Shown here one piece after another: positions 1 through 34,379 of a DNA stretch of 34,379 nucleotides. Positions within the stretch are counted from its first letter, which is position 1, and the number at the start of each line of letters is the position of its first letter. The translations under genes and the position numbers were made by a program. The DNA lies in the IMG/VR virus record IMGVR_UViG_2734482779_000009, one strand, 5' to 3'. Source of the stretch: a virus (taxonomy: Duplodnaviria; Heunggongvirae; Uroviricota; Caudoviricetes). The notes beneath the pieces were generated by a model. That model was not told where the DNA came from, did not search any database, and was given only the letters and a program-made list of their open reading frames with translations.

Positions 1-153
1 ATGGCTACTAACAATAGCAAATGTGACACTTTTGATTCCAGTGAAAAGCCTGAGGGGCTGGTTGTTGCAACTGTCAGCAATTCATACAAGAAAAAGAGCT
101 CGTCAGGCACATCAAACAAACCAGAGCAATCCCCTCCCAAAGATAAGAAGTAG
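1..153 (+). CDS. Small Lys/Ser-rich ORF (50 aa) or 3' part of a gene cut by the window edge; hypothetical
   Basis: ATG at position 1, open frame to TAG at 151-153; AT-rich; converges on the 172..795 gene. No recognisable motif. Confidence 0.2.
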   Translation: MATNNSKCDTFDSSEKPEGLVVATVSNSYKKKSSSGTSNKPEQSPPKDKK

Positions 154-171
154 TGTTCATGCCTGATGGTA

Positions 172-795
172 TTACCGACAAACTCGTCGGATATCAACTC
201 TGGCAATCTGTTCTGCAGGTATATAGGTTGCCAGAGTTCCCCATCCGTCATCTGCCACACCACTATCGCATTCTGTCCAGATATTGCTCCCGACTGTAGT
301 CCGGTGCGTTACGTATAAGATTATATCTCCCTTATTACCTAACGTGACAGGACCGTTAGGCCGTCCTGCAAATCGCCCGGGTGCTCGTGAAAGTAAAACA
401 GAGCCATCCTTAAGATATACATAGATTTCAGAAAAAGTGAAATCCATCTGATTGAACAATGACTGCCACGCTGAATGAGTATCATCAGACCATGAGATGT
501 TTTGCTTATGCAGAAATTCATACATCCATTTGCGCCCGTATCTGCGCCACAACGCACCGTAAATAAAAGCGCAAAGAAGCGCTGGTGGCGTTGCCAGCCA
601 CGAATTCAGACCAGCCCACATAACAACCTGATAGACCATCATTGCCAGCAGACCAAAAACCAGCGCCGAAAAGGTCACCTCAATGGGCTTGTGATGGTCC
701 TTCAGCCCCACGTTAGCAATAAAATACCCGATATAACCACTTGTCAGCGTCACCAGTGTTGCCCAGGGCAGATTCAGCAGGGATGCATCAAACAT
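172..795 (-). CDS. Hypothetical membrane protein: three predicted N-terminal transmembrane helices plus a ~120-aa soluble C-terminal domain; candidate moron
   Basis: 207-aa ORF; GGAGGA about 8 nt upstream of the ATG; hydrophobic segments at roughly residues 11-31, 41-64 and 67-83; lies beyond the terminator that closes the mor operon. No family recognised. Confidence 0.6.
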   Translation of the reverse strand: MFDASLLNLPWATLVTLTSGYIGYFIANVGLKDHHKPIEVTFSALVFGLLAMMVYQVVMWAGLNSWLATPPALLCAFIYGALWRRYGRKWMYEFLHKQNISWSDDTHSAWQSLFNQMDFTFSEIYVYLKDGSVLLSRAPGRFAGRPNGPVTLGNKGDIILYVTHRTTVGSNIWTECDSGVADDGWGTLATYIPAEQIARVDIRRVCR

Positions 796-823
796 ATTTC
801 CTCCGGTGATATGTTTTTCTGCC

Positions 824-861
824 AGAATAAAAAAAGCGCAACAGGTTATCCATTGCGCTTT
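824..861 (-). terminator. Candidate rho-independent terminator at the end of the early (mor-containing) operon
   Basis: Inverted repeat AAAGCGCAA (833-841) / TTGCGCTTT (853-861) with an 11-nt loop; on the minus strand the stem is followed by a run of 7 T then AT (complement of the A-run at about 826-835). Confidence 0.45.
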
Positions 862-889
862 TCATAAACCGGGAATTTATTGACGCTCG

Positions 890-1123
890 TTAACACTTTG
901 GTGGCGGTGGTGGGTTACGTAAAACTTTCCCGTAATACAAAACACACTTTTCATCAGGCTCGATATGCAGGCGCGAGTTGTCAATCAGTCTGTCGCATTC
1001 CCTGAGAACATATCTCGCCTCAGCAGAAGTCAGACCGTCAAAAAAATGCCGGATAATTTCCATCGCCATATCTGCATGGTCTGCCTTCTTCAGGGAGGCG
1101 CTGTTGGGGGTTTTATAGCGCAT
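890..1123 (-). CDS. Hypothetical small protein (77 aa from the ATG; 79 aa from the upstream GTG) ending in PPPPPKC
   Basis: ORF-track ORF 890..1129; ATG at 1123 preceded by GAGGTG; last gene before the terminator; no recognised domain. Confidence 0.45.
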   Translation of the reverse strand: MRYKTPNSASLKKADHADMAMEIIRHFFDGLTSAEARYVLRECDRLIDNSRLHIEPDEKCVLYYGKVLRNPPPPPKC

Positions 1124-1140
1124 TATCACCTCGCTTTTGA

Positions 1141-1527
1141 TTAATCCCGACTGTCATCCGGTTCATCATCGTCTTCGAATAACTGCCCCTGTAACCGGCT
1201 GATTTCTTCCTTTCTTACGCGCTTTACCAGGTTGTAAATCCAGGGAACTGAAACCCTGAATCTGCGGGACAGTTCGTGGTGGTTACGTCCGTTAAACGCC
1301 TCATAGATTTCACGGTCACGCTGGCTTATCTTCCATCTCATCCCCATAGGAAAATAAACGTTTTGCCCGCCCCAGACCTGCATCATGCGGTTCGCGACGG
1401 CCTGACCAATCTGGTCGGCAACTTCGGGCTCAATATCAATAATCTCGCGAACGGTCTCAGAGGTATGCTGTGCCAGTTCCACCAGGAGTTCCGGCCCTTT
1501 ACTTCGAAACTGATTCAGGTCGCTCAT
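1141..1527 (-). CDS. mor: Mor/C-family transcriptional activator (middle/late gene activator)
   Basis: 128 aa; acidic end and C-terminal helix-turn-helix-like segment (ELSRRFRVSVPWIYNLVK) typical of Mu Mor/C; sits at the distal end of the early operon as in Mu. Confidence 0.75.
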   Translation of the reverse strand: MSDLNQFRSKGPELLVELAQHTSETVREIIDIEPEVADQIGQAVANRMMQVWGGQNVYFPMGMRWKISQRDREIYEAFNGRNHHELSRRFRVSVPWIYNLVKRVRKEEISRLQGQLFEDDDEPDDSRD

Positions 1528-1948
1528 GTTTTACTCCCGCAGCTCTGCGCTGCCACTTCTTCAGTTTCTCAATAACACTGCTTGCCTGTTCAGTATTGAG
1601 CCAGCGCAGGGCGCTGATGCCCGTTTCCCGCTTGATCCACCGCGCTAATGCATTTTCTGAACGGTCACGAACAATGCCTGCAGCAGCCATTTCAAGCCAT
1701 AGCGCACGAATTTTCCTGGACTGCGGATGGTCATCCAGCGGTAAACCGGAGCTGGCTTTTCTGGCAGGTTTAACCCGAAAGCCTTTCTTTTTCATGGATT
1801 CCAGCACGCAATTTAGTTGTGTGGTATCCATTCCTTTGGTTGAGGCTTTACCGGTCAGCCACTGTAACATCTGGCGGTAGGTGTCTTCATCCAGACCCAG
1901 TTCATTACGGGCAATATGGATAAGCTGAATCAGTCGTTTTTTCTGCAT
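1499..1948 (-). CDS. gemA: GemA/Mu gp16-like protein (DUF1018 family)
   Basis: 149 aa immediately upstream of mor, the Mu gene order; N-terminus MQKKRLIQLIHIARNELGLDEDTYRQMLQ resembles the GemA family as recalled. Confidence 0.6.
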   Translation of the reverse strand: MQKKRLIQLIHIARNELGLDEDTYRQMLQWLTGKASTKGMDTTQLNCVLESMKKKGFRVKPARKASSGLPLDDHPQSRKIRALWLEMAAAGIVRDRSENALARWIKRETGISALRWLNTEQASSVIEKLKKWQRRAAGVKHERPESVSK

Positions 1949-1949
1949 A

Positions 1950-2153
1950 TCAACCCCGCTTTTTCAGTCTGCCGGCAGCAATGTCAGTTGCAGCCGGCAG
2001 GGTGACAGGCCAGAACAGCATGACAGCTGTCATATACAGGATGTAATGCGCGGTGTCATAATGGTTACCGAAGCCCAGTGCATAATGAAGCCGGGCACTG
2101 CATAATCCTGCATATGTGTACCAGAAAAGAAAACAGGCAATAGTTTCAGCCAT
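1950..2153 (-). CDS. Small hydrophobic protein (67 aa), hypothetical
   Basis: Start moved to the internal ATG at 2153, which overlaps the upstream stop by 8 nt; two hydrophobic segments. Confidence 0.4.
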   Translation of the reverse strand: MAETIACFLFWYTYAGLCSARLHYALGFGNHYDTAHYILYMTAVMLFWPVTLPAATDIAAGRLKKRG

Positions 2154-2553
2154 TATATTTTTTCTCCAGTTCAATATTTTTCAGGTCATTTTCCGCAAAG
2201 AGGATTGCTGTTCTGGCACTCCGCAATCGTGCTTTTGCATTTTTCTCTTCACGTTCAAGGACTGCGACAGATTCACGAAGTGCTTCCAGCTTTTTATGAA
2301 GACGTTTAATTTCATGTACGATATTTTCAGCATTACGGGCACGCTCAAGGATAAATTCAAATGGATCCAGTACAGACCCGCACAGTGAACAGGTCAGCGT
2401 CCGGCTGATTTCAGAGACTGTTGTCCGGGTATGCCGGCACTGGTTTTGTTCGTTATTCTTCCGTTCAGAAATAACCACATTCAGCAGTTTTTGGGCTTCT
2501 GCATCAGGATCTGGCTGAAGCAGATGAATAATGTTATCGCTGTCGTTATCCAT
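2146..2553 (-). CDS. Hypothetical early protein (135 aa) with a Cys cluster and C-terminal coiled coil
   Basis: Start at the internal ATG 2553, with GGAGG 8 nt upstream, overlapping the upstream gene stop; the ORF-track N-terminal extension is probably not translated. Confidence 0.5.
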   Translation of the reverse strand: MDNDSDNIIHLLQPDPDAEAQKLLNVVISERKNNEQNQCRHTRTTVSEISRTLTCSLCGSVLDPFEFILERARNAENIVHEIKRLHKKLEALRESVAVLEREEKNAKARLRSARTAILFAENDLKNIELEKKYNG

Positions 2554-3235
2554 TATCCGCCTCCAGTTTCTGTTGTTCCTGCCCACTGACCGGGCGGTGC
2601 AGTCTGACGTTCTGCCCTTCTCGAAACCCCGCATAGCGCGAGGCGTCGCCATTGCGACTTCTTCCCGGTTTACGCGCCCTGGTGGTTTGCGTCTGCGGGT
2701 ATTTATGTTCCAGCCACTGCTGCATCAGTTCACGTTCGTCATCGGTCAGGGCGAAGGACTGTATTTCACTGATAACGGCCAGCACCCAGCCTTCAGCAAA
2801 CTGGTCGCCACGGCTGGTGCGGGTGGCGGTTTTTATTCTTTTGTTCTGTGCACTGATATATTGCTGACGCGCCTTTTTCAGCTGACGGGCCAGCACTTCC
2901 CGGGTGTACGCGGCCAGTGCGGCCCGTTCCCGGTTGCCGTAGAACCCCACACCCGGATATGTGCCGGGGTGAATGATGGAGTTAACACCAAATGCCTCGC
3001 GGATGATGTTCATCAGGCCCAGCATGTAGCGCGGCGGACGGAGGCTGCCTGTCGGCCAGTAGTGACTGATGGTTTCATCAATATCACTCATGGCGATGTC
3101 GGAATGTGTGATGCCGTGAACATCCATCAGTTTACGGGCACGGCGCAGTGCCAGAGCGGCCTCGTGCGGGTTGCCGGATGCGGCCAGTGCCAGCAACTTT
3201 TTCAGTTTCTCAATGTGTTTATTCTGGTCTGTCAT
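2546..3235 (-). CDS. DUF2786-like phage protein (229 aa)
   Basis: N-terminus MTDQNKHIEKLKKLLALAASGNPHEAALALRRARKLM matches the DUF2786 pattern common in prophage early regions; ATGA overlap with the next gene. Confidence 0.55.
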   Translation of the reverse strand: MTDQNKHIEKLKKLLALAASGNPHEAALALRRARKLMDVHGITHSDIAMSDIDETISHYWPTGSLRPPRYMLGLMNIIREAFGVNSIIHPGTYPGVGFYGNRERAALAAYTREVLARQLKKARQQYISAQNKRIKTATRTSRGDQFAEGWVLAVISEIQSFALTDDERELMQQWLEHKYPQTQTTRARKPGRSRNGDASRYAGFREGQNVRLHRPVSGQEQQKLEADNG

Positions 3236-3447
3236 TGTTCAGTATCTCCGGTATTTTTTTGCTGTTTCCATGCCCGGATAGCGTCGGACAGTTCTTTCAG
3301 GCTGTATGCTGCTTTAAGCTTTTCCCATAGCCACTGTGTTGTTATGTGCATCAGCAGGGCAGCCAGGGCTGCCCCCGCACTGAGGCATGTCGCCAGGCCA
3401 GTAAGAATCAGTATCCATGCGGTGATTTCCCTGAGTATGTCAGCCAT
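3232..3447 (-). CDS. Small membrane protein (71 aa), hypothetical
   Basis: One strongly hydrophobic helix (WILILTGLATCLSAGAALAALL); tightly packed in the operon. Confidence 0.45.
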   Translation of the reverse strand: MADILREITAWILILTGLATCLSAGAALAALLMHITTQWLWEKLKAAYSLKELSDAIRAWKQQKNTGDTEQ

Positions 3448-3461
3448 TGAATGCCTCCCGG

Positions 3462-3758
3462 TTACTCGTTCGTGTAAATCACGCCCAGTCGTGCAGCCAG
3501 ACGTTCCAGTTTTTTCTGTTTGTGGAAGTCAATCAGCCGGTCCATTCCCTGAAGGCGCAGCTGCTCTGTCATGATTTCCACGTCTGCCAGCTCTGCCGCG
3601 AGGTCACTTTCGCTGCCCTGTCCGTTCAGGTTGCGGGCGGCACTGGCCGCCAGTTCAGCGGCCTCTTCTGTCAGTTTCAGGGCCTGTGCGTCCGGCCCGA
3701 AACGCTGCAGGGCCAGACGGTAGAGGGCGGTGCGGGTGAGTTCGGTGTTCCGTGTCAT
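3462..3758 (-). CDS. MazG-like nucleotide pyrophosphohydrolase domain protein (98 aa)
   Basis: Motifs KLTEEAAELAAS and ELADVEIMTEQL match the MazG EExxE / ExxD metal-binding helices; the size fits a single MazG domain. Confidence 0.5.
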   Translation of the reverse strand: MTRNTELTRTALYRLALQRFGPDAQALKLTEEAAELAASAARNLNGQGSESDLAAELADVEIMTEQLRLQGMDRLIDFHKQKKLERLAARLGVIYTNE

Positions 3759-3767
3759 GCCGCGCCC

Positions 3768-4040
3768 TCAGTGTTTCCGGTCGACGGTGATGTTCAGGCC
3801 GCCTTCTGCAGTGGTTTCCACCCGGTACGGCACCTCGTGCTCTGCCGTGTGGGTGAGTGTGTTCATCAGTACCTGCAGGGCAGCCTCCTTTCCGTTGGTT
3901 GCCACAATGGCCTGCGTGGCCATGCTGATTAGCGCCGTCAGGACGTGCTTCACATCGGTGAGGTCGCGGCATTCACACTCGTTGACATAGTGTTCAACAA
4001 GAGTTCGGGTGCGCTGTCGTGCTTCCTGTGGGGTAATCAT
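3768..4040 (-). CDS. Hypothetical early protein (90 aa)
   Basis: ATGA overlap with the flanking gene; no recognised motif. Confidence 0.45.
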   Translation of the reverse strand: MITPQEARQRTRTLVEHYVNECECRDLTDVKHVLTALISMATQAIVATNGKEAALQVLMNTLTHTAEHEVPYRVETTAEGGLNITVDRKH

Positions 4041-4231
4041 TGCGAGTCCTCCCTGTCAGGGCGGGAGAATTCCATGACGGGCACGTCCGCTGAAAAATGC
4101 TGGCTGCAGTACGGACAGACCAGGGTGACGCGCACTGCAGGTACGTGGTACTTACCGGACATCACGGCGATGGCGCTGTGAAAACGCAGGGCTGTTATAT
4201 CCCTCTCGCACTGAATACATTTAAATATCAT
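4037..4231 (-). CDS. Zinc-ribbon small protein (64 aa; CxxC ... CxxC)
   Basis: Cys pairs CIQC (residues 5-8) and CPYC (39-42) spaced as in a zinc ribbon; an AT-rich region lies upstream. Confidence 0.5.
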   Translation of the reverse strand: MIFKCIQCERDITALRFHSAIAVMSGKYHVPAVRVTLVCPYCSQHFSADVPVMEFSRPDREDSQ

Positions 4232-4328
4232 GATTTAATTCTCCTCTGTTTCCGGCGTGCAGAAGCCCACGGCGCTGACGCCGGAATAAAAAAGAAAATG
4301 TTTTTATTAAATAATTAACGTGGTGTGT

Positions 4329-4859
4329 TTACTGCACATCCTGCTCAAAAGGAATTATTGAAAAATCCTCAATATCACTTTTTATGGTAATGCCGGGAAT
4401 ATTTTTCACGGCCTCTTTTTCATTCAGAATGGCATCTTTATTTATTTCCTCTTTTACACGAATAAAGCGCTCAAGCCCCAGACGTCTCAGTAGTTCAATA
4501 ACATTATCCGCTCCACGGATACTGACTGATGGCGGACGGTTTCGCCATTGCACCTCGCCGGTGGTGAGGTTAGCGAACTTCACCTTCCCGTTGCCGGTCA
4601 GTTCATCACGGTGTGCCTCACACCATGTCTGGATACCGGACTGCAGTTCTGACATGCGTTTTTTCAGGCTCTCGGTGAGCGGGGCATAACGTGCGGTGAT
4701 ATCGCCAATGGCGTCATTCATTTCTGTTTCAGCCCTGACCAGTTCACGTTGTGCGTCACCGAGCAGTCTGATGCCCTCAATGACCTCTTCGCGTGTCCCC
4801 GGTACCCAGAGTGCCGCTGCGGACTTGATACGTTTTGCCCCTTTTGTACTTTTTGCCAT
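4329..4859 (-). CDS. gam: Host-nuclease inhibitor protein Gam (Mu Gam family)
   Basis: 176 aa; close to Mu Gam as recalled (AKRIKSAAA..., ETEMNDAI, WCEA.RDELT..GKVK.ANL.TG.V.WR.RPPSVSIRG, GITVKSGIEDFSIIPFEQ). Confidence 0.85.
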   Translation of the reverse strand: MAKSTKGAKRIKSAAALWVPGTREEVIEGIRLLGDAQRELVRAETEMNDAIGDITARYAPLTESLKKRMSELQSGIQTWCEAHRDELTGNGKVKFANLTTGEVQWRNRPPSVSIRGADNVIELLRRLGLERFIRVKEEINKDAILNEKEAVKNIPGITIKSDIEDFSIIPFEQDVQ

Positions 4860-4886
4860 ATTTTATGATTTCTCCGGTTGTGCTGA

Positions 4887-5156
4887 TTACCACAAAGATT
4901 CCGGCCACACGACGCGACAGCCGTGCAGTTCGAAAACGCCCTGACGGAAATGTCCCCTGTGGTCATGACCGGTATACAGATAACTGGCTTTTCCCTGTTC
5001 AAGCATGTGCATGCAATGCGCACTCCGGGAAACGCGGATGACAGGTTTATTGCCCCTGATGGTGATGCTTTGTACATCCGTGTTCGTTGCCATAAGCGCC
5101 ATAATGGCTGACTGCACTTTGCTGATTTGCTGGTTGATACCTGTGATGGATTTCAT
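4887..5156 (-). CDS. Hypothetical early protein (89 aa) directly downstream of B
   Basis: Starts 3 nt after the B stop codon; no recognised motif. Confidence 0.4.
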   Translation of the reverse strand: MKSITGINQQISKVQSAIMALMATNTDVQSITIRGNKPVIRVSRSAHCMHMLEQGKASYLYTGHDHRGHFRQGVFELHGCRVVWPESLW

Positions 5157-5158
5157 TA

Positions 5159-6352
5159 TTAAACCCCTTTGACAACGTCAGCGTTGACCTGTGGAACCCC
5201 GATTTCAGCGGCCAGATTCATGGCGGCTATTACCAGGTTACTGACGGCCAGCGGATACAGCAGGCTGACCCTGTTTTTACGATGACTTCCCGGATTGCTC
5301 AGGCGGGCACGTATGGCATCCACTGCGCCGGCGTCCATAATGTCCGTCAGTTGTTTACCGGCCCGTTGCAGTTTGAACGTCAGAAACTCTTCAAGGTTAT
5401 TGTCGAGAGGCAGAAGTTCGACCACCTCACAGCGCTGAACGACTTCACGGACTTCCATATTGCGTTCAGACAGTTTTGTCGCCAGTTCCGGCTGGCCAAT
5501 CAGCACGATGGACAGCAGTTTTTTGAAACCGGACTCCAGCTCAAAAAAGCGTTTGAGGTGTTTCAGTGTCGGAACGGGCAGACTGTGGGCTTCCTCAATC
5601 ACCAGAACGTGGCTGAACCCCGCCTGGCTGCTGTCTTTCAGGACGCGATGCAGCTGGCGAAAGCGGGCGTCCTGACTGCGTCTGATGCTTTCCAGTGGTG
5701 CGATGGTACTGATAATGGCTTCGGCAATCGCTGCTGCCTTCAGGGTTTTCCCTTTCACATCGTTGTCTTCCATGGCGATGACGTATGGCTCGATAATAAT
5801 TACCGGCGCATTCTCGCGGTTGATACGTTCAGTCAGGTCACGGCGCAGCGTGGATTTACCCGCACCGGACTCACCGATGACAGCCATAAACCCGCCATGA
5901 CGGGCTGTCTGGTACAGCGCCTCACGCACGTAGCGAATGTCCGGGGTGGTGAACACATCATCAGAACCCTGCATGGCTTCGTCGGCGAACGGGTCACGGA
6001 AAAGACCAAACGCTTTTTTGGTTGCTGGAAATAACACCTGTTTTTTGAGTAACATATTCTCTTCCTCACTGAGGCTCGTTTTATCTGTGGTACCCGCTGT
6101 ACGGGGCGTGGCCGCGCCCTGTACAGCATCAAAACTCTTCGCTGTATCAATCCCCTGACTTTCCAGCCAGGACGCAAGACGCCGGCGCACTTCTCCGGGG
6201 CTGGTGCGGGGCCACGCGTTATGATTCACAATCTGGGCCAGCGTGGCCTCAGAAACATCGACAGCTCTCGCCACCACCGCCTGTGGAATACGGGCCTCTT
6301 TCAGTTGCTGCTTCAGTACCAGCATGTTTCCCTCCTTAGTTGCCGTTAACAA
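5159..6352 (-). CDS. B: DNA transposition protein B (AAA+ ATPase, Mu B-like)
   Basis: 397 aa; N-terminal HTH-like region; Walker A GESGAGKST; Walker B-like HVLVIEEAH; overlaps the 3' end of A by 17 nt. Confidence 0.85.
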   Translation of the reverse strand: MLTATKEGNMLVLKQQLKEARIPQAVVARAVDVSEATLAQIVNHNAWPRTSPGEVRRRLASWLESQGIDTAKSFDAVQGAATPRTAGTTDKTSLSEEENMLLKKQVLFPATKKAFGLFRDPFADEAMQGSDDVFTTPDIRYVREALYQTARHGGFMAVIGESGAGKSTLRRDLTERINRENAPVIIIEPYVIAMEDNDVKGKTLKAAAIAEAIISTIAPLESIRRSQDARFRQLHRVLKDSSQAGFSHVLVIEEAHSLPVPTLKHLKRFFELESGFKKLLSIVLIGQPELATKLSERNMEVREVVQRCEVVELLPLDNNLEEFLTFKLQRAGKQLTDIMDAGAVDAIRARLSNPGSHRKNRVSLLYPLAVSNLVIAAMNLAAEIGVPQVNADVVKGV

Positions 6353-8105
6353 TGCTGATAACGCTGCTGCGGGCCGGCGTGGTCAGCGTGGCCATGACTT
6401 CATCCAGTGCGGCTTCCGGTACGCCGTCCGGATACTGTGCCGTTAACTGGCGGTAATGTTCCGGCGTCCAGGTAAGGCCGTTGGCGCTGAACTTCCCGCG
6501 CAGGGCTTTCGCGGCCTCCACATGAGTCATGGGACGCTGTTCAGTGCGCGGTCCGCGTACGTCAGAGGCCTGACCTCGCTTCGGTATACAGGCCGGAAGT
6601 GTGGCGTCATCAATATGTTTATACGGGTCAAGCCGCCCGCCGAACGGCAGCGCCTTCGCCTTGCGTGCGGCAGCTGCATCTGCGGCGTTGTCTGTACCGG
6701 TGACCAGCGCTTCGGTTTCTTTTGCCGCCATCTGCGCCGGGGTTTCCGGCAGGGCTTTGTAACTTTCGCCAAATACCGCCGCGCCTTCAGCAAAGCCAAA
6801 CTCGTTCTTTCTGACCTCTTCGACCAGGAAGAACGTCTCGTGGCCGTCCTCACCGGTCAGAACCACCTGTGCCACATCGCTGCGCCACGGGTTACGGGTA
6901 ATCATCAGTTTTTCACCGACCAGTACGCCCGGTACCGTTGATACGTCAAATTCAGTGCCCCGGAACGAGACACGAAGTTTTGGCGTGACTTTGCGGAGTT
7001 CTGGTGCTGCCACAGCCAGTTCACGGCATACCTCAACGGAAGGCGCTTTTTTCAGCTGCTCAGCAGTAATCTTCAGCCAGATATCCGTGCGGGTTTTACC
7101 GTGGCGGCTGTGAACAGCTGTTGCGTTAAAGTGGCTGCGCCATTTCGCGGCCAGCGCGTTGAGTTCTTCCAGACTGTGAACCGGCCGGAACTTCAGACCC
7201 GGCTCCAGCTTGCGTTCGATAATGTCTCGCGCCTTTTCCACCTGTCCGGTGGCGCGGGCGTTATGCGGCTTGTGCGCTATCAGGTCGATGCCCAGTGAGC
7301 GGCACATGTTTTTCGTCATACCCGCGGTGTTTGCCGAGCCGGGGTCGAGATAGAGTATTTTCGGCACGCCGTGCAGCACGTCTGCGCCGCCACGCTCCTG
7401 CATGGCATTGATAAGCACAGAACACAGGTTCTCACCGGATTCCGCACCCGTCACATACTCAACGTAAATCCAGCCGCTGGCATGGTCGGTAATCTCGTAA
7501 CTCCACACGCGGTCACTGGCGATACGGGCAAGGTTAGCGGGCTTGTTCTTGTAGAATTTCGCGCTGTCCATCACCTGCAGCCCTTTATGTCCATTGCTCA
7601 GGTAGTAAAGCGTGCAGAGTGAGGCGTCAATCTGCCAGACATGATTGGGATGCAGACTGGCCACTTCGGTATGTGGTGCAGGGGCATCCAGTTGTTCCGG
7701 GTGCAGGCCATAGTTACGCAGGGCGCGACTGATGGCATCTTCGGACAACGGGAAAAACTCACCGGTGGTTTCATCTGTTCTGCCTGCGGAGATAAAGCCG
7801 TTAGCCCGCAGGGTTTCCACTGCATCCGCGATGGAATAGAGACGCTTACCGTTCTTGCGGGTGGCCTCACGTAGTGTGGCAGATATCAGCGCGGCTTCGT
7901 CGCGGGTCAGGGCGCTGCGCCCGGCATCGGCGCGTTTTTTGCGTTTATCAGTCACAGATACCTCCTTCAGCCTGCGCAGCAGAGTGGCGCGGGACATGCC
8001 AAGTTCAGCACAGGCAGCGTCGTATATTGCACCGCGTTTACCATGCCCCGCGTCACGTGCCGCGCGGGCTGTTTCAACCAGTTTTTCAGTCAGTGCCGGG
8101 GTCAT
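6336..8105 (-). CDS. A: DDE transposase A (Mu-like / B3-D3112-type, integrase-core fold)
   Basis: 589 aa; N-terminal HTH (GMSRATLLRRLKE); catalytic-core motifs WQIDAS and YLDPGSANTAG; followed by B. Confidence 0.85.
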   Translation of the reverse strand: MTPALTEKLVETARAARDAGHGKRGAIYDAACAELGMSRATLLRRLKEVSVTDKRKKRADAGRSALTRDEAALISATLREATRKNGKRLYSIADAVETLRANGFISAGRTDETTGEFFPLSEDAISRALRNYGLHPEQLDAPAPHTEVASLHPNHVWQIDASLCTLYYLSNGHKGLQVMDSAKFYKNKPANLARIASDRVWSYEITDHASGWIYVEYVTGAESGENLCSVLINAMQERGGADVLHGVPKILYLDPGSANTAGMTKNMCRSLGIDLIAHKPHNARATGQVEKARDIIERKLEPGLKFRPVHSLEELNALAAKWRSHFNATAVHSRHGKTRTDIWLKITAEQLKKAPSVEVCRELAVAAPELRKVTPKLRVSFRGTEFDVSTVPGVLVGEKLMITRNPWRSDVAQVVLTGEDGHETFFLVEEVRKNEFGFAEGAAVFGESYKALPETPAQMAAKETEALVTGTDNAADAAAARKAKALPFGGRLDPYKHIDDATLPACIPKRGQASDVRGPRTEQRPMTHVEAAKALRGKFSANGLTWTPEHYRQLTAQYPDGVPEAALDEVMATLTTPARSSVISIVNGN

Positions 8106-8120
8106 AGCTTGTCTTCCCTG

Positions 8121-8438
8121 TTATCCGATTCTGGCGGCAATTTTTCTGGCGAGGTCGCACAGTGTTTCGCCATCGCAGGTTTTCACCACGGTATTTACCG
8201 GTTGCGGTGCAACTACCGGGCGCAATGCTGACTGATTCTGCAGACGTCTTATCTGCTGCATCAGCATCACCTCCATCGCCAGTACAAACGGGTGCGCCTC
8301 CTGTGCGGGTACGCAGATTTCACCGGAAGGGGTCACCACGCGGAAACCCTGCACCATTTCCGGCACCAGATTACACAGTGCGTGCCCCAGTGCTTCCGGG
8401 CTGTCCATCAGGATATTTTGTGTGTTATTCGTGTTCAT
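8121..8438 (-). CDS. Hypothetical early protein (105 aa) upstream of transposase
   Basis: TAATG stop-start overlap with the upstream gene at 8438; no recognised motif. Confidence 0.45.
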   Translation of the reverse strand: MNTNNTQNILMDSPEALGHALCNLVPEMVQGFRVVTPSGEICVPAQEAHPFVLAMEVMLMQQIRRLQNQSALRPVVAPQPVNTVVKTCDGETLCDLARKIAARIG

Positions 8439-9355
8439 TAACGTATGCCCTCCGGTCGGTTGATTTCAGGCTCCGGTTCGGTCAGCCAGGCGGGGACATC
8501 GTTACCCGATGGTGCGGCATCAAGGTCAAACGTCTCACGCAATGCATGAACACTGCGTTCAATCTGGCAGACCAGACCGGCCATGAAATCTCTGGGGGTA
8601 TCAATCATGTGTTCAGCACAATATGCGCACAGCGTCTCAAACGCGCCGGACAGCCGGACGGCGATGGCAGATTCCGCCTCAACCGCTAATGCCGTCACTT
8701 CCGCCCGCAATTTTTTCAGTTCTTCGTCTGGCGGCGGAGGTTGCAGGCGCGATTTCTTCTCCAGTTTTGTGGCCAGTTCGTTGATTTTTTCGTCCTTTCC
8801 GGCAAGCACCTGTTGCTGAGCTGCGTTGGTTTCGCGCGCTTCACGCAGGGCCTGGCGAAGTTCGCGGCTGGTCATGCGATCAATATCGTCGAGAGTCATT
8901 CCAGCAACCGTGCCGCCGTCAGCCAGTTCGGCAAGATCTTCGTCATCTTCCGTCATTAACTCAAAAAGTTTGGTTTTCCCCAAATGTGCCAGCGCTGGCA
9001 CATTTGGTTTCAGCGTCGGGGATAAGTATTTTGTCGATGCCTGCATCATTCGCACAGATGTCCGGTACGCCAGCCCCAACTCACCTTCAAGAATCTTTAT
9101 AAACTCCCCATGCGGCTCATTTTCCTTAAGAAGGATCAATCGTTTACCGGCTTCCAGCATTGCTTCCGCGCTCTGCGCCATATAAAAGCGTGCCTCATGA
9201 ACAACACGATCGCGCTCATAGGGCAGGCCATCACCGAACAGTTGCATGATCTCCGTGCTGTGTTGTGTCATGGCGTTCAGACTGACATTGAGATCATCCG
9301 ACAGGGGGACCTCGGCGTTCAGTTCAGTGTTAACCAGTGATTTAGTGCGTCCCAT
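8438..9355 (-). CDS. DUF3102-like phage protein (305 aa), conserved upstream of A in B3/BcepMu-like phages
   Basis: Position and general sequence character match the DUF3102 proteins of transposable phages as recalled; acidic/coiled-coil central region. Confidence 0.5.
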   Translation of the reverse strand: MGRTKSLVNTELNAEVPLSDDLNVSLNAMTQHSTEIMQLFGDGLPYERDRVVHEARFYMAQSAEAMLEAGKRLILLKENEPHGEFIKILEGELGLAYRTSVRMMQASTKYLSPTLKPNVPALAHLGKTKLFELMTEDDEDLAELADGGTVAGMTLDDIDRMTSRELRQALREARETNAAQQQVLAGKDEKINELATKLEKKSRLQPPPPDEELKKLRAEVTALAVEAESAIAVRLSGAFETLCAYCAEHMIDTPRDFMAGLVCQIERSVHALRETFDLDAAPSGNDVPAWLTEPEPEINRPEGIR

Positions 9356-9365
9356 TGATTACTCC

Positions 9366-9680
9366 TTACAAACGACTACCTGAAATAACTCGCTGGTTGA
9401 TTTCGTTAATACGATCCTGTGCACGTGCCATCTCGTTACTGTGGGCCATAGCGATCTGCAGTAACTGGATGCCCGGCGCGAAACGCCCGTTTTCCAGTTT
9501 CAGGGCCAACCCTTCTTCAATGAGGGTGTTGAGTGCCCGGTTGATGTTTGCCGGTGACTCGTGCAGTGCTGCCGCCAGTTCACCGTTGGAAATACCGTTC
9601 AGGGCATGACCACGCAGCGCTTTCAGTACCCGGAGGATGCGACTGCCGGAGCTTGAAACATTCGTCTTACTCATCTGCAT
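9366..9680 (-). CDS. Winged-helix DNA-binding protein (IclR/MarR-like HTH), probable early regulator
   Basis: 104 aa; RILRVLKALRG...GISNGELAAALHESPANINRALNTLIEEGLA resembles a wHTH recognition module. Confidence 0.5.
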   Translation of the reverse strand: MQMSKTNVSSSGSRILRVLKALRGHALNGISNGELAAALHESPANINRALNTLIEEGLALKLENGRFAPGIQLLQIAMAHSNEMARAQDRINEINQRVISGSRL

Positions 9681-9726
9681 ACCTATTTTTCAATATGTGA
9701 TAATCTTTTTCGTATGCTGTATCTTT

Positions 9727-9915
9727 TTAAGCGGCGTCAGTGATGGTTTTTAATCCCAGCTTTACAGCGATTTCATGGGCTTTGCCATAGTTCGCTTTTA
9801 CCTGGCCATTCAGTACGCGGTAAACCTCCGCTCTGGTGTAGTTGTTCTGTTTTGCCCACTGGGTAAAAGTGATCCCATTGCGACGGAAATGAGCTTTGAC
9901 CTGGTCTGCAGTCAT
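9727..9915 (-). CDS. Ner/Nlp-like small HTH DNA-binding protein (62 aa); first gene of the early operon
   Basis: Pattern RRNGIT...A......T.AEVYRVLNG...KA.EIA.KLGL resembles Ner/Nlp-family proteins; GGAGACA RBS; divergent from the repressor gene. Confidence 0.55.
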   Translation of the reverse strand: MTADQVKAHFRRNGITFTQWAKQNNYTRAEVYRVLNGQVKANYGKAHEIAVKLGLKTITDAA

Positions 9916-9967
9916 TGTTGTCTCCTTGTTTGGTGCAATGATGTTTGCGTTATGTGTGATAGATTAT

Positions 9968-9985
9968 TGTCTAAAAATTTAGACA
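9968..9985. promoter_or_regulatory. Candidate operator: inverted repeat TGTCTAAA-AA-TTTAGACA in the divergent repressor/early promoter region
   Basis: 8-bp perfect half-sites with a 2-bp spacer, 12 nt upstream of the repressor ATG, in the 81-bp gap between divergent genes. Confidence 0.45.
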
Positions 9986-9996
9986 GAGCAAGTTTT

Positions 9997-10350
9997 ATGT
10001 CCATTAATTTAGAAAAAATACATGCGCGTCTCATTTCAGAATTAAAACGTGTTGGTCCTTTGGCGGTATCTAAGTCCACTGGTATCTCGCGGGCGACGAT
10101 TTATAACTGGATGGAAAAAGGAAATATCCCGCTAGATAAACTGGTAGTTTTAGGAGCAGCAGGAGTAGATGTTGCCTTCATTCTTACGGGTATGAGCACA
10201 GATGGTGAGGTGGAAATTCAGAACCGGATATCCCCCGAAAAACAAAAATTAATAGATACTTTTGACGACATGACACCAGAGCAACAACGCTCATTTCTTG
10301 AGATTGGGCGATTCTATACTCAGCCAAAACCAGGAAAAATCGCAGGCTGA
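9997..10350 (+). CDS. XRE-family HTH repressor (candidate lysogeny repressor, c-like)
   Basis: 117 aa from the ATG at 9997 (the ORF-track start at 9775 is an upstream artefact); HTH STGISRATIYNWMEKGNIPLDKLVVLGAAGVDVAFILTG; divergent from the early operon. Confidence 0.65.
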   Translation: MSINLEKIHARLISELKRVGPLAVSKSTGISRATIYNWMEKGNIPLDKLVVLGAAGVDVAFILTGMSTDGEVEIQNRISPEKQKLIDTFDDMTPEQQRSFLEIGRFYTQPKPGKIAG

Positions 10351-10436
10351 TTCTGACCTGGACACAAAGGACAGGTGGTTGATCTGGACGCTTTCAGAAA
10401 GCGCCGTCAGTAGCATGGCAGGAATGGGCTGATTTA

Positions 10437-10468
10437 CCGGAAAGCATTGTGCTTTCCGGTTTTGTTTC
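10437..10468 (+). terminator. Candidate rho-independent terminator downstream of the repressor gene, possibly bidirectional
   Basis: Stem CCGGAAAGC (10437-10445) / GCTTTCCGG (10451-10459), loop ATTGT, followed by TTTTGTTTC; sits between the convergent repressor and dam genes. Confidence 0.55.
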
Positions 10469-11231
10469 AGAAGTTGCAGATTACCAGTTCACGGCGCGGC
10501 GTGGGTTTCCCCGCCAGACTGTAGTTGATATTCACCGTCTGTATGTTCAGTTCAGTGAACACCCGACGCATCTGCGGAATGTCGTTCACCGAGATAATCA
10601 TCTTTCCTCTGATGCACCGGGCCAGTTCTGCGAGTAGTGTGTAGTTCTCTTCAGGAAAATCCACACCATAGCCTTCCGTCCCCAGATAGGGCGGATCACA
10701 GTAGAACAACGTGTGCGGACGGTCATAACGCTTAATGCACTGGTGCCAGTCCATGTGCTCTATCACCGTTCTGGAAAGCCGCAGGTGTGCCGCTGACAGT
10801 TCTTCTTCAATACGTAGCAGGTTGAAGCGTGGCGGAGATGTGGTGGATGTGCCGAAGCTGTGCTCTGCCACCTTGCCACCAAATGCCTGCTTCTGGAGGT
10901 AGTAGAACCGTGCCGCACGCTGGATATCCGTCAGTGTTTCTTCCGGGGTGATCTGCAGCCATTTGTAGATCTGCCGGCTAACCAGCGCCCATTTGAACTG
11001 GCGGATAAATTCTTCCAGGTGATGTTTTACCACCCGGTACAGATTCACCAGTTCACCATTGATATCGTTAATGACTTCGAGCTTGCCGGGAGTCTTGAGA
11101 AAATAGAGCGCAGCTGCGCCGCAGAACGGCTCCACATAACATTCATGCGCAGGAAACAGCGGCAGGATGTGTTTTGCCAGGCGGCGTTTGCCACCAATCC
11201 ATGGAACGATGGGTAATGTCTGCGTTTTCAT
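10467..11231 (-). CDS. dam: Dam-family N6-adenine DNA methyltransferase (orphan, phage-borne)
   Basis: 254 aa; WIGGK, FCGAAALYF (motif I) and catalytic DPPY (FYCDPPY) in the Dam order; no cognate restriction gene adjacent. Confidence 0.85.
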   Translation of the reverse strand: MKTQTLPIVPWIGGKRRLAKHILPLFPAHECYVEPFCGAAALYFLKTPGKLEVINDINGELVNLYRVVKHHLEEFIRQFKWALVSRQIYKWLQITPEETLTDIQRAARFYYLQKQAFGGKVAEHSFGTSTTSPPRFNLLRIEEELSAAHLRLSRTVIEHMDWHQCIKRYDRPHTLFYCDPPYLGTEGYGVDFPEENYTLLAELARCIRGKMIISVNDIPQMRRVFTELNIQTVNINYSLAGKPTPRRELVICNF

Positions 11232-11278
11232 AATCTGTAAGCCTTTTACAATTATTAAAAATATGGCAGGCTAGTCTG

Positions 11279-11290
11279 GTCTCGCGAGAC
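11279..11290. promoter_or_regulatory. Perfect 12-bp palindrome GTCTCGCGAGAC upstream of dam (candidate regulator binding site)
   Basis: Seen directly; about 48 bp upstream of the dam start codon; flanked by AGTC / GACT. Confidence 0.3.
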
Positions 11291-11336
11291 TGACTGAACC
11301 TTGGTCGGCTCACAGTGCATTCCTGTGGGACGATGG

Positions 11337-11377
11337 CCAGCCCGGCTTTCGGGTGCCGGGCTGGTCGTTCTTTCATG
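11337..11377. other. GC-rich stem-loop (10-bp stem) in the dam leader / intergenic region; possible plus-strand terminator or regulatory structure
   Basis: CCAGCCCGGC (11337-11346) pairs with GCCGGGCTGG (11355-11364), 8-nt loop, then TCGTTCTTTC on the plus strand; no T-run on the minus strand. Confidence 0.35.
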
Positions 11378-11420
11378 ATGCGGCAGGGATGAAGTGATTT
11401 CTGTTAATGTGGTTTAGGGA

Positions 11421-11636
11421 TTATCCGGGGCGATTTTCTGACCTTATCTGGTCCAGGGCATAAGTGATCCCTTCTGCAAAAACAGAAGTATCGAACTGCT
11501 TTTGTATTTCCTGAAAATGAACAGTGGCACGACAGATACTCAGTTCTCCGCGATGTAACCGGATAATATCTTCCAGAACATTGTTCACTGCTTCGGCACG
11601 GCGCTGATGTTCTGTTAACGTTAATCGGGGATTCAT
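11421..11636 (-). CDS. Hypothetical small protein (71 aa)
   Basis: Strong RBS AAGGAG 6-7 nt upstream of the ATG; no recognised motif; between the Walker A gene and dam. Confidence 0.55.
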   Translation of the reverse strand: MNPRLTLTEHQRRAEAVNNVLEDIIRLHRGELSICRATVHFQEIQKQFDTSVFAEGITYALDQIRSENRPG

Positions 11637-12014
11637 GATGCACTCCTTAAATGATGATTTTTATGTACTCACCGGCAAAATATTCTGCCGATTACTGAAC
11701 ACGCATCCGGCACCTCAGGTTTTGATTTATCTTGGTTTTTTCGATATCCCGGACTAGGTTGATCACGACCAGAAAAAGTGCCGGTATTTTATTGATACGC
11801 TGATATGGCTTCGGGATAACAGCTATATCCGTTACTCTCAGTTGCTGGCTGTGGGAGCGGCTGATGTCGTCCTCACGGAAAAAACGCTCTGTCTGCTCAA
11901 TGCCATGCCGACCTTTCTGCAGCCCCGGCCCGTACCATTTAAAGAGTCGCTTCTGGATGCAGTAAAAACCGGTGAAAATGCAGTCATCGCTGAATGCGTA
12001 TCCCGGATTATGAG

Positions 12015-12758
12015 TTACGTGTTTAATGAACGTAAGTGAGGTTTATCCGCTGTCTGCATAATTCCGATAGCCAGTGCGAGGGGAAGTAATTCCGGGGAAA
12101 CTTTTTCAAACAGCGATTCCCATTCTCCTCTCGCCATCACTCTGTCCAGCCCGCCCTCCAGCTGCATTTCAGCAATCTTCCTGATTTCCCGGAACAACGC
12201 CGCTTTGATCTCTTCATGCTCAGCTTTATTTTCCGGTGTCAGAATGTATTCGTCGAAGAACCGGGGAGACTGGTTAACGGGGATTGTGTTCACCGGGAGG
12301 TGTTCCTGCTTCCCGTACTTCGGGGCCGAAAAACATTCTGTTGGCTGACCGGTGAGTTTACGTAACTCCTTCATGAGCAGCTCCTGATCGTAAACTGTCA
12401 TCAGTGCCGCAATGGTGGCATGCAGTGCATCGGGTAGTATCCAGGGTTGCCGGCCCGTGGGGCATATAACATCCAGCAGCTCATTCGTCCGACAGATACG
12501 CTCCTCGCCGTATGACAACAGGCCCTGTCCCGTGTATTCCTCCAGCCTGATCACTGTGCCAGCCCGTGGTTTCTGCCATGTGCTCAGATCATCCCCGCTC
12601 ATACGGCGCTCATCGTCCACGTCTGCGGCATCGACAATGACGCTGCCTCCGAATTCCTGTTTTATCACCTCTTCTGTCCGCGCCAGTATGTAACTTTTAC
12701 CGCTGCCCACAGGACCGGACACGGTGACAGTGATGACCGGATTCAGTGTATGTGTCAT
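12015..12758 (-). CDS. Hypothetical protein with N-terminal Walker A / kinase-like P-loop (GPVGSGKS); function unknown
   Basis: 247 aa; Walker A at residues 15-22, then VIVDAADVDDE about 20 aa later (kinase-like acidic motif); C-terminal ~170 aa without recognisable motifs; transcribed divergently from the lysis/late operon. Confidence 0.6.
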   Translation of the reverse strand: MTHTLNPVITVTVSGPVGSGKSYILARTEEVIKQEFGGSVIVDAADVDDERRMSGDDLSTWQKPRAGTVIRLEEYTGQGLLSYGEERICRTNELLDVICPTGRQPWILPDALHATIAALMTVYDQELLMKELRKLTGQPTECFSAPKYGKQEHLPVNTIPVNQSPRFFDEYILTPENKAEHEEIKAALFREIRKIAEMQLEGGLDRVMARGEWESLFEKVSPELLPLALAIGIMQTADKPHLRSLNT

Positions 12759-12862
12759 GTTGCATTCTCCTCTGTGAATAATTCATCGTTTATCCTGCAC
12801 ATCCCGTATCCCCGGCTCTCTTAACGCGCTTTAAAATCCTTCGCGCCCCGTATTTGTGATGC

Positions 12863-12885
12863 TGTCTCCACCAGACAAGGAGACA
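12863..12885 (+). promoter_or_regulatory. Stem-loop overlapping the holin ribosome-binding site (possible translational control)
   Basis: TGTCTCC (12863-12869) / GGAGACA (12879-12885), 9-nt loop; the 3' arm contains the GGAG of the Shine-Dalgarno; ATG at 12889. Confidence 0.3.
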
Positions 12886-12888
12886 CAC

Positions 12889-13239
12889 ATGAAAAACCTG
12901 AAAAAATTCATTCCCCCTGTTAAAAAACCTCGCCTCAGCGGCTGGCTGCTGACCTCAGTGCTGCTGCTGGGCACCATCGCTCTGGTATCGCCACAGCAGT
13001 TGCCTGTTGTGATCTACAAGCTGGCACTCATCACGCTGGCAGCAGTGCTGGGTTACTGGCTTGACCGTTCGCTCTTCCCCAAAGCCCGTCCCGGTCAGTA
13101 CCTGAAACATGACGACAGGCTGATGGCTGATGGGCGTTTCCCTGTACAGACCGGCCTTCACCTGGTGTTTTCTGCTGCGTTAATCCGCCGTGCACTGATT
13201 GTTGCAGCGGTCTGTCTGGCCGTTGCAATGGGGCTTTAA
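12889..13239 (+). CDS. Holin-like membrane protein (three predicted TM helices), first gene of the lysis cassette
   Basis: 116 aa from the ATG at 12889 (RBS AAGGAGA); hydrophobic segments GWLLTSVLLLGTIALV, VVIYKLALITLAAVLGYWL and LVFSAALIRRALIVAAVCLAVAMGL; directly upstream of the endolysin. Confidence 0.5.
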   Translation: MKNLKKFIPPVKKPRLSGWLLTSVLLLGTIALVSPQQLPVVIYKLALITLAAVLGYWLDRSLFPKARPGQYLKHDDRLMADGRFPVQTGLHLVFSAALIRRALIVAAVCLAVAMGL

Positions 13240-13241
13240 TC

Positions 13242-13979
13242 ATGAACTGGCCGCAGATAACCTGGATTGTATGCATGTCCCTGAAGCTGGCGTTCGAAGC
13301 CTTTCGGGTCTTCATCAGAACCGAACGCCTGTCAGTCCGCGCCGGGACCTTTCTGGTTCATATGGCACGGGTATTCTTTGTCGCAATGTTGCTCTGGTGT
13401 GGCGGCTTTTTCAGTCAGGCATCCGCAGCACAGCCTCCGCGGGCTGCCCTGCAGTATCGCGATGATGTGATCCGTAATGCCCGGCTTGAATGGGGACTGT
13501 CTGCGCCGGTGGCTGATTTCGCTGCGCAACTGCATCAGGAAAGCGGCTGGCGACCTGATGCGGTCTCGCCGGCTGGTGCTCAGGGGCTGGCGCAGTTCAT
13601 GCCTGCCACTGCCGACTGGATAAGTCAGTTGATGCCGGGGCTTAACAGCCGTGAGCCGTTTAATCCGGCATGGGCTATCCGGGCGCTGGTCAGCTATGAC
13701 CGCTGGCTGTGGCAACGTGTCAGCGCCGCCAGCGACTGCGAGCGTATGGCCATGACGTTGTCGGGCTATAACGGTGGCCCGGGCTGGGTGCGCCGTGACC
13801 AGCGGCTCGCCGCACGTCTGGGGCTGGACAGTCAGCGCTGGTTCGGACATGTCGCCACGGTGAATGCCGGACGCAATGCTGCCAGCTGGCGGGAGAACCG
13901 CCAGTACCCGCAGCGTATTCTCTTCACGCTGGCACCGCGTTATCTGTCATGGGGAGGGGCAAGCTGTGTGGGGATATAA
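13242..13979 (+). CDS. Endolysin: lytic transglycosylase (SLT domain) with N-terminal signal or SAR sequence
   Basis: SLT signature AAQLHQESGWRPDAVSPAGAQGLAQFMPATA; internal ATG at 13362 gives MARVFFVAMLLWCGGFFSQASAA, a signal/SAR-like N-terminus, so the true start may be 13362. Confidence 0.8.
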   Translation: MNWPQITWIVCMSLKLAFEAFRVFIRTERLSVRAGTFLVHMARVFFVAMLLWCGGFFSQASAAQPPRAALQYRDDVIRNARLEWGLSAPVADFAAQLHQESGWRPDAVSPAGAQGLAQFMPATADWISQLMPGLNSREPFNPAWAIRALVSYDRWLWQRVSAASDCERMAMTLSGYNGGPGWVRRDQRLAARLGLDSQRWFGHVATVNAGRNAASWRENRQYPQRILFTLAPRYLSWGGASCVGI

Positions 13980-14592
13980 ATTACGGTTACTGCCGTGGCG
14001 ATCCATTGCGCTGACGTTGTTCCTGGTTGTCTGCATTCTGTCAGTCTGGCTGACTGGATACAGTTCAGGGCGCGACCGGGCCAGAGCTGACGGTCAGGCG
14101 GCGCTCAGTAAGCTGCAGGCGGAGTTTGACGGATACAGAACGGCACAGGCGAAGCGCGAGGTGGAAGCGCTACGGGCATGGTCGCAGCGTTATCAGGCGC
14201 AGGTGGCCGCCGGTCATCAGGCAGAGAGCAACCATCTGGCGCAGATTGCGCAACTGGAGCGCACCAACAGACAACTACAGAGGCAGGTGAACGATGTCAC
14301 ACAACGCTGGATGGATGAAAAAGGCAAAACGCATCCCATTGAGTGCGTGTTTACTCGCGGTTTCGTGCAGCAGTACAACGCCGCCCTCGGTTACGACGAC
14401 ACTGCTTCCGCCACTGCCGCCGGCACTGGCGCAGCGTCCGGGGATGCTGAAGCCGCTGACACCCGGCTACGCAACTCCGGTGTCACCCAGCAGGACATCC
14501 TCGCCAACCTCATTGACAACGCTCTCCAGTGCCGCGCCTGGCGAAGTCAGGTGAACGGGCTGCTGGATGAACGGGAAGGATTACAGCAATGA
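13966..14592 (+). CDS. i-spanin (Rz-like): N-terminal TM helix plus coiled-coil periplasmic domain
   Basis: GTG at 13966 preceded by GGGGAGGGG; TM IALTLFLVVCILSVWL; Q/A/R-rich coiled coil; overlaps the endolysin stop. Confidence 0.6.
   Translation: MWGYKLRLLPWRSIALTLFLVVCILSVWLTGYSSGRDRARADGQAALSKLQAEFDGYRTAQAKREVEALRAWSQRYQAQVAAGHQAESNHLAQIAQLERTNRQLQRQVNDVTQRWMDEKGKTHPIECVFTRGFVQQYNAALGYDDTASATAAGTGAASGDAEAADTRLRNSGVTQQDILANLIDNALQCRAWRSQVNGLLDEREGLQQ
14315..14554 (+). CDS. o-spanin (Rz1-like) outer-membrane lipoprotein embedded in the +1 frame of Rz
   Basis: MKKAKRIPLSACLLAVSC: basic n-region, hydrophobic core and lipobox-like AVSC; the mature part is Pro/Ser/Thr-rich (about 15 Pro); lies entirely inside the Rz ORF. 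Confidence 0.55.
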   Translation: MKKAKRIPLSACLLAVSCSSTTPPSVTTTLLPPLPPALAQRPGMLKPLTPGYATPVSPSRTSSPTSLTTLSSAAPGEVR

Positions 14593-14915
14593 CACTGCAG
14601 GTTGAATTCTGGACGGTGGTGAGTTTTCTGCTCACCTTCATGGGGTTTGTTGGAGGGCTCGCCAAATGGTTGTTCAGTAAAACAGAAGAACGCCAGGCGG
14701 CACGATTCGCCTCCCTTGAACAGGCCCTGCAACAATCCGCCTCCAACTGGGGCGAGCTGGAAAAAGAATTTATGCGATTTAAAGCGGATTTACCGCTGAA
14801 TTATGTCCGTCGCGAGGATTATATCCGTGGCCAGACAGTTATCGAGGCCAAACTGGACGCGCTTTACAACAAACTGGAAGTGGTACAGCAGTACCGCAAT
14901 ACCGGAGGTCAATAA
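14589..14915 (+). CDS. Small membrane protein (108 aa) after the spanins; possibly lysis-associated (releasin-like position)
   Basis: N-terminal TM FWTVVSFLLTFMGFVGGLAKWLF; ATGA overlap with Rz. Confidence 0.45.
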   Translation: MTLQVEFWTVVSFLLTFMGFVGGLAKWLFSKTEERQAARFASLEQALQQSASNWGELEKEFMRFKADLPLNYVRREDYIRGQTVIEAKLDALYNKLEVVQQYRNTGGQ

Positions 14916-15226
14916 TGGTCGATATTACCCGGGTACGCCGCGAATCCCTGCGCTGGAGTCTGCTGGTTGCCCTGAACAAAACCCGCCCTTACACCGCCAG
15001 CGAGACGTTGCTGCTGGAAGTGTCCCGCGCCATCTACCCGGACACCACGCAACTGGAACTGCGCCGTGAGCTTGATTACCTGGCAGATCGCAAAATGGTG
15101 GAGCTGGAGAGGAGACCGTCCGGTGACTGGTTTGCCGATCTGAGTCGCCTTGGTGTGGATATTGTGGAATACACCGTGGAATGCGGCCCCGGTATTGCCC
15201 GCCCGGAAAAATACTGGAGTGAGTGA
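14915..15226 (+). CDS. Hypothetical late protein (103 aa)
   Basis: Stop-start overlap with the neighbouring gene; no recognised motif. Confidence 0.45.
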   Translation: MVDITRVRRESLRWSLLVALNKTRPYTASETLLLEVSRAIYPDTTQLELRRELDYLADRKMVELERRPSGDWFADLSRLGVDIVEYTVECGPGIARPEKYWSE

Positions 15227-15228
15227 TT

Positions 15229-15777
15229 ATGGGACGTCGCAGCAGTATTGATACTCTCCCGACAGAAGTACGCCGCTGGCTGGAGCGGGCGCTGACGGAG
15301 AATAACTTCAGTGGATATGCCCGACTGGAAGCCCTGCTGAAGGAGAAGGGATACGTCATCACCCGCTCTTCCCTGCAGCGGTTCGGCTACAAAATGGAGC
15401 GACAACTGGCCCGCATCCGCGCCGCCACCGAGGCTGCGCGTCTGATGGCGCAGGAAGCCGGTGACGAGGCGGACGATCGTTCTGCCGGGATGATGGCACT
15501 TATTCAGACCGAGATGCTGGATGTTCTGATGCGTCTGCAGGAAATCGGGGAAAGTGATGATCCTGCAAAACGCGCAAAACTGCTGGCCACTGCTTCGGAA
15601 AGTATAGCCACACTGGTCCGTGCTTCGGTGACCCACAAGCGATTCCGGGCCGAGGTGCTGGCAAAAATTGAGGCACGGATGAATGCTCTGGAAAAACAGG
15701 CGAAGTCCGGCGACACCCGCCTGAGTCTGGAAACCCTGAAGATGGTGCGGGAACAGATTTACGGGGTGATCTCATGA
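15229..15777 (+). CDS. Mu gp27-like protein (DUF3486), putative terminase small subunit
   Basis: HTH-like N-terminus (RRWLERALTENNFSGYARLEALLKEKGYVI) and coiled-coil C-terminus; immediately upstream of the large terminase. Confidence 0.55.
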   Translation: MGRRSSIDTLPTEVRRWLERALTENNFSGYARLEALLKEKGYVITRSSLQRFGYKMERQLARIRAATEAARLMAQEAGDEADDRSAGMMALIQTEMLDVLMRLQEIGESDDPAKRAKLLATASESIATLVRASVTHKRFRAEVLAKIEARMNALEKQAKSGDTRLSLETLKMVREQIYGVIS

Positions 15778-17090
15778 CAGCGGCCATTCAGCTGTATCCC
15801 TATCAGCAGTCGTGGTTTCTGGATCGTGCCCGTTTCAAGATTGGTATGTTTGCCCGCCAGACGGGCAAGACGTTCACCACCACGCTGGAACTGGTTGATG
15901 ACTGTTTTGAAACAGAGGCATCAGGGGGACGCACTCGCTGGGTGATCCTCTCGCGCGGGGAGCGTCAGGCAAAAGAAGCCATGGTGGAGGGGGTGAAAAA
16001 ACACTGCAGCGCCTACCGGATGGCGGCCCGTGAGGTGGAAAGTTATTACCGTGCTGAAAGCGGCGAACGCTACACCATGCTTGAGGTGGAGTTACCCGGT
16101 GGCTCCCGTATCACGGCCCTGCCGGCAAATCCCGACACGGCACGTGGGTTTGCGGCTAACGTCTTTCTGGATGAGTTCGCCTTCCATGCCGACAGTCGCA
16201 AAATCTGGACCGCCCTGTTTCCGGTCATTTCCAACGGCTACAGACTGCGTGTGACATCGACGCCGAACGGCAAGGGAAACAAGTTTTATGAACTGATGAC
16301 CAGCAACGCCCTTGAAAATGTCTGGTCACGTCACATCGTGGATATTTACCGTGCCGTGCGCGACGGCCTTCCGCGTGACATTGCACAGATGCGACAGGCG
16401 CTCAACGATGATGACGCCTGGGCACAGGAGTTTGAACTGAAGTGGCTGGATGAGGCATCGGCCTGGCTGACGTTTGAACTGATTGACGGCGTGGAGCACG
16501 ATGCTGCCGGGCTGCCGGTGCACTATACGGGTGGCCCCTGCTTTGTGGGGGTGGATATTGCTGTCCGTAATGACCTGTTTGTGATCTGGGTGCTTGAACA
16601 GGTGGGGGATGTCTACTGGACCCGGGAAATCATCACCCGGAAACGGGCCACCTTTGCTGAGCAGGATGCTTTGCTGGATGACGTATTTTTCCGTTATCGC
16701 GTGCTGCGCTGCTGTATGGATCAGACAGGAATGGGGGAAAAGCCTGTGGAAGATGCTCAGGAGCGCCACGGCAGGAGTCGTGTGGAGGGGGTGATATTTA
16801 ACAGCCCGAACAAGCTCACCCTCGCGACCCGTGGCAGGGAGATGTTTGAGGACCGCTGCCTGCGTATTCCGGCGGGAGATGTGGTACTGCGCAGTGATCT
16901 GCATAAACTCCGTAAGATCACCGGACCTACCGGAGCGCCTCGCTTTGTGGCGGAAAGTGATGCAGCAGGTCACGCCGACCGTACATGGGCCTGTTTTCTG
17001 GCTATTAACGCCACTGACGGACCGTCAGGGCCGGTGGTGGCGCGTTCACGCCGCCGCCGTGAAGCCGCCCGCATGCTGGAGGGATTCTGA
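15774..17090 (+). CDS. Terminase large subunit (Mu gp28-like)
   Basis: 438 aa; Walker A-like FARQTGKT near the N-terminus; acidic nuclease region; ATGA overlap with both neighbours. Confidence 0.8.
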   Translation: MTAAIQLYPYQQSWFLDRARFKIGMFARQTGKTFTTTLELVDDCFETEASGGRTRWVILSRGERQAKEAMVEGVKKHCSAYRMAAREVESYYRAESGERYTMLEVELPGGSRITALPANPDTARGFAANVFLDEFAFHADSRKIWTALFPVISNGYRLRVTSTPNGKGNKFYELMTSNALENVWSRHIVDIYRAVRDGLPRDIAQMRQALNDDDAWAQEFELKWLDEASAWLTFELIDGVEHDAAGLPVHYTGGPCFVGVDIAVRNDLFVIWVLEQVGDVYWTREIITRKRATFAEQDALLDDVFFRYRVLRCCMDQTGMGEKPVEDAQERHGRSRVEGVIFNSPNKLTLATRGREMFEDRCLRIPAGDVVLRSDLHKLRKITGPTGAPRFVAESDAAGHADRTWACFLAINATDGPSGPVVARSRRRREAARMLEGF

Positions 17091-18583
17091 TGGCAAAAGG
17101 CATCTGGGTTTCACCCGATGAGTTCGTGGCGTTCGCCGAACCCAAAAAATCACTGACCGCGCAGATTGCCTCCCGCAGTCGCGCCATCGACTTTTACGCT
17201 CTGGGAATGTACCTGCCCAATCCTGATCCCATTCTCAAGGCTCAGGGACGGGATATCCGTATCTACCGCGAACTGCGTACCGACCCGCTGGTCGGGGGCT
17301 GTATCCGCAGACGTAAAGCGGCGCTCAAATCGCTGGAGCGTGGACTGGAGCGCGGTCACGCTTCTGCCCGGGTCTTCCGTTTCATCCGCGACATGCTCGA
17401 CGATCTGGAACTGTCCCGTATCATCGGTGAGATGAGCGATGCCGTGCTCTACGGGTATCAGCCCTGTGAAATCATGTGGGGCCGTTCGGTCAGGGCGTGG
17501 GCGGTGACGGATATTGTCGGCAAACCGCCTGAGTGGTTTCAGTTTGATACGGACAACTGCCTGCGCTTCCGGGCGCGGGAGGCAGGTGTGGAGGGGGAAC
17601 TGCTGTCACCGTCAAAATTCGTGGTGCCCGCGCAGGATGCCTCGTATGACAATCCCTACGGTTTCCCGGACCTGTCCATGTGCTTCTGGCCTGTCACCTT
17701 CAAGAAAGGCGGGATGAAATTCTGGCTCCGCTTTGCCGAAAAGTTTGGCTCCCCGTGGGTAGTCGGTAAGCACCCGAGGGGCGCAAATGATGCAGAGATT
17801 GAAGAACTGCTGGACTCCATGGAGCAGATGGTGGAGGACGCGGTGGCCGCCATCCCCGATGACAGCAGCATTGAGCTTAAGGAGGCAGGCGGCAAGGCTG
17901 CCAGCAGTGAGGTGTTCCGCGAGCTGATCACACTGTCACGCAGTGAGATCTCCATTGCATTACTCGGTCAGAACCAGACTACCGAAGCGAACAGTAACCG
18001 GGCCTCCGCGCAGGCCGGGCTGGAGGTGACGGATGATATCCGCGATGCGGATGCGGACATCATTCAGGCGGCAGTGAATCAGGTCATCAGAACGGTGGTC
18101 ACCCTGAACTTTGGCGATGTGCCGTGTCCGGTCTGGGCCATGTGGGAACAGGAGGCCATTGATGACACCCGTGCCACCCGCGACGAAAAACTCACCCGGG
18201 CGGGGCTGCGCCTGACCCCGCAGTACTTCATGCGGGAGTACCAGTTGCAGGAAGGGGATATTGACCTCTCTGATGCACCGGTTGCGGACGGGGCAGTGCC
18301 TGCAGAATTTGCCGAGGCGATAAGCGCCGATCATGATGCACAACAGCAGCTTGACGACGCGCTGGACATTCTGATGAACGGAGGTGTGTTAAATGGCACG
18401 CTGGAACCCGTCCTGGCACCTCTGTTCAGGCGGGTCGAAAATGGGGTTAACCCGTCTGAGCTGCTGGGCGAACTGGCGGAGCTCTACCCTCAGATGAGCA
18501 CGGACGATCTGCAGGAACGGCTGGCCCGCATTCTCTTTGTGGCAAATATCTGGGGGCGTCTGCATGAGCGTGACAACGGCTGA
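17090..18583 (+). CDS. Portal protein (Mu gp29-like, DUF935)
   Basis: 497 aa, between terminase and the Mu F-like gene; family recalled from sequence. Confidence 0.75.
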   Translation: MAKGIWVSPDEFVAFAEPKKSLTAQIASRSRAIDFYALGMYLPNPDPILKAQGRDIRIYRELRTDPLVGGCIRRRKAALKSLERGLERGHASARVFRFIRDMLDDLELSRIIGEMSDAVLYGYQPCEIMWGRSVRAWAVTDIVGKPPEWFQFDTDNCLRFRAREAGVEGELLSPSKFVVPAQDASYDNPYGFPDLSMCFWPVTFKKGGMKFWLRFAEKFGSPWVVGKHPRGANDAEIEELLDSMEQMVEDAVAAIPDDSSIELKEAGGKAASSEVFRELITLSRSEISIALLGQNQTTEANSNRASAQAGLEVTDDIRDADADIIQAAVNQVIRTVVTLNFGDVPCPVWAMWEQEAIDDTRATRDEKLTRAGLRLTPQYFMREYQLQEGDIDLSDAPVADGAVPAEFAEAISADHDAQQQLDDALDILMNGGVLNGTLEPVLAPLFRRVENGVNPSELLGELAELYPQMSTDDLQERLARILFVANIWGRLHERDNG

Positions 18584-19385
18584 ACTGGCGTACTGCATGA
18601 CGCTTCCCCCGAAGCGGGCAATCAGCTACCTGAAGTCCAAAGGGTATCAGATTACCTGGGACTGGGAAGAAATGTGGCAGGAAGCCCATGCCCGCGCCTT
18701 TACCGTCGCTAAAGTGACCCGCCTGGATATCCTGGAAGATATTCGCGGGGCACTGCAGCAGGCTGTCGATGAAGGAAAAACCGATCGCTGGTTCCGGCAG
18801 GAGCTGGAGCCGGCGCTGAAGCGCAAGGGATGGTGGGGACCGCGTGACACGACTGACCCGGTAACGGGTGAGCCGGTCACCATTCAGCAGGGCAGTCCGT
18901 GGCGGCTCGATACCATCTTTCGCACCAATATGTCCGTACTCTACAGCGCCGGACGGTGGGCGGAACAGATGGAAAACGTCGATGACAGGCCGTACTGGAT
19001 GTATACCGGCATCAACGACAGCCATACCCGCAGGAGCCATCTGGCGCTGCATGGTCTGGTGCTGCGCTGGGATGACCCGTTCTGGCAGGCATTTTACCCG
19101 CCGAACGGCTGGCGCTGCCGCTGTAGTGTGATTGCCCTGAGTGCGGCGGATGTACGTGCCCGTGGCCTGAAGGTTATCAGCTCCGGCTCTGCCATGGGCC
19201 AGGAACTGAAACTGGTCTCAGAGAAAACCGGCGAAATGCGGAACGTGGCCACCTTTAATACCGGTACCACGAAGGTGACCACCGACGTCGGCTGGTCTTA
19301 TGCACCGGGGGCAGCATACCGTCCCGACCTTGCCCGCTATCAGGGTACGCTTCAGCCACTGGCACAGCAGGAACTGAGAGGATAA
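18564..19385 (+). CDS. Head morphogenesis protein (Mu F-like, gp30)
   Basis: Motif WMYTGINDSHTRRSHLALHGLVLRWDDPFWQAFYPPNGWRCRC; the start is uncertain (ATG 18564 or 18597; the ORF-track TTG at 18537 is unlikely). Confidence 0.75.
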   Translation: MSVTTAELAYCMTLPPKRAISYLKSKGYQITWDWEEMWQEAHARAFTVAKVTRLDILEDIRGALQQAVDEGKTDRWFRQELEPALKRKGWWGPRDTTDPVTGEPVTIQQGSPWRLDTIFRTNMSVLYSAGRWAEQMENVDDRPYWMYTGINDSHTRRSHLALHGLVLRWDDPFWQAFYPPNGWRCRCSVIALSAADVRARGLKVISSGSAMGQELKLVSEKTGEMRNVATFNTGTTKVTTDVGWSYAPGAAYRPDLARYQGTLQPLAQQELRG

Positions 19386-19948
19386 TGATGGCTTCCGATA
19401 AACTGGTCGATATCACCATTAACGATAAATCCCTGCGCCGGAGTCTCCGCGCACTGGAGCTCTCTGCCACAGATCTGGAACCCGCGATGCGCAAAATTGC
19501 CGGTGCATTGTTAACAGAAACCCAGATAAATTTTATGGATGAAGGGCGTCCCTCCTGGCTCCCTTCGCTGGCAGCAGAAGAACGTGATGGCCAGACACTG
19601 CAGGATACAGGACGTCTGATGAGCTCTGTCACCACACATTATGACCACCATCAGGCTGTCATCGGGACTAATGTGATCTATGCGGCCATCCATCAGTTCG
19701 GAGGGGAGATTAAACATAAAGAGCGACAGCAGAGTATCCACTGGCGTCAGGACAAAGAGGGAAACCTGCGTATGTCTGAACGAAGCCGGGCACATATCTC
19801 GCAGTCGTATCATGTGGACGCGTACACATCAGAAATGCCCGCCCGTCCTTTCCTGCCACTGAAAAGCGATGGGGGTTTGCAGCCAGAGGCTGAGCGTGCC
19901 GTACTGGACACGATTGTCCGCCATCTTGAATCAGCGGCCCGTCGCTGA
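19385..19948 (+). CDS. Virion morphogenesis protein (Mu G-like)
   Basis: 187 aa between the F-like and I-like genes, the Mu order. Confidence 0.6.
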   Translation: MMASDKLVDITINDKSLRRSLRALELSATDLEPAMRKIAGALLTETQINFMDEGRPSWLPSLAAEERDGQTLQDTGRLMSSVTTHYDHHQAVIGTNVIYAAIHQFGGEIKHKERQQSIHWRQDKEGNLRMSERSRAHISQSYHVDAYTSEMPARPFLPLKSDGGLQPEAERAVLDTIVRHLESAARR

Positions 19949-19994
19949 GTTTTCTCTCTTCAGGCGGGTGATTTATCATTGCCAGCGAATGAGG

Positions 19995-20035
19995 GGCTGT
20001 ATTACCTTTATAAAGGCTTTACAGCCTCTGTTTTA
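19995..20035 (+). terminator. Candidate intrinsic terminator or attenuator between the G-like and I-like head genes
   Basis: GGCTGTA (19995-20001) / TACAGCC (20020-20026) enclosing the palindrome CCTTTATAAAGG, followed by TCTGTTTTAT; 214-bp gap before the I-like gene. Confidence 0.45.
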
Positions 20036-20162
20036 TAACCGCCCCCGGTTCACCACATTGCTTTCCCTGTCCTTCTCCCCTGATGTTTTCTAAAGCAGAT
20101 TAAAATCGCCGGGCCTGCATTTCTCACAAACTGTCTCCGACAACATAACGCGGGACAGCAAA

Positions 20163-21278
20163 ATGTCAGCCATTCACATTTTTAAAGCCGGTACCCATAC
20201 CGATATGCACGGCAAAAAACTGCCGTTCACGCCAGACGATCTTGCCGCCTGCGTGAAAGCCTATGACCCGTCCGTCCATGAAGCACCACTCGTGATTGGT
20301 CATCCCAGAACGGAAGACCCGGCGTGGGGCTGGGTGAAAGCCCTGTCGCTCAGCGGTGTCGATCTGATGGCAGAGCCTGCCCAGCTGGACCCGCAGTTTG
20401 CTGAGATGGTCACCGACGGACGATTCAAAAAAGTGTCCGCCTCTTTCTACCTCCCGGATTCACCGTCCAATCCGAAGCCCGGCGTGCTCTACCTTCGCCA
20501 TGTGGGCTTTCTCGGGGCACAGCCACCTTCCGTCAAAGGGCTGAAACAGGTGTCCTTCAGTGAGCAGGAAGAAGGTGTGGTGGAGTTCGCCGACTGGCAG
20601 GCCATCACGAATGCCTCCCTGTGGGGAAAGCTGCGCGATTTTCTGATCGCCCGCTTCAGTCTGGACGAGGCAGAAAAAGTCCTGCCGGAATGGCAGCTCA
20701 ACAGTCTGCGCGAAGAGGCGTACCGCGACACACTGTCGCAGGATGCAGCAGGTGCACAATTCAGTGAGACAGGCCAGGTGCCGTCTTCCGCAAGTAACGA
20801 GGAATCATCGATGACAAAAGAAGAGATTGAAGCCCTTCAGGAGGAGAACCGCCGCCTGAAGCAGCAGGCTGCTGATCGCGATGCGCGTGATGCACAGGTC
20901 AGACAGGAGCAACTGCATAAGGACAATGTGGCCTTTGCAGAAAAACTGGTCGCAGAGGGGCGTCTGGCTCCCCGCGCCTCCTCCGTGGTGGTTGCCCTGC
21001 TGGATGCCGTCGCCGGTGGCGACAAGCCGGTGGAGTTTGCTGAGGGGGAAAGCAGCACGCCGCTGGCCACCGCCTTCCGTTCATTGCTCTCCGACGGGGA
21101 GCCGGTGATGAATTTCGCCGAACAGGCCACAAAGGAGCGTGTCGGCGACACGGTGAAGGTGGATGTGGCGGAGTTTGCGGAAGCCGATCCTGAGCGTCTG
21201 GCCCTGCATCAGAAAGCAGTGGCCCTGTCCAAAAAAGAAGACATCAGCTATGAGGCTGCTGTCGCACGCTGCCTGTAA
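20163..21278 (+). CDS. Head maturation protease / scaffold (Mu I-like)
   Basis: 371 aa; N-terminus MSAIHIFKAGTHTDMHGKKLPFTPDDL; coiled-coil Q/E/R-rich centre; immediately upstream of the major capsid gene. Confidence 0.7.
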   Translation: MSAIHIFKAGTHTDMHGKKLPFTPDDLAACVKAYDPSVHEAPLVIGHPRTEDPAWGWVKALSLSGVDLMAEPAQLDPQFAEMVTDGRFKKVSASFYLPDSPSNPKPGVLYLRHVGFLGAQPPSVKGLKQVSFSEQEEGVVEFADWQAITNASLWGKLRDFLIARFSLDEAEKVLPEWQLNSLREEAYRDTLSQDAAGAQFSETGQVPSSASNEESSMTKEEIEALQEENRRLKQQAADRDARDAQVRQEQLHKDNVAFAEKLVAEGRLAPRASSVVVALLDAVAGGDKPVEFAEGESSTPLATAFRSLLSDGEPVMNFAEQATKERVGDTVKVDVAEFAEADPERLALHQKAVALSKKEDISYEAAVARCL

Positions 21279-21292
21279 TTTAAGGAGAAATC

Positions 21293-22246
21293 ATGTCTGA
21301 TTACTTAAAAGGTAAACGTGTCGTTGATCCGGTACTGACCAGTATCGCCCGAGGCTATAAAAATGCCGCATTCATTGGCGAACGTATTTTCCCCGTCGTG
21401 CTGACGGACAAGGAAGGCGTGCGTGTGCCGACCTTCGGGAAAACCGCCTTTGTGGAATATGACACTGAGCGTGCCGTCGGGGCGGACAGCAATGTTCTGG
21501 TCCGTGAGAAAACCGGCACGCTTGATCTGGTGCTGGGTGAGCACGATCTGGCTGCGCCGGTGGACTATCGCGAGCAGGCGGAGTCCATGTTTAACGAGGA
21601 GAGCAAGGCCATCCGTCGCGCCACGAATGGCGTGAATCTGCGCCGTGAACTTATCGCCGCCCGTCTGGCTCAGGATGAAAAGGTCTACCGTACCGGGCAC
21701 GTTAAAAAACTGACAGCCAGTGATCGCTGGGCCGGTGGTAAGGGGGACCCCATCAGGGTGATTGAAGCCGGTATGGAAGCGGTCCGTACGGCCACGGGGC
21801 TGCGTCCTAACCTGATGACCATGGGTGCCAGCGTGATGGCGCTGCTGAAGTTCCACCCGGCGATTCAGGCTGCCATCGGAGCCAACGAACGCAAGCGCAT
21901 CACCACGGAGATCCTGCAGGACCTCTTTCAGATCGAAGAGATCGTCATCGGTGCCCCTGTCTCCCTGCCATCCATGAAAGCGGCAATGGATAAGGACAGC
22001 GTGCCGGCGGATATCTGGGGAGACAACCTGATGCTGCACTACGTCGGCAAGCCGCAGCCGGGGGCGGACAGCGCGGACGAGAACGAGCCGTCCTTCGGCT
22101 ACACCCTGCGCCGTAAGGGGATGCCTGTTGCAGACAAATACGACGGTGCTGGCGGCAAGGTGAAGTACTGCCGTTATACCGATATCTACAAAGTCGCCGT
22201 GGTGGGTGGCGATGCCGGGTATCTCATCACCGGTATCAGTAAATAA
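21293..22246 (+). CDS. Major capsid protein (Mu T-like)
   Basis: 317 aa; strong RBS TAAGGAGA; follows the protease/scaffold gene. Confidence 0.8.
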   Translation: MSDYLKGKRVVDPVLTSIARGYKNAAFIGERIFPVVLTDKEGVRVPTFGKTAFVEYDTERAVGADSNVLVREKTGTLDLVLGEHDLAAPVDYREQAESMFNEESKAIRRATNGVNLRRELIAARLAQDEKVYRTGHVKKLTASDRWAGGKGDPIRVIEAGMEAVRTATGLRPNLMTMGASVMALLKFHPAIQAAIGANERKRITTEILQDLFQIEEIVIGAPVSLPSMKAAMDKDSVPADIWGDNLMLHYVGKPQPGADSADENEPSFGYTLRRKGMPVADKYDGAGGKVKYCRYTDIYKVAVVGGDAGYLITGISK

Positions 22247-22255
22247 GGAGGCGTT

Positions 22256-22594
22256 ATGGGAACCACTCAGCAGGTCATTCTGATTACAACCGTAACGGCA
22301 GGGGCAGAACTGGCACAGCAGCGTTTTGTCGGGGCAGATAATACCCCCTGTAAAGCCGGTGCCGCAGCGCTCGGGGTTGCCGAAGTGGATGCTGTTACCG
22401 GCGACAGCACGCCGGTGAGCGTTCTGGGCATTATTGCTGTTGAGGCCGGTGCTGCGGTCAGCCGTGGTGTGGCTGTTCAGTCAGATGCTCAGGCCAGAGC
22501 CGTGCCGCAGTCCGGCGACGGTAAATCCTGTGGTATTGCACTTGATGAAGCCGGGGGTGAAGGCGACGTCATTCGTATCCTGCGCGGGGTGTGA
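22256..22594 (+). CDS. Small Gly/Ala/Val-rich head-associated protein (DUF2190-like)
   Basis: 112 aa; RBS AAGGAGG; directly downstream of the major capsid gene. Confidence 0.5.
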   Translation: MGTTQQVILITTVTAGAELAQQRFVGADNTPCKAGAAALGVAEVDAVTGDSTPVSVLGIIAVEAGAAVSRGVAVQSDAQARAVPQSGDGKSCGIALDEAGGEGDVIRILRGV

Positions 22595-22595
22595 C

Positions 22596-23042
22596 ATGTA
22601 CTGCACCCTGGAGGATTTGCTTGAGCAGGTGCCGGAACGAACGCTGATCGAGCTCACCAGTGAAGAGATCGACTTCGACTCGCCTGCGGCAGTGAATACC
22701 CGTGTGGTGGAGAGCTGTATCCGCTATGCCGACGAGCTGATTGATGCCCATCTGCGCGGACGCTATATCCTGCCGCTGGCGGAGATACCGACCGTTCTGC
22801 GGGACATTGCCATCACGCTGGTCCGTTACCGGCTCTACGCCCGCCGCCCGGAAGGTGACCTCCCGGATACAGTGAAGGATGACCACAAAGAAGCGCTGCG
22901 GCAACTGAAGGAGTTACGTGATAACAGGCTCACGCTGGGGCTGCCGTCCACTCAGAAAGATGTGCCTGAGCCTGGCGAGTTTCGTGTACGCAGCCGCCCG
23001 GCCACTTTCGGCGGTCGTGACGGCTTACTGGAGAAATACTGA
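22596..23042 (+). CDS. Mu gp36-like protein (DUF1320), head-tail joining/completion
   Basis: ATG at 22596, 1 nt after the upstream stop; the ORF-track start at 22434 would overlap the previous gene. Confidence 0.55.
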   Translation: MYCTLEDLLEQVPERTLIELTSEEIDFDSPAAVNTRVVESCIRYADELIDAHLRGRYILPLAEIPTVLRDIAITLVRYRLYARRPEGDLPDTVKDDHKEALRQLKELRDNRLTLGLPSTQKDVPEPGEFRVRSRPATFGGRDGLLEKY

Positions 23043-23506
23043 TGAACGTTCTGCCCGTCCTTGATGCGGTGCTGACCCGGTTGCGCGAGAAGCTGCCTCA
23101 ACTGCAGGTGGAGTACTTCCCGGAAAAGCCGTCCGAATATCGCCTCAATCATTCTGTCGGCGCGTTGCTGCTGAGCTATGCTGGTTCGCGCTTTGACAGG
23201 CCGGATGATACCGGTGCGGTGATCCAGCCTCAGACCATCCAGCTCTGCGTCACGGTGGTCTTCCGCCAGCTCAACGGTAAAAAAGGGGCGATTAATGTCC
23301 TGGATGCTGTCCGCCGCATTCTTGGTGGCTACACCCCGCCCGGGTGCCGCCGCCGTATCTGGCTGACCCGCGAGGTGTTTATCGGTGAAGTCAGGGGGCT
23401 GTGGCAGTACGCCCTCGACTTCGCGACTGAAAGCGTCTTTATCGAAGACAGCGATTTACCGTCCGGCCCGCTGTTAACTGAAGTGAACTATGAGGAAAGC
23501 GAGTGA
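23042..23506 (+). CDS. Mu gp37-like protein, head-tail/tail completion
   Basis: 154 aa; ATGA overlap with the upstream gene; conserved position before the sheath gene. Confidence 0.5.
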   Translation: MNVLPVLDAVLTRLREKLPQLQVEYFPEKPSEYRLNHSVGALLLSYAGSRFDRPDDTGAVIQPQTIQLCVTVVFRQLNGKKGAINVLDAVRRILGGYTPPGCRRRIWLTREVFIGEVRGLWQYALDFATESVFIEDSDLPSGPLLTEVNYEESE

Positions 23507-23757
23507 TGAAAGAATACCGCTATTCCGGCCCGGCCAGCGGCGTCACGCTGTCGGACGGAACCGAAATCCTGCTCTGGCCGGGGAAGACTGTTTCCCTGCC
23601 GGAGGAGCATGACTACGTGAAGGTACTGGTGGCGCTGAAGCATCTGACGCCGGTATCTGAAGAAATTAAACCCGCCGGCACACCGGCTGTGCAGTCACCA
23701 AAGCGCAGGAACGGCGGTGACAGCGAGGTGAAAACGGAGGACGCCCATGTCAGCTAA
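23506..23757 (+). CDS. Hypothetical small protein (83 aa) upstream of the tail sheath
   Basis: ATG at 23506 overlapping the upstream stop; position matches Mu gp38. Confidence 0.45.
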   Translation: MKEYRYSGPASGVTLSDGTEILLWPGKTVSLPEEHDYVKVLVALKHLTPVSEEIKPAGTPAVQSPKRRNGGDSEVKTEDAHVS

Positions 23758-25174
23758 CTATCTGCATGGTCCGGAAACCATTGAGGTGGAAAACGGAGCC
23801 CGCCCGGTTAAAACGGTGAAATCTGCCGTTATTGGCCTGATTGGTACCGCCCCGATGGGGGATGTCAATACGCTGGTACAGTGCCTGTCTGAGAAAGACG
23901 CAGCGGCATTTGGCAGCCAGTTCACCGGCTTTACCATTCCGCAGGCGCTGGATGCGATTTATGACCATGGTGCAGGCACCGTTCTGGTCATTAACGTACT
24001 CGATCCGTCTGTGCATAAAACCGCTGTGGTCAGTGAGAATGTGTCGTTCGACAAGGCGACAGGCAGAGCCCGGCTGGCTAATCCGGTGGTCGCGCAGCTG
24101 GTACTGAAACCGGACAGCGACGGTCAGCCTTATGTTGAAGGTCAGGACTACTTGCTTGATGCACAGACCGGGGTGATTACTAACCTGGGCAAAAGCATTG
24201 CTGCAGATGCAACGGTGAAGGCCAGCTATAACTATGCTGATCCGACCAAAGTCACCCCGGCTGATATCATCGGTACCGTTAACGCTGCAGGCAACCGTAC
24301 CGGCATGAAGCTGCTTAACGACAGTTTTAACCTGTTTGGCTACTTCGCCAAAATCCTGATTGCTCCGGTATTCTGCACCCAGAACAGCGTCTCGGTTGAG
24401 CTTATCGCCATGGCTGAGAAACTGGGAGCAGTAACCTATATTGATGCGCCGGTTGGTACCACTTTTGCGCAGGCTCTGGCGGGACGTGGCCCGGAAGGCA
24501 CCATTAACTTTAATACCAGCTCTGACCGTGTCCGCCTGTGCTACCCGCATGTGAAGGTATATGACCCGGTGACGAACACGGAGCGTCTGGAGCCACTGAG
24601 CCAGCGTGCGGCGGGCCTGCGTGCCAAAGTCGACCTGGACAAAGGGTACTGGTGGTCATCCTCCAATCAGGAAATTCTGGGGATCACCGGCGTGGAGCGC
24701 CAGCTGTCGGCAATGATTGACGATCCGCAGAGCGAGGTGAACCTGCTTAACGAACAGGGGATCACCACGGTATTCAGCAGTTACGGCAGCGGCCTTCGTC
24801 TGTGGGGTAACCGGACGGCAGCATGGCCAACGGTCACCCATATGCGTAACTTTGAGAACGTTCGCCGCACCGGTGATGTGATCAACGAGTCCATTCGTTA
24901 CTTCAGCCAGCAGTACATCGACATGCCGATTACTCAGGCGCTGATTGATGCACTGACGGAGTCGGTCAACGCCTACGGTCGCAAAATGACTGGTGATGGT
25001 GCGGTACTGGGCTTCCGTTGCTGGTTTGATCCGGCCCGCAATCCGGAGACGGAGCTGGCCGCCGGGCACCTGTTGCTGAGCTACAAATATACGCCACCGC
25101 CGCCGCTGGAGCGACTGACGTTTGAGACTGAGATCATCTCGGAATACCTGTTAACCCTGAAAGGGGGCAACTGA
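23747..25174 (+). CDS. Contractile tail sheath protein (Mu L / P2 FI-like)
   Basis: 475 aa; RBS ACGGAGG; followed immediately by the tube gene. Confidence 0.8.
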   Translation: MSANYLHGPETIEVENGARPVKTVKSAVIGLIGTAPMGDVNTLVQCLSEKDAAAFGSQFTGFTIPQALDAIYDHGAGTVLVINVLDPSVHKTAVVSENVSFDKATGRARLANPVVAQLVLKPDSDGQPYVEGQDYLLDAQTGVITNLGKSIAADATVKASYNYADPTKVTPADIIGTVNAAGNRTGMKLLNDSFNLFGYFAKILIAPVFCTQNSVSVELIAMAEKLGAVTYIDAPVGTTFAQALAGRGPEGTINFNTSSDRVRLCYPHVKVYDPVTNTERLEPLSQRAAGLRAKVDLDKGYWWSSSNQEILGITGVERQLSAMIDDPQSEVNLLNEQGITTVFSSYGSGLRLWGNRTAAWPTVTHMRNFENVRRTGDVINESIRYFSQQYIDMPITQALIDALTESVNAYGRKMTGDGAVLGFRCWFDPARNPETELAAGHLLLSYKYTPPPPLERLTFETEIISEYLLTLKGGN

Positions 25175-25695
25175 TGTCAAAGATTGAGATAAACCGCATC
25201 ACGAATGCCAACATCTATCTGGATGGTACTAACCTGCTGGGACGGGCTGAGGAAGTTAAACTCCCCGATGTCTCCATGATTATGCAGGAACACAAGGCGC
25301 TGGGGATGGTGGGTAAGGTGGAACTCCCGGCTGGTTTTGACAAACTGGAAGGCGAAATCAAATGGAACAGCTTTTACCGCGATGCGATGCTGTCAGCCGC
25401 GAACCCGTACAGGTCGCTGGCACTGCAGTGTCGTTCCAGCGTCCAGCGCTACAGCTCGCAGGGGCTGATTGACGAAATCCCGCTGGTCACCTTCCTGACG
25501 ATTATGTTCAAGAAGAACCCGCTGGGGACGTTCAAACAGCACGAGAACGCCGAGTTCTCCAGTAGCTTCACCTGCACGTATATCAGACAGGTACTGGATG
25601 GTGAAGAGCTGCTGGAGCTGGACTATCTGGCCAACATCTTCCGCGTCGGTGGCGTTGATCAACTGACCGACTACCGCATCAATATCGGGGGCTGA
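25174..25695 (+). CDS. Tail tube protein (Mu M / P2 FII-like)
   Basis: 173 aa; ATGA overlap with the sheath gene. Confidence 0.75.
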   Translation: MSKIEINRITNANIYLDGTNLLGRAEEVKLPDVSMIMQEHKALGMVGKVELPAGFDKLEGEIKWNSFYRDAMLSAANPYRSLALQCRSSVQRYSSQGLIDEIPLVTFLTIMFKKNPLGTFKQHENAEFSSSFTCTYIRQVLDGEELLELDYLANIFRVGGVDQLTDYRINIGG

Positions 25696-25697
25696 CA

Positions 25698-25979
25698 GTG
25701 AGTGTTGAACTGACGGATAAAGGAGGTCGATGTGCAGCACTGGGCATGTCGAACGGTACGTGGTTTACCCTTCTCGATATTCCGGGGGTGGAAACCCTTT
25801 TTAATACCCGTAAAACCAATGACCCGATTGACTGCACACGTTCAAAGGCCCGCAAACTGGCCGATTTGATTGAAGCATGGGAGCCGCCCGACCACTGGTT
25901 CTCCGGCACCGGCAAATCTGAGGGAAAGGCGCTTCTCATCGCTTTCCTGCGTAACTGCAAGGGGTTTCGCACTTGCTGA
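25698..25979 (+). CDS. Hypothetical small protein (93 aa; GTG start, alternative ATG at 25746)
   Basis: Followed by a terminator-like hairpin; a strong AAGGAGG at 25719-25725 instead sits upstream of short out-of-frame ORFs, so the start is uncertain. Confidence 0.35.
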   Translation: MSVELTDKGGRCAALGMSNGTWFTLLDIPGVETLFNTRKTNDPIDCTRSKARKLADLIEAWEPPDHWFSGTGKSEGKALLIAFLRNCKGFRTC

Positions 25980-25985
25980 TATCAC

Positions 25986-26009
25986 AGGGGCTCCGGCCCC
26001 TTTCTTCTT
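25986..26009 (+). terminator. Candidate intrinsic terminator or attenuator between the tube gene region and the chaperone/tape-measure genes
   Basis: AGGGGC (25986-25991) / GCCCCT (25996-26001), loop TCCG, followed by TTTCTTCTT. Confidence 0.5.
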
Positions 26010-26077
26010 AATCTCCTTTAATATCCGTTGCGTCCACCGCCAGACATACTGCCCTGAACTTACACAGGAGCACGATC

Positions 26078-26413
26078 ATGTCACAGACCCAGCCAGATAC
26101 TTTTACGCTATCTTATCCTTTCACCACTGCTGCAGGTACCAGAATTGAACAGATTGAACTGAAACGCCTGACGGTCAAAGACCTGAAGCAGGTGCGCAAA
26201 ATCAGCAAAAACCCGGCAGACTGGGACGAACCGCTGATTGCCCGCAGTACCGGCCTTCTCCCGGAAGATCTTGACAATATGGATCTGGCTGATTACCTGC
26301 AGTTGCAGAAACGATTTCAGCTCATCACTGGGATGGGTGAGAGCAACGAAGGCGCTGACGCAGGCGCAGGGGCTGCTGGCAAGGTGGTTCAGGTTTCAGC
26401 CGGGGGAGATTGA
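26078..26413 (+). CDS. Tail assembly chaperone (lambda G / P2 E analogue)
   Basis: 111 aa; acidic; sits between tube and tape-measure genes; overlapped at its 3' end by an open alternative frame. Confidence 0.6.
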   Translation: MSQTQPDTFTLSYPFTTAAGTRIEQIELKRLTVKDLKQVRKISKNPADWDEPLIARSTGLLPEDLDNMDLADYLQLQKRFQLITGMGESNEGADAGAGAAGKVVQVSAGGD

Positions 26414-26495
26414 TGCCCTCGATACTGACGATCTGGAGATGTGGCTGGAGCAGGCTGAAGAGCAAATCAGAAGCGAGTACGGCGACAAATCGTAG
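26078..26495 (+). CDS. Putative frameshift-extended tail chaperone (GT / E+E' analogue) via a +1 or -2 shift at a G5 run
   Basis: The 0 frame (open from at least 26238 to TAG 26493-26495) overlaps the chaperone ORF; a run of five G at 26402-26406 lies just before the chaperone stop. The extension would be about 29 aa (EIDALDTDDLEMWLEQAEEQIRSEYGDKS). Confidence 0.3.
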
Positions 26496-26570
26496 CACGG
26501 ACAGCCGCCAGTGGCGGCTGTTCTGCGTTATCCCCTCACGTCTTTTCACCTTCCCCGGAGGTTAACCACT

Positions 26571-29048
26571 ATGTCGGGACAGTTTTCAGTCGGCGTTGTT
26601 ATCGGCGGGATGATTGGCAGCACATTCCGTTCTGCAATGAGCGGTACCCGCCGTGCGCTTGATTCCCTGAGCGATACCTCACGCCGCCTGCAGGAACGTC
26701 AGAACGCTTTAACCCGTGCAACAGAACGTTATGGTCAGTTGGGTTCTTCCCGGATGCAGCGTCTCAACAGCGAGCTGCTGCGGGTAAGCCGCACCATGGA
26801 GCAAATTGAACGTCAGCAGCGCCGCCTGTCAGCAGCATCAGCGACCAGTGATGCGCTGAAAGCTAACCGCATGGCGCTGTATGGTCAGGGACTTGAAGCG
26901 TATGGTATGGCACAGACTGTTTATCATACGGTTTCCCCGGCCGTTCAGCAGTCCATGTCTTTTCAGGATAAAATGATTGATATGTCGATCACCGCAAAAT
27001 ATGACAATAAAACGCGGGATGCACTTGCCGGACAGATAAAAGGCTGGGCGCTTAAATACAATCAGTATCAGGATGAGCTGCAGGAGGCGGTGGGTTCGCT
27101 CATCAGCGACAATATTGATAATGTGTCAGATATCGGTTTTCTGATGCCGGATATTGCCCGCGCGGCAACGGCAACACGCACGTCTGCTCAGGACTGGGCA
27201 AAAGTGGCCGCAGTCTGGCAAAATTCCCTGAAAGGTGCGGCCAGCGATTTTGGTGCTGTCCAGAATATTATGGCTTATGCCGGTGACCAGGGGTCATTTG
27301 AAATCCCGGATCAGGTCAAATGGATGCAGTCCCTGGCCCCAATGATGGAGGGTGTTGCCAGCGGGAAAGAGGCTGTTGCTGAAATCGGTGCCAGTCTCCA
27401 GATAGCAAAAATCGGTGCGGGCTCCACCGATGAAGCAGCCAATAACTTTAAAAACTTCCTTACCAAAATTTTTGCCCGTGATACTCAGAAACAGTTTGCT
27501 GATCTGGGTATTGATTTGCAGGGTTCTATTGCGAGTTATAAAGCTGCGGGGATCTCTCCGATTGAAGGGATGTTGAGTGTGATAGAACGTTACCTCAATG
27601 CCAAAAGCCCCGAAGCGCTGGCCGGCTTCAAATCCGCCATGAAAATAAAGAATGATACGGCAAGAGATGAGGCACTTCAGGCTCTGGCGAAAAACTTTGG
27701 TCTGGGCGATATGTTCGCGGATATGCAGGTCATGGCATTTATCCGCCCGATGCTGGCAAACATGGACAGATATCGCGAGATCCGTGCCGGTGCTCTCAGG
27801 GCAGCCGATAACGATTTGCTTGCCAGTGCGTATGATCAGCGGCTGAAATCCCCTCTTGAAGCCACCAAAGCGCTGGCAGTCAACAGTCGGGATCTGGCAA
27901 TTACGCTGGGCGATCAATTAGCCCCGTCTTTTATTTCTCTGACTCAGGAGCTGCTCCCACTCATTCAGGGGGCAAAACACTGGGTAGCGACTCACCCGCA
28001 ATTTGTCAGTGGGGCTTTTAAGCTTATCAGTGCGCTCCTTGCGATTAAGATAGCGACTATTGGTCTCAAACTGGGGCTGAATCTCCTTATTTCCCCCTTT
28101 GTAAGTGTCTGGAAAAATGCTGTTTTACTTCGGGCCAACTGGCTTCGTCTGATGCTCGCACTGGGGGAAGGCGGTAAACTCCGCTGGCTGGTGACAGGCT
28201 TTGGTGCCGTCGCCAGAGGAGCCAGAACACTGGGGGGGGTGCTCTCAGGGGGGCTGGTTCGCGGAATTATGAGCGCCGGGCGTGCCGTTCTCTGGATTGG
28301 CCGGGCGCTGATGATGAATCCCATCGGTCTCGCTATCACCGCCGTCGCGGCAGCAGCTTACCTTATCTACCGCAACTGGGGCGCGGTCAGTAGCTGGTTT
28401 AAACAGCGCTGGGCTGACATTCAGGAAGCCTTTAACGGCGGTATCGCGGGAATTGGTAAACTGCTGGTTAACTGGTCTCCGGCAGGTCTGCTTTATAAAG
28501 CCTTTGCGGCTGCGCTGAAATATCTCGGCGTTGATTTGCCGGCGAAATTCACCGACTTCGGTGGTCATCTTATTGACGGGCTGATAAATGGCATCAGAAA
28601 CAAATGGGAGTCACTGAAAACCAGCATAACCGGAATGGGTGACAGCATCAGTGACTGGTTCAGCGAAAAGCTGGGCATCCATTCACCGAGTCGCGTGTTT
28701 ATAGGCTTTGGTGACAATATCGCGCAGGGTGCCGCCATTGGCCTGCAACGGACCACTCCGCTTGCTGCACTGGCCGGGCAGCGCCTGGCCGCTGAAATGA
28801 CACCGGATGTTCCCCGTATCCCGTCGCCGGAAATCATGGCTGCCGGATATTCAGGCCGTGGTGCAACGGCAACCGGCGGTGGAGCGTCTGGCGGTATCCA
28901 GGTCAGCTTTAATCCTCAGTTTTTCCTCAATGGTAAGGAAACCGCAGCGCCTGCCGGGCTGGCTGGTGCCCTGAATATGAGCCTGCATGAGCTGGAAAAA
29001 ATGCTGGAGCGTCTGCTGGCTCAGAAACAACGTAAGGAGTACAGCTGA
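26571..29048 (+). CDS. Tail tape measure protein
   Basis: 825 aa from the ATG at 26571 (GGAGG upstream); long helical N-terminal half, hydrophobic/Gly-rich central segments. Confidence 0.8.
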   Translation: MSGQFSVGVVIGGMIGSTFRSAMSGTRRALDSLSDTSRRLQERQNALTRATERYGQLGSSRMQRLNSELLRVSRTMEQIERQQRRLSAASATSDALKANRMALYGQGLEAYGMAQTVYHTVSPAVQQSMSFQDKMIDMSITAKYDNKTRDALAGQIKGWALKYNQYQDELQEAVGSLISDNIDNVSDIGFLMPDIARAATATRTSAQDWAKVAAVWQNSLKGAASDFGAVQNIMAYAGDQGSFEIPDQVKWMQSLAPMMEGVASGKEAVAEIGASLQIAKIGAGSTDEAANNFKNFLTKIFARDTQKQFADLGIDLQGSIASYKAAGISPIEGMLSVIERYLNAKSPEALAGFKSAMKIKNDTARDEALQALAKNFGLGDMFADMQVMAFIRPMLANMDRYREIRAGALRAADNDLLASAYDQRLKSPLEATKALAVNSRDLAITLGDQLAPSFISLTQELLPLIQGAKHWVATHPQFVSGAFKLISALLAIKIATIGLKLGLNLLISPFVSVWKNAVLLRANWLRLMLALGEGGKLRWLVTGFGAVARGARTLGGVLSGGLVRGIMSAGRAVLWIGRALMMNPIGLAITAVAAAAYLIYRNWGAVSSWFKQRWADIQEAFNGGIAGIGKLLVNWSPAGLLYKAFAAALKYLGVDLPAKFTDFGGHLIDGLINGIRNKWESLKTSITGMGDSISDWFSEKLGIHSPSRVFIGFGDNIAQGAAIGLQRTTPLAALAGQRLAAEMTPDVPRIPSPEIMAAGYSGRGATATGGGASGGIQVSFNPQFFLNGKETAAPAGLAGALNMSLHELEKMLERLLAQKQRKEYS

Positions 29049-29932
29049 TGTTTGCCGTACTGGGTGATATTGAGTTTGAACTGATTACCTACTGGGACGG
29101 CTTCGAGGCCACGTTTGGCGTCGATTATGCGGAGCATGCCCGCATCGAGGGTAAACCCGGCCTGCAGTTCGTCGGCGACAGGCTGGACGAAATCCAGATA
29201 AGCCTGGTCTTCCATCAGCATTATTGTGTGCCCGACGTGGAGCTGGCGAGAGTGCGAACAGCCATGAAGGCCCATCAGGCACTGGCGCTGGTCTTCGGCA
29301 ACGGTGACTATCGCGGCTGGTTCGTGATTACCGATGTGACCGCAACCAGCGAGCAGACAGACAGCACCGGTAACGTGCTGGCTGTCAGTGCCACCGTGTC
29401 TCTCCGGGAATACACCGGTGACCCGAAAAATCCTCTGCAACCGCCGGCAATACGCAGGCAGGTTCCCGGTGCCGGGGCCGTATCTGGTGCTGTTCCATCG
29501 CCTTCCGGGGTGGCGCAGTTCGTCCGTAACGGCGTCAACTATGCGAAACAGGCGCAGTCTGTACTCCAGACCACTATCAGTGCCGTTCGGGTGGCGCAGA
29601 AAATGAAGGGTAACCCCGTTGTCGCGCTGACCCGTGTGCCGGGACTGATGAGCGGACTGGGTAATATATCCGGAGCTCTGGGGAAAAGTGTTCCGGCGTT
29701 TAATGCACTCTCTGAATCCATGCCCGATGCCATCAGTCTGGCCAGAACAGCCAGTGAGGCAGCCACGTATGTACAGCAGGCGCAGTCGGCGCTGAGTGGT
29801 GTGGACAAAAGAAATATTGCAGGTGCTCTGGATACCGTTTCCGGGCAGCTTAACGCCGCCGGCACAGCATTCAACCGCATGTCTCCGGGATTAAGTGCAA
29901 TGGCCGCCAGAATACTGACGAGGAGTGTGTGA
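29048..29932 (+). CDS. Tail/baseplate protein (P2 gpU-like N-terminal domain with C-terminal extension; related to the Mu N N-terminal region)
   Basis: 294 aa; ATGA overlap with the tape-measure stop; position between tape-measure and X/D genes. Confidence 0.55.
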   Translation: MFAVLGDIEFELITYWDGFEATFGVDYAEHARIEGKPGLQFVGDRLDEIQISLVFHQHYCVPDVELARVRTAMKAHQALALVFGNGDYRGWFVITDVTATSEQTDSTGNVLAVSATVSLREYTGDPKNPLQPPAIRRQVPGAGAVSGAVPSPSGVAQFVRNGVNYAKQAQSVLQTTISAVRVAQKMKGNPVVALTRVPGLMSGLGNISGALGKSVPAFNALSESMPDAISLARTASEAATYVQQAQSALSGVDKRNIAGALDTVSGQLNAAGTAFNRMSPGLSAMAARILTRSV

Positions 29933-30144
29933 TGTTTCTTGAACATATTACCCGTGACGGAGAGCGCTGGGATTCGCTGGCATGGCAGTACTACGGTGAC
30001 CCGCTGGGCTATCCCCGGATTATTGCAGCCAATCCGCACGTGGCCATTACGCCGGTGCTGCCCTCCGGGTTGTTGTTACTGATCCCGGTTATTGAGGCTG
30101 AAGATGCCCGTACAGAAGAGGATATTGCCCCATGGCTGAGATAA
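29932..30144 (+). CDS. Tail protein X (P2 gpX-like, LysM-like)
   Basis: 70 aa; GERWDSLAWQYYGDPLGYPRIIAANPHVAITPVLPSGLLLLIP matches the gpX/LysM-like pattern; AGGAG RBS. Confidence 0.6.
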   Translation: MFLEHITRDGERWDSLAWQYYGDPLGYPRIIAANPHVAITPVLPSGLLLLIPVIEAEDARTEEDIAPWLR

Positions 30145-31286
30145 ACAGTACTGCGCAAGCCACATCAGCGTTAACCGGCGTCAGCGATGTGCTGACGCCG
30201 GTATTCACTCTGTGGTATCTGCAGAAAAACATCACCTCTGATATCGCGCCTTATGTCACCCGTGTGGTCTGGAGCGATAACATCAAAAATGAGTCCGATA
30301 CCATTGAGGTGGAGCTGGACGACACCGATGGCCGCTGGCTGGATAAGTGGTATCCGGGCAAGGGTGACACGCTGACGCTGAAAATGGGTTATCAGGGCGA
30401 GAAACTGCTGTCCTGCGGTACATTCTCAATAGACGAGATCGAAGTGAGTTCGCCCGCGTCCGTTGTCGCTATCCGTGGGGTGGCCACCTCGGTTAACAGT
30501 GCTCTGCGGACTAAATCCAGCCGTGGTTTTGAGAACACCACGCTGGCAGCTGTTGCGGGGCGGATTGCCAGAAAGCACCGGCTGAAACTGGTGGGCAGCA
30601 TTGAGTCCATCAGAATCGACCGGGTGACCCAGTATGCTGAAACCGACGTGGGTTTTCTGCGCCGGCTGGCCAGCGAGTATGGTTATGCAGTGAAAGTGGT
30701 CAGTGACCAGTTGATTTTTTCTCATCTGGCCACACTGCGCAGTCAGGAGCCGGTCAGGCAGTTAAAACCGCAGGATGTGGCCTGCTTTTCCCTGCGTGAC
30801 ACCATCAACCGGGTCTATAAATCTGCAAAGGTAAAACACCAGAAAAGCAGCAGTAAAAAACTGATCGTCTACGAAGCTGATGGTGGTACCCGTGAAAGCG
30901 ACAAAAAGCTCAAAGGCGGTAAGGTTACCAGCGCTGACTCACTTAAAGTTAACAGCCGCGTCAGCGACCCGGACAGTGCCCGGATTAAAGCGGATTCAGC
31001 ACTGGCCAGACATAACGAATACCAGCAGAACGGCTCCCTGACGCTGACGGGAACGCCTCAACTGACAGCAGGCAACAAAATTGAACTGGTGGGCTTTGGA
31101 CAGTTATCCGGTCCATGGCTGATAATCACTGCCCGCCATGCGTTTGAGCGTAACAGCGGCTACACCACAGAGCTGGAAGTGGCACGGGGGCCAGTCACAA
31201 GAGGGAAAAAACAAAAAACTCAGAAACTCACGGTTTATCACCCGGATGGCAGTACATCGACGGTGATTAAGGAGAAGAAAAAATGA
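30132..31286 (+). CDS. Baseplate hub protein (P2 gpD-like / Mu P-like)
   Basis: 384 aa; gene order X-D-V-W-J-I. Confidence 0.7.
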   Translation: MAEINSTAQATSALTGVSDVLTPVFTLWYLQKNITSDIAPYVTRVVWSDNIKNESDTIEVELDDTDGRWLDKWYPGKGDTLTLKMGYQGEKLLSCGTFSIDEIEVSSPASVVAIRGVATSVNSALRTKSSRGFENTTLAAVAGRIARKHRLKLVGSIESIRIDRVTQYAETDVGFLRRLASEYGYAVKVVSDQLIFSHLATLRSQEPVRQLKPQDVACFSLRDTINRVYKSAKVKHQKSSSKKLIVYEADGGTRESDKKLKGGKVTSADSLKVNSRVSDPDSARIKADSALARHNEYQQNGSLTLTGTPQLTAGNKIELVGFGQLSGPWLIITARHAFERNSGYTTELEVARGPVTRGKKQKTQKLTVYHPDGSTSTVIKEKKK

Positions 31287-31810
31287 CTGGTGTCACCCGT
31301 CAGATCGGTACGGTCAGTGCCGTTGATGCCGACAGGGTTCAGGCCCGCGTTCGTCTGCCTGAATGCGATAATCTGCGCACAAACTGGCTTAACGTGCTAC
31401 AGCGCAATACCCAGGATAACAAGGATTACTGGCTCCCTGACGTGGGGGAGCAGGTTGAGGTGCTGCTCGATGCCAACGGCGAGGATGGTGTTATTCTGGG
31501 CGCGGTGTACTCAGACGTCGATAAACCGCCGTTCAGTGATAAAAACGTCCGGGGTACGAAATACGCTGATGGCGCGGAGTTCAGTTATAACCGCGCGACC
31601 CATACGCTGACGGTCAGAGGAGGTATTGAGCGTATCGTGGTGGAGGTTGCCGCTGATATCTCTCTCAAAGGGAAAAACCTCGACCTCACGGGAGTTACCA
31701 CGATCAACGGCCCCGCGACACTCAATGGTGATCTGGAAATCAACGGAAGCGCCCATGCAACGGGTAACATATTTGCTGATGGTCAGAACTCTAATCACCA
31801 TTCCCATTGA
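31283..31810 (+). CDS. Baseplate spike / assembly protein V (P2 gpV-like)
   Basis: 175 aa; RBS AAGGAGA; ends in a His-rich tail (NSNHHSH). Confidence 0.7.
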   Translation: MTGVTRQIGTVSAVDADRVQARVRLPECDNLRTNWLNVLQRNTQDNKDYWLPDVGEQVEVLLDANGEDGVILGAVYSDVDKPPFSDKNVRGTKYADGAEFSYNRATHTLTVRGGIERIVVEVAADISLKGKNLDLTGVTTINGPATLNGDLEINGSAHATGNIFADGQNSNHHSH

Positions 31811-31866
31811 ACCTTCTTAAACGCCTTTAATATCGGCGCTTACTTCCCGGGGGCAATACTGCCTCC

Positions 31867-32214
31867 ATGAAAACGACCTCAGTATTCTGGCAACCAGCTC
31901 TGCAGGCTCCCGGCGAAATCGTCCGGGGGCTGGATGATATCCGGCAGTCCATCCAGATCATCCTGCGGACTCCCCGCGGCAGCGACCCGCATCGCCCGGA
32001 GTTCGGCAGCAATCTGCACCTTTATATCGACTGGCCTGTCGACCGGGCCATTCCGCATGTGGTTCGCGAATCCGTCGATGCCATCAGGCGCTGGGAACCC
32101 CGCTGCCAGCTTATGTCGGTTAAACCCGCCGTCGACGGCGAACATCTTACGCTCCGGGTGAGCTGGAAAGGCTCAGACGGACAACCCCGTACTCAGGAAC
32201 TGCTATGGCGCTGA
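31867..32214 (+). CDS. Baseplate protein W (gp25-like)
   Basis: 115 aa; size and position between the V and J genes. Confidence 0.7.
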   Translation: MKTTSVFWQPALQAPGEIVRGLDDIRQSIQIILRTPRGSDPHRPEFGSNLHLYIDWPVDRAIPHVVRESVDAIRRWEPRCQLMSVKPAVDGEHLTLRVSWKGSDGQPRTQELLWR

Positions 32215-33308
32215 CAGAACCCGATTTTATTGAACGCGATGCCGATAAAATCACGGCAGAAATGATTGCGAAGTATGAAGAGGATACCGGAAAAACGCTG
32301 TACCCGGCACAGGCTGAACGTCTGCTGATTGACCTGTGGGCCTATCGCGAAATGCTGGTCAGGGTGGCAGTACAGGAGGCGGCGAAGCAGAATCTGGTCG
32401 CCTTTGCCCGTGAGCCGATGATTGATTATCTCGGTGAACTGGTCGGTGTATATCGCCTGGCCGCGCAGCCTGCCACCACCACGCTCCAGTTCTCCGTGGA
32501 TGAGGCGCTGGCCATTGATGTGCTGATTCCGGCAGGCACCCGTGTCAGCGCTTCCGACAGCATTATTTTCGCCACCGATACGGACGTGGTGCTGAAAGCC
32601 GGATTACTTCTGGTCAACGCCACGGCCACCTGTACCGAACCGGGAGCCGCTGGCAACGGCTGGCAACCTGCGCAGGTCAGTCAGTTGCTTGATGAGATTG
32701 ATAACGTCGACCTGCAGGTGACCAATCTGGCGGCCAGCTCTGGCGGTTCCGAGCAGGAAGACAATGACCGGCTCCGCGAGCGTATCAAACTGGCCCCGGA
32801 GTCATTCACCAACGCCGGAAGCCGTATGGCATACCGCTTTCATGCCATGCAGGCCCATCCCAACATCGTCGATGTTGCCGTGCTTTCCCCGGTTCCCGGC
32901 ACCGTAGAACTTTATCCGCTGCTCAGCACCGGCCTGCCGGACGACAGCATTCTCACCTTGGTAGAGAGTTTCTGTTCGGACGAAAAAGTCAGGCCGCTCA
33001 CTGATACCGTGCGGGCTAAAACACCTGTGCAAGTGGATTACGCCATTGAAGCCAACATCACTATTTATCGTGACCAGGATGCCAACTCGATAAAGGACAG
33101 TGCCAACAGCGCGATACAGAACTGGGTGGCGTCCCGTACCGCCACGCTGGGGCGCGATATTGTCCCCAGTCAGATTATCAGCGTGCTGTCCGTTGCCGGA
33201 GTGTATCAGGTCGAACTGGTGACACCGGCGCTGAAGGTAGTGGCAGAAAACGAATGGGCAAACTGTACGGCGATCACTCTTAACATGACCGGAGTGTCTG
33301 ATGGCTGA
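32205..33308 (+). CDS. Baseplate protein J (Baseplate_J family)
   Basis: 367 aa; conserved position. Confidence 0.75.
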   Translation: MALTEPDFIERDADKITAEMIAKYEEDTGKTLYPAQAERLLIDLWAYREMLVRVAVQEAAKQNLVAFAREPMIDYLGELVGVYRLAAQPATTTLQFSVDEALAIDVLIPAGTRVSASDSIIFATDTDVVLKAGLLLVNATATCTEPGAAGNGWQPAQVSQLLDEIDNVDLQVTNLAASSGGSEQEDNDRLRERIKLAPESFTNAGSRMAYRFHAMQAHPNIVDVAVLSPVPGTVELYPLLSTGLPDDSILTLVESFCSDEKVRPLTDTVRAKTPVQVDYAIEANITIYRDQDANSIKDSANSAIQNWVASRTATLGRDIVPSQIISVLSVAGVYQVELVTPALKVVAENEWANCTAITLNMTGVSDG

Positions 33309-33879
33309 GGTGCTACAACTCCCGCCACCGCTTGAGGGTGATATCAGTCTCAGAACGCTGGGAAGACTGGCCGGACGGCTGGATAACATCGACCTGAGCG
33401 TACTGATGGTCGGTCTCGTCGATATTGTCGACAGTTCCGCGCTGCCATGGCTTGGCGAGCAGTTCTCGCTGTTCGGCGATGGCTGGGAACTGGCGGAATC
33501 GGACGATGTACGCCGCATGCTTATCAAATCCGCTATCGAGCTACACCGCTATAAAGGAACACCGTGGTCAATCCGGGAAATTATCCGCCGTTTTGGCTTC
33601 GGCGAAGTGGATCTGATTGAAGGTACGGGGCAGATTGGCTATGACGGCAGACACACGTACAACGGGCTTTTCGTCCATGGTGATGCACAAGCCTGGGCAG
33701 TCTATCGCGTCATCCTTCAACAACCCATCACTAACGATCAGGCGGCGCTGTTACGTCAGACGCTTGCTGCCTTTGCTCCGGCTCGCTGTCATCTGGCAAG
33801 TCTGGAATATCAGTCTGTCGCCATTCGATACAACAGTACTACCCGTTATGACGGTAGTTACAACCACGGGAGCAGTTAA
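33301..33879 (+). CDS. Tail protein I (P2 gpI-like)
   Basis: 192 aa; overlaps the J stop; conserved position before the tail fibre gene. Confidence 0.65.
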   Translation: MAEVLQLPPPLEGDISLRTLGRLAGRLDNIDLSVLMVGLVDIVDSSALPWLGEQFSLFGDGWELAESDDVRRMLIKSAIELHRYKGTPWSIREIIRRFGFGEVDLIEGTGQIGYDGRHTYNGLFVHGDAQAWAVYRVILQQPITNDQAALLRQTLAAFAPARCHLASLEYQSVAIRYNSTTRYDGSYNHGSS

Positions 33880-33881
33880 TT

Positions 33882-34379
33882 ATGGCAAATCTACCCGAAA
33901 CCCCGCAGTGGGAAGACGGCATCTATCAGATTGAGGTCTCCGACCCCGTTCTGGGCGGGCCTGACGGGATTTCTAACCGTCAGGGTAAACAACTGGCCAG
34001 CCGCACGCTGTACCTGAAACAACAGGTTGAAAAAGGTGGTTCTGACCTTGCGAAACACATCGCGGCGGCAGACCCGCATACCCAGTACGCGCCGAAGGCA
34101 AGCCCAACATTCACCGGCACGCCAACAGCGCCCACGCCTGAAAATAGCGACAACAGCAAGAAACTGGCGACGACGGAGTTTGTGGCTAAAGCACTTGCGG
34201 CGCTTGCAGGCAGCGCCCCTGAGACGCTGGATACACTCAAAGAGTTGGCTGACGCCCTCGGCAACGATCCGAATTTTGCGACCACGGTACTGAACAAGCT
34301 GGCGGAGAAGCTGGCCAAAGACCAGAACGGCGCTGATATTCCTGACCCGGCGCTGTTTGTCAAAAACCTTGGTTTGGGA
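33882..34379 (+). CDS. Tail fibre protein, N-terminal part (truncated by the window end)
   Basis: ATG at 33882, open in frame to the last base (166 codons, no stop); not in the ORF track because it lacks a stop; position after gpI. Confidence 0.6.
   Translation, partial: MANLPETPQWEDGIYQIEVSDPVLGGPDGISNRQGKQLASRTLYLKQQVEKGGSDLAKHIAAADPHTQYAPKASPTFTGTPTAPTPENSDNSKKLATTEFVAKALAALAGSAPETLDTLKELADALGNDPNFATTVLNKLAEKLAKDQNGADIPDPALFVKNLGLG

Follow-up and report, generated by a model that had tools for sequence, protein, structure and literature searches.

The DNA analyzed here, referred to as the window, is a stretch of 34,379 nucleotides from a BcepMu-like (Mu-type) transposable prophage that is inserted within the first codons of malZ in Escherichia coli CFS3292. 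Homology to malZ breaks off at L001 7805/7806, the hexamer ATGCAT is duplicated in malZ at the insertion, and the prophage ends are defined as TGATCAGACATGAGATAAAT... to ...GCGCATCA. Extension to the left thereby located the prophage end, which is 194 bp away from window base 1, and region 1..1129 is phage DNA at the very end of the prophage. The location past mor that was assigned to these genes in the preliminary description thus holds, and the alternative that the region belongs to the host falls as host homology stops at window -194. The mor gene (1141..1527, minus strand) specifies a Mor-family activator (PF08765, E 5e-41) and is the last conserved gene ahead of the variable end: megablast homology to about 620 E. 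coli genomes ends near window position 1204. The region is AT-richer as described initially, but modestly so, with a GC content of 46.5% over 1..1200 compared to 50-52% for mor/gemA and as much as 62% deeper in the early region.

Beyond mor are a small early-operon gene (890..1129, minus strand), an intrinsic terminator of the early/middle (mor) transcript (824..863, minus strand), a gene for a 207-aa inner-membrane protein (172..795, minus strand), and an open reading frame of 50 codons (1..153, plus strand) that converges on the latter. The terminator was identified by a terminator scan and by folding: minus-strand positions 863..831 form a hairpin with a 14-pair stem followed by T7 (-14.9 kcal/mol). 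Five terminator-like sites were detected compared to 1.8 expected in shuffled sequences, and the mor terminator was by far the strongest. Its presence just after the gene for a proline-tailed small protein bears out the early-operon terminator that had been noted. The small gene at 890..1129 had been placed beyond this terminator and grouped with the 207-aa gene as a cargo unit. Instead, it is upstream of 824..863, and the mor transcript therefore ends with this gene; sequence comparisons mark it as a separate insertion between mor and the cassette that is much rarer than the cassette itself. The true pair consists of the 207-aa gene and the convergent frame at 1..153, and this pair is conserved across bacterial classes. 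The locus is best described as a two-gene cargo cassette that fills the interval from the mor terminator to the transposition end and comprises window 1..863 plus about 194 bp further left.

The 207-aa gene possesses its own ribosome binding site, as anticipated, with the Shine-Dalgarno sequence GGAGG (800..804) positioned 4 nt ahead of the ATG codon, and the same coding sequence is annotated by PGAP. The AlphaFold2 model of the protein (mean pLDDT 81.7) agrees with the three transmembrane helices and soluble domain that had been predicted, and identifies the latter, a beta-rich domain, as Sm/LSm-like. The N-terminal membrane part (aa 1-97; 505..795) contains helices at residues 11-28, 37-60, and 65-97, the first of which is nearly invariant across the family (alignment A1). 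The C-terminal domain (about aa 119-207; 175..441) is modeled as a small beta-barrel in which an N-terminal helix precedes a strongly bent five-stranded sheet, as in Sm/LSm proteins, and includes the conserved motifs GP.TLG..GD..LYVTH and ATYIP..QI.R..IRR. Sm1/Sm2 signatures were not recovered, as a Pfam scan of the protein and its homologs gave no LSM or Hfq match. The protein is predicted to adopt an N-out/C-in topology with the C-terminal domain in the cytoplasm because, in accordance with the positive-inside rule, the sequence KDHHK is located in loop 1 and RRYGRK follows the third helix. MscS channels likewise have three transmembrane helices ahead of an Sm-like beta domain in the cytoplasm and share the N-out/C-in topology, the resemblance on the side of the 207-aa protein being that of a model. 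Homology with MscS was rejected: hhalign comparison of alignment A1 with E. coli MscS gave a probability of 0.05%, and there was no MS_channel match in Pfam.

The homology and structure searches that had been suggested for these proteins assigned the 207-aa protein to phrog_12870 (E 1e-96), to the neighborhood of DUF6338, and, from the model, to the Sm/LSm-like fold. Its score against DUF6338 (PF19865) was 15.3 bits, which is below the gathering cutoff of 26.5 bits, whereas 13 of 33 homologs match this family at E<0.01 (best 1.4e-6) and several database homologs carry PF19865. By sequence the protein is best placed as a distant DUF6338 relative in a sister group, rather than as a scored member. 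Seventy homologous clusters were recovered at 90% identity and 521 clusters at 50% identity (E<=1e-3), almost all of which are 195-245 aa in length. Pfam and NCBIfam scans of the 207-aa, 50-aa, and 79-aa proteins provided nothing useful besides the weak DUF6338 similarity, and a PDB profile search with alignment A1 returned only chance-level matches, with nothing below E 0.6. A fold search against BFVD gave one real but uncharacterized match, together with non-specific holin-like matches.

The frame at 1..153 had been described as either another small gene or a fragment. The former stands, and a fragment is ruled out: base 1 is the first base of the start codon, a Shine-Dalgarno sequence is present at -14..-9, and a promoter-like site, TTGAAA-18-TAGAAT, with 10 of 12 matches is located at -71..-42, both to the left of the window on the plus strand. 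The promoter-like site is retained in 10 of the 12 enteric variants for which upstream DNA is available. The encoded 50-aa protein is hydrophilic and probably disordered, contains an aromatic-x-P motif, and ends in SPPKDKK. The stop codons of the two convergent genes are 19 nt apart. A homolog in strain SaT040 is annotated by PGAP (WP_001571575.1), and 9 of 28 partners match phrog_15726 (best E 1e-41). No Pfam family was matched.

Of 55 cassettes from Gamma- and Alphaproteobacteria, which are situated in prophage contexts unrelated to one another, 52-53 have a convergent frame of 38-66 codons for a disordered protein after the membrane protein gene, as do three of four distant metagenomic members. 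The recurring partner ends in a proline-rich, usually lysine-rich tail, and the spacing between the stop codons mostly is -19 to +44 nt. At the level of sequence, the pair thus is shown to be conserved as a pair in very different gamma- and alphaproteobacterial prophages. The partners evolve fast outside their short motifs, with amino acid identities of 12-33%. This low identity could be taken to mean that the frame is untranslated and serves as an antisense RNA or as a DNA signal near the phage end, with the 207-aa protein acting alone. The convergent layout, from which it follows that the transcripts must overlap, also would suit this explanation, as in the txpA/RatA pair, a type I toxin-antitoxin system with a 3′ overlap. 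However, the frame of 38-66 codons, the motifs, and the Pro/Lys tail persist in unrelated contexts where DNA similarity is gone, the Shine-Dalgarno sequence and ATG codon are maintained at a conserved distance from the conserved promoter-like site, and analogous small proteins in Pseudomonas stutzeri have been detected by mass spectrometry (PMC10433244). An untranslated frame is very improbable in view of these features and of the protein-level signal described below.

Among 31 non-redundant pairs, the partner and the C-terminal region of the membrane protein have anticorrelated net charges (Spearman rho -0.73, p 3e-6, phylogeny ignored). The relationship was evident both within the enteric pairs (-0.71, n=13) and in the remainder (-0.79, n=18), whereas the charge of the transmembrane part showed no significant correlation with that of the partner (-0.28, p 0.12). 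Adjacent genes are co-inherited in any case, which is a caveat on the charge correlation. Complementarity of charge with a protein domain is a signal at the protein level and speaks against an untranslated frame. In the allele of strain A20, the transmembrane part is retained (97% and 83% identity), but identity drops to 51% in the C-terminal domain and to about 25% in the partner. The window type combines a basic partner with an acidic domain, and the A20 type an acidic partner with a neutral domain. Judged from these alignments, the allele shows that the C-terminal domain and the partner were exchanged together by recombination. Charge complementarity and co-inheritance suggest that the 50-aa protein probably binds the 207-aa protein. 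A possible parallel is provided by the LSm domain of LSM14 which binds a 4E-T peptide (PDB 6f9w): the small, bent beta-barrel is the same fold that is predicted for the C-terminal domain, and a short motif of a disordered partner would be bound in each case. By contrast, LSM14-type LSm proteins are eukaryotic and soluble and have no sequence similarity to the 207-aa protein, and binding in the cassette is proposed from charge complementarity and co-inheritance.

The DUF6338 locus of P. stutzeri offers a close comparison. As in the cassette, a membrane protein of ~200 aa of the same superfamily is followed by proline-rich frames, which in P. stutzeri are shorter than 50 aa and number three, and it is the products of these three that were detected by mass spectrometry beside the DUF6338 gene (PMC10433244). 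The P. stutzeri frames are co-directional with the DUF6338 gene and were reported not to be conserved beyond the species, whereas the single partner in the cassette is convergent, prophage-borne, and maintained across two proteobacterial classes (PMC10433244). An antimicrobial role was raised for the P. stutzeri proteins, and biosynthetic gene clusters were named as a further setting of DUF6338 (PMC10433244). By extension, the small protein could be an active antimicrobial-like or host-modulating peptide for which the membrane protein provides immunity, export, or sequestration, and the (S/N)Y.P repeats and proline-rich tails indeed recall proline-rich antimicrobial peptides. Nevertheless, the partner has neither a signal nor a leader peptide, and genes for processing or export are lacking in the vicinity. 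Many of the partners, with a net charge of -6 to -9, are strongly acidic unlike cationic PrAMPs, and the sequence is fast-evolving apart from the short motifs. A peptide function therefore is considered highly improbable.

Both genes of the cassette appear to be insulated from outside transcription. The 207-aa gene would be shielded by the strong hairpin directly upstream, in agreement with the preliminary description. The E. coli, Serratia, and Proteus variants all have a hairpin in this position, with differing stem sequences and followed by a T-run and AT(T/G)CT; the Klebsiella variant has a T-run and ATTTTC, and the Citrobacter and Salmonella variants have a hairpin with an interrupted T-run. 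Equivalent terminators with unrelated stems thus occupy this position in most enteric variants. A candidate weak promoter is situated inside the terminator on the minus strand: TGGATA (847..852) is separated by a 17-nt spacer from TATTCT (824..829), with 8 of 12 matches, which is below the threshold of the scanner. The sequence possibly is the promoter of the 207-aa gene. Expression of the gene could instead stem from read-through of the terminator in lytic growth.

On the partner side, 9 of 10 variants have a fold-back of 14 pairs, with predicted energies of -16 to -27 kcal/mol, that covers the Shine-Dalgarno sequence and AUG codon. A single pair among these is CG in five sequences and UA in four. 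Conservation of the fold-back is only partly independent evidence because the arms also are constrained by the -35 element and by the Shine-Dalgarno sequence and AUG codon. Fold-back inhibition of externally initiated transcripts is familiar from IS10/Tn10. As in that element, one arm of the inverted repeat is situated ahead of the gene's own transcription start and the other over the Shine-Dalgarno sequence and AUG codon, so that only transcripts reading through from outside would be expected to hide the partner ribosome binding site. Unlike in IS10/Tn10, the predicted structure is at a cargo gene beside the phage transposition end and not at the transposase gene.

The distribution of the cassette is that of optional cargo. 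Comparison with related prophages, as had been proposed, showed that the cassette varies whereas mor is conserved: in 532 complete E. coli genomes the same mor gene is joined directly to the phage end without cargo, as counted with a phage-only query sequence, compared to 132 E. coli genomes that carry a homolog of the 207-aa gene. About 80% of close E. coli relatives thus lack the cassette, only four genomes share the whole of window 1-2000, and the isolated phages PhiKM and KP12 match mor/gemA only. A universally conserved core function, which would have spoken against cargo, accordingly does not apply: the genes are lacking in most relatives, and no such function was found. The gene invariably comes directly after mor at the prophage end, at differing host sites, in E. 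coli, Proteus, Klebsiella, Citrobacter, Serratia, and Salmonella. Alphaproteobacterial homologs (28-46% identity) reside in prophage modules that are unrelated: one homolog is flanked by capsid and head-completion genes, another by tail genes, and others are beside resolvases. In tblastn searches of cultured phages the sole match was Synechococcus phage Ssp-JY41, in which the gene is at the edge of the record with the partner side outside it, and a plasmid search gave one full-length match, on a 16.6-kb Rhodobacteraceae plasmid. The KS10/BcepMu paper held nothing relevant on end genes (PMC2628397).

These data support the reading of the region as a moron, with a different unit from that proposed initially. 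Morons in the sense of Hendrix and Juhala are exemplified by the membrane-protein exclusion gene HK97 gp15. The cassette shares with morons its status as an optional block at a module boundary, present or absent at the same junction among closely related, otherwise near-identical phages, and a base composition that is lower in GC, albeit by a modest difference. Morons also are flanked by transcription signals of their own, for which the candidates in the cassette are the strong upstream terminator, the promoter-like site of the partner, and the weaker promoter candidate of the 207-aa gene. Unlike single-gene morons, it is a convergent unit of two genes without homology to characterized moron products. 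Morons that consist of a single membrane protein gene at a prophage end classically serve in superinfection exclusion, which takes place at the inner membrane and does not kill the cell (HK97 gp15, P22 SieA, T4 Imm). If this applied, the 207-aa protein would block phage DNA entry and the small protein would be accessory or regulatory. The near-invariance of the first helix is as expected if it contacts a conserved component of the host or phage membrane, and the gene is both optional and mobile among prophages. Yet exclusion leaves unexplained the conserved cytoplasmic Sm-like domain, its charge-matched partner, and the apparently careful insulation of both genes. Homology searches did not connect the cassette with known Sie proteins either, and this alternative is rather unlikely.

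A further possibility is that the pair controls lysis timing of the phage itself through a holin-like hole former and a small cytoplasmic antiholin, comparable to the pair of T4 in which holin T is controlled by RIII, an antiholin of the cytoplasm. Foldseek comparison of the transmembrane part with BFVD gave weak matches to LydA and other holins (E 0.01-0.3, TM-score to target 0.45-0.58), and the cassette always is in phage genomes, at times inside late modules; however, three-helix bundles match one another non-specifically. Moreover, a lysis block that includes a putative holin, an SLT transglycosylase, and neighbors is already present in the prophage at ~12.9-15.2 kb of the window, about 12 kb away and on the other strand. 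No endolysin gene adjoins the cassette, the strong terminator separates it from the early/middle transcript, and it is missing from most close E. coli relatives and from PhiKM and KP12. A role in lysis timing is improbable on these grounds.

The best explanation, to which we assign a probability of roughly 0.5, is that the optional cassette encodes a membrane effector and a disordered partner which restrains it, in the manner of an abortive infection, exclusion, or addiction system. Our best guess at its function, which is unproven, is a membrane effector that is expressed in the lysogen and held in check by the small partner. The cassette consists of two adjacent, co-inherited, and co-varying genes, one of which is small, as is typical of toxin-antitoxin systems. 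Each gene would rely on signals of its own for expression and would not depend on the phage program: the terminator would shield the effector from the early operon, and the fold-back would pair the partner Shine-Dalgarno sequence and AUG codon with sequence overlapping the -35 element of the same gene, thereby blocking outside read-through. With both genes insulated, the ratio of the products therefore appears to matter, as in toxin-antitoxin pairs. The small protein would bind the Sm-like domain via its short linear motifs. The membrane protein may be an oligomerizing, membrane-perturbing, or channel-like effector, its toxicity being assumed, that the small and probably labile partner holds in an inactive state. 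If the partner were lost or titrated, as upon infection by another phage, the effector might then be released and would act in abortive infection, exclusion, or addiction.

Lambda RexAB and CBASS Cap15, the latter with transmembrane helices and a small beta-barrel, are abortive infection systems with membrane effectors. Together with txpA/RatA they offer likenesses to the cassette: a putative membrane effector with a small regulator, carriage by prophages, a convergent 3′ overlap, and a ratio that seemingly is protected. The cassette differs in having no homology to these systems and in that its regulator seems to be a protein with a cytoplasmic domain as its target, rather than an RNA or nucleotide signal. 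None of the three proteins matched a model in PADLOC-DB v2 at E<=1, and there was no similarity to any toxin-antitoxin or Pfam family beyond the weak DUF6338 relationship. A more specific version of the membrane effector model is put forward tentatively, as something we consider possible but doubtful: the pair would be a new family of two-component, membrane-acting abortive infection or toxin-antitoxin systems spread by prophages, in which an Sm-like ring gates an oligomeric three-helix pore, the Pro/Lys-tailed protein binds the ring to hold the pore closed, the ratio is protected by the terminator and fold-back, and the 79-aa protein could be the override of the phage at induction.

Prophage ends and module junctions have been the source of many known defense and fitness genes. 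The DUF6338-like family, with about 500 clusters without known function, travels with a small partner that often is unannotated. Were the cassette a defense or addiction module, it would represent a new effector architecture, with three transmembrane helices and an Sm-like domain under the control of short linear motifs, and a function would be gained for a Pfam DUF. Were there no phenotype, it would be one more uncharacterized moron. The cassette also is an example of how the cargo of a phage that inserts at random can be shielded from transcription on either side.

The small gene between mor and the terminator specifies 79 aa from a GTG codon or 77 aa from an ATG codon at 1123, and the 77-aa form is the one selected by PGAP (WP_072025250.1). 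The AlphaFold2 model of the product is unusable because the pLDDT is 52.8. No Pfam, PHROG, NCBIfam, or PADLOC match was detected for the protein, and tblastn searches of phages gave no match. A role as a second late activator found no support, as there was no Mor/C or helix-turn-helix match. The homology search yielded one other cluster only, at 90% identity and with 26 members. An unannotated homolog (32% identity) that ends in SPPPRD is present at the same position in strain CUVET21-PYO5. The C-terminus of the 79-aa protein, PPPPPKC, resembles the tail of the 50-aa partner.

Positions 1..2000 of the window are 100% identical to the genome of E. coli CFS3292 (NZ_CP026935.2 from 3758772), whose annotated neighborhood places a Mu-type prophage of roughly 37 kb between malZ and proY. 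The early genes lie on the minus strand and run towards the left end (helix-turn-helix protein, DUF3102, DDE transposase, ExeA-type ATPase, Gam, DUF2786, GemA/gp16 and Mor), and the genes for lysis, head and tail are oriented rightwards, starting at about 12.8 kb. Such an inverted early region is typical of BcepMu-like phages. Prophage-free E. coli homology ends at 7805/7806 of the genome stretch around the left prophage end (L001). The left junction joins ...GGTGCCATGCAT to TGATCAGACATGAGATAAATG..., and the right junction ...GCGCATCA to ATGCATTTAACAT..., which defines TG...CA termini with repeated GAGATAAAT sites, flanked by a 5-6-bp duplication (ATGCAT) in malZ codons 3-4 (L001 7800-7812; L002, around the right end, 27860-27885). 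Leftward extension, as proposed in the preliminary description, thus located the prophage end at window -194, where host homology stops, and the region of interest lies inside the very end of the element rather than in host DNA. The insertion probably silences malZ because it has moved the native ATG and promoter to a place beside proY, at a distance of about 37 kb; the full-length malZ call by PGAP uses a CTG start that consists partly of phage-end sequence. At the right end, a tail-fibre gene, opposed fibre-assembly and fibre-tip fragments and a serine recombinase (L002 24785-27786) constitute a Mu Gin-like segment of the invertible host-range type.

The left-end genes had been proposed as moron candidates, which would vary while mor and gemA are kept, and the distribution bears this out. 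In megablast searches with window 1-2000, the mor-gemA part was present in 640 E. coli genomes and the entire stretch in only 4; a further group aligned only from 479, and most alignments ended near 1204, where mor has its 3' end. Only a gene-free interval of about 160 bp separates mor from the phage end in strain 18044. Of 5,426 complete E. coli genomes, 532 have this cargo-less junction, compared with 132 E. coli genomes that possess a homologue of the 207-aa gene. Matches to the isolated relatives PhiKM and KP12 are restricted to mor/gemA, and a tblastn search of 50,697 phage records with the 207-aa protein gave a single match, in a Synechococcus phage. The genes therefore are dispensable for the phage life cycle. 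The Synechococcus phage, Ssp-JY41, is the only cultured phage with a homologue (32% identity; L013 1-744), which also is at the extreme end of a 20-kb genome record. Homologues in E. coli variants, Proteus, Klebsiella, Citrobacter, Serratia and Salmonella (60-94% identity) always are the next gene after mor at a BcepMu-like prophage end, with varying host insertion sites. Alphaproteobacterial homologues (28-46% identity) occupy unrelated prophage settings, including, in an HK97-type head module, between the genes for capsid and head completion, and elsewhere between tail genes and beside serine recombinases. This is the behavior of a mobile accessory gene. Overall, the data firmly support a two-gene cassette that is optional, mobile and located at the prophage end, with one gene for a membrane protein and one for a small, probably disordered partner.

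The conserved convergent partner of the 207-aa gene is the main new result. ORF 1..153 (plus strand) had been considered a possible fragment, but is complete: a Shine-Dalgarno sequence (AAGGA), a promoter-like site with a 10/12 match and the phage terminus are located immediately outside the left edge of the window. Downstream of the 207-aa gene, an ORF of about 50 aa in the converging orientation is present in every enteric variant, at the alphaproteobacterial loci, at 42 IMG/VR loci and in three of four distant metagenomic members. Among the 55 cassettes with enough downstream DNA, 52-53 include the partner, with stop codons usually -19..+44 nt apart; the cargo-less prophage end is without a partner-like ORF. 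A non-coding antisense element is a rival reading of this convergent arrangement. The predicted products are hydrophilic and of low complexity, with a common M-x-x-K/N stretch at the N-terminus and with aromatic-x-P motifs in one to three copies (DYSE.PK in enterics, (S/N)Y.P elsewhere). Lys or Arg usually closes the proline-rich tail (PPPPKK, PPPSPKKK, PPAPLGKK; SPPKDKK in the window), and the pair might alternatively comprise a bioactive proline-rich peptide and an immunity protein. Nine of 28 partners matched phrog_15726, which has no assigned function, and none of the 28 matched Pfam. PGAP annotates the partner in some genomes, although not in CFS3292.

The 207-aa gene (172..795, minus strand) was confirmed as described, with its own ribosome-binding site beyond a terminator and with three transmembrane helices plus a soluble domain. 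The ATG is 28 nt past the T-run and is preceded at 4 nt by GGAGG, and the stretch is AT-richer (GC 46.5% vs 50-62% in the early region). The protein matches phrog_12870 (E 1e-96; no assigned function) and only weakly DUF6338 (15.3 bits against a cutoff of 26.5), which 13 of 33 homologues match. The family includes 70 clusters at 90% identity in a word-seeded search and 521 clusters at 50% in a full profile search, nearly all single-domain proteins of 195-245 aa. PADLOC, NCBIfam and PDB-sequence searches gave no match. An AlphaFold2 model built on a 33-sequence alignment (pLDDT 81.7) has helices at 11-28, 37-60 and 65-97 and a beta domain at 119-206, with a poorly predicted linker around an invariant SWSD motif. 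The basic residues after TM1 (KDHHK) and TM3 (RRYGRK) point to an N-out/C-in topology with a cytoplasmic beta domain. TM1 is nearly invariant across the family, TM2 and TM3 are variable, and the beta domain retains the motifs GP.TLG..GD..LYVTH and ATYIP..QI.R..IRR. Three transmembrane helices with a predicted cytoplasmic Sm-like domain recall the MscS core, but this is an analogy only as homology was undetectable (hhalign probability 0.05%). A membrane protein with a small partner also could be an auxiliary holin/antiholin pair.

Several observations bear on whether the two products interact. Among 31 non-redundant cassettes, the net charge from the SWSD motif to the C-terminus was anticorrelated with that of the partner (Spearman rho -0.73, p 3e-6), both in enterics (-0.71, n=13) and in the rest (-0.79, n=18), in a comparison that ignores phylogeny and concerns neighboring DNA that is co-inherited anyway. 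The membrane part showed no significant relation with partner charge (-0.28, p 0.12). In several separate lineages, an acidic partner (-4 to -9) accompanies a domain of neutral or positive charge. Acidic domains (-6 to -10) accompany basic partners (+4 to +9). Moreover, the strain A20 allele has a membrane part like that in the window (97% and 83% identity), whereas the C-terminal domain is 51% and the partner about 25% identical. The recombination breakpoint coincides with the linker that joins the membrane part to the beta domain (window ~479, aa ~105), and at least 10 E. coli genomes have 479..1942 in common at 95% identity with a different C-terminal domain and partner. Thus, the C-terminal domain and the partner move as one unit. 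The partner probably binds the predicted cytoplasmic Sm-like domain. Recognition of short peptide motifs by LSm domains has precedents (e.g., 6f9w).

Both genes appear to be insulated transcriptionally. The terminator proposed after the neighboring small gene is present on the minus strand at 863..824 as a 14-pair hairpin plus T7 (-14.9 kcal/mol). A hairpin precedes the membrane-protein gene in most enteric variants with a stem sequence that differs by lineage, followed by a T-run and AT(T/G)CT in E. coli, Serratia and Proteus, by a T-run and ATTTTC in Klebsiella, and by an interrupted T-run in Citrobacter and Salmonella. TGGATA or TAGACC in the loop, 17 nt upstream of AT(T/G)CT, gives 8/12 promoter matches, which is only a suggestion that the hairpin might embed a weak promoter for the membrane-protein gene. 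The partner has a promoter-like site (L001 7929-7958; TTGAAA-18-TAGAAT). Of 12 enteric variants with available upstream DNA, 10 retain this site, 37-44 nt ahead of the ATG. An inverted repeat of 14-19 bp pairs the -35 region with the Shine-Dalgarno sequence and AUG of the partner, e.g., CATTGAAATCATCCTT with AAGGATGATTCCAATG; in the window cassette it spans 16 bp (L001 7927-7942 and 7988-8003; window -73..-58 and -12..3). For nine of the 10 variants the fold-back energy is -16 to -27 kcal/mol. At one pair, five sequences have CG and four have UA. Cassettes of Klebsiella, Serratia, Citrobacter and Salmonella preserve the repeat and show some covariation. In IS10, fold-back inhibition works by the same logic, as externally started transcripts bury the ribosome-binding site. 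The repeat looks like IS10-style protection: a partner transcript from its own promoter would be without the upstream arm, and in a transcript that enters from host DNA the ribosome-binding site would be concealed. Shielding of both genes from outside transcription in a randomly inserting phage suggests that the ratio of the products matters.

Our guess at function is a lysogen-expressed membrane effector with a neutralizing partner that would act in abortive infection, exclusion or addiction; a non-lethal exclusion protein is a rival reading. The general kind, a prophage moron with a membrane effector and a small regulator, already is known, and the 207-aa family, the pairing rule and the architecture are undescribed as far as these searches show. 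A DUF1156 methylase gene paired with an SNF2/PLD helicase gene is DISARM-like. Such a pair is about 14 kb from a DUF6338 gene in P. stutzeri (CP036186.1 2646334-2666699, PMC10433244 supplement), a hint that DUF6338 genes outside prophages may belong to defence islands. That study was the one paper retrieved for DUF6338 in a full-text literature search, and reports three new proline-rich proteins of 36, 47 and 41 aa just downstream of the gene, with 85, 114 and 44 spectra, respectively, in digest-free mass spectrometry, which the authors judged species-specific (PMC10433244). The spectra provide an experimental precedent for production of such small proteins, although the P. stutzeri ORFs are co-directional with the DUF6338 gene whereas the cassette partner is convergent.

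The small proline-tailed protein of the preliminary description exists, but its gene precedes the terminator, beyond which only the 207-aa gene lies. This 79-aa ORF (890..1129, minus strand; 77 aa from the ATG chosen by PGAP) starts 11-17 nt after mor with its own GAGG and therefore is part of the mor transcript. The protein forms one close cluster of 26 members, and its AlphaFold2 model is unreliable (pLDDT 52.8). An unannotated homologue (32% identity) at the same position in strain CUVET21-PYO5 has in common an IIRH..GL..A.AR..L..C core, two Cys residues and a PPP tail, and ends SPPPRD. The gene is real but rare, an insertion that separates mor from the cassette. The two small proteins have similar C-termini, each with a proline run and then Lys (PPPPPKC in the 79-aa protein, SPPKDKK in the partner). 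They may share a binding site, or both may need EF-P for translation of the tail; speculatively, the 79-aa protein might bind the same domain as the partner during induction. Elsewhere in the prophage, a DNA adenine methylase gene (window 10467..11231) adjoins the repressor region, and its product is 42% identical to that encoded directly upstream of a DUF6338-like gene in one alphaproteobacterial prophage (L021 5183-5941).

Follow-up and report, generated by a model that had tools for sequence, protein, structure and literature searches.

The block of genes between the repressor and holin genes of the transposable prophage described here is a recombination-prone accessory region of separable cassettes that have a leftward direction in common, and is not one three-gene system. 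In the reading we favour, which we hold at a little under even odds (about 45%), the leftward unit of this segment would come on with the late genes and would serve in DNA modification and in host interaction or counter-defence. The window analysed is the whole 34,379-nt stretch of IMG/VR record IMGVR_UViG_2734482779_000009. A preliminary description of the same DNA had proposed a single leftward cluster, made up of an orphan Dam methylase, a 71-aa protein (p71) and a 247-aa Walker A protein (p247), in a position of the kind that carries morons.

The host element is a Bcepmuvirus-type (BcepMu-type, Mu-like) transposable prophage, a type common in E. coli (~12% of complete genomes), and the region is 94% identical to that of phage PhiKM, which is classified as Bcepmuvirus. 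Of 5426 complete E. coli genomes, 636 have the holin and SLT genes, 585 the p247 region and 520 dam. The holin gene (12889..13239, plus strand; Pfam Holin_2-3, 1.5e-41; start position per PGAP) is the first of the rightward lysis/late operon. At the opposite end of the slot, a terminator scan located a GC-rich hairpin with an 11-bp stem (10436..10460) between the 3' ends of the repressor and dam genes, 7 nt past the dam stop codon. The T-run that follows it on the plus strand makes this hairpin the terminator for the repressor's transcript. What lies between repressor and holin varies from relative to relative, bearing out the early view of the slot as a variable accessory region. BcepMu carries gp18-20 there, on the strand opposite to the leftward genes of the window; KP12 carries dam and a DUF2441 gene, IAI39-type prophages carry two plus-strand genes and a truncated p247, and prophages of Citrobacter and Salmonella have different cargo. 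Cargo co-oriented with the repressor occurs in other relatives, as a BcepMu gp18-like membrane protein or as a membrane protein pair of 297 and 153 aa. Cassette duplications and deletions were also seen in the region.

The three minus-strand open reading frames first noted, at 10467-11231 (254 aa, dam), 11421-11636 (71 aa) and 12015-12758 (247 aa), are real and conserved. They do not form one contiguous cluster, however, and the 379-bp gap at 11637-12014 carries a fourth gene, on the plus strand, that had been overlooked. This gene (11635..12039, 134 codons; phrog_2266, i.e. PHROG 2266, 1e-43) is antisense to its neighbours and overlaps both, at its start with the start codon of p71 and at its 3' end, by 25 nt, with the p247 stop. 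It is annotated by PGAP in strain C51, has a paralogue with 28% identity aligned over residues 7-127, and is intact in 11 of the 13 copies read (window included). The window copy is broken by an in-frame amber TAG (11755-11757) where relatives have CAG. An amber codon is also found in L006, and in L015 and L018 a clean 325-bp deletion removes the gene. One point against the reading we favour is the antisense placement of this gene between p247 and p71, where it would run into read-through transcription.

p71 (minus strand; phrog_4490, 7e-51) is a conserved phage protein of unknown function, with a strong RBS (TAAGGAG, 6 nt 5' of the ATG) and a dN/dS of 0.49 over six unique sequences. It is a small protein restricted to one lineage, being found only in the E. 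coli lineage with full-length p247. Searches of Pfam, NCBIfam, PADLOC and PDB gave it no match, and the small Citrobacter ORF in the corresponding position is not similar to it. Nothing among p71, the phrog_2266 proteins and the slot neighbours matched PADLOC defence models. With p71 limited in this way and dam an independent cassette (see below), the idea that the three genes act together is not sustained.

The protein nearest the holin, p247 (12015..12758, minus strand; phrog_3787, 4e-162), has the architecture N-K-D-J-C. Its N domain (aa 1-75, 12534-12758) holds the Walker A motif GPVGSGKS (aa 15-22, 12693..12716) that was recognised at the outset; 180 of 182 family members retain the G-x4-GK core, and 177 have the motif in its strict form, GxxxxGK[ST]. 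G20 and K21 are invariant, and G15, G18 and S22 are at least 90% conserved. As a conserved Walker B, the nearby VIVDAADVDDE is doubtful: D43 of VIVDAAD varies across the family and position 46 is acidic in most members, and it is E50, in the helix after the strand, and W61 that are nearly invariant instead. The domain is conserved to ~30% identity across unrelated phages. It also stands alone in phage proteins of 70-90 aa, whose genes lie in mixed contexts (early regions; next to HNH/TerS, within ~1 kb in two unrelated siphophage groups). A gene with the N domain also comes after one for a DNA methyltransferase in L032, an unrelated viral contig.

Only the first ~48 residues of p247 are P-loop-like, in the generic ABC-type order beta1, Walker A, alpha1, beta2, and a profile search of PDB returned generic P-loop matches only (E ~5e-5 to ABC nucleotide-binding domains). 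The AF2 model of the full-length protein was poor (pLDDT 50); one of five N-domain models was confident, and DSSP assigned no strands in it. A fold search with the p247 models, in which there are only three strands, matched no known fold, and fold comparison of the N domain revealed no complete P-loop alpha/beta core of at least five strands. We describe the N domain as a putative mini P-loop head of ~75 aa, predicted to run beta-strand, Walker A, helix, strand, helix, strand. To our knowledge, a P-loop domain of this size is far smaller than any characterised P-loop NTPase.

Named families were considered for p247 and rejected. The likeness to a small nucleotide or small-molecule kinase seen in the preliminary description finds no backing, with no kinase family over threshold (for Zeta_toxin, 3 of 17 members reached E 0.01, and this only across the P-loop), no fold match, residues past 75 that are interchangeable modules, and natural 182-aa alleles from which residues 52-124 are deleted. 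Matches to ABC-type ATPases are confined to the surroundings of Walker A (residues ~2-52) and, with E values of 1e-4 to 0.05, fall well short of the cut-offs, and no SGG-type signature is present in the sequence. The KAP family NTPase profile (PF07693) gave E 0.072 and 12.8 bits against a cut-off of 20. Some truncated p247 alleles carry the NCBI labels 'ABC transporter ATPase', 'KAP family NTPase' or 'P-loop NTPase fold protein'. Against the defence models of PADLOC-DB v2, p247 gave nothing significant, with weak mad8 matches over the Walker A segment in several members (E 0.001-0.012), and no homology or structural link of p247 or p71 to anti-defence, defence or regulatory families was found.

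The remainder of p247 consists of module K (aa 76-99, 12462-12533), module D (aa 100-136, 12351-12461), module J (aa 137-174, 12237-12350) and module C (aa 175-247, 12018-12236), all on the minus strand. These C-terminal ~170 residues had been said to match nothing, which is true for curated libraries, but they split into modules common with Salmonella proteins. At least 31 architectures occur among 158 cluster representatives of the family, mostly from Salmonella and E. coli. Clustering at 90% identity gives more than 220 clusters, all unnamed, with lengths of 168-370 aa among the best 120. The tail modules are mostly helical, 25-110 aa long and interchangeable, and module I is found alone at the same position in KP12. 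As judged from these sequences, the p247 family is large and uncharacterised, with a constant head and shuffled tails. The dN/dS of p247 is 0.22, and every segment is at or below 0.34, indicating purifying selection. Many E. coli copies are truncated, frameshifted or chimeric (141-, 158- and 182-aa forms), so the phage can dispense with the C-terminal modules; at least the N-terminal half is retained at 642 of 701 E. coli prophage places (~92%). In prophages of E. coli, Citrobacter and Salmonella, p247 is always the first gene divergent from the holin gene. IAI39-type prophages and L027 have an N-domain gene and no dam, and the domain is absent from BcepMu and KP12.

Alignment of the intergenic regions of six diverged phages reveals a divergent control region common to p247 and the holin/late operon (12759..12888, both strands). 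It contains a conserved inverted repeat, TTAACGCGCTTTAA (12821-12834), the p247 RBS GAGGAG (12767-12772, minus), and two weak -10-like hexamers, CAGGAT (12797-12792, minus) and GATGCT (12858-12863, plus). Each hexamer, picked by eye, starts 30.5 bp from the repeat centre, which places that centre at ~-43. No -35 element was seen in 12759..12888. The leftward genes had been credited with their own promoter region divergent from that of the holin; p247 is indeed divergent from the holin, but no sigma-70-type promoter (-35/-10 pair) for the leftward genes was found. The composite motif tested for enrichment, TTTAAAGNG-N27-33-AGGAT, was defined after both occurrences had been seen. Phages whose repressors differ nonetheless conserve the repeat and the two hexamers, which disfavours the repeat as an immunity operator, and KP12 keeps the repeat and has no N domain.

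The window also encodes a Mor-family activator (1141-1527, minus strand; Pfam Mor PF08765, 5e-41). Published work gives the Mor binding site as a 16-bp element with its centre at -43.5 (PMC4390567), and Mu late promoters are described as being without -35 elements (PMC4390567, PMC2582627). The putative repeat-to-hexamer geometry of the control region agrees with that described for Mor of Mu, and a Mor homologue is at hand. We infer that expression of the leftward unit is Mor-activated and belongs to the lytic phase.

The timing of expression bears on a different reading, unlikely in our view, in which p247, with or without p71, would be a moron expressed in the lysogen, working as an NTP-dependent sensor/effector or toxin-like kinase to protect the host or keep other phages out, with variable C-terminal modules that recognise different invaders. 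The variable accessory slot does adjoin the immunity gene, and the cargo of other relatives there is co-oriented with the repressor; Walker A is conserved, mad8 is the only PADLOC model weakly matched by several members (E 0.001-0.01, P-loop segment), and the polymorphism of p247 is compatible with an arms race. Expression in the lysogen, which the moron, toxin and exclusion roles suggested in the preliminary description imply, nevertheless fits poorly with a region where no sigma-70-like promoter was found, where an activator-type inverted repeat is common to p247 and the late operon, and where p247 points away from the repressor transcript with a terminator between them. This promoter architecture points instead to activator-dependent expression in the lytic phase. 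p247 is moreover without a complete ATPase or kinase core, and no PADLOC family was significant.

If the N domain regulated or assisted late transcription, lysis timing or packaging, and C-terminal variation were neutral mosaicism, the fixed place of p247 at the head of the late region would be explained. Such a phage-internal function agrees with the constant position of p247 next to the holin in all three host genera, with the classical arrangement of a regulator divergent from its target operon, with the stand-alone N-domain genes near HNH/TerS and with the retention of the N-terminal half in ~92% of E. coli copies. We nonetheless consider it quite improbable. BcepMu and KP12 have the same late-promoter repeat without the N domain, so late transcription can do without the domain; some of the stand-alone N-domain genes are found in early regions, a DNA-binding motif is absent from p247, and the C-terminal modules are under purifying selection and do not drift.

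The gene at the far end of the leftward unit, dam (10467..11231, minus strand, 254 aa), encodes a D12-class (Dam-family) N6-adenine DNA methyltransferase. Its match to Pfam PF02086 (D12 MTase; E 1e-28) is full-length, residues 11-234 aligning with profile positions 1-248 out of 253. It matches the PADLOC type II methyltransferase model MTase_II at 1e-110 and scores 114.0 bits against TIGR00571 (Dam), just under the 114.85 cut-off. Dam had been recognised from DPPY and FxGxG. The profiles and the catalytic DPPY, read from the translation within FYCDPPYLGTEG, agree with this, but AdoMet-binding motif I is EPFCGAAALYF, in which FCGAA gives FxGxA, a slight deviation from strict FxGxG. The dN/dS of dam is 0.12, from two unique sequences only. 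Pfam and the PADLOC nuclease and restriction-modification models recognised no cognate restriction endonuclease nearby, and the neighbours, of unknown function, change from phage to phage; dam looks like an orphan (solitary) methylase, as first supposed. Against the reading we favour, Dam+ E. coli would seem to have no need of a further Dam methylase.

Upstream of dam lies a structured 5' leader of ~150 nt (11232..11377, minus strand). An RNAalifold analysis of seven diverged copies gave 36 pairs with compensatory changes in 8; 95% of cells are paired, the observed covariation was reached by none of 500 shuffles, the G-U pairs are consistent only with the dam-sense strand, and the single-sequence fold has a z of -4.3. 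A search of Rfam found no match. The leader comprises hairpin 1 (11335-11366), an internal hairpin around the palindrome GTCTCGCGAGAC (11279-11290), and a long-range helix (helix 3) in which CUGUGAGCC (11307-11315) pairs with GGCUUACAG (11235-11243). All nine pairs of helix 3 are paired in 100% of the seven sequences, with G-U wobble changes. The helix is predicted to cover -12 to -4 before the dam AUG and to span the GG of the likely Shine-Dalgarno sequence. It would probably occlude the ribosome-binding region and so gate dam translation.

Leader and dam have p71 upstream in E. coli, a DUF2441 gene in KP12, a 113-aa gene in Citrobacter, a 173-aa zinc-ribbon-like gene in L028 and directly the P-loop gene in L030. 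With at least four different, unrelated upstream neighbours, dam and its leader read as a self-contained cassette. In L030 the leader takes up the 168 nt that separate the P-loop gene from dam, which implies that the two are co-transcribed.

We think it very unlikely that the P-loop protein and/or p71 is a specificity, activity or translational co-factor of Dam, comparable to Mu Com opening the mom leader. Such a link would suit the downstream, co-oriented position of dam in most E. coli copies, Citrobacter, L028 and L030, the direct succession of P-loop gene, leader and dam in L030, the N-domain gene after a methyltransferase gene in L032, a leader that appears to sequester the RBS and so to need an activator, and the small p71 placed just upstream as com is to mom. 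The parts are nonetheless found apart: leader and dam occur without p71 in KP12, Citrobacter, L028 and L030, and in KP12 without the N domain, and the N-domain gene occurs without dam. p71 is also unlike the small Citrobacter ORF at the equivalent place, and with one cysteine and no zinc-finger pattern it is unlike Mu Com. There is equally little to recommend decaying or selfish cargo, that is, ORFs without current function kept by linkage in a recombination hot spot, for while truncated, frameshifted and chimeric p247 alleles are frequent, phrog_2266 has its amber codon here and in L006, and cassettes are duplicated or deleted, the dN/dS values (0.22 for p247 with segments up to 0.34; 0.49 for p71), the strong RBSs of p247 and p71, and the persistence of the N domain at ~30% identity across unrelated phages speak against it.

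The segment is best understood, in our opinion, as carrying what is probably a lytic-phase accessory operon with a role in DNA modification and in host interaction or counter-defence; a toxin or exclusion moron made by the lysogen fits less well. We propose that the leftward unit, with p247 as its promoter-proximal gene, would be switched on by Mor during lytic growth along with the late genes. Dam would modify progeny DNA. The P-loop-headed p247 would be a cytoplasmic factor in host interaction or counter-defence, its conserved head binding a nucleotide or phosphate ligand and/or driving oligomerisation and its variable modules supplying target specificity. A bolder, joint proposal, which we regard as a long shot, is that the p247 family is a new class of lytic-phase, Mor-controlled polymorphic effector with a minimal ~75-aa P-loop head, and that the dam leader is a new cis-regulatory RNA gating a phage DNA-modification enzyme. 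Were this so, the head would bind its nucleotide or phosphate ligand as an oligomer, and each shuffled C-terminal module would engage or neutralise a different host factor, e.g., a defence protein.

The closest comparison is the slot of BcepMu, gp18-gp20 between repressor gp17 and holin gp21, which shares the genus-level genome plan: a leftward early operon, a rightward repressor, a non-core block, then holin, SLT and Rz. That slot is as variable among relatives as the one here, but its three genes lie on the other strand and are unrelated in sequence, and BcepMu has no dam or N-domain protein there. In ABC-type ATPases, Walker A and the next helix and strand align with p247; the likeness stops at about residue 48, and p247 lacks a Q-loop, LSGGQ, conserved Walker B and H-loop, its whole head being ~75 aa, with a free 70-90-aa form and no fold match. 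Phage-borne orphan D12 methyltransferases resemble this Dam in their full-length D12 domain, DPPY and the lack of a recognised cognate endonuclease, whereas dam here has a conserved, covarying ~150-nt leader absent from Rfam.

The com-mom operon of Mu, a late, activator-dependent DNA-modification gene with translation controlled by an RBS-sequestering hairpin, also belongs to a transposable phage and has a small ORF just upstream of its modification gene. The promoter here is probably of Mor/C type, and the leader helix is predicted to sequester the ribosome-binding region in the same manner. Unlike Mu, the window has Dam and not the unrelated Mom, and no Com-like zinc-finger protein; the small gene just upstream does not look like a cognate RNA-binding activator, the leader being kept without p71 in several phages (KP12, Citrobacter, L028 and L030), and the region adjoins the immunity genes, not the right end of the genome. 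Polymorphic phage proteins include the T4-type internal proteins, with a conserved capsid-targeting sequence, and the Bro-N/KilA-N mosaic proteins. p247 has no sequence relationship with these, but by analogy it resembles them in its constant head, its combinatorial tails and its single fixed, hyperplastic locus.

The window follows the BcepMu genome plan: a leftward early operon (Mor at 1141-1527, GemA, Gam, a MuB-like AAA protein and transposase), a rightward repressor, a non-core block, and a rightward holin/SLT/Rz and late operon. Escherichia phage PhiKM, classified as a Bcepmuvirus, shares 94% identity with the window's 2.7-kb region. We read the region between repressor and holin, with a probability of roughly 0.8, as a mosaic of independent cassettes that holds a fourth gene, broken here, a polymorphic protein with a mini P-loop head, and a conserved, structured leader upstream of dam. 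The preliminary description had listed three minus-strand genes, which exist as reported: dam, a methylase gene (10467-11231); p71, encoding a 71-aa protein (11421-11636); and p247, encoding a 247-aa P-loop-headed protein (12015-12758). The list was incomplete, however, because a plus-strand gene (11635-12039) fills the 379-bp gap between p71 and p247. PGAP annotates a 134-aa protein within this gap in E. coli strain C51, the gene matches phrog_2266 at 1e-43, and a 28%-identical paralogue of its product aligns over residues 7 to 127. Its start codon and that of p71 overlap on opposite strands. Among the 13 copies read, the window's included, 11 are intact; the window and one other locus (L006) have a stop at codon 41 (TAG at 11755-11757 in the window), where intact relatives have CAG. 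The two stop-bearing alleles are just 95% identical in DNA, and their shared stop may reflect recombination, recurrent mutation or tolerated truncation. A clean 325-bp deletion removes the gene in two loci (L015 and L018), where p247 and p71 lie 57 bp apart.

The Dam assignment holds, with a full-length match to PF02086 (1e-28), a match to the PADLOC type II MTase model (1e-110) and a TIGR00571 score of 114 bits against a cut-off of 114.85. The DPPY motif is present as described, but motif I reads FCGAA and not FxGxG. Judged by these profiles, dam encodes a bona fide D12/Dam-family methyltransferase. The p71 and p247 proteins match phrog_4490 and phrog_3787, both families of unknown function, and no function could be assigned from Pfam, NCBIfam, PADLOC or PHROGs to p247, p71, the product of the phrog_2266 gene or the different cargo genes of other loci. 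An accessory slot and an orphan Dam are both ordinary for temperate phages.

Mapping the window's proteins onto 37 loci, with subsequent inspection of several, shows the genes between repressor and holin to be separable cassettes as far as gene content can tell. A reading in which the three genes act together, left open in the preliminary description, is not supported by this co-occurrence check, as the neighbours of dam vary. In the loci inspected, dam is always accompanied by the same ~150-nt upstream element, but the gene before this element differs: it is p71 in the E. coli type, while KP12, a Klebsiella phage, has a plus-strand DUF2441 gene there, Citrobacter one of 113 aa and locus L028 one of 173 aa that is zinc-ribbon-like; in locus L030 the P-loop gene directly precedes the element. 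IAI39-type prophages and L027 have the P-loop gene and no dam. The E. coli lineage with full-length p247 is the only one in which p71 and the phrog_2266 gene were found, so their co-occurrence with p247 is inseparable from simple linkage. In two loci (C51, L003 2294-3119, and L016) dam and p71 are separated by an additional 635-bp cassette, comprising a 126-aa phrog_2266 paralogue, a duplicated 26-codon 5' end of dam, and a second copy of the leader that has diverged with its hairpins preserved. The window is itself mosaic over 9366-12758. Its proteins and those of viral contig L019 are 100% identical from transposase through p71 and just 94.7% identical in p247, and the comparison with C51 gives the opposite pattern; this switch implies that recombination took place recently, with its breakpoint in the phrog_2266 gene or close by. 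Other cargo occupies the slot elsewhere: L028 (8018-9308, minus strand) carries a 297-aa protein and a 153-aa multi-pass membrane protein, and IAI39 (L004, 2294-3952) a BcepMu gp18-like membrane protein (phrog_6521, 'moron') and a 193-aa protein. Both sets are co-oriented with the repressor, gave no matches to PADLOC, and are candidates for lysogen-expressed functions.

Prophages of this type are common. Among 5426 complete E. coli genomes, the holin/SLT segment was found in 636 (701 places), at least part of the 11300-12900 segment in 585 (642 places), that segment at >=80% coverage in 475, and dam in 520. The prophage type thus occurs in about one in 8-9 of these genomes, among them those of human clinical isolates (O25:H4 strains, for example), and many Salmonella carry relatives. 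As a source of phage-host interaction genes the variable region is therefore both widespread and unexplored; searches of the literature on BcepMu-like prophages of E. coli turned up no work on these accessory genes.

The leader upstream of dam (11232-11377, minus strand, ~150 nt) is conserved and covarying. It accompanies dam in loci from E. coli, a Klebsiella phage and Citrobacter, and two unassigned viral contigs have the same pairing. A common fold of seven diverged copies has 36 pairs with 95% of cells paired and compensatory changes at eight of the pairs. None of 500 column shuffles matched this covariation, and shifting the partners by 1-3 columns lowered pairing to 29-52%. Several G-U pairs are compatible only with the dam-sense strand, which marks the element as an mRNA leader and not an antisense RNA. 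A 9-bp long-range helix joins CUGUGAGCC (11307-11315) to GGCUUACAG (11235-11243), and since the latter arm lies 4-12 nt before the dam AUG, the ribosome-binding region would be occluded. From this modelled fold, the leader is a probable translational control element and a candidate new regulatory RNA. Searches of 9500-13300 against Rfam, leader included, gave no matches, and the element appears to be undescribed so far. We also noted a sigma-70-like promoter match (TTTTCA-16-TACAAT, 11225-11252, plus strand) directed rightward from the dam start into the leader, for which hairpin 1 followed by TTCTTTC would serve as terminator and yield a ~115-nt antisense RNA. This would be an alternative or additional reading of the leader region, and the G-U pattern favours the sense-strand structure. 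A Com-like activation of dam by p71 was rejected because the leader is present without p71.

The preliminary description gave the leftward genes their own promoter region, yet a sigma-70 scan found no promoter in the 130-bp p247-holin intergenic region, and no -35. The region instead holds a conserved inverted repeat, TTAACGCGCTTTAA (12821-12834), flanked by conserved weak -10-like hexamers, CAGGAT leftward and nATGCT rightward, each 30.5 bp from the repeat centre. Phages with different repressors retain the repeat, as does KP12, a phage without the N domain of p247, so the repeat is neither an immunity operator nor a p247 autoregulatory site. With the hexamers numbered -12 to -7, the centre of the repeat is at about -43. 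Passages in PMC4390567 and PMC2582627 describe the Mu Mor dimer as binding a 16-bp element that is centred at -43.5 and contains two inverted repeats of 5 bp, and Mu late promoters as having -10 hexamers and no -35 hexamers. A Mor-family protein is encoded in the window (1141-1527). The half-site arrangement TTTAAAGNG-N27-33-AGGAT has a second copy at 14778-14819 (plus strand) in the late region, its only occurrence in the window besides the p247 promoter, inside a 108-aa ORF upstream of head/packaging genes. This copy is conserved among E. coli-type loci and may be a second Mor-type promoter, a suggestive match only, as the pattern was defined after both sites had been seen. A further inverted repeat, GTCTCC-N9-GGAGAC (12864-12884, plus strand), includes the holin Shine-Dalgarno AAGGAG and is retained in each of the six diverged intergenic regions in the alignment; according to where transcription starts, it could form a hairpin in the RNA or be bound by a protein. 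In L030 the leader occupies the entire 168-nt gap between the P-loop gene and dam, which indicates that the two are co-transcribed. We infer that the leftward unit would be an activator-dependent middle/late transcription unit and not a lysogen-expressed moron. That it is controlled by Mor and acts in lytic growth is a tentative proposal, for which we would offer slightly less than even odds.

Outside close E. coli alleles, similarity to p247 is limited to residues 1-75, the N domain. Alignments resolve the family beyond this point into a chain of short modules in varying order, with 31 architectures among 158 representatives when 11 manually defined modules are used. The window's protein is N-K-D-J-C, and its D and C modules recur elsewhere in the chain of Salmonella proteins. 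The C-terminal ~170 aa had been said to match nothing; no Pfam, NCBIfam or PADLOC family falls on any module, but the modules are shared with Salmonella proteins. An unannotated ORF divergent from the KP12 holin gene (L002 ~5500-5766, minus strand) is module I without the P-loop head, so modules can be independent proteins at this locus. A profile search with full-length members gave 223 clusters at 90% identity; those with a named source are nearly all from Salmonella enterica, and the best 120 of the 223 are 168-370 aa with none named. The family appears to be undescribed as such, on record just as PHROG 3787 'unknown function' and 'hypothetical protein'. A small-kinase reading is not supported, given the lack of kinase family matches, the natural 182-aa alleles without residues 52-124, and the interchangeability of all sequence past residue 75.

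We guess, and hold it rather unlikely, that p247 is a cytoplasmic host-interaction or counter-defence factor. The guess draws on a constant-head/variable-tail polymorphism on which purifying selection acts, on a gene that is dispensable and runs in the same direction as a DNA-modification gene, and on a protein that lacks membrane and secretion signals. Its head would serve to bind a nucleotide-like ligand, to oligomerise or both, with target specificity conferred by the C-terminal modules; the tails would then be a ready catalogue of small interaction domains. Among the rivals, lysogenic defence would place p247 with cargo such as the repressor-co-oriented genes of L028 and IAI39, and the proposed Mor-type arrangement of its own promoter would point to lytic growth. 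A core late-phase function could be read from gene order, the P-loop gene always being the first divergent from holin in E. coli, Citrobacter and Salmonella prophages; a late-gene regulator was considered unlikely because the late promoter is still there in KP12 and BcepMu, both of which lack the N domain. An anti-repressor was rejected, as one p247 allele group is found alongside repressors of three different types. A Dam co-factor would suit co-transcription in L030, and P-loop genes without dam speak against it. Decaying cargo, as the broken fourth gene might suggest, fits poorly with dN/dS values in alignable E. coli alleles of 0.22 for p247 (each segment 0.05-0.34) and 0.49 for p71. Both holin and dam give 0.12. 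These values come from small samples, of 6 or 7 unique sequences for p71, p247 and holin and 2 for dam. Should the counter-defence, nucleotide-binding head and leader-RNA readings all fail, the region would be an ordinary mosaic moron slot.

An exhaustive HMMER search with p247 gave 51 representatives. Across the N domain G20 and K21 are invariant and G15, G18, S22, I28, E50 and W61 nearly so, and the Asp of 'VIVDAAD', earlier singled out as a feature, varies. The Walker A G-x4-GK core is present in 180 of 182 family members, in the strict form GxxxxGK[ST] in 177. Structure prediction gave a pLDDT of 50 for full-length p247; for the N domain one model out of five reached 85.6, and it has two helices and no assigned strands. 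The domain alone forms 70-90-aa proteins in unrelated phage contigs. Nearly all matches of a 79-column N-domain profile in a 5.8-billion-protein set were short fragments, and a scan of genome contigs was dominated by the non-specific Walker A pattern, leaving one locus. In two unrelated siphophage groups, stand-alone or short N-domain homologues of 70 aa (L039-L041, 6001-6213) and 151 aa (L067, 40-495) are encoded no more than ~1 kb upstream of HNH/TerS/TerL, and another directly follows a DNA methyltransferase gene (L032); these stand-alone contexts are heterogeneous, with no consistent partner found.

The only PADLOC model matched, weakly, by p247 and three Salmonella/Citrobacter-type homologues (P0030, P0034 and P0037) was mad8 of the methylation-associated defence system MADS (E 0.001-0.012); the matches cover the Walker A segment only (p247 residues ~8-54) and probably reflect generic P-loop similarity. 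PDB searches with single proteins gave generic Walker A matches only, and the N-domain profile matched just the generic beta1/Walker A/alpha1/beta2 segment of ABC-type ATPases, together with designed P-loop proteins. Similarity to this segment explains the NCBI labels 'ABC transporter ATPase' and 'KAP family NTPase' on truncated p247 alleles. The minimal head appears undescribed so far and, unlike ABC-type ATPases, it has no signature motif, Q-loop or H-loop. Should nucleotide binding by its 75 residues prove real, the head would be a naturally occurring equivalent of the 'P-loop prototype' proteins that have been designed and used to model early enzyme evolution.

What the first reader, a model, noticed from the sequence alone, without database searches (positions are those of the whole stretch)
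12015..12758. Minimal kinase-like P-loop protein with an unassignable C-terminal domain
Walker A at residues 15-22 is followed within about 20 residues by an acidic hhhhDxxDxDD stretch, the arrangement in NMP/shikimate-type kinases rather than AAA+ or ABC ATPases, yet the remaining two thirds carry no lid or substrate motifs I can place. A phage-encoded kinase-like protein expressed opposite to the late operon could phosphorylate a nucleotide, an incoming phage component or a host target.
Basis: inference. Interest (0 to 1): 0.55.

Follow-up and report, generated by a model that had tools for sequence, protein, structure and literature searches.

The report
Phage mini P-loop protein, not kinase
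The gene is an intact accessory gene of a Mu-like prophage whose only widely conserved part is a roughly 70-residue phosphate-binding ("P-loop") mini-domain that occurs in hundreds of phages, mostly as a tiny stand-alone protein; nothing supports a kinase, and its function is still unknown.

Summary
ORF 12015-12758 (-) encodes 247 aa with GPVGSGKS at residues 15-22 and VIVDAADVDD at 40-49. It is intact, under purifying selection (dN/dS 0.23), and present in 583 of 5,426 complete E. coli genomes.

The window is a BcepMu-like transposable prophage, and the gene sits divergent from the holin/SLT/Rz lysis cassette.

The kinase reading is not supported:
- An exhaustive HMMER search shows that only residues 1-76 are conserved. 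This is a mini P-loop module: strand, Walker A, helix, strand, E50, W61, strand ending in E74.
- Asp43, on which the kinase reading rests, is subgroup-specific.
- No lid or substrate motif is conserved, and no kinase profile reaches threshold.

The same module is the whole protein in most relatives (466 clusters; median 85 aa among those listed). It is also the C-terminal domain of an Ead/Ea22-like protein (hhalign 97.8%).

Relatives lie in phage early, nin and DNA-metabolism regions, often near DNA methylases. A conserved dyad shared with the lysis promoter suggests expression during lytic growth.

Most likely this is an oligomeric nucleotide- or phosphate-binding accessory module. This is inferred, not shown.

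The parts
12015..12758 (-). ORF247: complete 247-aa coding sequence (stop codon at 12015-12017)
   Evidence: full-length match to phrog_3787; dN/dS 0.23 among 8 alleles; present in 583 of 5,426 complete E. coli genomes
12531..12758 (-). Mini P-loop module, residues 1-76. This is the only part conserved across the family
   Evidence: All distant HMMER hits align to residues 1 to about 76. Alignments A1, A3 and A6. AF2 pLDDT above 90 for residues 11-70. hhalign against the Ea22-type modules gives 97.8% probability
12693..12716 (-). Walker A motif G15-P-V-G18-S-G20-K21-S22
   Evidence: Sequence read directly. G20 and K21 invariant; G15, G18 and S22 at least 90% conserved
12609..12611 (-). Codon of Glu50, in a recurrent E-R/K pair. 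Nearly invariant across the family
12537..12557 (-). Residues 68-74, TVIRLEE: a hydrophobic strand ending in Glu74, which resembles a Walker B motif (hhhhE)
   Evidence: E74 is at least 90% conserved in the 51-sequence alignment A3. The Walker B reading is inference
12354..12506 (-). Module M, residues 85-135. A helical module that sits at the C-terminus of some relatives instead (P0025, P0027, P0060)
   Evidence: AF2 predicts helices at 83-98, 110-122 and 125-136 with low confidence
12018..12353 (-). Residues 136-247: a predicted disordered linker (138-173) followed by helices (175-236). Found only in the E. coli lineage
   Evidence: No significant match outside the close E. coli alleles. pLDDT about 30 for residues 141-170 and 66-77 for 181-220
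12767..12772 (-). Shine-Dalgarno sequence GAGGAG, 8 nt upstream of the ATG
   Evidence: conserved GGAGGA block in relatives
12821..12834 (.). Dyad TTAACGCGCTTTAA between ORF247 and the holin gene. Probable binding site of the Mor/C-type activator
   Evidence: Invariant arms in divergent relatives. The same dyad followed by a -10-like element occurs three times in the window, always in an intergenic position before late genes. The Mor gene is at 1141-1527
12792..12797 (-). Candidate -10 element (CAGGAT) of a leftward ORF247 promoter. With this element the dyad centre falls at about -42.5
   Evidence: The block GCAGGAT is invariant, with fixed spacing, in L005, L027 and L030. It is absent upstream of the other two dyads. 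Its role as a promoter element is inferred
12858..12863 (+). Candidate -10 element (GATGCT) of the rightward lysis/late promoter, placed as a mirror image of the leftward one
11635..12039 (+). Convergent 134-aa gene (phrog_2266) that overlaps the 3' end of ORF247 by 25 nt. In this window it carries an in-frame TAG at codon 41

Best explanation
ORF247 is an intact accessory gene of a BcepMu-like (Bcepmuvirus) transposable prophage of E. coli. It is dispensable: some related prophages lack it.

The protein is a mosaic. Residues 1-76 form a mini P-loop module: strand, GPxGxGKS, helix, short strand, a helix carrying E50, W61, then a strand ending in E74. In most relatives this module is the entire protein (73-90 aa). 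In Ead/Ea22-like proteins it is the C-terminal domain. Residues 77-247 are lineage-specific helical add-ons.

The module is too small to be an autonomous kinase or a classical NTPase domain.

The most likely mechanism is inferred, not shown. The module would bind a nucleotide or another phosphorylated ligand through K21 and S22, with E50 and E74 as the acidic partners. It would work as a homo-oligomer. The helical tail would act as an oligomerisation or targeting adaptor.

Expression is probably driven during lytic growth. The candidate leftward promoter shares the dyad of the Mor/C-type activator with the lysis operon, and transcription may read on into the 71-aa gene and the Dam methylase gene.

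Its biological role is accessory. The gene neighbourhoods of relatives point to DNA metabolism or counter-defence rather than virion structure.
For: Anatomy (shown):
- The ORF and its motifs are as described.
- The phrog_3787 match is full length.
- An exhaustive HMMER search finds 51 representative clusters, and the distant ones among them align only to about residues 1-76, with unrelated C-termini.
- A6-based search finds 466 clusters. The 91 newly listed members have a median length of 85 aa and none exceeds 160 aa.
- The stand-alone genes are tightly packed inside phage contigs, so they are not fragments.
- Conserved positions are G15, G18, G20, K21, S22, E50 and E74.
- The module is homologous to the C-terminal module of the phiV10 Ead/Ea22-like protein, to BcepC6B gp37 and to jumbo-phage proteins (hhalign 97.8%, E 6.9e-13, 65 columns).
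- AF2 with a 51-sequence alignment gives pLDDT above 90 for residues 11-70 and a helical, poorly defined remainder.

Selection and prevalence: dN/dS is 0.23. The gene is in 583 of 5,426 genomes, and 483 of these have at least 80% of it.

Synteny: the gene is always the one divergent from the holin gene in BcepMu-like prophages, including Citrobacter. It is absent or truncated in some prophages.

Regulation (inferred): the conserved dyad plus symmetric -10-like blocks, a Mor gene in the window, and no terminator-like site on the minus strand between ORF247 and the Dam gene.

Neighbourhoods of relatives:
- the Mu-like early region;
- between thyA and DHFR, with Dam and ribonucleotide reductase nearby;
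- next to NAD-dependent ligase;
- among RecT, ERF, SSB and HNH genes;
- in lambdoid nin regions with Dam and C5 methylases;
- two genes away from an Acb2/Tad1-hairpin protein.
Against: - Nucleotide binding, oligomerisation and any activity are untested.
- Some members carry GKN instead of GKS (P0027, P0051, P0054).
- Natural 182-aa alleles lack residues of about 52-116, including W61 and E74. This argues that an intact module is not always required.
- The promoter assignment rests on sequence conservation and geometry only. The simple sigma-70 scan found no promoter there.
- The neighbourhood associations are qualitative (about 15 contexts), and such regions hold many unrelated genes.
Confidence: 0.5

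Rival explanations
1. One reading: a minimal NMP/shikimate-type kinase that phosphorylates a nucleotide, a phage component or a host target.
For: - The Walker A motif is at the extreme N-terminus and is followed by an acidic strand in this allele.
- Weak P-loop-level hits include cytidylate, adenylate and deoxyguanosine kinases and PRK/uridine kinase. They cover only profile positions of about 4-50.
- One lineage of stand-alone relatives sits between thyA and DHFR.
Against: - Asp43 is not conserved.
- The conserved region is only 65-75 aa, and most relatives are 73-90 aa in total.
- There is no conserved lid arginine and no conserved substrate motif. The C-termini are unrelated between members.
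- No kinase Pfam model reaches its cut-off; for example AAA_18 scores 17.9 bits against a cut-off of 29.4, and APS_kinase scores 13.8 against 21.1.
- The fold searches find no kinase.
Confidence: 0.05
2. A prophage-encoded defence or superinfection-exclusion NTPase, that is, a moron expressed in the lysogen, whose variable C-terminus senses incoming phages.
For: - The repressor-to-holin interval is variable cargo in related prophages.
- The C-terminal modules are highly mosaic, as expected in an arms race.
- There is a weak PADLOC hit to mad8 (E 0.012).
Against: - The PADLOC hit is not significant.
- Relatives occur in apparently virulent or very large phages and in early or DNA-metabolism regions, not only in prophages.
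- The conserved promoter geometry points to activator-dependent lytic expression.
- The module lacks a complete NTPase core and any effector domain.
Confidence: 0.15
3. The P-loop has been repurposed. The module would be a small dimerisation or nucleic-acid (phosphate-backbone) binding domain without nucleotide turnover, and the protein would act as a structural adaptor or regulator. This is comparable to Ea22-type proteins, which affect the lysis-lysogeny decision.
For: - The module replaces the dimeric C-terminal domain position in an Ead/Ea22-like protein. Ea22 is a tetramer with a dimeric C-terminal domain and favours lysogeny (PMC10834534, PMC7093339).
- The PDB profile search hits designed phosphate-loop mini-proteins (6c2u, 9jix).
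- GKN variants and deletion alleles exist.
Against: The near-invariance of the full GxxGxGKS motif together with two acidic residues across about 20-50% identity is what a true Mg-nucleotide site would show. There is no DNA-binding motif and no evidence for one.
Confidence: 0.2
4. A decaying remnant of a larger ABC/KAP-type ATPase gene. RefSeq names truncated alleles 'ABC transporter ATPase' and 'KAP family NTPase'.
For: - RefSeq uses those names for the 141-158-aa and 80-92-aa alleles.
- Many truncated alleles exist.
- The best sub-threshold profile hits are to ABC N-termini.
Against: - Full-length alleles are under purifying selection in all three segments.
- The PHROG match is end to end.
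- There is no frameshift and no remnant downstream.
- The module is an independent gene in hundreds of phage clusters.
- Pfam ABC_tran and KAP_NTPase score below their cut-offs.
Confidence: 0.03

Closest known systems
N-terminal Walker A segment of ABC-type / AAA_21 / AAA_30 P-loop ATPases (Pfam PF00005, PF13304, PF13604)
   Same: Both have a GPxGxGKS loop after a hydrophobic strand, then a helix, then a 'G-x-h-x-h' strand. These are the best profile hits, although nearly all are below threshold.
   Different: Only about 45-70 residues align. ORF247 has no Q-loop, no LSGGQ signature and no Walker B, D-loop or H-loop region. The conserved unit is 65-75 aa, against at least 200 aa for these ATPases.
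NMP / shikimate-type small-molecule kinases
   Same: The Walker A motif is at the extreme N-terminus. In this allele an Asp-rich strand follows helix 1.
   Different: ORF247 has no lid, no NMP- or substrate-binding domain and no conserved Asp or Arg. No kinase profile reaches threshold, and the family core is less than half the size of a kinase core.
Ead/Ea22-like proteins of lambdoid and P22-like phages (Pfam PF13935), e.g. phiV10 p48
   Same: The C-terminal 70 residues of phiV10 p48 are homologous to the ORF247 module (hhalign 97.8%). Both are mosaic accessory phage proteins built from shuffled small modules.
   Different: ORF247 lacks the Ead_Ea22 domain, and its module is N-terminal. The solved C-terminal domain of lambda Ea22 is a different, non-P-loop domain (PMC10834534).
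PHROG phrog_3787 (unknown function)
   Same: ORF247 matches the whole profile, and distant relatives match profile positions 1-75.
   Different: The PHROG carries no function. Its profile is built on the 242-aa E. coli architecture and hides the fact that only the first 75 positions are widely shared.
Designed phosphate-loop mini-proteins (PDB 6c2u; PL2x4_2, PDB 9jix)
   Same: They are similar in size and in the strand / P-loop / helix element, and they appear among the top PDB profile hits.
   Different: They are engineered proteins. The similarity is confined to the P-loop element and implies no common descent or shared function.

Membership tests
NMP/shikimate-type kinases | N-terminal Walker A motif (GxxxxGK[ST]) | tested here: met
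   GPVGSGKS at residues 15-22, conserved across the family
NMP/shikimate-type kinases | Complete alpha/beta core of about 150 aa or more with five parallel strands | tested here: not met
   Conservation ends at about residue 76. Most relatives are 73-90 aa. AF2 predicts only helices after residue 77.
NMP/shikimate-type kinases | Lid with conserved arginines, and a substrate-binding (NMP or shikimate) region | tested here: not met
   No conserved Arg or substrate motif appears in alignments A1, A3 or A6. The C-terminal parts are unrelated between members.
NMP/shikimate-type kinases | Conserved Asp after strand 2 that coordinates Mg or substrate | tested here: not met
   Asp43 is present only in the closest subgroup. 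Other members have I, E, G, T or V at that column.
NMP/shikimate-type kinases | Significant match to a kinase profile or to a solved kinase | tested here: not met
   Pfam, NCBIfam and PDB give only sub-threshold hits limited to the P-loop. No kinase appears in the fold searches.
NMP/shikimate-type kinases | Phosphotransfer activity | not testable with these tools
   Needs a biochemical assay
ABC-type ATPases | Walker A plus Q-loop, LSGGQ signature, Walker B/D-loop and H-loop | tested here: not met
   Only the Walker A motif, helix 1 and the first strand align. ABC_tran scores 17-21 bits against a cut-off of 25. There is no signature motif in the sequence.
KAP family NTPases | Match to the KAP P-loop domain with its inserted transmembrane segments | tested here: not met
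   PF07693 scores 12.8 bits against a cut-off of 20, at the P-loop only.
Ead/Ea22-like proteins (PF13935) | N-terminal Ead_Ea22 domain | tested here: not met
   ORF247 has no PF13935 hit. phiV10 p48 has the domain at residues 3-145. Only the mini P-loop module is shared.
phrog_3787 | Full-length match to the PHROG profile | tested here: met
   E 3.6e-162, residues 1-247 against profile positions 1-242 of 242
   ORF247 residues 1-76 carry every element. The profile finds 466 clusters. The profile-profile link to the Ea22-type modules has 97.8% probability.
   Needs binding assays, SEC-MALS or a structure.
Known anti-phage defence systems (PADLOC) | Significant match to a defence-system protein model | tested here: not met
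   The only hit is mad8, E 0.012, 13.1 bits.

The most novel reading that the evidence does not exclude
The 65-75-residue module may be a naturally occurring, autonomous minimal P-loop domain, well below the size of any characterised P-loop NTPase. Phages would use it, alone or fused to adaptor helices, as a small oligomeric ligand binder. Two possible uses are a sponge for nucleotide-type immune signals or nucleotide pools, and a decoy that poisons ABC-type defence ATPases. ORF247 would be the late-expressed version in BcepMu-like prophages.
Probability: 0.15. Interest if true: 0.8.

Novelty: new variant of a known kind. Interest (0 to 1): 0.45.

Why it matters
The gene sits in a prophage carried by about one in ten complete E. 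coli genomes, including the extraintestinal isolate JJ1887 and the asymptomatic-bacteriuria strain 83972. RefSeq annotates it as 'hypothetical', or misnames truncated alleles as 'ABC transporter ATPase' and 'KAP family NTPase'.

Three things follow from recognising that its conserved core is a widespread, mostly stand-alone mini P-loop protein of phages:
- It corrects those annotations.
- It defines an uncurated family of hundreds of clusters, for which simple experiments are possible: ligand binding, a K21A mutant, and deletion in an inducible prophage.
- It offers a possible natural counterpart to the designed minimal phosphate-loop proteins used to study the origin of P-loop enzymes.

If the module proves to be a counter-defence or nucleotide-sequestering factor, it would add a new protein class to the phage-host arms race.

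Tried and rejected
- Curated-library searches with the full protein (Pfam, NCBIfam, PADLOC, PDB sequences) gave only sub-threshold P-loop noise.
- Single-sequence AF2 failed, with mean pLDDT 34.6.
- The 2,018-aa hit P0040 is an artefact. It sums about 18 repeats of 3-5 bits each from an Ig-repeat protein.
- The apparent similarity of the last 50 residues to the tails of P0029, P0031 and P0033 is not significant.
- Frameshift or fragment: rejected.
- Rfam found nothing in 9300-13300.
- The simple sigma-70 scan found no promoter in the ORF247-holin spacer.
- Literature searches found no description of this module. The Ea22 papers do not mention a P-loop.

Full report
**1. What is in the sequence**

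The ORF at 12015..12758 on the minus strand encodes 247 aa starting at an ATG. GAGGAG lies 8 nt upstream of the start.

Full-protein searches against Pfam, NCBIfam, PADLOC and PDB sequences give only sub-threshold hits confined to the P-loop:
- AAA_30 scores 15.9 bits against a cut-off of 27.
- KAP_NTPase scores 12.8 bits against a cut-off of 20.
- ABC transporter models and a designed ATPase also appear.

The protein matches PHROG phrog_3787 (unknown function) from end to end, with E 3.6e-162.

**2. Genomic setting**

The window is a Mu-like transposable prophage of the BcepMu type.

On the minus strand, read from right to left, lie:
- a Ner-like HTH gene (9366-9680),
- a DUF3102 gene,
- an rve transposase (6336-8105),
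- an AAA_22 B-like ATPase (5159-6352),
- Gam (4329-4859),
- GemA (1499-1948),
- Mor (1141-1527).

A repressor-like HTH gene lies on the plus strand at 9775-10350. From about 12860 rightward run the holin, the SLT endolysin, Rz and the head and tail genes.

The closest deposited phage is Escherichia phage PhiKM (Bcepmuvirus), whose homologue is 92% identical.

ORF247, a 71-aa gene (11421-11636) and a D12-class Dam methylase (10467-11231) point leftward. They end at a bidirectional terminator-like hairpin at 10436-10460.

The ORF is found in 583 of 5,426 complete E. coli genomes. In 483 of them at least 80% of it is present, always on the chromosome. Carriers include JJ1887 and strain 83972.

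In every BcepMu-like relative examined, including a Citrobacter braakii prophage, the homologue is the gene divergent from the holin.

The interval between repressor and holin is variable. Some prophages lack ORF247 or carry truncated forms, and some have other cargo downstream of the repressor.

**3. It is a real, selected gene and not a fragment**

Eight distinct full-length alleles give dN/dS of 0.23 overall. The three parts give 0.27 (residues 1-76), 0.15 (77-135) and 0.19 (136-247).

No part of any longer relative matches the window outside this reading frame.

Many truncated alleles do exist, of 141, 158 and 80-92 aa. There is also a 182-aa form lacking about residues 52-116. The gene is therefore dispensable in nature.

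**4. Only the first 76 or so residues are widely conserved**

An exhaustive HMMER scan of 1.84 billion representative proteins found 51 clusters. All the distant ones align to about residues 1-76 and then diverge into unrelated tails of different lengths.

The alignments show:
- G20 and K21 are invariant.
- G15, G18, S22, I28, G37 and E50 are at least 90% conserved.
- E74 is at least 90% conserved in the 51-sequence alignment.
- W61 is at least 90% conserved in the first set.

Other members have I, E, G, T or V there. The family-wide acidic positions are E50, usually followed by R or K, and E74, at the end of the hydrophobic stretch TVIRLEE. I read E74 as Walker-B-like; this is inference.

Residues 85-135 form a helical module that sits at the C-terminus of some relatives (P0025, P0027, P0060). 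Residues 136-247 are confined to the E. coli lineage.

**5. The module is mainly a stand-alone mini-protein**

A profile of 27 diverse modules retrieved 466 clusters. The 91 newly listed members have a median length of 85 aa. Fifty-six are 90 aa or shorter, and none exceeds 160 aa. None has a Pfam domain beyond P-loop-level hits.

These small genes are tightly packed inside long phage contigs, so they are genuine.

The same module also forms:
- the C-terminal 70 residues of the Ead/Ea22-like protein p48 of phage phiV10, where Pfam Ead_Ea22 covers only residues 3-145;
- the N-terminal half of Burkholderia phage BcepC6B gp37;
- an internal segment of jumbo Ralstonia and Burkholderia phage proteins.

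A profile-profile comparison of the two groups gives 97.8% probability and E 6.9e-13 over 65 columns.

Published work describes Ea22 proteins as mosaic, tetrameric, pro-lysogenic early proteins with variable C-terminal domains. It does not mention a P-loop (PMC10834534, PMC7093339, PMC8614690).

**6. Structure**

AF2 with the 51-sequence alignment gives the following:
- pLDDT above 90 for residues 11-70, with helices at 21-39 and 45-54;
- a low-confidence helical region at 83-136;
- a probably disordered linker at 138-173, with pLDDT about 30;
- helices at 175-236, with pLDDT of about 50-77.

DSSP assigned no strands in the module. I cannot explain this. The strands may pair only in an oligomer.

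The fold searches found nothing significant:
- Foldseek against PDB,
- Foldseek against BFVD.

The PDB profile search aligns only the strand, P-loop, helix and first strand. It does so with ABC nucleotide-binding domains, several kinases, UreG and two designed phosphate-loop proteins.

**7. Kinase test**

Of the features that define NMP- or shikimate-type kinases, only the Walker A motif is met. Core size, lid, substrate region, conserved Asp and profile match are all not met (see the membership table).

The nearest sub-threshold similarities are to the N-terminus of ABC-type and AAA_21/AAA_30 ATPases. The defining ABC motifs are absent too.

**8. Regulation (inferred)**

The 130-bp spacer between ORF247 and the holin ATG (12889) contains three blocks that are invariant in relatives whose proteins are only 40-55% identical:
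- the dyad TTAAAG-NN-CTTTAA (12821-12834);
- GCAGGAT on the ORF247 side;
- ATGCTGTCTCC on the holin side.

The composite 'dyad, then 23-24 nt, then xAT(A/G)CTG' occurs exactly three times in the window: at 12821, 26008 and 31817. All three are on the plus strand and intergenic, each preceding a late gene block. The dyad alone gives four matches where 0.52 are expected by chance.

With the dyad centre at about -42.5, this resembles the activator sites of Mor/C-type proteins in phage Mu, which are centred near -43.5 (established knowledge). The window encodes one Mor-family protein.

At the first site, CAGGAT (12797-12792, minus strand) lies at the mirror-image distance, and it is absent upstream of the other two dyads. 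I therefore propose a divergent promoter for ORF247 that shares the activator site. That would mean lytic-cycle expression rather than lysogenic expression.

No terminator-like site separates ORF247 from the 71-aa and dam genes on the minus strand.

**9. Function**

Neighbourhoods of relatives are consistently non-structural:
- the Mu-like semi-essential early region;
- between thyA and DHFR, with Dam and ribonucleotide reductase nearby;
- next to NAD-dependent ligase;
- among RecT, YqaJ, ERF, SSB and HNH genes;
- lambdoid nin regions with Dam and C5 methylases;
- beside N6/N4 and C5 methylases;
- two genes from an Acb2/Tad1-hairpin protein;
- near Lar and ParB-like genes.

This fits an accessory role in DNA metabolism or counter-defence, but it does not prove one.

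My best mechanistic reading is a small oligomeric module that binds a nucleotide or phosphate ligand, with adaptor helices attached. The rivals are listed separately:
- a defence moron,
- a repurposed non-catalytic domain,
- a kinase,
- a decaying ABC/KAP remnant.

**10. Verdict**

The kinase interpretation is not supported. The gene belongs to an uncurated, widespread family of phage mini P-loop proteins and is an unusually long, mosaic member of it.

This is a new variant of a known kind (the P-loop). Interest is moderate (0.45), because the function remains inferred.

Noticed in passing
window 12821-12864, 26008-26051, 31817-31861 (+): There are three copies of a composite motif: the dyad TTAAnnnnCTTTAA, then 23-24 nt, then xAT(A/G)CTG. 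Each is intergenic and precedes a late gene block (lysis; the gene at 26078; the gene at 31867). They are probably Mor/C-type activator-dependent late promoters. The third would put the transcript start at or next to the annotated ATG (31867).
   Followed up: partly
window 11635-12039 (+): A 134-aa gene (phrog_2266, unknown function) lies convergent with ORF247 and overlaps its 3' end by 25 nt. Its start is back to back with the 71-aa gene. In this window and in L006 it carries an in-frame TAG at codon 41. It is intact in JJ1887 (WP_000972294.1) and in 10 other loci, and mostly deleted in L015 and L018.
   Followed up: yes
window 12863-12885 (+): A 7-bp hairpin (UGUCUCC, 9-nt loop, GGAGACA) encloses the Shine-Dalgarno sequence of the holin gene (dG -10.5 kcal/mol, z -3.4). 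In L027 the outer pair is changed on both sides (GGUCUCC...GGAGACC). This may be translational control of the holin. The holin start is probably the ATG at 12889 (116 aa, as in RefSeq), not the GTG at 12856.
   Followed up: partly
L002 3294-4949; L004 3951-5612; L003 737-2952 (relatives of window 10350-12000): In related prophages the repressor is followed, on the same strand, by alternative two-gene cargo. One pair is 328 aa plus 193 aa (phrog_10002 and phrog_12025). The other is a nucleoid-associated protein plus a 401-aa protein (phrog_3767 and phrog_5023). The layout recalls cI-rexAB and may mark a defence-cargo hotspot of BcepMu-like prophages.
   Followed up: partly
window 10436-10460: An 11-bp-stem palindromic hairpin lies between the convergent repressor and Dam genes. 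It is a likely bidirectional terminator.
   Followed up: no
proteins P0011 and P0015 (alleles of window 12015-12758): Natural 182-aa alleles have two in-frame deletions, of about residues 52-86 and 96-124. The deletions remove W61, the E74 strand and most of module M but keep the Walker A motif and the C-terminal tail. P0011 is seen on 12 contigs, and the P0015 cluster has 58 member sequences.
   Followed up: partly
relatives L006-L028 against window 15223-17090: The DUF3486 protein and the large terminase are only 24-48% identical in many otherwise 92-100% identical relatives. This points to mosaic replacement of the packaging module within this prophage group.
   Followed up: no
AF2 model of ORF247, residues 8-14, 39-43 and 67-73: These segments have the sequence pattern of beta-strands and lie in a region with pLDDT above 90, yet DSSP assigns no strand to them. 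This is unexplained. The strands may pair only between subunits.
   Followed up: no

Follow-up and report, generated by a model that had tools for sequence, protein, structure and literature searches.

Organization of the lysis cassette

The window, by which we mean the whole stretch of DNA analysed here (34,379 nt; IMG/VR record IMGVR_UViG_2734482779_000009, Caudoviricetes), contains a lysis cassette in which genes for a holin, an SLT endolysin and an Rz-like spanin are adjacent, in that order, and are followed by genes for a Mu gp27-like small terminase and a large terminase. A DDE transposase is encoded upstream of the cassette, and the Mu-like gene set of the window is apparently complete. 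We classify the element, from its sequence, as a BcepMu-like (Mu-type transposable) prophage. The positions of the relevant features are listed in Table 1.

Table 1. Lysis-cassette genes in the window and predicted features of the gene embedded in the i-spanin gene.
Feature	Position	Strand	Details
Holin, first lysis-cassette gene, 116 aa	12889..13239	+	PF13272 Holin_2-3, E=1.1e-41; phrog_1528 holin, E=6e-55
Endolysin, lytic transglycosylase (SLT)	13242..13979	+	PF01464 SLT, E=4.4e-15; phrog_669 endolysin, E=1.6e-66
i-spanin (Rz-like), 208 aa, GTG start	13966..14592	+	phrog_1403 "Rz-like spanin", E=1.5e-70
Predicted embedded o-spanin (Rz1-like prolipoprotein)	14294..14554	+	+1 frame of i-spanin gene; homology, conservation, selection
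Predicted signal peptide and lipobox	14315..14368	+	MKKAKR n-region, IPLSACLLAV h-region, box AVSC with the predicted cut between S and C; PROSITE PS51257-type rule
Pro-rich conserved core of mature o-spanin (LPPLPPALAQRPGMLKPLTPGY)	14423..14488	+	Over variable i-spanin linker

An AAGGAGA Shine-Dalgarno sequence lies just upstream of the holin ATG (12889), and this start is used by gene callers in identical loci. The start of the endolysin gene is uncertain: gene callers place it at 13242 or 13275, giving products of 245 aa or 234 aa, respectively. The N-terminal stretch of the endolysin is hydrophobic, and its gene matches those for BcepMu gp22 and the B3 endolysin at the DNA level.

The match between the i-spanin and phrog_1403 covers positions 5-211 of the 212-position profile. 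The GTG start overlaps the end of the endolysin gene by 14 nt and is preceded by a Shine-Dalgarno duplex of -12.0 kcal/mol; the 208-aa product is also called in public assemblies. A 242-aa ORF beginning at ATG 13864 was considered as an alternative form of Rz and rejected, since an exact look-up returned nothing while the 208-aa GTG product is on record.

The i-spanin has one hydrophobic segment, at about residues 11-31 (19-residue Kyte-Doolittle maximum of 2.28 at residues 13-31, with no other above 1.6), and the basic residues that precede it (K5, R7 and R12) suggest a type II, N-in/C-out orientation. A single-sequence AlphaFold2 model (mean pLDDT 68), used only for secondary structure, places residues 11-119 in one helix (pLDDT ~80-89), in which the membrane segment runs on into a long helical stretch, and residues 175-207 in another (pLDDT ~60); the linker between them, at 121-161, is modelled with low confidence. 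With moderate overall confidence, the model points to a periplasmic part made up of two helical segments and a linker. The periplasmic part contains two cysteines: Cys127, which lies within CVFT and is invariant in the family, and Cys189. At least one periplasmic cysteine is available for a homotypic disulfide in 507 of 528 spanin systems (PMC6139136), and with Cys127 and Cys189 in Rz the predicted spanin pair therefore fits this rule.

An embedded reading frame with the features of a lipoprotein gene

The preliminary description proposed that an Rz1-like o-spanin gene is embedded in the +1 frame of the i-spanin gene, and assigned it to 13966-14592. Those positions delimit the host Rz gene; the embedded gene proper begins at 14294 or 14315 and ends at 14554. 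Translation of 14315-14554 on the plus strand gives a 79-aa product, MKKAKRIPLSACLLAVSCSSTTPPSVTTTLLPPLPPALAQRPGMLKPLTPGYATPVSPSRTSSPTSLTTLSSAAPGEVR, which ends at a stop codon, and the stop-free +1 stretch opens at ATG 14294, giving an o-spanin precursor of 86 aa. The Shine-Dalgarno duplex ahead of ATG 14294 is calculated at -14.3 kcal/mol, compared with -4.9 kcal/mol ahead of ATG 14315. Because of this far stronger pairing, ATG 14294 (MSHNAGWMKKAKR...) is the likelier start, but the assignment is still ambiguous. The mature o-spanin is unchanged whichever of the two is used. A scan of 12500-15500 for promoters and terminators found nothing above shuffled expectation, and no separate promoter was seen for the embedded gene.

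The product reads MKKAKRIPLSACLLAVSC, followed by a 61-residue tail after Cys18 (counted from MKK), in agreement with the Pro/Ser/Thr-rich tail of about 60 residues that had been noticed earlier. The signal has a basic n-region, a hydrophobic core of 10 residues and the box L-A-V-S-C; Cys18 is encoded by 14366-14368, and the residue at +2 is Ser. The mature protein would be 62 aa long, with 13 Pro, 10 Ser and 11 Thr (55% Pro, Ser and Thr together; 21% Pro), and contains no cysteine apart from the one predicted to be lipidated. Its C-terminus is hydrophilic (…SSAAPGEVR), and the C-terminal hydrophobic segment of a unimolecular spanin such as T1 gp11 is absent.

The predicted precursor passes the PROSITE PS51257-type rule, with Cys at position 18 and Lys or Arg within the first seven residues. 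In this respect the lipobox-like AVSC signal of the preliminary description holds up; with Ala at -3, however, the box falls outside the strict consensus [LVI][ASTVI][GAS]C and is non-canonical. The PROSITE-type rule is itself loose, with about 10 other matches in the six frames of the window. We ruled out Cys12, in the box LSAC, as the residue that is lipidated: the hydrophobic core would be only five residues long, the position rule fails, and alignment with the boxes of relatives favours Cys18. Within the family, most boxes are AVSC (61 of 88 distinct sequences), the others being LASC, AASC, LVSC, LSAC, VASC and VAGC; in sister lineages, LVSC, LASC or LSAC occupies the position of the window's AVSC. 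The +2 residue is Ala, Ser, Gly or Val across the 88 distinct members, and Asp in none.

The window allele is shorter than those of most enterobacterial relatives, with a mature o-spanin of 62 aa versus 71 aa and an Rz of 208 aa versus 216-217 aa. Together with the Ala at -3, this could mean that the prophage is defective and its embedded o-spanin gene decayed and without function, as marked by a nine-codon deletion and a non-canonical lipobox. Among the relatives, one prophage, from Mixta mediterraneensis, does have a truncated Rz and no longer has the lipobox Cys. However, the deletion in the window is in frame for both genes and falls within a stretch that is variable in both proteins, relatives in Pectobacterium and Brenneria also have mature o-spanins of 62-64 aa, and the supposedly aberrant box is that of the family majority. 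Furthermore, public assemblies contain the identical 208-aa Rz allele in 55 blocks, within intact-looking 35-kb prophage contigs, and the window itself has the apparently complete Mu-like gene set described above. We consider decay very unlikely.

Conservation and selection in two overlapping frames

How much of this could arise by chance? When the synonymous codons of Rz were randomized, a +1 ORF with an initial Met and a length of at least 79 aa appeared in 5-11% of trials, and a lipoprotein-like +1 ORF (PROSITE PS51257-type rule) in 0.4-0.9%. Hence, the window sequence by itself is a modest, weak signal for an embedded gene. ORF length was dropped as a sole argument, since equal lengths are that frequent in the randomizations, and so was the lipobox pattern, since it has further matches elsewhere in the window. 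The case for the embedded gene is convincing because of conservation in relatives, and not because of the single-sequence signal.

We assembled 120 homologous Rz sequences, i.e., the window and 119 fetched loci, from Enterobacterales, Burkholderia, Pseudomonas, Cupriavidus and Neisseriaceae, phage BcepMu included. The preliminary description would have been refuted if the frame were not conserved in homologous Rz genes; a +1 lipoprotein ORF with a lipobox is in fact present in 118 of the 120, representing 77 distinct proteins, although these loci are not independent events because related sequences share ancestry. The ORF is retained even where Rz identity drops to about 26-34%. A lipoprotein rule accepts the observed gene in 11 of 12 deep lineages but only 0.1-2% of synonymously shuffled versions; it never accepts the +2 frame.

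Selection on the second frame is also apparent from nucleotide changes. In pairwise counts, Rz-synonymous differences are 0.168 inside the overlap versus 0.333 upstream, and indels within the overlap are all multiples of three. At Rz codons 153-172 the diversity pattern shifts to the Rz1 frame. Within the Pro-rich core of the predicted mature o-spanin (Table 1), nucleotide diversity is 0.346, 0.113 and 0.181 at the first, second and third positions of Rz codons, respectively; the wobble position therefore tracks the Rz1 frame. Conservation of the majority residue across the core is 7-9 out of 10 in the Rz1 frame versus 3-7 out of 10 in the Rz frame, and the core motif is common to the window o-spanin, BcepMu gp24 and B3. 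Both frames are under purifying selection, and the constraint is partitioned between them. This locus is a further clean example of purifying selection acting on two proteins in overlapping frames.

Alternatively, the +1 ORF might be a mere by-product, arising from how Rz is composed and conserved: a GC-rich linker that is rich in Ala, Gly and Thr, when shifted by one base, becomes stop-free and rich in Pro, Ser and Thr, and no protein need be made. The randomizations above show how readily an ORF of this length arises, lipobox-like patterns are common in out-of-frame sequence of the window, gene finders almost never call the ORF, and no family model matches it. A by-product is nonetheless hard to reconcile with a lipoprotein signature that persists in such distant Rz homologues and is so rare in shuffled versions, with the halving of Rz-synonymous change in the overlap, or with codons 153-172, where constraint is lowest at the Rz1 wobble position and Rz1 is more conserved than Rz. 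The in-frame indels, the strong Shine-Dalgarno pairing ahead of ATG 14294 and the annotation of the homologous BcepMu ORF as Rz1 likewise argue against it, and we regard a by-product as highly improbable. The claim of an Rz1-like o-spanin in the +1 frame is thus supported, mainly by comparison with relatives. The reading frames, their signals, the homology of Rz and Rz1 and the purifying selection are established here by sequence analysis, and they indicate that the +1 ORF is very probably a genuine o-spanin gene, encoding one half of a two-component embedded spanin in a BcepMu-like prophage.

A proposed mechanism for spanin production and function

A gene within a gene, as for Rz and Rz1, is an ordinary means by which phages break the outer membrane. 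We propose that a single late mRNA carries the holin, SLT endolysin and spanin genes. Initiation at GTG 13966 would yield the i-spanin, inserted into the inner membrane in type II orientation and with two helical segments and a linker in the periplasm, and internal initiation in the +1 frame, most likely at ATG 14294 and otherwise at 14315, would yield the prolipoprotein. Signal peptidase II would cut before Cys18, which would then be lipidated, and the Lol pathway would deliver the o-spanin to the outer membrane; we predict this destination because the +2 residue is Ser, not Asp. The 62-residue, Pro-rich mature o-spanin would then make contact across the periplasm by binding to the C-terminal part of the i-spanin. 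Lysis would be completed by the spanin complex, which would fuse inner and outer membrane after removal of the peptidoglycan through holin and endolysin. Processing, sorting, complex formation and membrane fusion are what we infer from the lambda Rz/Rz1 paradigm (PMC6139136). For the BcepMu-like spanin family, no lipid modification, outer-membrane location, i-spanin binding or requirement in lysis is reported in PMC6139136 or PMC2628397.

Could the lipoprotein be real and yet not be a spanin subunit? Small phage lipoproteins with other roles exist, and a protein of the superinfection-exclusion or serum-resistance type (such as lambda Bor or the phage-encoded Cor/Llp) would be an example. However, the gene in which the ORF is nested matches Rz-like spanin profiles and closes a lysis cassette; the ORF and the Rz-like gene occur together in every lineage examined; and the cassette shows no further candidate for a lipoprotein or u-spanin. 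The product of the ORF is also short and Pro-rich, as is lambda Rz1 (PMC6139136). A role outside the spanin complex is extremely improbable, and we retain the o-spanin assignment.

Annotation and distribution of the embedded gene

The o-spanin sequence has no match in Pfam, PHROG or NCBIfam. These null searches reflect the absence of models and are not evidence against the embedded gene. When ~5.8 billion proteins were searched with the 79-aa o-spanin, only three incidental calls came up: two frameshift or chimeric calls and one 83-aa Salmonella "hypothetical protein". The embedded gene is therefore almost never called. The region is matched in 637 of 5,426 complete E. coli genomes.

The main value of our analysis is as a correction to annotation: neither PhiKM nor KP12, the closest phages, has the o-spanin in its record, and an E. 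coli prophage that shares the cassette lacks it in RefSeq as well. Any engineering or scoring of lysis cassettes in BcepMu-like prophages of E. coli, Klebsiella and Salmonella would miss a predicted essential lysis gene, and "silent" edits in Rz risk breaking the embedded o-spanin.

Comparison with known spanin systems

The relationship to the lambda spanin lies in architecture and in presumed function, with no detectable homology. As in the window, the lambda o-spanin gene lies wholly within the i-spanin gene, in the +1 frame, over the i-spanin linker and distal helix, and encodes a short, Pro-rich lipoprotein without Asp at +2; the lambda i-spanin likewise has an N-terminal transmembrane segment, two helical segments and a linker (PMC6139136). 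Neither spanin protein of the window matches any Pfam family at E<=0.01, and therefore neither matches the lambda-type Rz (Phage_lysis) or Rz1 models. There are also differences of detail. The mature lambda o-spanin is 40 aa long versus 62 aa in the window, where the penta-proline run is missing and the core reads LPPLPP...RPG...PLTPGY; lambda Rz1 has a periplasmic Cys at position 29, which the mature o-spanin of the window lacks; and the endolysin partner in the window is, unlike that of lambda, an SLT transglycosylase with a hydrophobic N-terminus.

Within enterobacteria, Escherichia phage PhiKM, Klebsiella phage KP12 (clone KP12_2), phage Phi06_2974 B and many E. coli prophages carry orthologues in which the embedded gene is unannotated. 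Rz is labelled "putative lipoprotein" or "hypothetical protein" in records of this type, and "putative lipoprotein" in those of PhiKM and KP12. The predicted signal peptide and lipobox of these orthologues, MKKVRAIPLSACLLAVSC, are nearly identical to those of the window. Genes flanking the spanin module are 93-100% identical to those of PhiKM and an E. coli prophage, whereas the module itself is a divergent allele, with 48-89% nucleotide identity per 100 nt; at the protein level, the window Rz is 62-70% identical to the Rz of these orthologues and is nine codons shorter. Only the spanin module is swapped for a divergent allele between prophages that are otherwise 93-100% identical.

In Pseudomonas phage B3 (ORF27) and in JBD25, JBD18 and JBD67, Rz is homologous to that of the window (33% identity in the alignment), and the +1 frame again encodes a lipoprotein, with the box AAGC and a shared PPALKQRPGPPP core. 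The B3 ORF differs in that it extends 7 nt beyond the Rz stop, and those of related Pseudomonas loci extend 16 nt; strictly, these genes are overlapped and not embedded. Kongari et al. (2018) list BcepMu/phiE255 and the B3/JBD phages among the embedded spanin families, and state that embedded and overlapped architectures never occur in one family (PMC6139136). It is conceivable, though we would not yet favour the idea, that the enterobacterial genes form a large unmodelled o-spanin family, all but absent from protein databases, in a superfamily that bridges the "embedded" and "overlapped" types; the exchange of spanin alleles could mean diversifying selection or matching to the host envelope.

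The closest annotated system is that of BcepMu (NC_005882), in which gp23 is annotated as "Rz-like spanin" and gp24 as "Rz1, out of frame, embedded proline-rich protein". The arrangement is that of the window: the Rz1 gene is embedded in the +1 frame, it ends 38 nt ahead of the Rz stop in both, and the cassette has the same order of holin, SLT endolysin, Rz/Rz1, small membrane protein, gp26-like protein and small terminase. Comparison with the embedded Rz1 genes of related phages, suggested at the outset, gave a BLASTP match between gp24 and the window o-spanin (49% identity over 49 aa, E=9e-9), alongside that between gp23 and the i-spanin (33% identity over 186 aa, E=2e-14). Both pairs share motifs, CVFT(R/A)GFV in Rz and LPPxLxxRPxxxxPLxPGY in Rz1. 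In BcepMu, however, the box is LSAC and the mature Rz1 has an extra Cys, where the window has AVSC and no extra Cys, and BcepMu Rz lacks the second C-terminal Cys of the window Rz. Kongari et al. define families at a threshold of 40%/40% (PMC6139136); identity between the window and BcepMu is below this, and the enterobacterial proteins would therefore form a separate cluster. The window thus adds one further case to a known type of embedded spanin, and what is known of spanins is unchanged.

Lysis cassette and prophage setting

The window is a BcepMu-like, Mu-type transposable prophage, as judged from the gene content of its lysis cassette and of the genes after it, a transposase with an rve domain upstream of the cassette on the opposite strand, and its nearest phage records, which are Bcepmuvirus. 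The cassette and the genes after it are tightly packed on the + strand from 12.8 to 17 kb, and the embedded ORF lies within the cassette.

Features of the lysis cassette and adjoining genes (window coordinates)
Feature	Coordinates	Strand	Matches
Holin	12889-13239	+	PF13272, E=1.1e-41; phrog_1528
Lytic transglycosylase endolysin	13242-13979	+	PF01464; phrog_669, E=1.6e-66
Rz-like ORF (i-spanin)	13966-14592	+	phrog_1403 'Rz-like spanin', E=1.5e-70, full profile covered
Embedded +1-frame ORF (o-spanin, Rz1)	14294 or 14315 to 14554	+	BcepMu gp24
108-aa membrane protein	14589-14915	+	phrog_462, label 'lipoprotein', E=1.6e-36
103-aa protein	14915-15226	+	
Small terminase, Mu gp27-like	15223-15777	+	
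Large terminase	15774-17090	+	

Two neighbors of the spanin genes deserve comment. Gene callers place the endolysin start at 13242 (245 aa) or 13275 (234 aa), and its N-terminus (13242-13430, +) includes MARVFFVAMLLWCGGFFSQASA, followed by AQPP. This stretch may be a secretory signal or SAR-type anchor, since it is weakly hydrophobic and Gly/Ala-rich, with an AxA-like site at its end. The 108-aa protein, whose gene shares 4 nt with the end of Rz, has a hydrophobic N-terminal segment and is the counterpart of BcepMu gp25; having no cysteine, it cannot be a lipoprotein. Public assemblies contain its exact sequence in 35,119 blocks.

The i-spanin

The Rz start is most likely GTG 13966, so that the gene shares 14 nt with the end of the endolysin gene. 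GGGGAGGGG sits 8 nt ahead of this codon (duplex with the 16S rRNA tail, -12.0 kcal/mol), and exactly the resulting 208-aa product is present among public gene calls, in 55 blocks of assemblies. By contrast, the longer ORF that would begin at ATG 13864 is absent from the record, and we rejected that start. The protein has a single hydrophobic segment (residues 13-31), and a single-sequence AlphaFold2 model, used for secondary structure only (mean pLDDT 68), places helices at residues 11-119 and 175-207 around a low-confidence stretch at 121-161. The predicted architecture is thus the i-spanin layout of lambda Rz, in which a transmembrane domain is followed by two helical segments with a linker between them (PMC6139136). 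Nearly all two-component spanins have at least one periplasmic cysteine (PMC6139136); Cys127 (invariant, in CVFT) and Cys189 of the i-spanin are compatible with this rule. The mature o-spanin has no cysteine beyond the lipidation residue.

A predicted embedded lipoprotein gene

The preliminary description placed an Rz1-like lipoprotein in the +1 frame of this gene, with a Pro/Ser/Thr-rich tail of ~60 residues. The observation is confirmed, although the coordinates it gave (13966-14592) are those of the host Rz gene and not of the embedded one. The +1 frame is open from 14294 to a stop at 14552-14554. From ATG 14315 it encodes MKKAKRIPLSACLLAVSC followed by 61 residues, and 13 Pro, 10 Ser and 11 Thr are found among the 62 residues of the mature protein. 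The likelier start is ATG 14294 (MSHNAGWMKKAKR…), which follows GAGGCAGGTGA and has a duplex energy of -14.3 kcal/mol, as compared with -4.9 for ATG 14315. The upstream Met is kept in most lineages and the downstream Met is missing from some Pectobacterium and Dickeya relatives; the annotation of BcepMu gp24 likewise uses an upstream start. The mature lipoprotein is identical with either start.

The predicted lipidation residue is Cys18 (counted from ATG 14315), in the box AVSC. This box passes a PROSITE PS51257-type rule and misses the strict consensus [LVI][ASTVI][GAS]C because of Ala at -3. Cys12 (box LSAC) was rejected as the lipidated residue: it would leave a hydrophobic core of five residues.

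Considering the window sequence alone, the ORF exceeds chance only modestly. When synonymous codons were shuffled with the Rz protein held fixed, 5-11% of randomizations contained an M-started +1 ORF of at least 79 aa, and 0.4-0.9% contained one that also passed the PS51257-type rule. The same rule gives ~10 further matches, plainly non-genes, in the six frames of the window.

Comparative evidence settles the reality of this predicted gene. We compared the window with 119 related loci, drawn from annotated phages, an E. coli genome, one genome per species, and IMG/VR. A +1 ORF with a lipobox is present at the equivalent place in 118 of the 120 sequences (77 distinct proteins), in hosts that include Escherichia, Salmonella, Citrobacter, Pantoea, Erwinia, Pectobacterium, Dickeya, Brenneria, Lonsdalea, Burkholderia, Pseudomonas, Cupriavidus and a Neisseriaceae genome. 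Loss of the frame in homologous Rz genes, which would have spoken against the gene, is therefore not what we see. Both exceptions (L018 and L110) are one Mixta mediterraneensis prophage, which looks to be decaying, given its change of the lipobox Cys to Tyr (AVSY) and its truncated Rz. Around 2501-3082 of that locus, divergence or truncation affects both frames toward the 3ʹ end, and it is the sole homologue lacking a lipobox.

Among 12 deep lineages, with Rz identity to the window as low as 26%, the real sequence passes the lipoprotein rule in 11, whereas only 0.1-2% of its synonymously shuffled versions do so. The twelfth fails solely the clause requiring K/R in the first seven residues, and has an LCAC box. 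The +2 frame passes in none of the 12. Family boxes are AVSC (61 of 88 distinct sequences), LASC, AASC, LVSC, LSAC, VASC and VAGC. Outer-membrane sorting of lipoproteins requires a +2 residue other than Asp; the 88 sequences have A, S, G or V at this position, and none has Asp.

Selection on both frames

A codon alignment of 82 distinct sequences (Rz at least 40% identical to that of the window) indicates that selection acts on the predicted Rz1 frame. Among pairs sharing an Rz residue, the codon differs in 33.3% before the overlap versus 16.8% inside it. Nucleotide diversity at Rz codon positions one to three follows the normal pattern before the overlap (0.255, 0.210 and 0.433); at Rz codons 153-172 it is 0.346, 0.113 and 0.181, such that the Rz1 wobble position is freest and the Rz wobble position, which is the second position of Rz1, is constrained. 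The variable Rz linker (…ATAAGTGAASGDAEAAD…) coincides with the best-conserved Rz1 core (LPPLPPALAQRPGMLKPLTPGY), and the conserved distal helix of Rz with the variable Rz1 tail. Every indel in the overlap is a multiple of three. All of these counts were taken from sequences that share ancestry and do not represent independent events.

The spanin module of the window is a divergent allele in an otherwise near-identical prophage. Identity to an E. coli SCU-105 prophage and to phage PhiKM is 93-100% per 100 nt in the flanks (12800-13700 and 14600-15000), and falls to 48-89% between the end of the endolysin gene and the Rz stop (13800-14590). Within the module the best-conserved block, at 88-89%, is dual-coding (14300-14400). 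The pattern is suggestive of an exchanged cassette or of rapidly evolving spanins.

Annotation

The importance of the embedded o-spanin is mostly practical. Records for PhiKM (L001 1667-2317) and Klebsiella phage KP12 (L002 1634-2287) name the i-spanin 'putative lipoprotein' despite its lack of a lipobox. In the E. coli SCU-105 RefSeq record (L003 1601-2212), PGAP calls it 'hypothetical protein', from a start codon so placed that most of the transmembrane segment is lost. All three records lack an annotation of the embedded gene, and no gene caller reported it among the assemblies looked up. A search of ~5.8 billion proteins for the o-spanin returned only three incidental matches. Two database proteins, P0001 and P0003, in which Mu gp27-like or Rz sequence is fused to Rz1-frame sequence (…LPPLAPALAQRPGNLKPLTPGY…), are probably products of frameshifted or chimeric assembly, and it is mainly through them that the o-spanin is represented in protein databases. 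Of 5,426 complete E. coli genomes, 637 match the region, and in 82 of those the match covers at least 80% of the query. The KP12 clone (KP12_2, OM835952.1), filed under Vequintavirinae, is a BcepMu-like genome of 35 kb, with holin, SLT, Rz and Mu gp27-like terminase genes, and is probably a co-purified induced prophage under the wrong taxon.

Proposed mechanism and comparison with known spanins

We have high confidence that the pair is an embedded spanin of the Rz/Rz1 type; the embedded gene is an ordinary member of that type, so far unannotated. By analogy with lambda, and with the sequence features needed for each step present here, the i-spanin would anchor in the inner membrane, and the lipoprotein would undergo signal peptidase II processing and lipidation and be carried to the outer membrane by Lol. 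The C-terminal parts of the two proteins would bind each other across the periplasm and, with the peptidoglycan destroyed by holin and endolysin, the complex would fuse both membranes. The likeness to lambda Rz/Rz1 is one of architecture and presumed mechanism; a Pfam search detected no sequence relation to either protein.

The o-spanin identity proposed in the preliminary description is supported by homology and geometry shared with Burkholderia phage BcepMu (NC_005882), whose gp23 is annotated 'Rz-like spanin' and whose gp24 carries the label 'Rz1, out of frame, embedded proline-rich protein'. The window i-spanin is homologous to gp23 (E=2e-14) and the o-spanin to gp24 (E=9e-9), and in the window, as in BcepMu, the Rz1 frame stops 38 nt short of the Rz stop. 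Kongari et al. 2018 (PMC6139136) list (BcepMu, phiE255) and (B3, JBD25, JBD18, JBD67) among embedded i-/o-spanin families, clustered at a threshold of 40%/40%. Since Rz identity is 28-33%, below that threshold, the enterobacterial spanins would count as a separate family, yet they are evolutionary relatives. In phage B3 the +1 lipoprotein ORF (2811-3119 of locus L005) ends 7 nt past the Rz stop (Rz 2501-3112), and in three related Pseudomonas loci (L030, L032 and L034) it ends 16 nt past it. Strictly, this arrangement is 'overlapped', though B3 is classed as embedded in PMC6139136. Hence, the homologous superfamily seems to cover both embedded and overlapped arrangements.

What the first reader, a model, noticed from the sequence alone, without database searches (positions are those of the whole stretch)
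26078..26495. Candidate programmed frameshift in the tail assembly chaperone at a G5 run
A second frame overlaps the chaperone and stays open to 26495, just before the tape-measure gene. The run GGGGG at 26402..26406 sits 5 nt before the chaperone stop and could let tRNA-Gly slip +1 (or -2), adding about 29 aa. Chaperone frameshifting is conserved across long-tailed phages, but here the direction is not the common -1 and the extension is unusually short, so this may be a variant mechanism or an artefact.
Basis: partly seen in the sequence, partly recalled or inferred. Interest (0 to 1): 0.45.

Follow-up and report, generated by a model that had tools for sequence, protein, structure and literature searches.

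The report
Tail chaperone +1 frameshift, relocated upstream

Summary
The chaperone ORF is 26078-26413. The +1/-2 frame stays open to the TAG at 26493-26495, and GGGGG sits at 26402-26406. The proposed slip site is not supported. Among 94 distinct relatives the G5 run is present in 59, and in 46 the chaperone stop lies upstream of that position. The G5 simply encodes Pro-Gly-Glu of the second protein. The +1 frame encodes a conserved homologue of the P2 gpE' domain (Pfam PF06528), and its conserved core (LLARWFRFQP) starts upstream of the G5. The shift must lie where both frames are open in every relative, a window of about 10 codons (26307-26336). The only conserved slippery motif there is CGA_UUU_C (26312-26318). 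TTT followed by C is present in every +1-type locus examined, across Enterobacterales, Burkholderia, Pseudomonas, Ralstonia and Crenobacter. Both wobble bases are frozen, whereas every other conserved codon varies. In two tandem-domain chaperones only the copy that precedes E' has CGA TTT C; the other copy has TTC A. The best model is a +1 slip of tRNA-Phe from UUU to UUC, giving a 138-aa gpE+E' analogue with a 58-aa extension. UUU_Y is a known +1-prone site. No experiment supports the model yet. RefSeq and the phage records I checked do not annotate it.

The parts
26078..26413 (+). Tail assembly chaperone ORF, the gpE / Mu gp41 analogue; 111-aa frame-0 product
   Evidence: ORF list. Pfam PF10109 Phage_TAC_7 E=2.5e-22 over residues 8-81. 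It lies between the tube gene (25174-25695, PF04985) and the tape-measure gene (26571-29048, PF10145). AlphaFold2 with a 22-sequence alignment gives an ordered domain up to about residue 87 with a last helix at 70-84; residues 88-111 have pLDDT below 50.
26312..26318 (+). CGA_UUU_C: proposed +1 frameshift cassette (Arg79, Phe80, first base of codon 81); tRNA-Phe re-pairs from UUU 26315-26317 to UUC 26316-26318
   Evidence: All 7 nt are invariant in a 36-locus alignment. TTT+C is present in 94/94 and CGA in 90/94 distinct relatives. The controls show every other conserved codon varying at the wobble base, and the other Arg positions using CGC/CGT. TTT_C is kept in the BcepMu, Pseudomonas, Ralstonia and Crenobacter clades. 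In tandem-domain chaperones only the E'-proximal copy has CGA TTT C. It is the only in-frame CGA_TTT_C in the tail genes.
26319..26495 (+). E'-like extension read in the +1 frame: 58 codons (SSSLGWVRATKALTQAQGLLARWFRFQPGEIDALDTDDLEMWLEQAEEQIRSEYGDKS) plus TAG
   Evidence: The peptide is conserved in the +1 frame in all relatives. phrog_8286 E=2.5e-27. Pfam PF06528 Phage_P2_GpE gives E=0.011-0.025 for this window, and 12 of 14 relatives match with a best E of 6.4e-6. hhalign against P2 E' gives probability 84.5%, E=6.9e-6. The wobble-like variation phase switches to this frame at about 26318-26345.
26402..26406 (+).
   Evidence: One search gives the counts: GGGGG in 59/94, chaperone stop upstream of it in 46/94, inside the ORF in 27/94. 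Relatives carry CCG AGT GAG and similar.
26571..29048 (+). Tape measure protein gene, the presumed client of the chaperone; GGAGG at 26557-26561 precedes the ATG
   Evidence: Pfam PF10145 E=9.4e-21. Annotated as a tape measure protein in the nearest records.
25174..25695 (+). Tail tube gene (P2 FII type), the likely binding partner of the E' domain by analogy with lambda gpGT and gpV
   Evidence: Pfam PF04985 E=6.7e-54. The functional link is an inference from the lambda model described in PMC5009743.

Best explanation
The chaperone gene makes two proteins. Most ribosomes read frame 0 and make the 111-aa chaperone, whose ordered domain covers roughly residues 4-87. A minority shift +1 at CGA_UUU_C. 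With UUU (26315-26317) in the P site, tRNA-Phe (anticodon GAA) re-pairs with UUC (26316-26318), and decoding continues at AGC (26319) to the TAG at 26493-26495. The result is a 138-aa protein made of chaperone residues 1-80 plus a 58-aa gpE'-like domain. By analogy with lambda gpG/gpGT and P2 gpE/gpE+E', the shared N-terminal part binds the tape-measure protein and the extension recruits the tube protein, so the frameshift frequency sets the ratio of the two products. Shown here: the two frames, the homology of both parts, the conservation pattern and the bounds on the site. Inferred: the slip itself, its direction as +1 rather than -2, its efficiency, any stimulatory role of the CGA codon (I:A wobble in the E or P site), and the functions of the two products.
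For: 1. Gene context is a P2-type tail module in the order sheath, tube, chaperone, tape measure, gpU, gpX, in a BcepMu-like prophage.
2. The +1 frame encodes a conserved peptide in all 38 genome loci, 80 IMG/VR loci and the distant clades; the -1 frame is junk.
3. That peptide is a gpE' homologue. PF06528 matches 12 of 14 relatives (best E 6.4e-6), hhalign against P2 E' gives 84.5%, and BLASTP of the modelled 138-aa product against P2 gpE+E' gives one colinear alignment across the junction.
4. Bounds on the site. The +1 frame opens only 3 codons 5' of TTC in the Ralstonia and Pseudomonas clades. The frame-0 stop comes 7 codons after TTT in Crenobacter, and 11 codons after it in a common E. 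coli variant with a 90-aa chaperone.
5. Inside those bounds TTT_C is the only motif conserved, and it was present in every +1-type locus inspected: 94/94 distinct Enterobacterales-type segments plus the BcepMu and Pseudomonas clades.
6. Synonymous sites are frozen: CGA in 89/90 and TTT in 90/90, while all other conserved residues use mixed codons. BcepMu tail genes otherwise use TTC 88 times and TTT 17 times.
7. Internal control: in two tandem-domain chaperones the structurally equivalent Phe of the first copy is TTC+A, and only the copy next to E' is CGA TTT C.
8. The wobble-phase change point lies at 26297-26345. The G5 position scores 14 units worse.
9. UUU_Ynn is documented as especially +1-prone in bacteria and is used in YopN-TyeA (PMC5009743). 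UCC_UUU_CGU is the influenza PA-X +1 site (PMC3498833).
10. A 1.84-billion-protein scan finds the chaperone and E' parts essentially only as separate ORFs, so relatives also need recoding.
Against: There is no experimental evidence: no peptide, reporter or ribosome-profiling data. In-frame TTT_C is a common tetranucleotide (5 in this window's tail genes, 8 in BcepMu's), so the motif alone cannot give a high rate. No conserved stimulator was found: no downstream RNA structure, no conserved SD-like sequence seen by eye in the aligned sequences upstream of the site (no formal scan was run), and no rare or stop codon in the A site (CAG here). CGA is not kept in the BcepMu, Pseudomonas or Crenobacter clades, where the preceding codon is TCC, GCC, GTG or ACG. 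Phe80 is also a structural residue of the last helix, so part of its conservation is at the protein level. Frame-0 residues 81-85 (Q-x-hydrophobic-T-G) also look selected, and the phase change point peaks at 26333, so a slip a few codons 3' of TTT cannot be strictly excluded for the enterobacterial clade on that evidence alone. The bounds assume that one homologous site is shared by all clades.
Confidence: 0.72

Rival explanations
1. One reading: tRNA-Gly slips +1 (GGG to GGG) or -2 (GGA to GGG) on the G5 run at 26402-26406 and adds 28-29 aa. This resembles the verified -2 shift of phage Mu, which also occurs on a G5 run.
For: The run is in the right frame geometry: GCC GGG GGA GAT TGA, with the rare GGA codon and then a nearby stop. 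Mu's verified -2 site is CGG GGG CGA, 24 nt before the gp41 stop. One-base-shorter G4 versions of this run create in-frame 138-aa ORFs in some assemblies (P0001-P0004; L015), so the tract is indel-prone.
Against: The run is not conserved: it is absent in 35/94, downstream of the chaperone stop in 46/94, and usable in only 27/94. The product would lack LLARWFRFQP, the best-conserved part of the E' domain, which is encoded upstream in the +1 frame and lies wholly 3' of the chaperone stop in the Crenobacter, Symbiopectobacterium and 104-aa or 90-aa variants. Selection is already on the +1 frame 60-90 nt before the run. G5 runs are common in this window (32).
Confidence: 0.04
2. There is no frameshift. 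The +1 ORF is a separate small gene translated from its own start codon, as gene callers and the BcepMu record (gp42) treat it.
For: Gene callers emit such ORFs: phrog_8286, 33-73-aa E'-only proteins in the representative library, and BcepMu gp42 with an ATG. This window has TTG at 26238 and GTG at 26337 in that frame.
Against: No start codon is conserved in the +1 frame. The codon after the conserved Trp is GTG, GCA, CTG, ATC or TTA in different relatives. In the Ralstonia and Pseudomonas clades the frame opens just 3 codons before TTC. This model gives no reason for the frozen CGA TTT C wobble bases or for the TTC-versus-TTT contrast in tandem-domain genes. The homologous P2 E' is made only as a fusion (record annotation; Christie et al. 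2002, from my own knowledge).
Confidence: 0.07
3. A +1 (or -2) frameshift does occur but at another position in the overlap, for example GGG_A at 26330-26333 (just before the invariant +1-frame Trp) or GGG_G at 26369-26372, possibly at different sites in different lineages.
For: The phase change point is broad (26297-26345) with its optimum at 26333. Frame-0 Gly85 is nearly invariant and the +1-frame TGG at 26334-26336 is invariant. GGG_N allows tRNA-Gly re-pairing in this window.
Against: The Gly85 codon is GGT C, GGC C, GGC G, GGA T or AGC in several relatives, which gives no re-pairing. GGGG at 26369 becomes GGGA or GGCG in others, and lies 3' of the stop in the 90-aa variant and in Crenobacter. 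In the BcepMu and Pseudomonas clades the +1-frame Trp is only 3 codons after TTT, leaving TTT_C as the sole site with cognate re-pairing. This model does not explain the frozen CGA TTT wobble bases.
Confidence: 0.12
4. The shifted product arises at the nucleic-acid level, either by transcriptional slippage or by a heritable indel (phase variation) in a homopolymer, rather than on the ribosome.
For: G4 variants of the G5 run exist in public assemblies and fuse the frames.
Against: TTT and G5 are much shorter than the A/T runs of about 7-9 bases used for programmed transcriptional slippage (my own knowledge; the Shigella examples are in PMC5009743). The G-run variants are rare compared with the hundreds of contigs carrying G5, and they fuse at the wrong place, omitting LLARWFRFQP. 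They most simply reflect homopolymer errors or decaying prophages such as the one in Erwinia tracheiphila.
Confidence: 0.03

Closest known systems
Phage P2 gpE / gpE+E' (FETUD operon; -1 frameshift)
   Same: Same position in the same type of tail module, between tube gene FII and tape-measure gene T. The N-terminal domain belongs to the same Pfam family (PF10109). The extension is homologous to E' (PF06528; hhalign 84.5%). The products are nearly the same size (138 vs 142 aa). The slip falls on a Phe codon at the end of the chaperone domain in both (P2: GGT TTT TTG, Phe84).
   Different: P2 shifts -1 on the heptamer U_UUU_UUG and its E' lies in the -1 frame. Here E' lies in the +1 frame and the conserved motif is CGA_UUU_C. 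Here frame 0 also runs on for 31 further codons of low-complexity, predicted-disordered tail, against 6 in P2.
Phage Mu gp41 / Mu_56 (verified -2 frameshift)
   Same: A transposable myophage with a chaperone listed in the same Pfam family description ('E, or 41 or 14'). The extension is in the +1/-2 frame, just upstream of the tape-measure gene.
   Different: In this family the G5 run is not conserved and often lies outside the ORF. The conserved site allows +1 re-pairing but not -2 re-pairing. The extension here is gpE'-like; I did not test the Mu extension for homology.
Phage lambda gpG / gpGT
   Same: The same logic: two products sharing an N-terminus, made between the major tail gene and the tape-measure gene at a ratio fixed by the frameshift frequency; neither product is in the virion (PMC5009743).
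   Different: No sequence similarity was detected. Lambda shifts -1 on G_GGA_AAG and belongs to a siphovirus tail.
UUU_Ynn +1 shift-prone sites (E. coli argI, Yersinia YopN-TyeA) and influenza A PA-X (UCC_UUU_CGU)
   Same: The same core event is proposed: tRNA-Phe slips from UUU to UUY with no need for a stop codon. BcepMu itself reads UCC_UUU_CGC, which matches 8 of the 9 nt of the influenza cassette.
   Different: Those cases are not in phage tail genes. A conserved 5' CGA codon has not, to my knowledge, been described as part of such a site. PA-X relies on a codon that is rare in the host (CGU), whereas here the A-site codon is the common CAG.
BcepMu gp41 / gp42 / gp43 as annotated in AY539836
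   Same: The direct homologue of this locus in the type phage of the genus: gp41 is the chaperone, and gp42 is the +1-frame ORF that contains the E'-like peptide.
   Different: The record treats gp42 as the lambda-G analogue, with gp43 as its slippage-produced C-terminus. The homology found here instead points to gp41 plus gp42 being joined by a +1 shift at UCC_UUU_CGC, and gp43 has no support.

Membership tests
Frameshifted tail assembly chaperone pair (lambda G/GT type, sensu Xu, Hendrix & Duda 2004) | The gene lies between the major tail/tube gene and the tape-measure gene | tested here: met
   Tube 25174-25695, chaperone 26078-26413, tape measure 26571-29048.
Frameshifted tail assembly chaperone pair (lambda G/GT type, sensu Xu, Hendrix & Duda 2004) | A second ORF overlaps the 3' end in another frame, has no conserved start of its own, and ends just before the tape-measure gene | tested here: met
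   The +1 frame is open to 26495 and is conserved in all relatives. No start codon is conserved, and in two clades the frame opens only 3 codons before the site.
Frameshifted tail assembly chaperone pair (lambda G/GT type, sensu Xu, Hendrix & Duda 2004) | A conserved slippery sequence lies inside the overlap | tested here: met
TTT_C is universal, and CGA_TTT_C is in 90/94, with frozen wobble bases.
Frameshifted tail assembly chaperone pair (lambda G/GT type, sensu Xu, Hendrix & Duda 2004) | The fused product is actually made and is required for tail assembly | not testable with these tools
   This needs mass spectrometry, reporter assays or genetics.
P2 gpE / gpE+E' family | N-terminal chaperone domain PF10109 | tested here: met
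   E=2.5e-22, 79.1 bits against a cut-off of 25.
P2 gpE / gpE+E' family | C-terminal extension homologous to gpE' (PF06528) | tested here: inconclusive
   The window peptide alone is below threshold (14.5-15.7 bits against 23; E 0.011-0.025). However, 12 of 14 relatives match (best E 6.4e-6), hhalign of the family profile against P2 E' gives probability 84.5%, E 6.9e-6, and BLASTP is colinear across the junction. Homology is likely, but Pfam's gathering threshold is not reached for this sequence.
P2 gpE / gpE+E' family | A -1 frameshift on U_UUU_UUG | tested here: not met
   E' is in the +1 frame, no heptamer is present, and the -1 frame has no family match. One relative, Pasteurella phage AFS-2018a, does carry E' in the -1 frame with A_AAG_GGA.
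Mu-type -2 frameshift on a G run | The extension is in the +1/-2 frame | tested here: met
Mu-type -2 frameshift on a G run | A G-run slip site is conserved inside the overlap among relatives | tested here: not met
   G5 is inside the ORF in only 27/94; GGGG at 26369 is also variable.
UUU_Ynn +1 shift sites | An in-frame UUU codon followed by a pyrimidine, allowing cognate re-pairing of tRNA-Phe in the +1 frame | tested here: met
   TTT CAG at 26315-26320; 94/94 relatives plus the distant clades.
UUU_Ynn +1 shift sites | Measured +1 frameshifting at the site | not testable with these tools
   No expression data are available here.

The most novel reading that the evidence does not exclude
CGA_UUU_C is a dedicated bacterial +1 recoding cassette. 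The I:A wobble pair formed on the rare CGA codon, in the E site or in the P site one step earlier, destabilises frame maintenance so that tRNA-Phe takes UUC instead of UUU. This would give a fixed low rate of +1 frameshifting without a stop codon, a hungry codon, a Shine-Dalgarno stimulator or an RNA structure. It would have replaced the -1 heptamer of P2-type phages at the homologous Phe codon, and it would be present, unannotated, in about 12% of complete E. coli genomes.
Probability: 0.35. Interest if true: 0.65.

Novelty: new variant of a known kind. Interest (0 to 1): 0.5.

Why it matters
Frameshifted tail chaperones are a textbook case of recoding. Most known cases are -1, Mu is the one verified -2 case, and +1 cases are mostly unverified annotations. 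This analysis places a gpE/gpE' homologue in the +1 class and proposes a precise, testable site. The element is common: 637 of 5,426 complete E. coli genomes carry close relatives, and it also occurs in Salmonella, Klebsiella, Burkholderia and Pseudomonas phages. The annotated records checked (one RefSeq E. coli genome, phage PhiKM and BcepMu) do not show the long product, or assign it wrongly. If the CGA codon proves to be stimulatory, it would give a minimal bacterial +1 signal, useful both for understanding how the reading frame is maintained and for predicting recoding. For annotation, the practical gains are a rule for this family (join at R-F | +1) and a warning that a G-run near a stop codon is not enough evidence for a slip site.

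Tried and rejected
1. G5 (26402) as the slip site: rejected on conservation and on ORF geometry.
2. GGGG at 26369-26372 and GGG_A at 26330-26333: not conserved, and outside the ORF in some relatives.
3. The -1 frame: open to 26565, but the peptide has no family match and is not conserved.
4. A -2 slip near TTT: no re-pairing is possible (it would need GAU or UUC to pair with the wrong tRNAs). This comes from reading the sequence.
5. A downstream stimulatory RNA structure: RNAalifold on 12 diverse relatives gave -3.65 kcal/mol and no covariation. The single-sequence fold of 26300-26430 had z = -0.52.
6. An upstream SD-like stimulator: none is conserved by eye in the aligned sequences; no formal scan was run. 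Only the Pseudomonas clade has GAGGUG directly 5' of UUU.
7. NCBIfam gave no hit for either product.
8. The Xu et al. 2004 paper could not be read because it is not held. Its Mu result is taken from the GenBank note and from reviews.
Only the 111-aa chaperone was modelled.
10. Natural in-frame chaperone-E' fusions that would show the junction: the 1.84-billion-protein scan found only separate ORFs, tandem chaperone duplications, and a few indel-derived fusions.
11. Literature searches for an earlier description of a +1 shift in BcepMu-like chaperones found none in the held library. This is not proof that no such description exists.

Full report
**1. What is in the sequence**

The region belongs to a P2-type contractile-tail module. 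The genes are sheath 23747-25174 (PF04984/PF17482), tube 25174-25695 (PF04985), a 93-aa ORF, a 111-aa ORF at 26078-26413, tape measure 26571-29048 (PF10145), gpU 29048-29932 and gpX 29929-30144. The 111-aa ORF matches Pfam PF10109 'Phage tail assembly chaperone proteins, E, or 41 or 14' at E=2.5e-22. The nearest phage record is Escherichia phage PhiKM (genus Bcepmuvirus, 93.5% identity). Close copies occur in 637 of 5,426 complete E. coli genomes.

The frame at +1/-2 relative to the chaperone is open from 26238 to the TAG at 26493-26495. GGGGG occupies 26402-26406, read as GCC GGG GGA GAT TGA. G5 runs are frequent here, with 32 on this strand. Neither RefSeq nor the PhiKM record annotates a second product.

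**2. The +1 frame encodes a real, conserved domain**

I collected three sets of loci:
- 38 loci from one-genome-per-species bacterial assemblies;
- 80 from IMG/VR;
- phage records and the more distant BcepMu and Pseudomonas clades.

In all but one of the relatives examined, the frame +1 to the chaperone encodes a conserved peptide ending shortly before the tape-measure gene, with the pattern ...LLARWFRFQP(S/G)E(I/L)D.L..(D/E)E(L/F)..W...A..QIK... The -1 frame is not conserved.

The peptide is a homologue of the P2 gpE' extension. The evidence:
- The window peptide hits PF06528 'Phage P2 GpE' below threshold (E 0.011-0.025).
- 12 of 14 diverse relatives hit it, with a best E of 6.4e-6.
- A profile of the family aligns with P2 E' at 84.5% probability, E 6.9e-6.

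One relative, Pasteurella phage AFS-2018a, carries the same domain in the -1 frame behind a canonical A_AAG_GGA heptamer. A scan of 1.84 billion representative proteins finds the two parts almost only as separate ORFs. So a recoding event that joins chaperone and E' is strongly indicated, as in P2, where a -1 site is annotated, and in Mu, where the record notes a verified -2 shift.

**3. The G5 run is not the site**

The conserved core LLARWFRFQP is encoded upstream of the G5 run, which simply supplies the codons CCG GGG GAG (Pro-Gly-Glu). Among 94 distinct relatives:
- 35 lack the run, mostly carrying CCG AGT GAG (Pro-Ser-Glu);
- in 46 the chaperone's own stop codon lies upstream of that position;
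- only 27 have a G5 inside the ORF.

In a common E. coli variant the chaperone stops after 90 codons (P0035, seen on 914 contigs; L061/L062). In Crenobacter it stops 7 codons after Phe80. In the Symbiopectobacterium/Arsenophonus group it stops before the whole LLARWF motif.

Column-wise variability shows the usual third-position pattern in frame 0 up to about 26311 and in the +1 frame from about 26318-26345 onward. A two-state change-point score is 49.5-52.4 across 26297-26345 and only 38.0 at 26402. The resemblance to Mu's G5 site (CGG GGG CGA) is therefore coincidental.

**4. Where the shift most likely occurs**

A shared site must lie where both frames are open in all lineages. The +1 frame opens only 3 codons 5' of the TTC triplet in the Ralstonia and Pseudomonas clades and in a tandem-domain metagenomic relative. 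Frame 0 closes 7 codons 3' of TTT in Crenobacter. That leaves about 10 codons, corresponding to window 26307-26336. Within it the only conserved feature is CGA TTT C (26312-26318; Arg79-Phe80).
- All seven bases are invariant in the 36-locus alignment.
- TTT followed by C occurs in 94/94 distinct Enterobacterales-type sequences, and CGA precedes it in 90/94.
- The BcepMu clade has TCC/GCC/TCT TTT CGC/CGT. The Pseudomonas clade has GTG TTT CGG. Others have ACG TTT CTG or ACG TTT CAA.

Two controls argue that the constraint is on the RNA and not only on the protein.
- In the same 90 sequences, every other residue conserved at 90% or more uses mixed synonymous codons. The other conserved Arg positions are CGC/CGT. 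Arg79 is CGA in 89/90 and Phe80 is TTT in 90/90.
- BcepMu tail genes otherwise prefer TTC 88:17.

The sharpest control comes from two chaperones with tandemly duplicated domains. The structurally equivalent Phe of the first copy is GCG TTC AAT or TAT TTC ATG. The copy adjacent to E' is CGA TTT CAG or CGA TTT CTG.

In addition, a Trp 3-6 residues after the Phe is nearly invariant in the +1 frame across clades. This leaves TTT_C as the only position with cognate re-pairing upstream of it.

**5. Mechanism proposed**

tRNA-Phe (anticodon GAA) decoding UUU in the P site re-pairs with the overlapping UUC, which pairs more strongly (G:C instead of G:U). Decoding resumes at AGC (26319). The product is 80 + 58 = 138 aa, against 142 aa for P2 gpE+E'. 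The two align colinearly across the junction. In P2 the slip also falls on the Phe codon at the end of the chaperone domain (GGT TTT TTG).

AlphaFold2 of the 111-aa product predicts an ordered domain ending with helix 70-84 and a disordered tail at 88-111. This fits the dispensability of that tail in the 90-aa and 104-aa variants.

UUU_Ynn is described as 'especially prone to +1 frameshifting' in bacteria even without a stop codon, and as the YopN-TyeA site (PMC5009743). UCC_UUU_CGU is the mass-spectrometry-verified +1 site of influenza PA-X (PMC3498833), and BcepMu reads UCC_UUU_CGC. Tail-chaperone frameshifts in the -1, -2 and +1 directions are all on record (PMC5009743; 350 forward cases annotated in SEA-PHAGES, PMC10885494).

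The role of CGA is an inference. CGA is read through an I:A wobble pair, and from my own knowledge that pair is decoded inefficiently and weakly held, which could loosen the E-site tRNA or distort the P site. I found no other stimulator. In-frame TTT_C occurs elsewhere in the tail genes, so the efficiency is probably low. A low rate would be enough: the lambda G:GT ratio is about 30:1 (PMC5009743).

**6. Function**

By analogy with lambda and P2, not tested here, the short and long products share a domain that binds the tape-measure protein, and the extension binds the tube protein. The frameshift rate then sets their ratio, and neither protein ends up in the virion.

**7. Known or new**

The kind of system is well known. 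What appears not to be annotated or described, in the records and the library I could search, is that the BcepMu-like gpE/gpE' pair is joined by a +1 shift at a conserved (CGA_)UUU_C. The BcepMu record instead proposes gp42/gp43 as the G/T pair, and the KS10 paper reports finding no site. I rate it a new variant of a known kind, of moderate interest, and entirely dependent on experimental confirmation.

**8. Caveats**
- No expression data exist for this locus.
- The bounds assume a single homologous site across clades.
- Phe80 is also structurally conserved.
- Frame-0 residues 81-85 appear selected too, as expected if both products are made, so variability phase alone cannot place the site to the codon.
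- The literature search covered only the held library.

Noticed in passing
window 25986-26011: A terminator-like hairpin (AGGGGC-TCCG-GCCCCT) followed by TTCTTCTTAA lies just after the 93-aa ORF and 67 nt before the chaperone start. It could lower expression of the chaperone and tape-measure genes relative to sheath and tube.
   Followed up: partly
window 26501-26521: A perfect 9-bp GC-rich hairpin (ACAGCCGCC-AGT-GGCGGCTGT) sits 6 nt after the E' stop codon and 50 nt before the tape-measure ATG. It has no T-run, so the scan did not call it a terminator. It may be an mRNA-stability or processing element.
   Followed up: no
window 28232-28239 and 28248-28253: G8 and G6 homopolymer runs lie inside the tape-measure coding sequence (…CTG GGG GGG GTG CTC TCA GGG GGG CTG…). 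These tracts are prone to indels or sequencing errors in an essential gene.
   Followed up: no
window 25698-25979: A 93-aa ORF sits between the tube and chaperone genes. It has only a weak sub-threshold DUF7739 match (E=3.7e-5, 24.7 bits against a cut-off of 27) and is conserved as 'hypothetical protein' in the E. coli and PhiKM records. P2 has no gene at this position.
   Followed up: no
L042 (BcepMu AY539836) 4603-5364: The GenBank annotation of BcepMu gp42 as the lambda-G analogue, with gp43 as its slippage-derived C-terminus, looks wrong. gp42 is the +1-frame gpE'-like extension of gp41, and gp43 has no homology support.
   Followed up: yes
L006 (NZ_PJIO01000028.1, 'Arthrobacter sp. GMC3', 8,241-bp contig) = IMG/VR L059: An actinobacterial assembly carries a contig whose chaperone gene is 93% identical at the protein level to this E. 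coli-type prophage chaperone. This is most likely contamination of that assembly.
   Followed up: no
P0001-P0004, P0008, P0009; L015 Erwinia tracheiphila and L030 Apirhabdus: Public assemblies contain in-frame 138-142-aa 'fused' ORFs created by 1-nt indels: G5 to G4 at the window-26402 equivalent, or deletions further upstream. These are probably homopolymer errors or decaying prophages. They join the frames at non-homologous points and could mislead annotation.
   Followed up: partly
L153, L154 and P0122-P0135: Some relatives encode chaperones with two tandem PF10109 domains (about 180-220 aa) followed by the same +1-frame E'. I have not seen this duplicated tail-chaperone architecture described.
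   Followed up: partly
window, whole: Homopolymer content is strongly asymmetric. T6/A6 runs cluster at 0.8-12.9 kb, and most of the 32 + strand G5 runs lie between 15.9 and 32 kb. This suggests a compositional boundary between the early and late (structural) halves of the prophage.
   Followed up: no
Literature (PMC5581363): Bg_9562, the 'prophage tail-like protein' reported as a secreted antifungal effector of Burkholderia gladioli, is a Phage_TAC_7 (PF10109) protein, so it belongs to this same tail-chaperone family. Whether its gene also carries a frameshifted E' extension was not examined.
   Followed up: no
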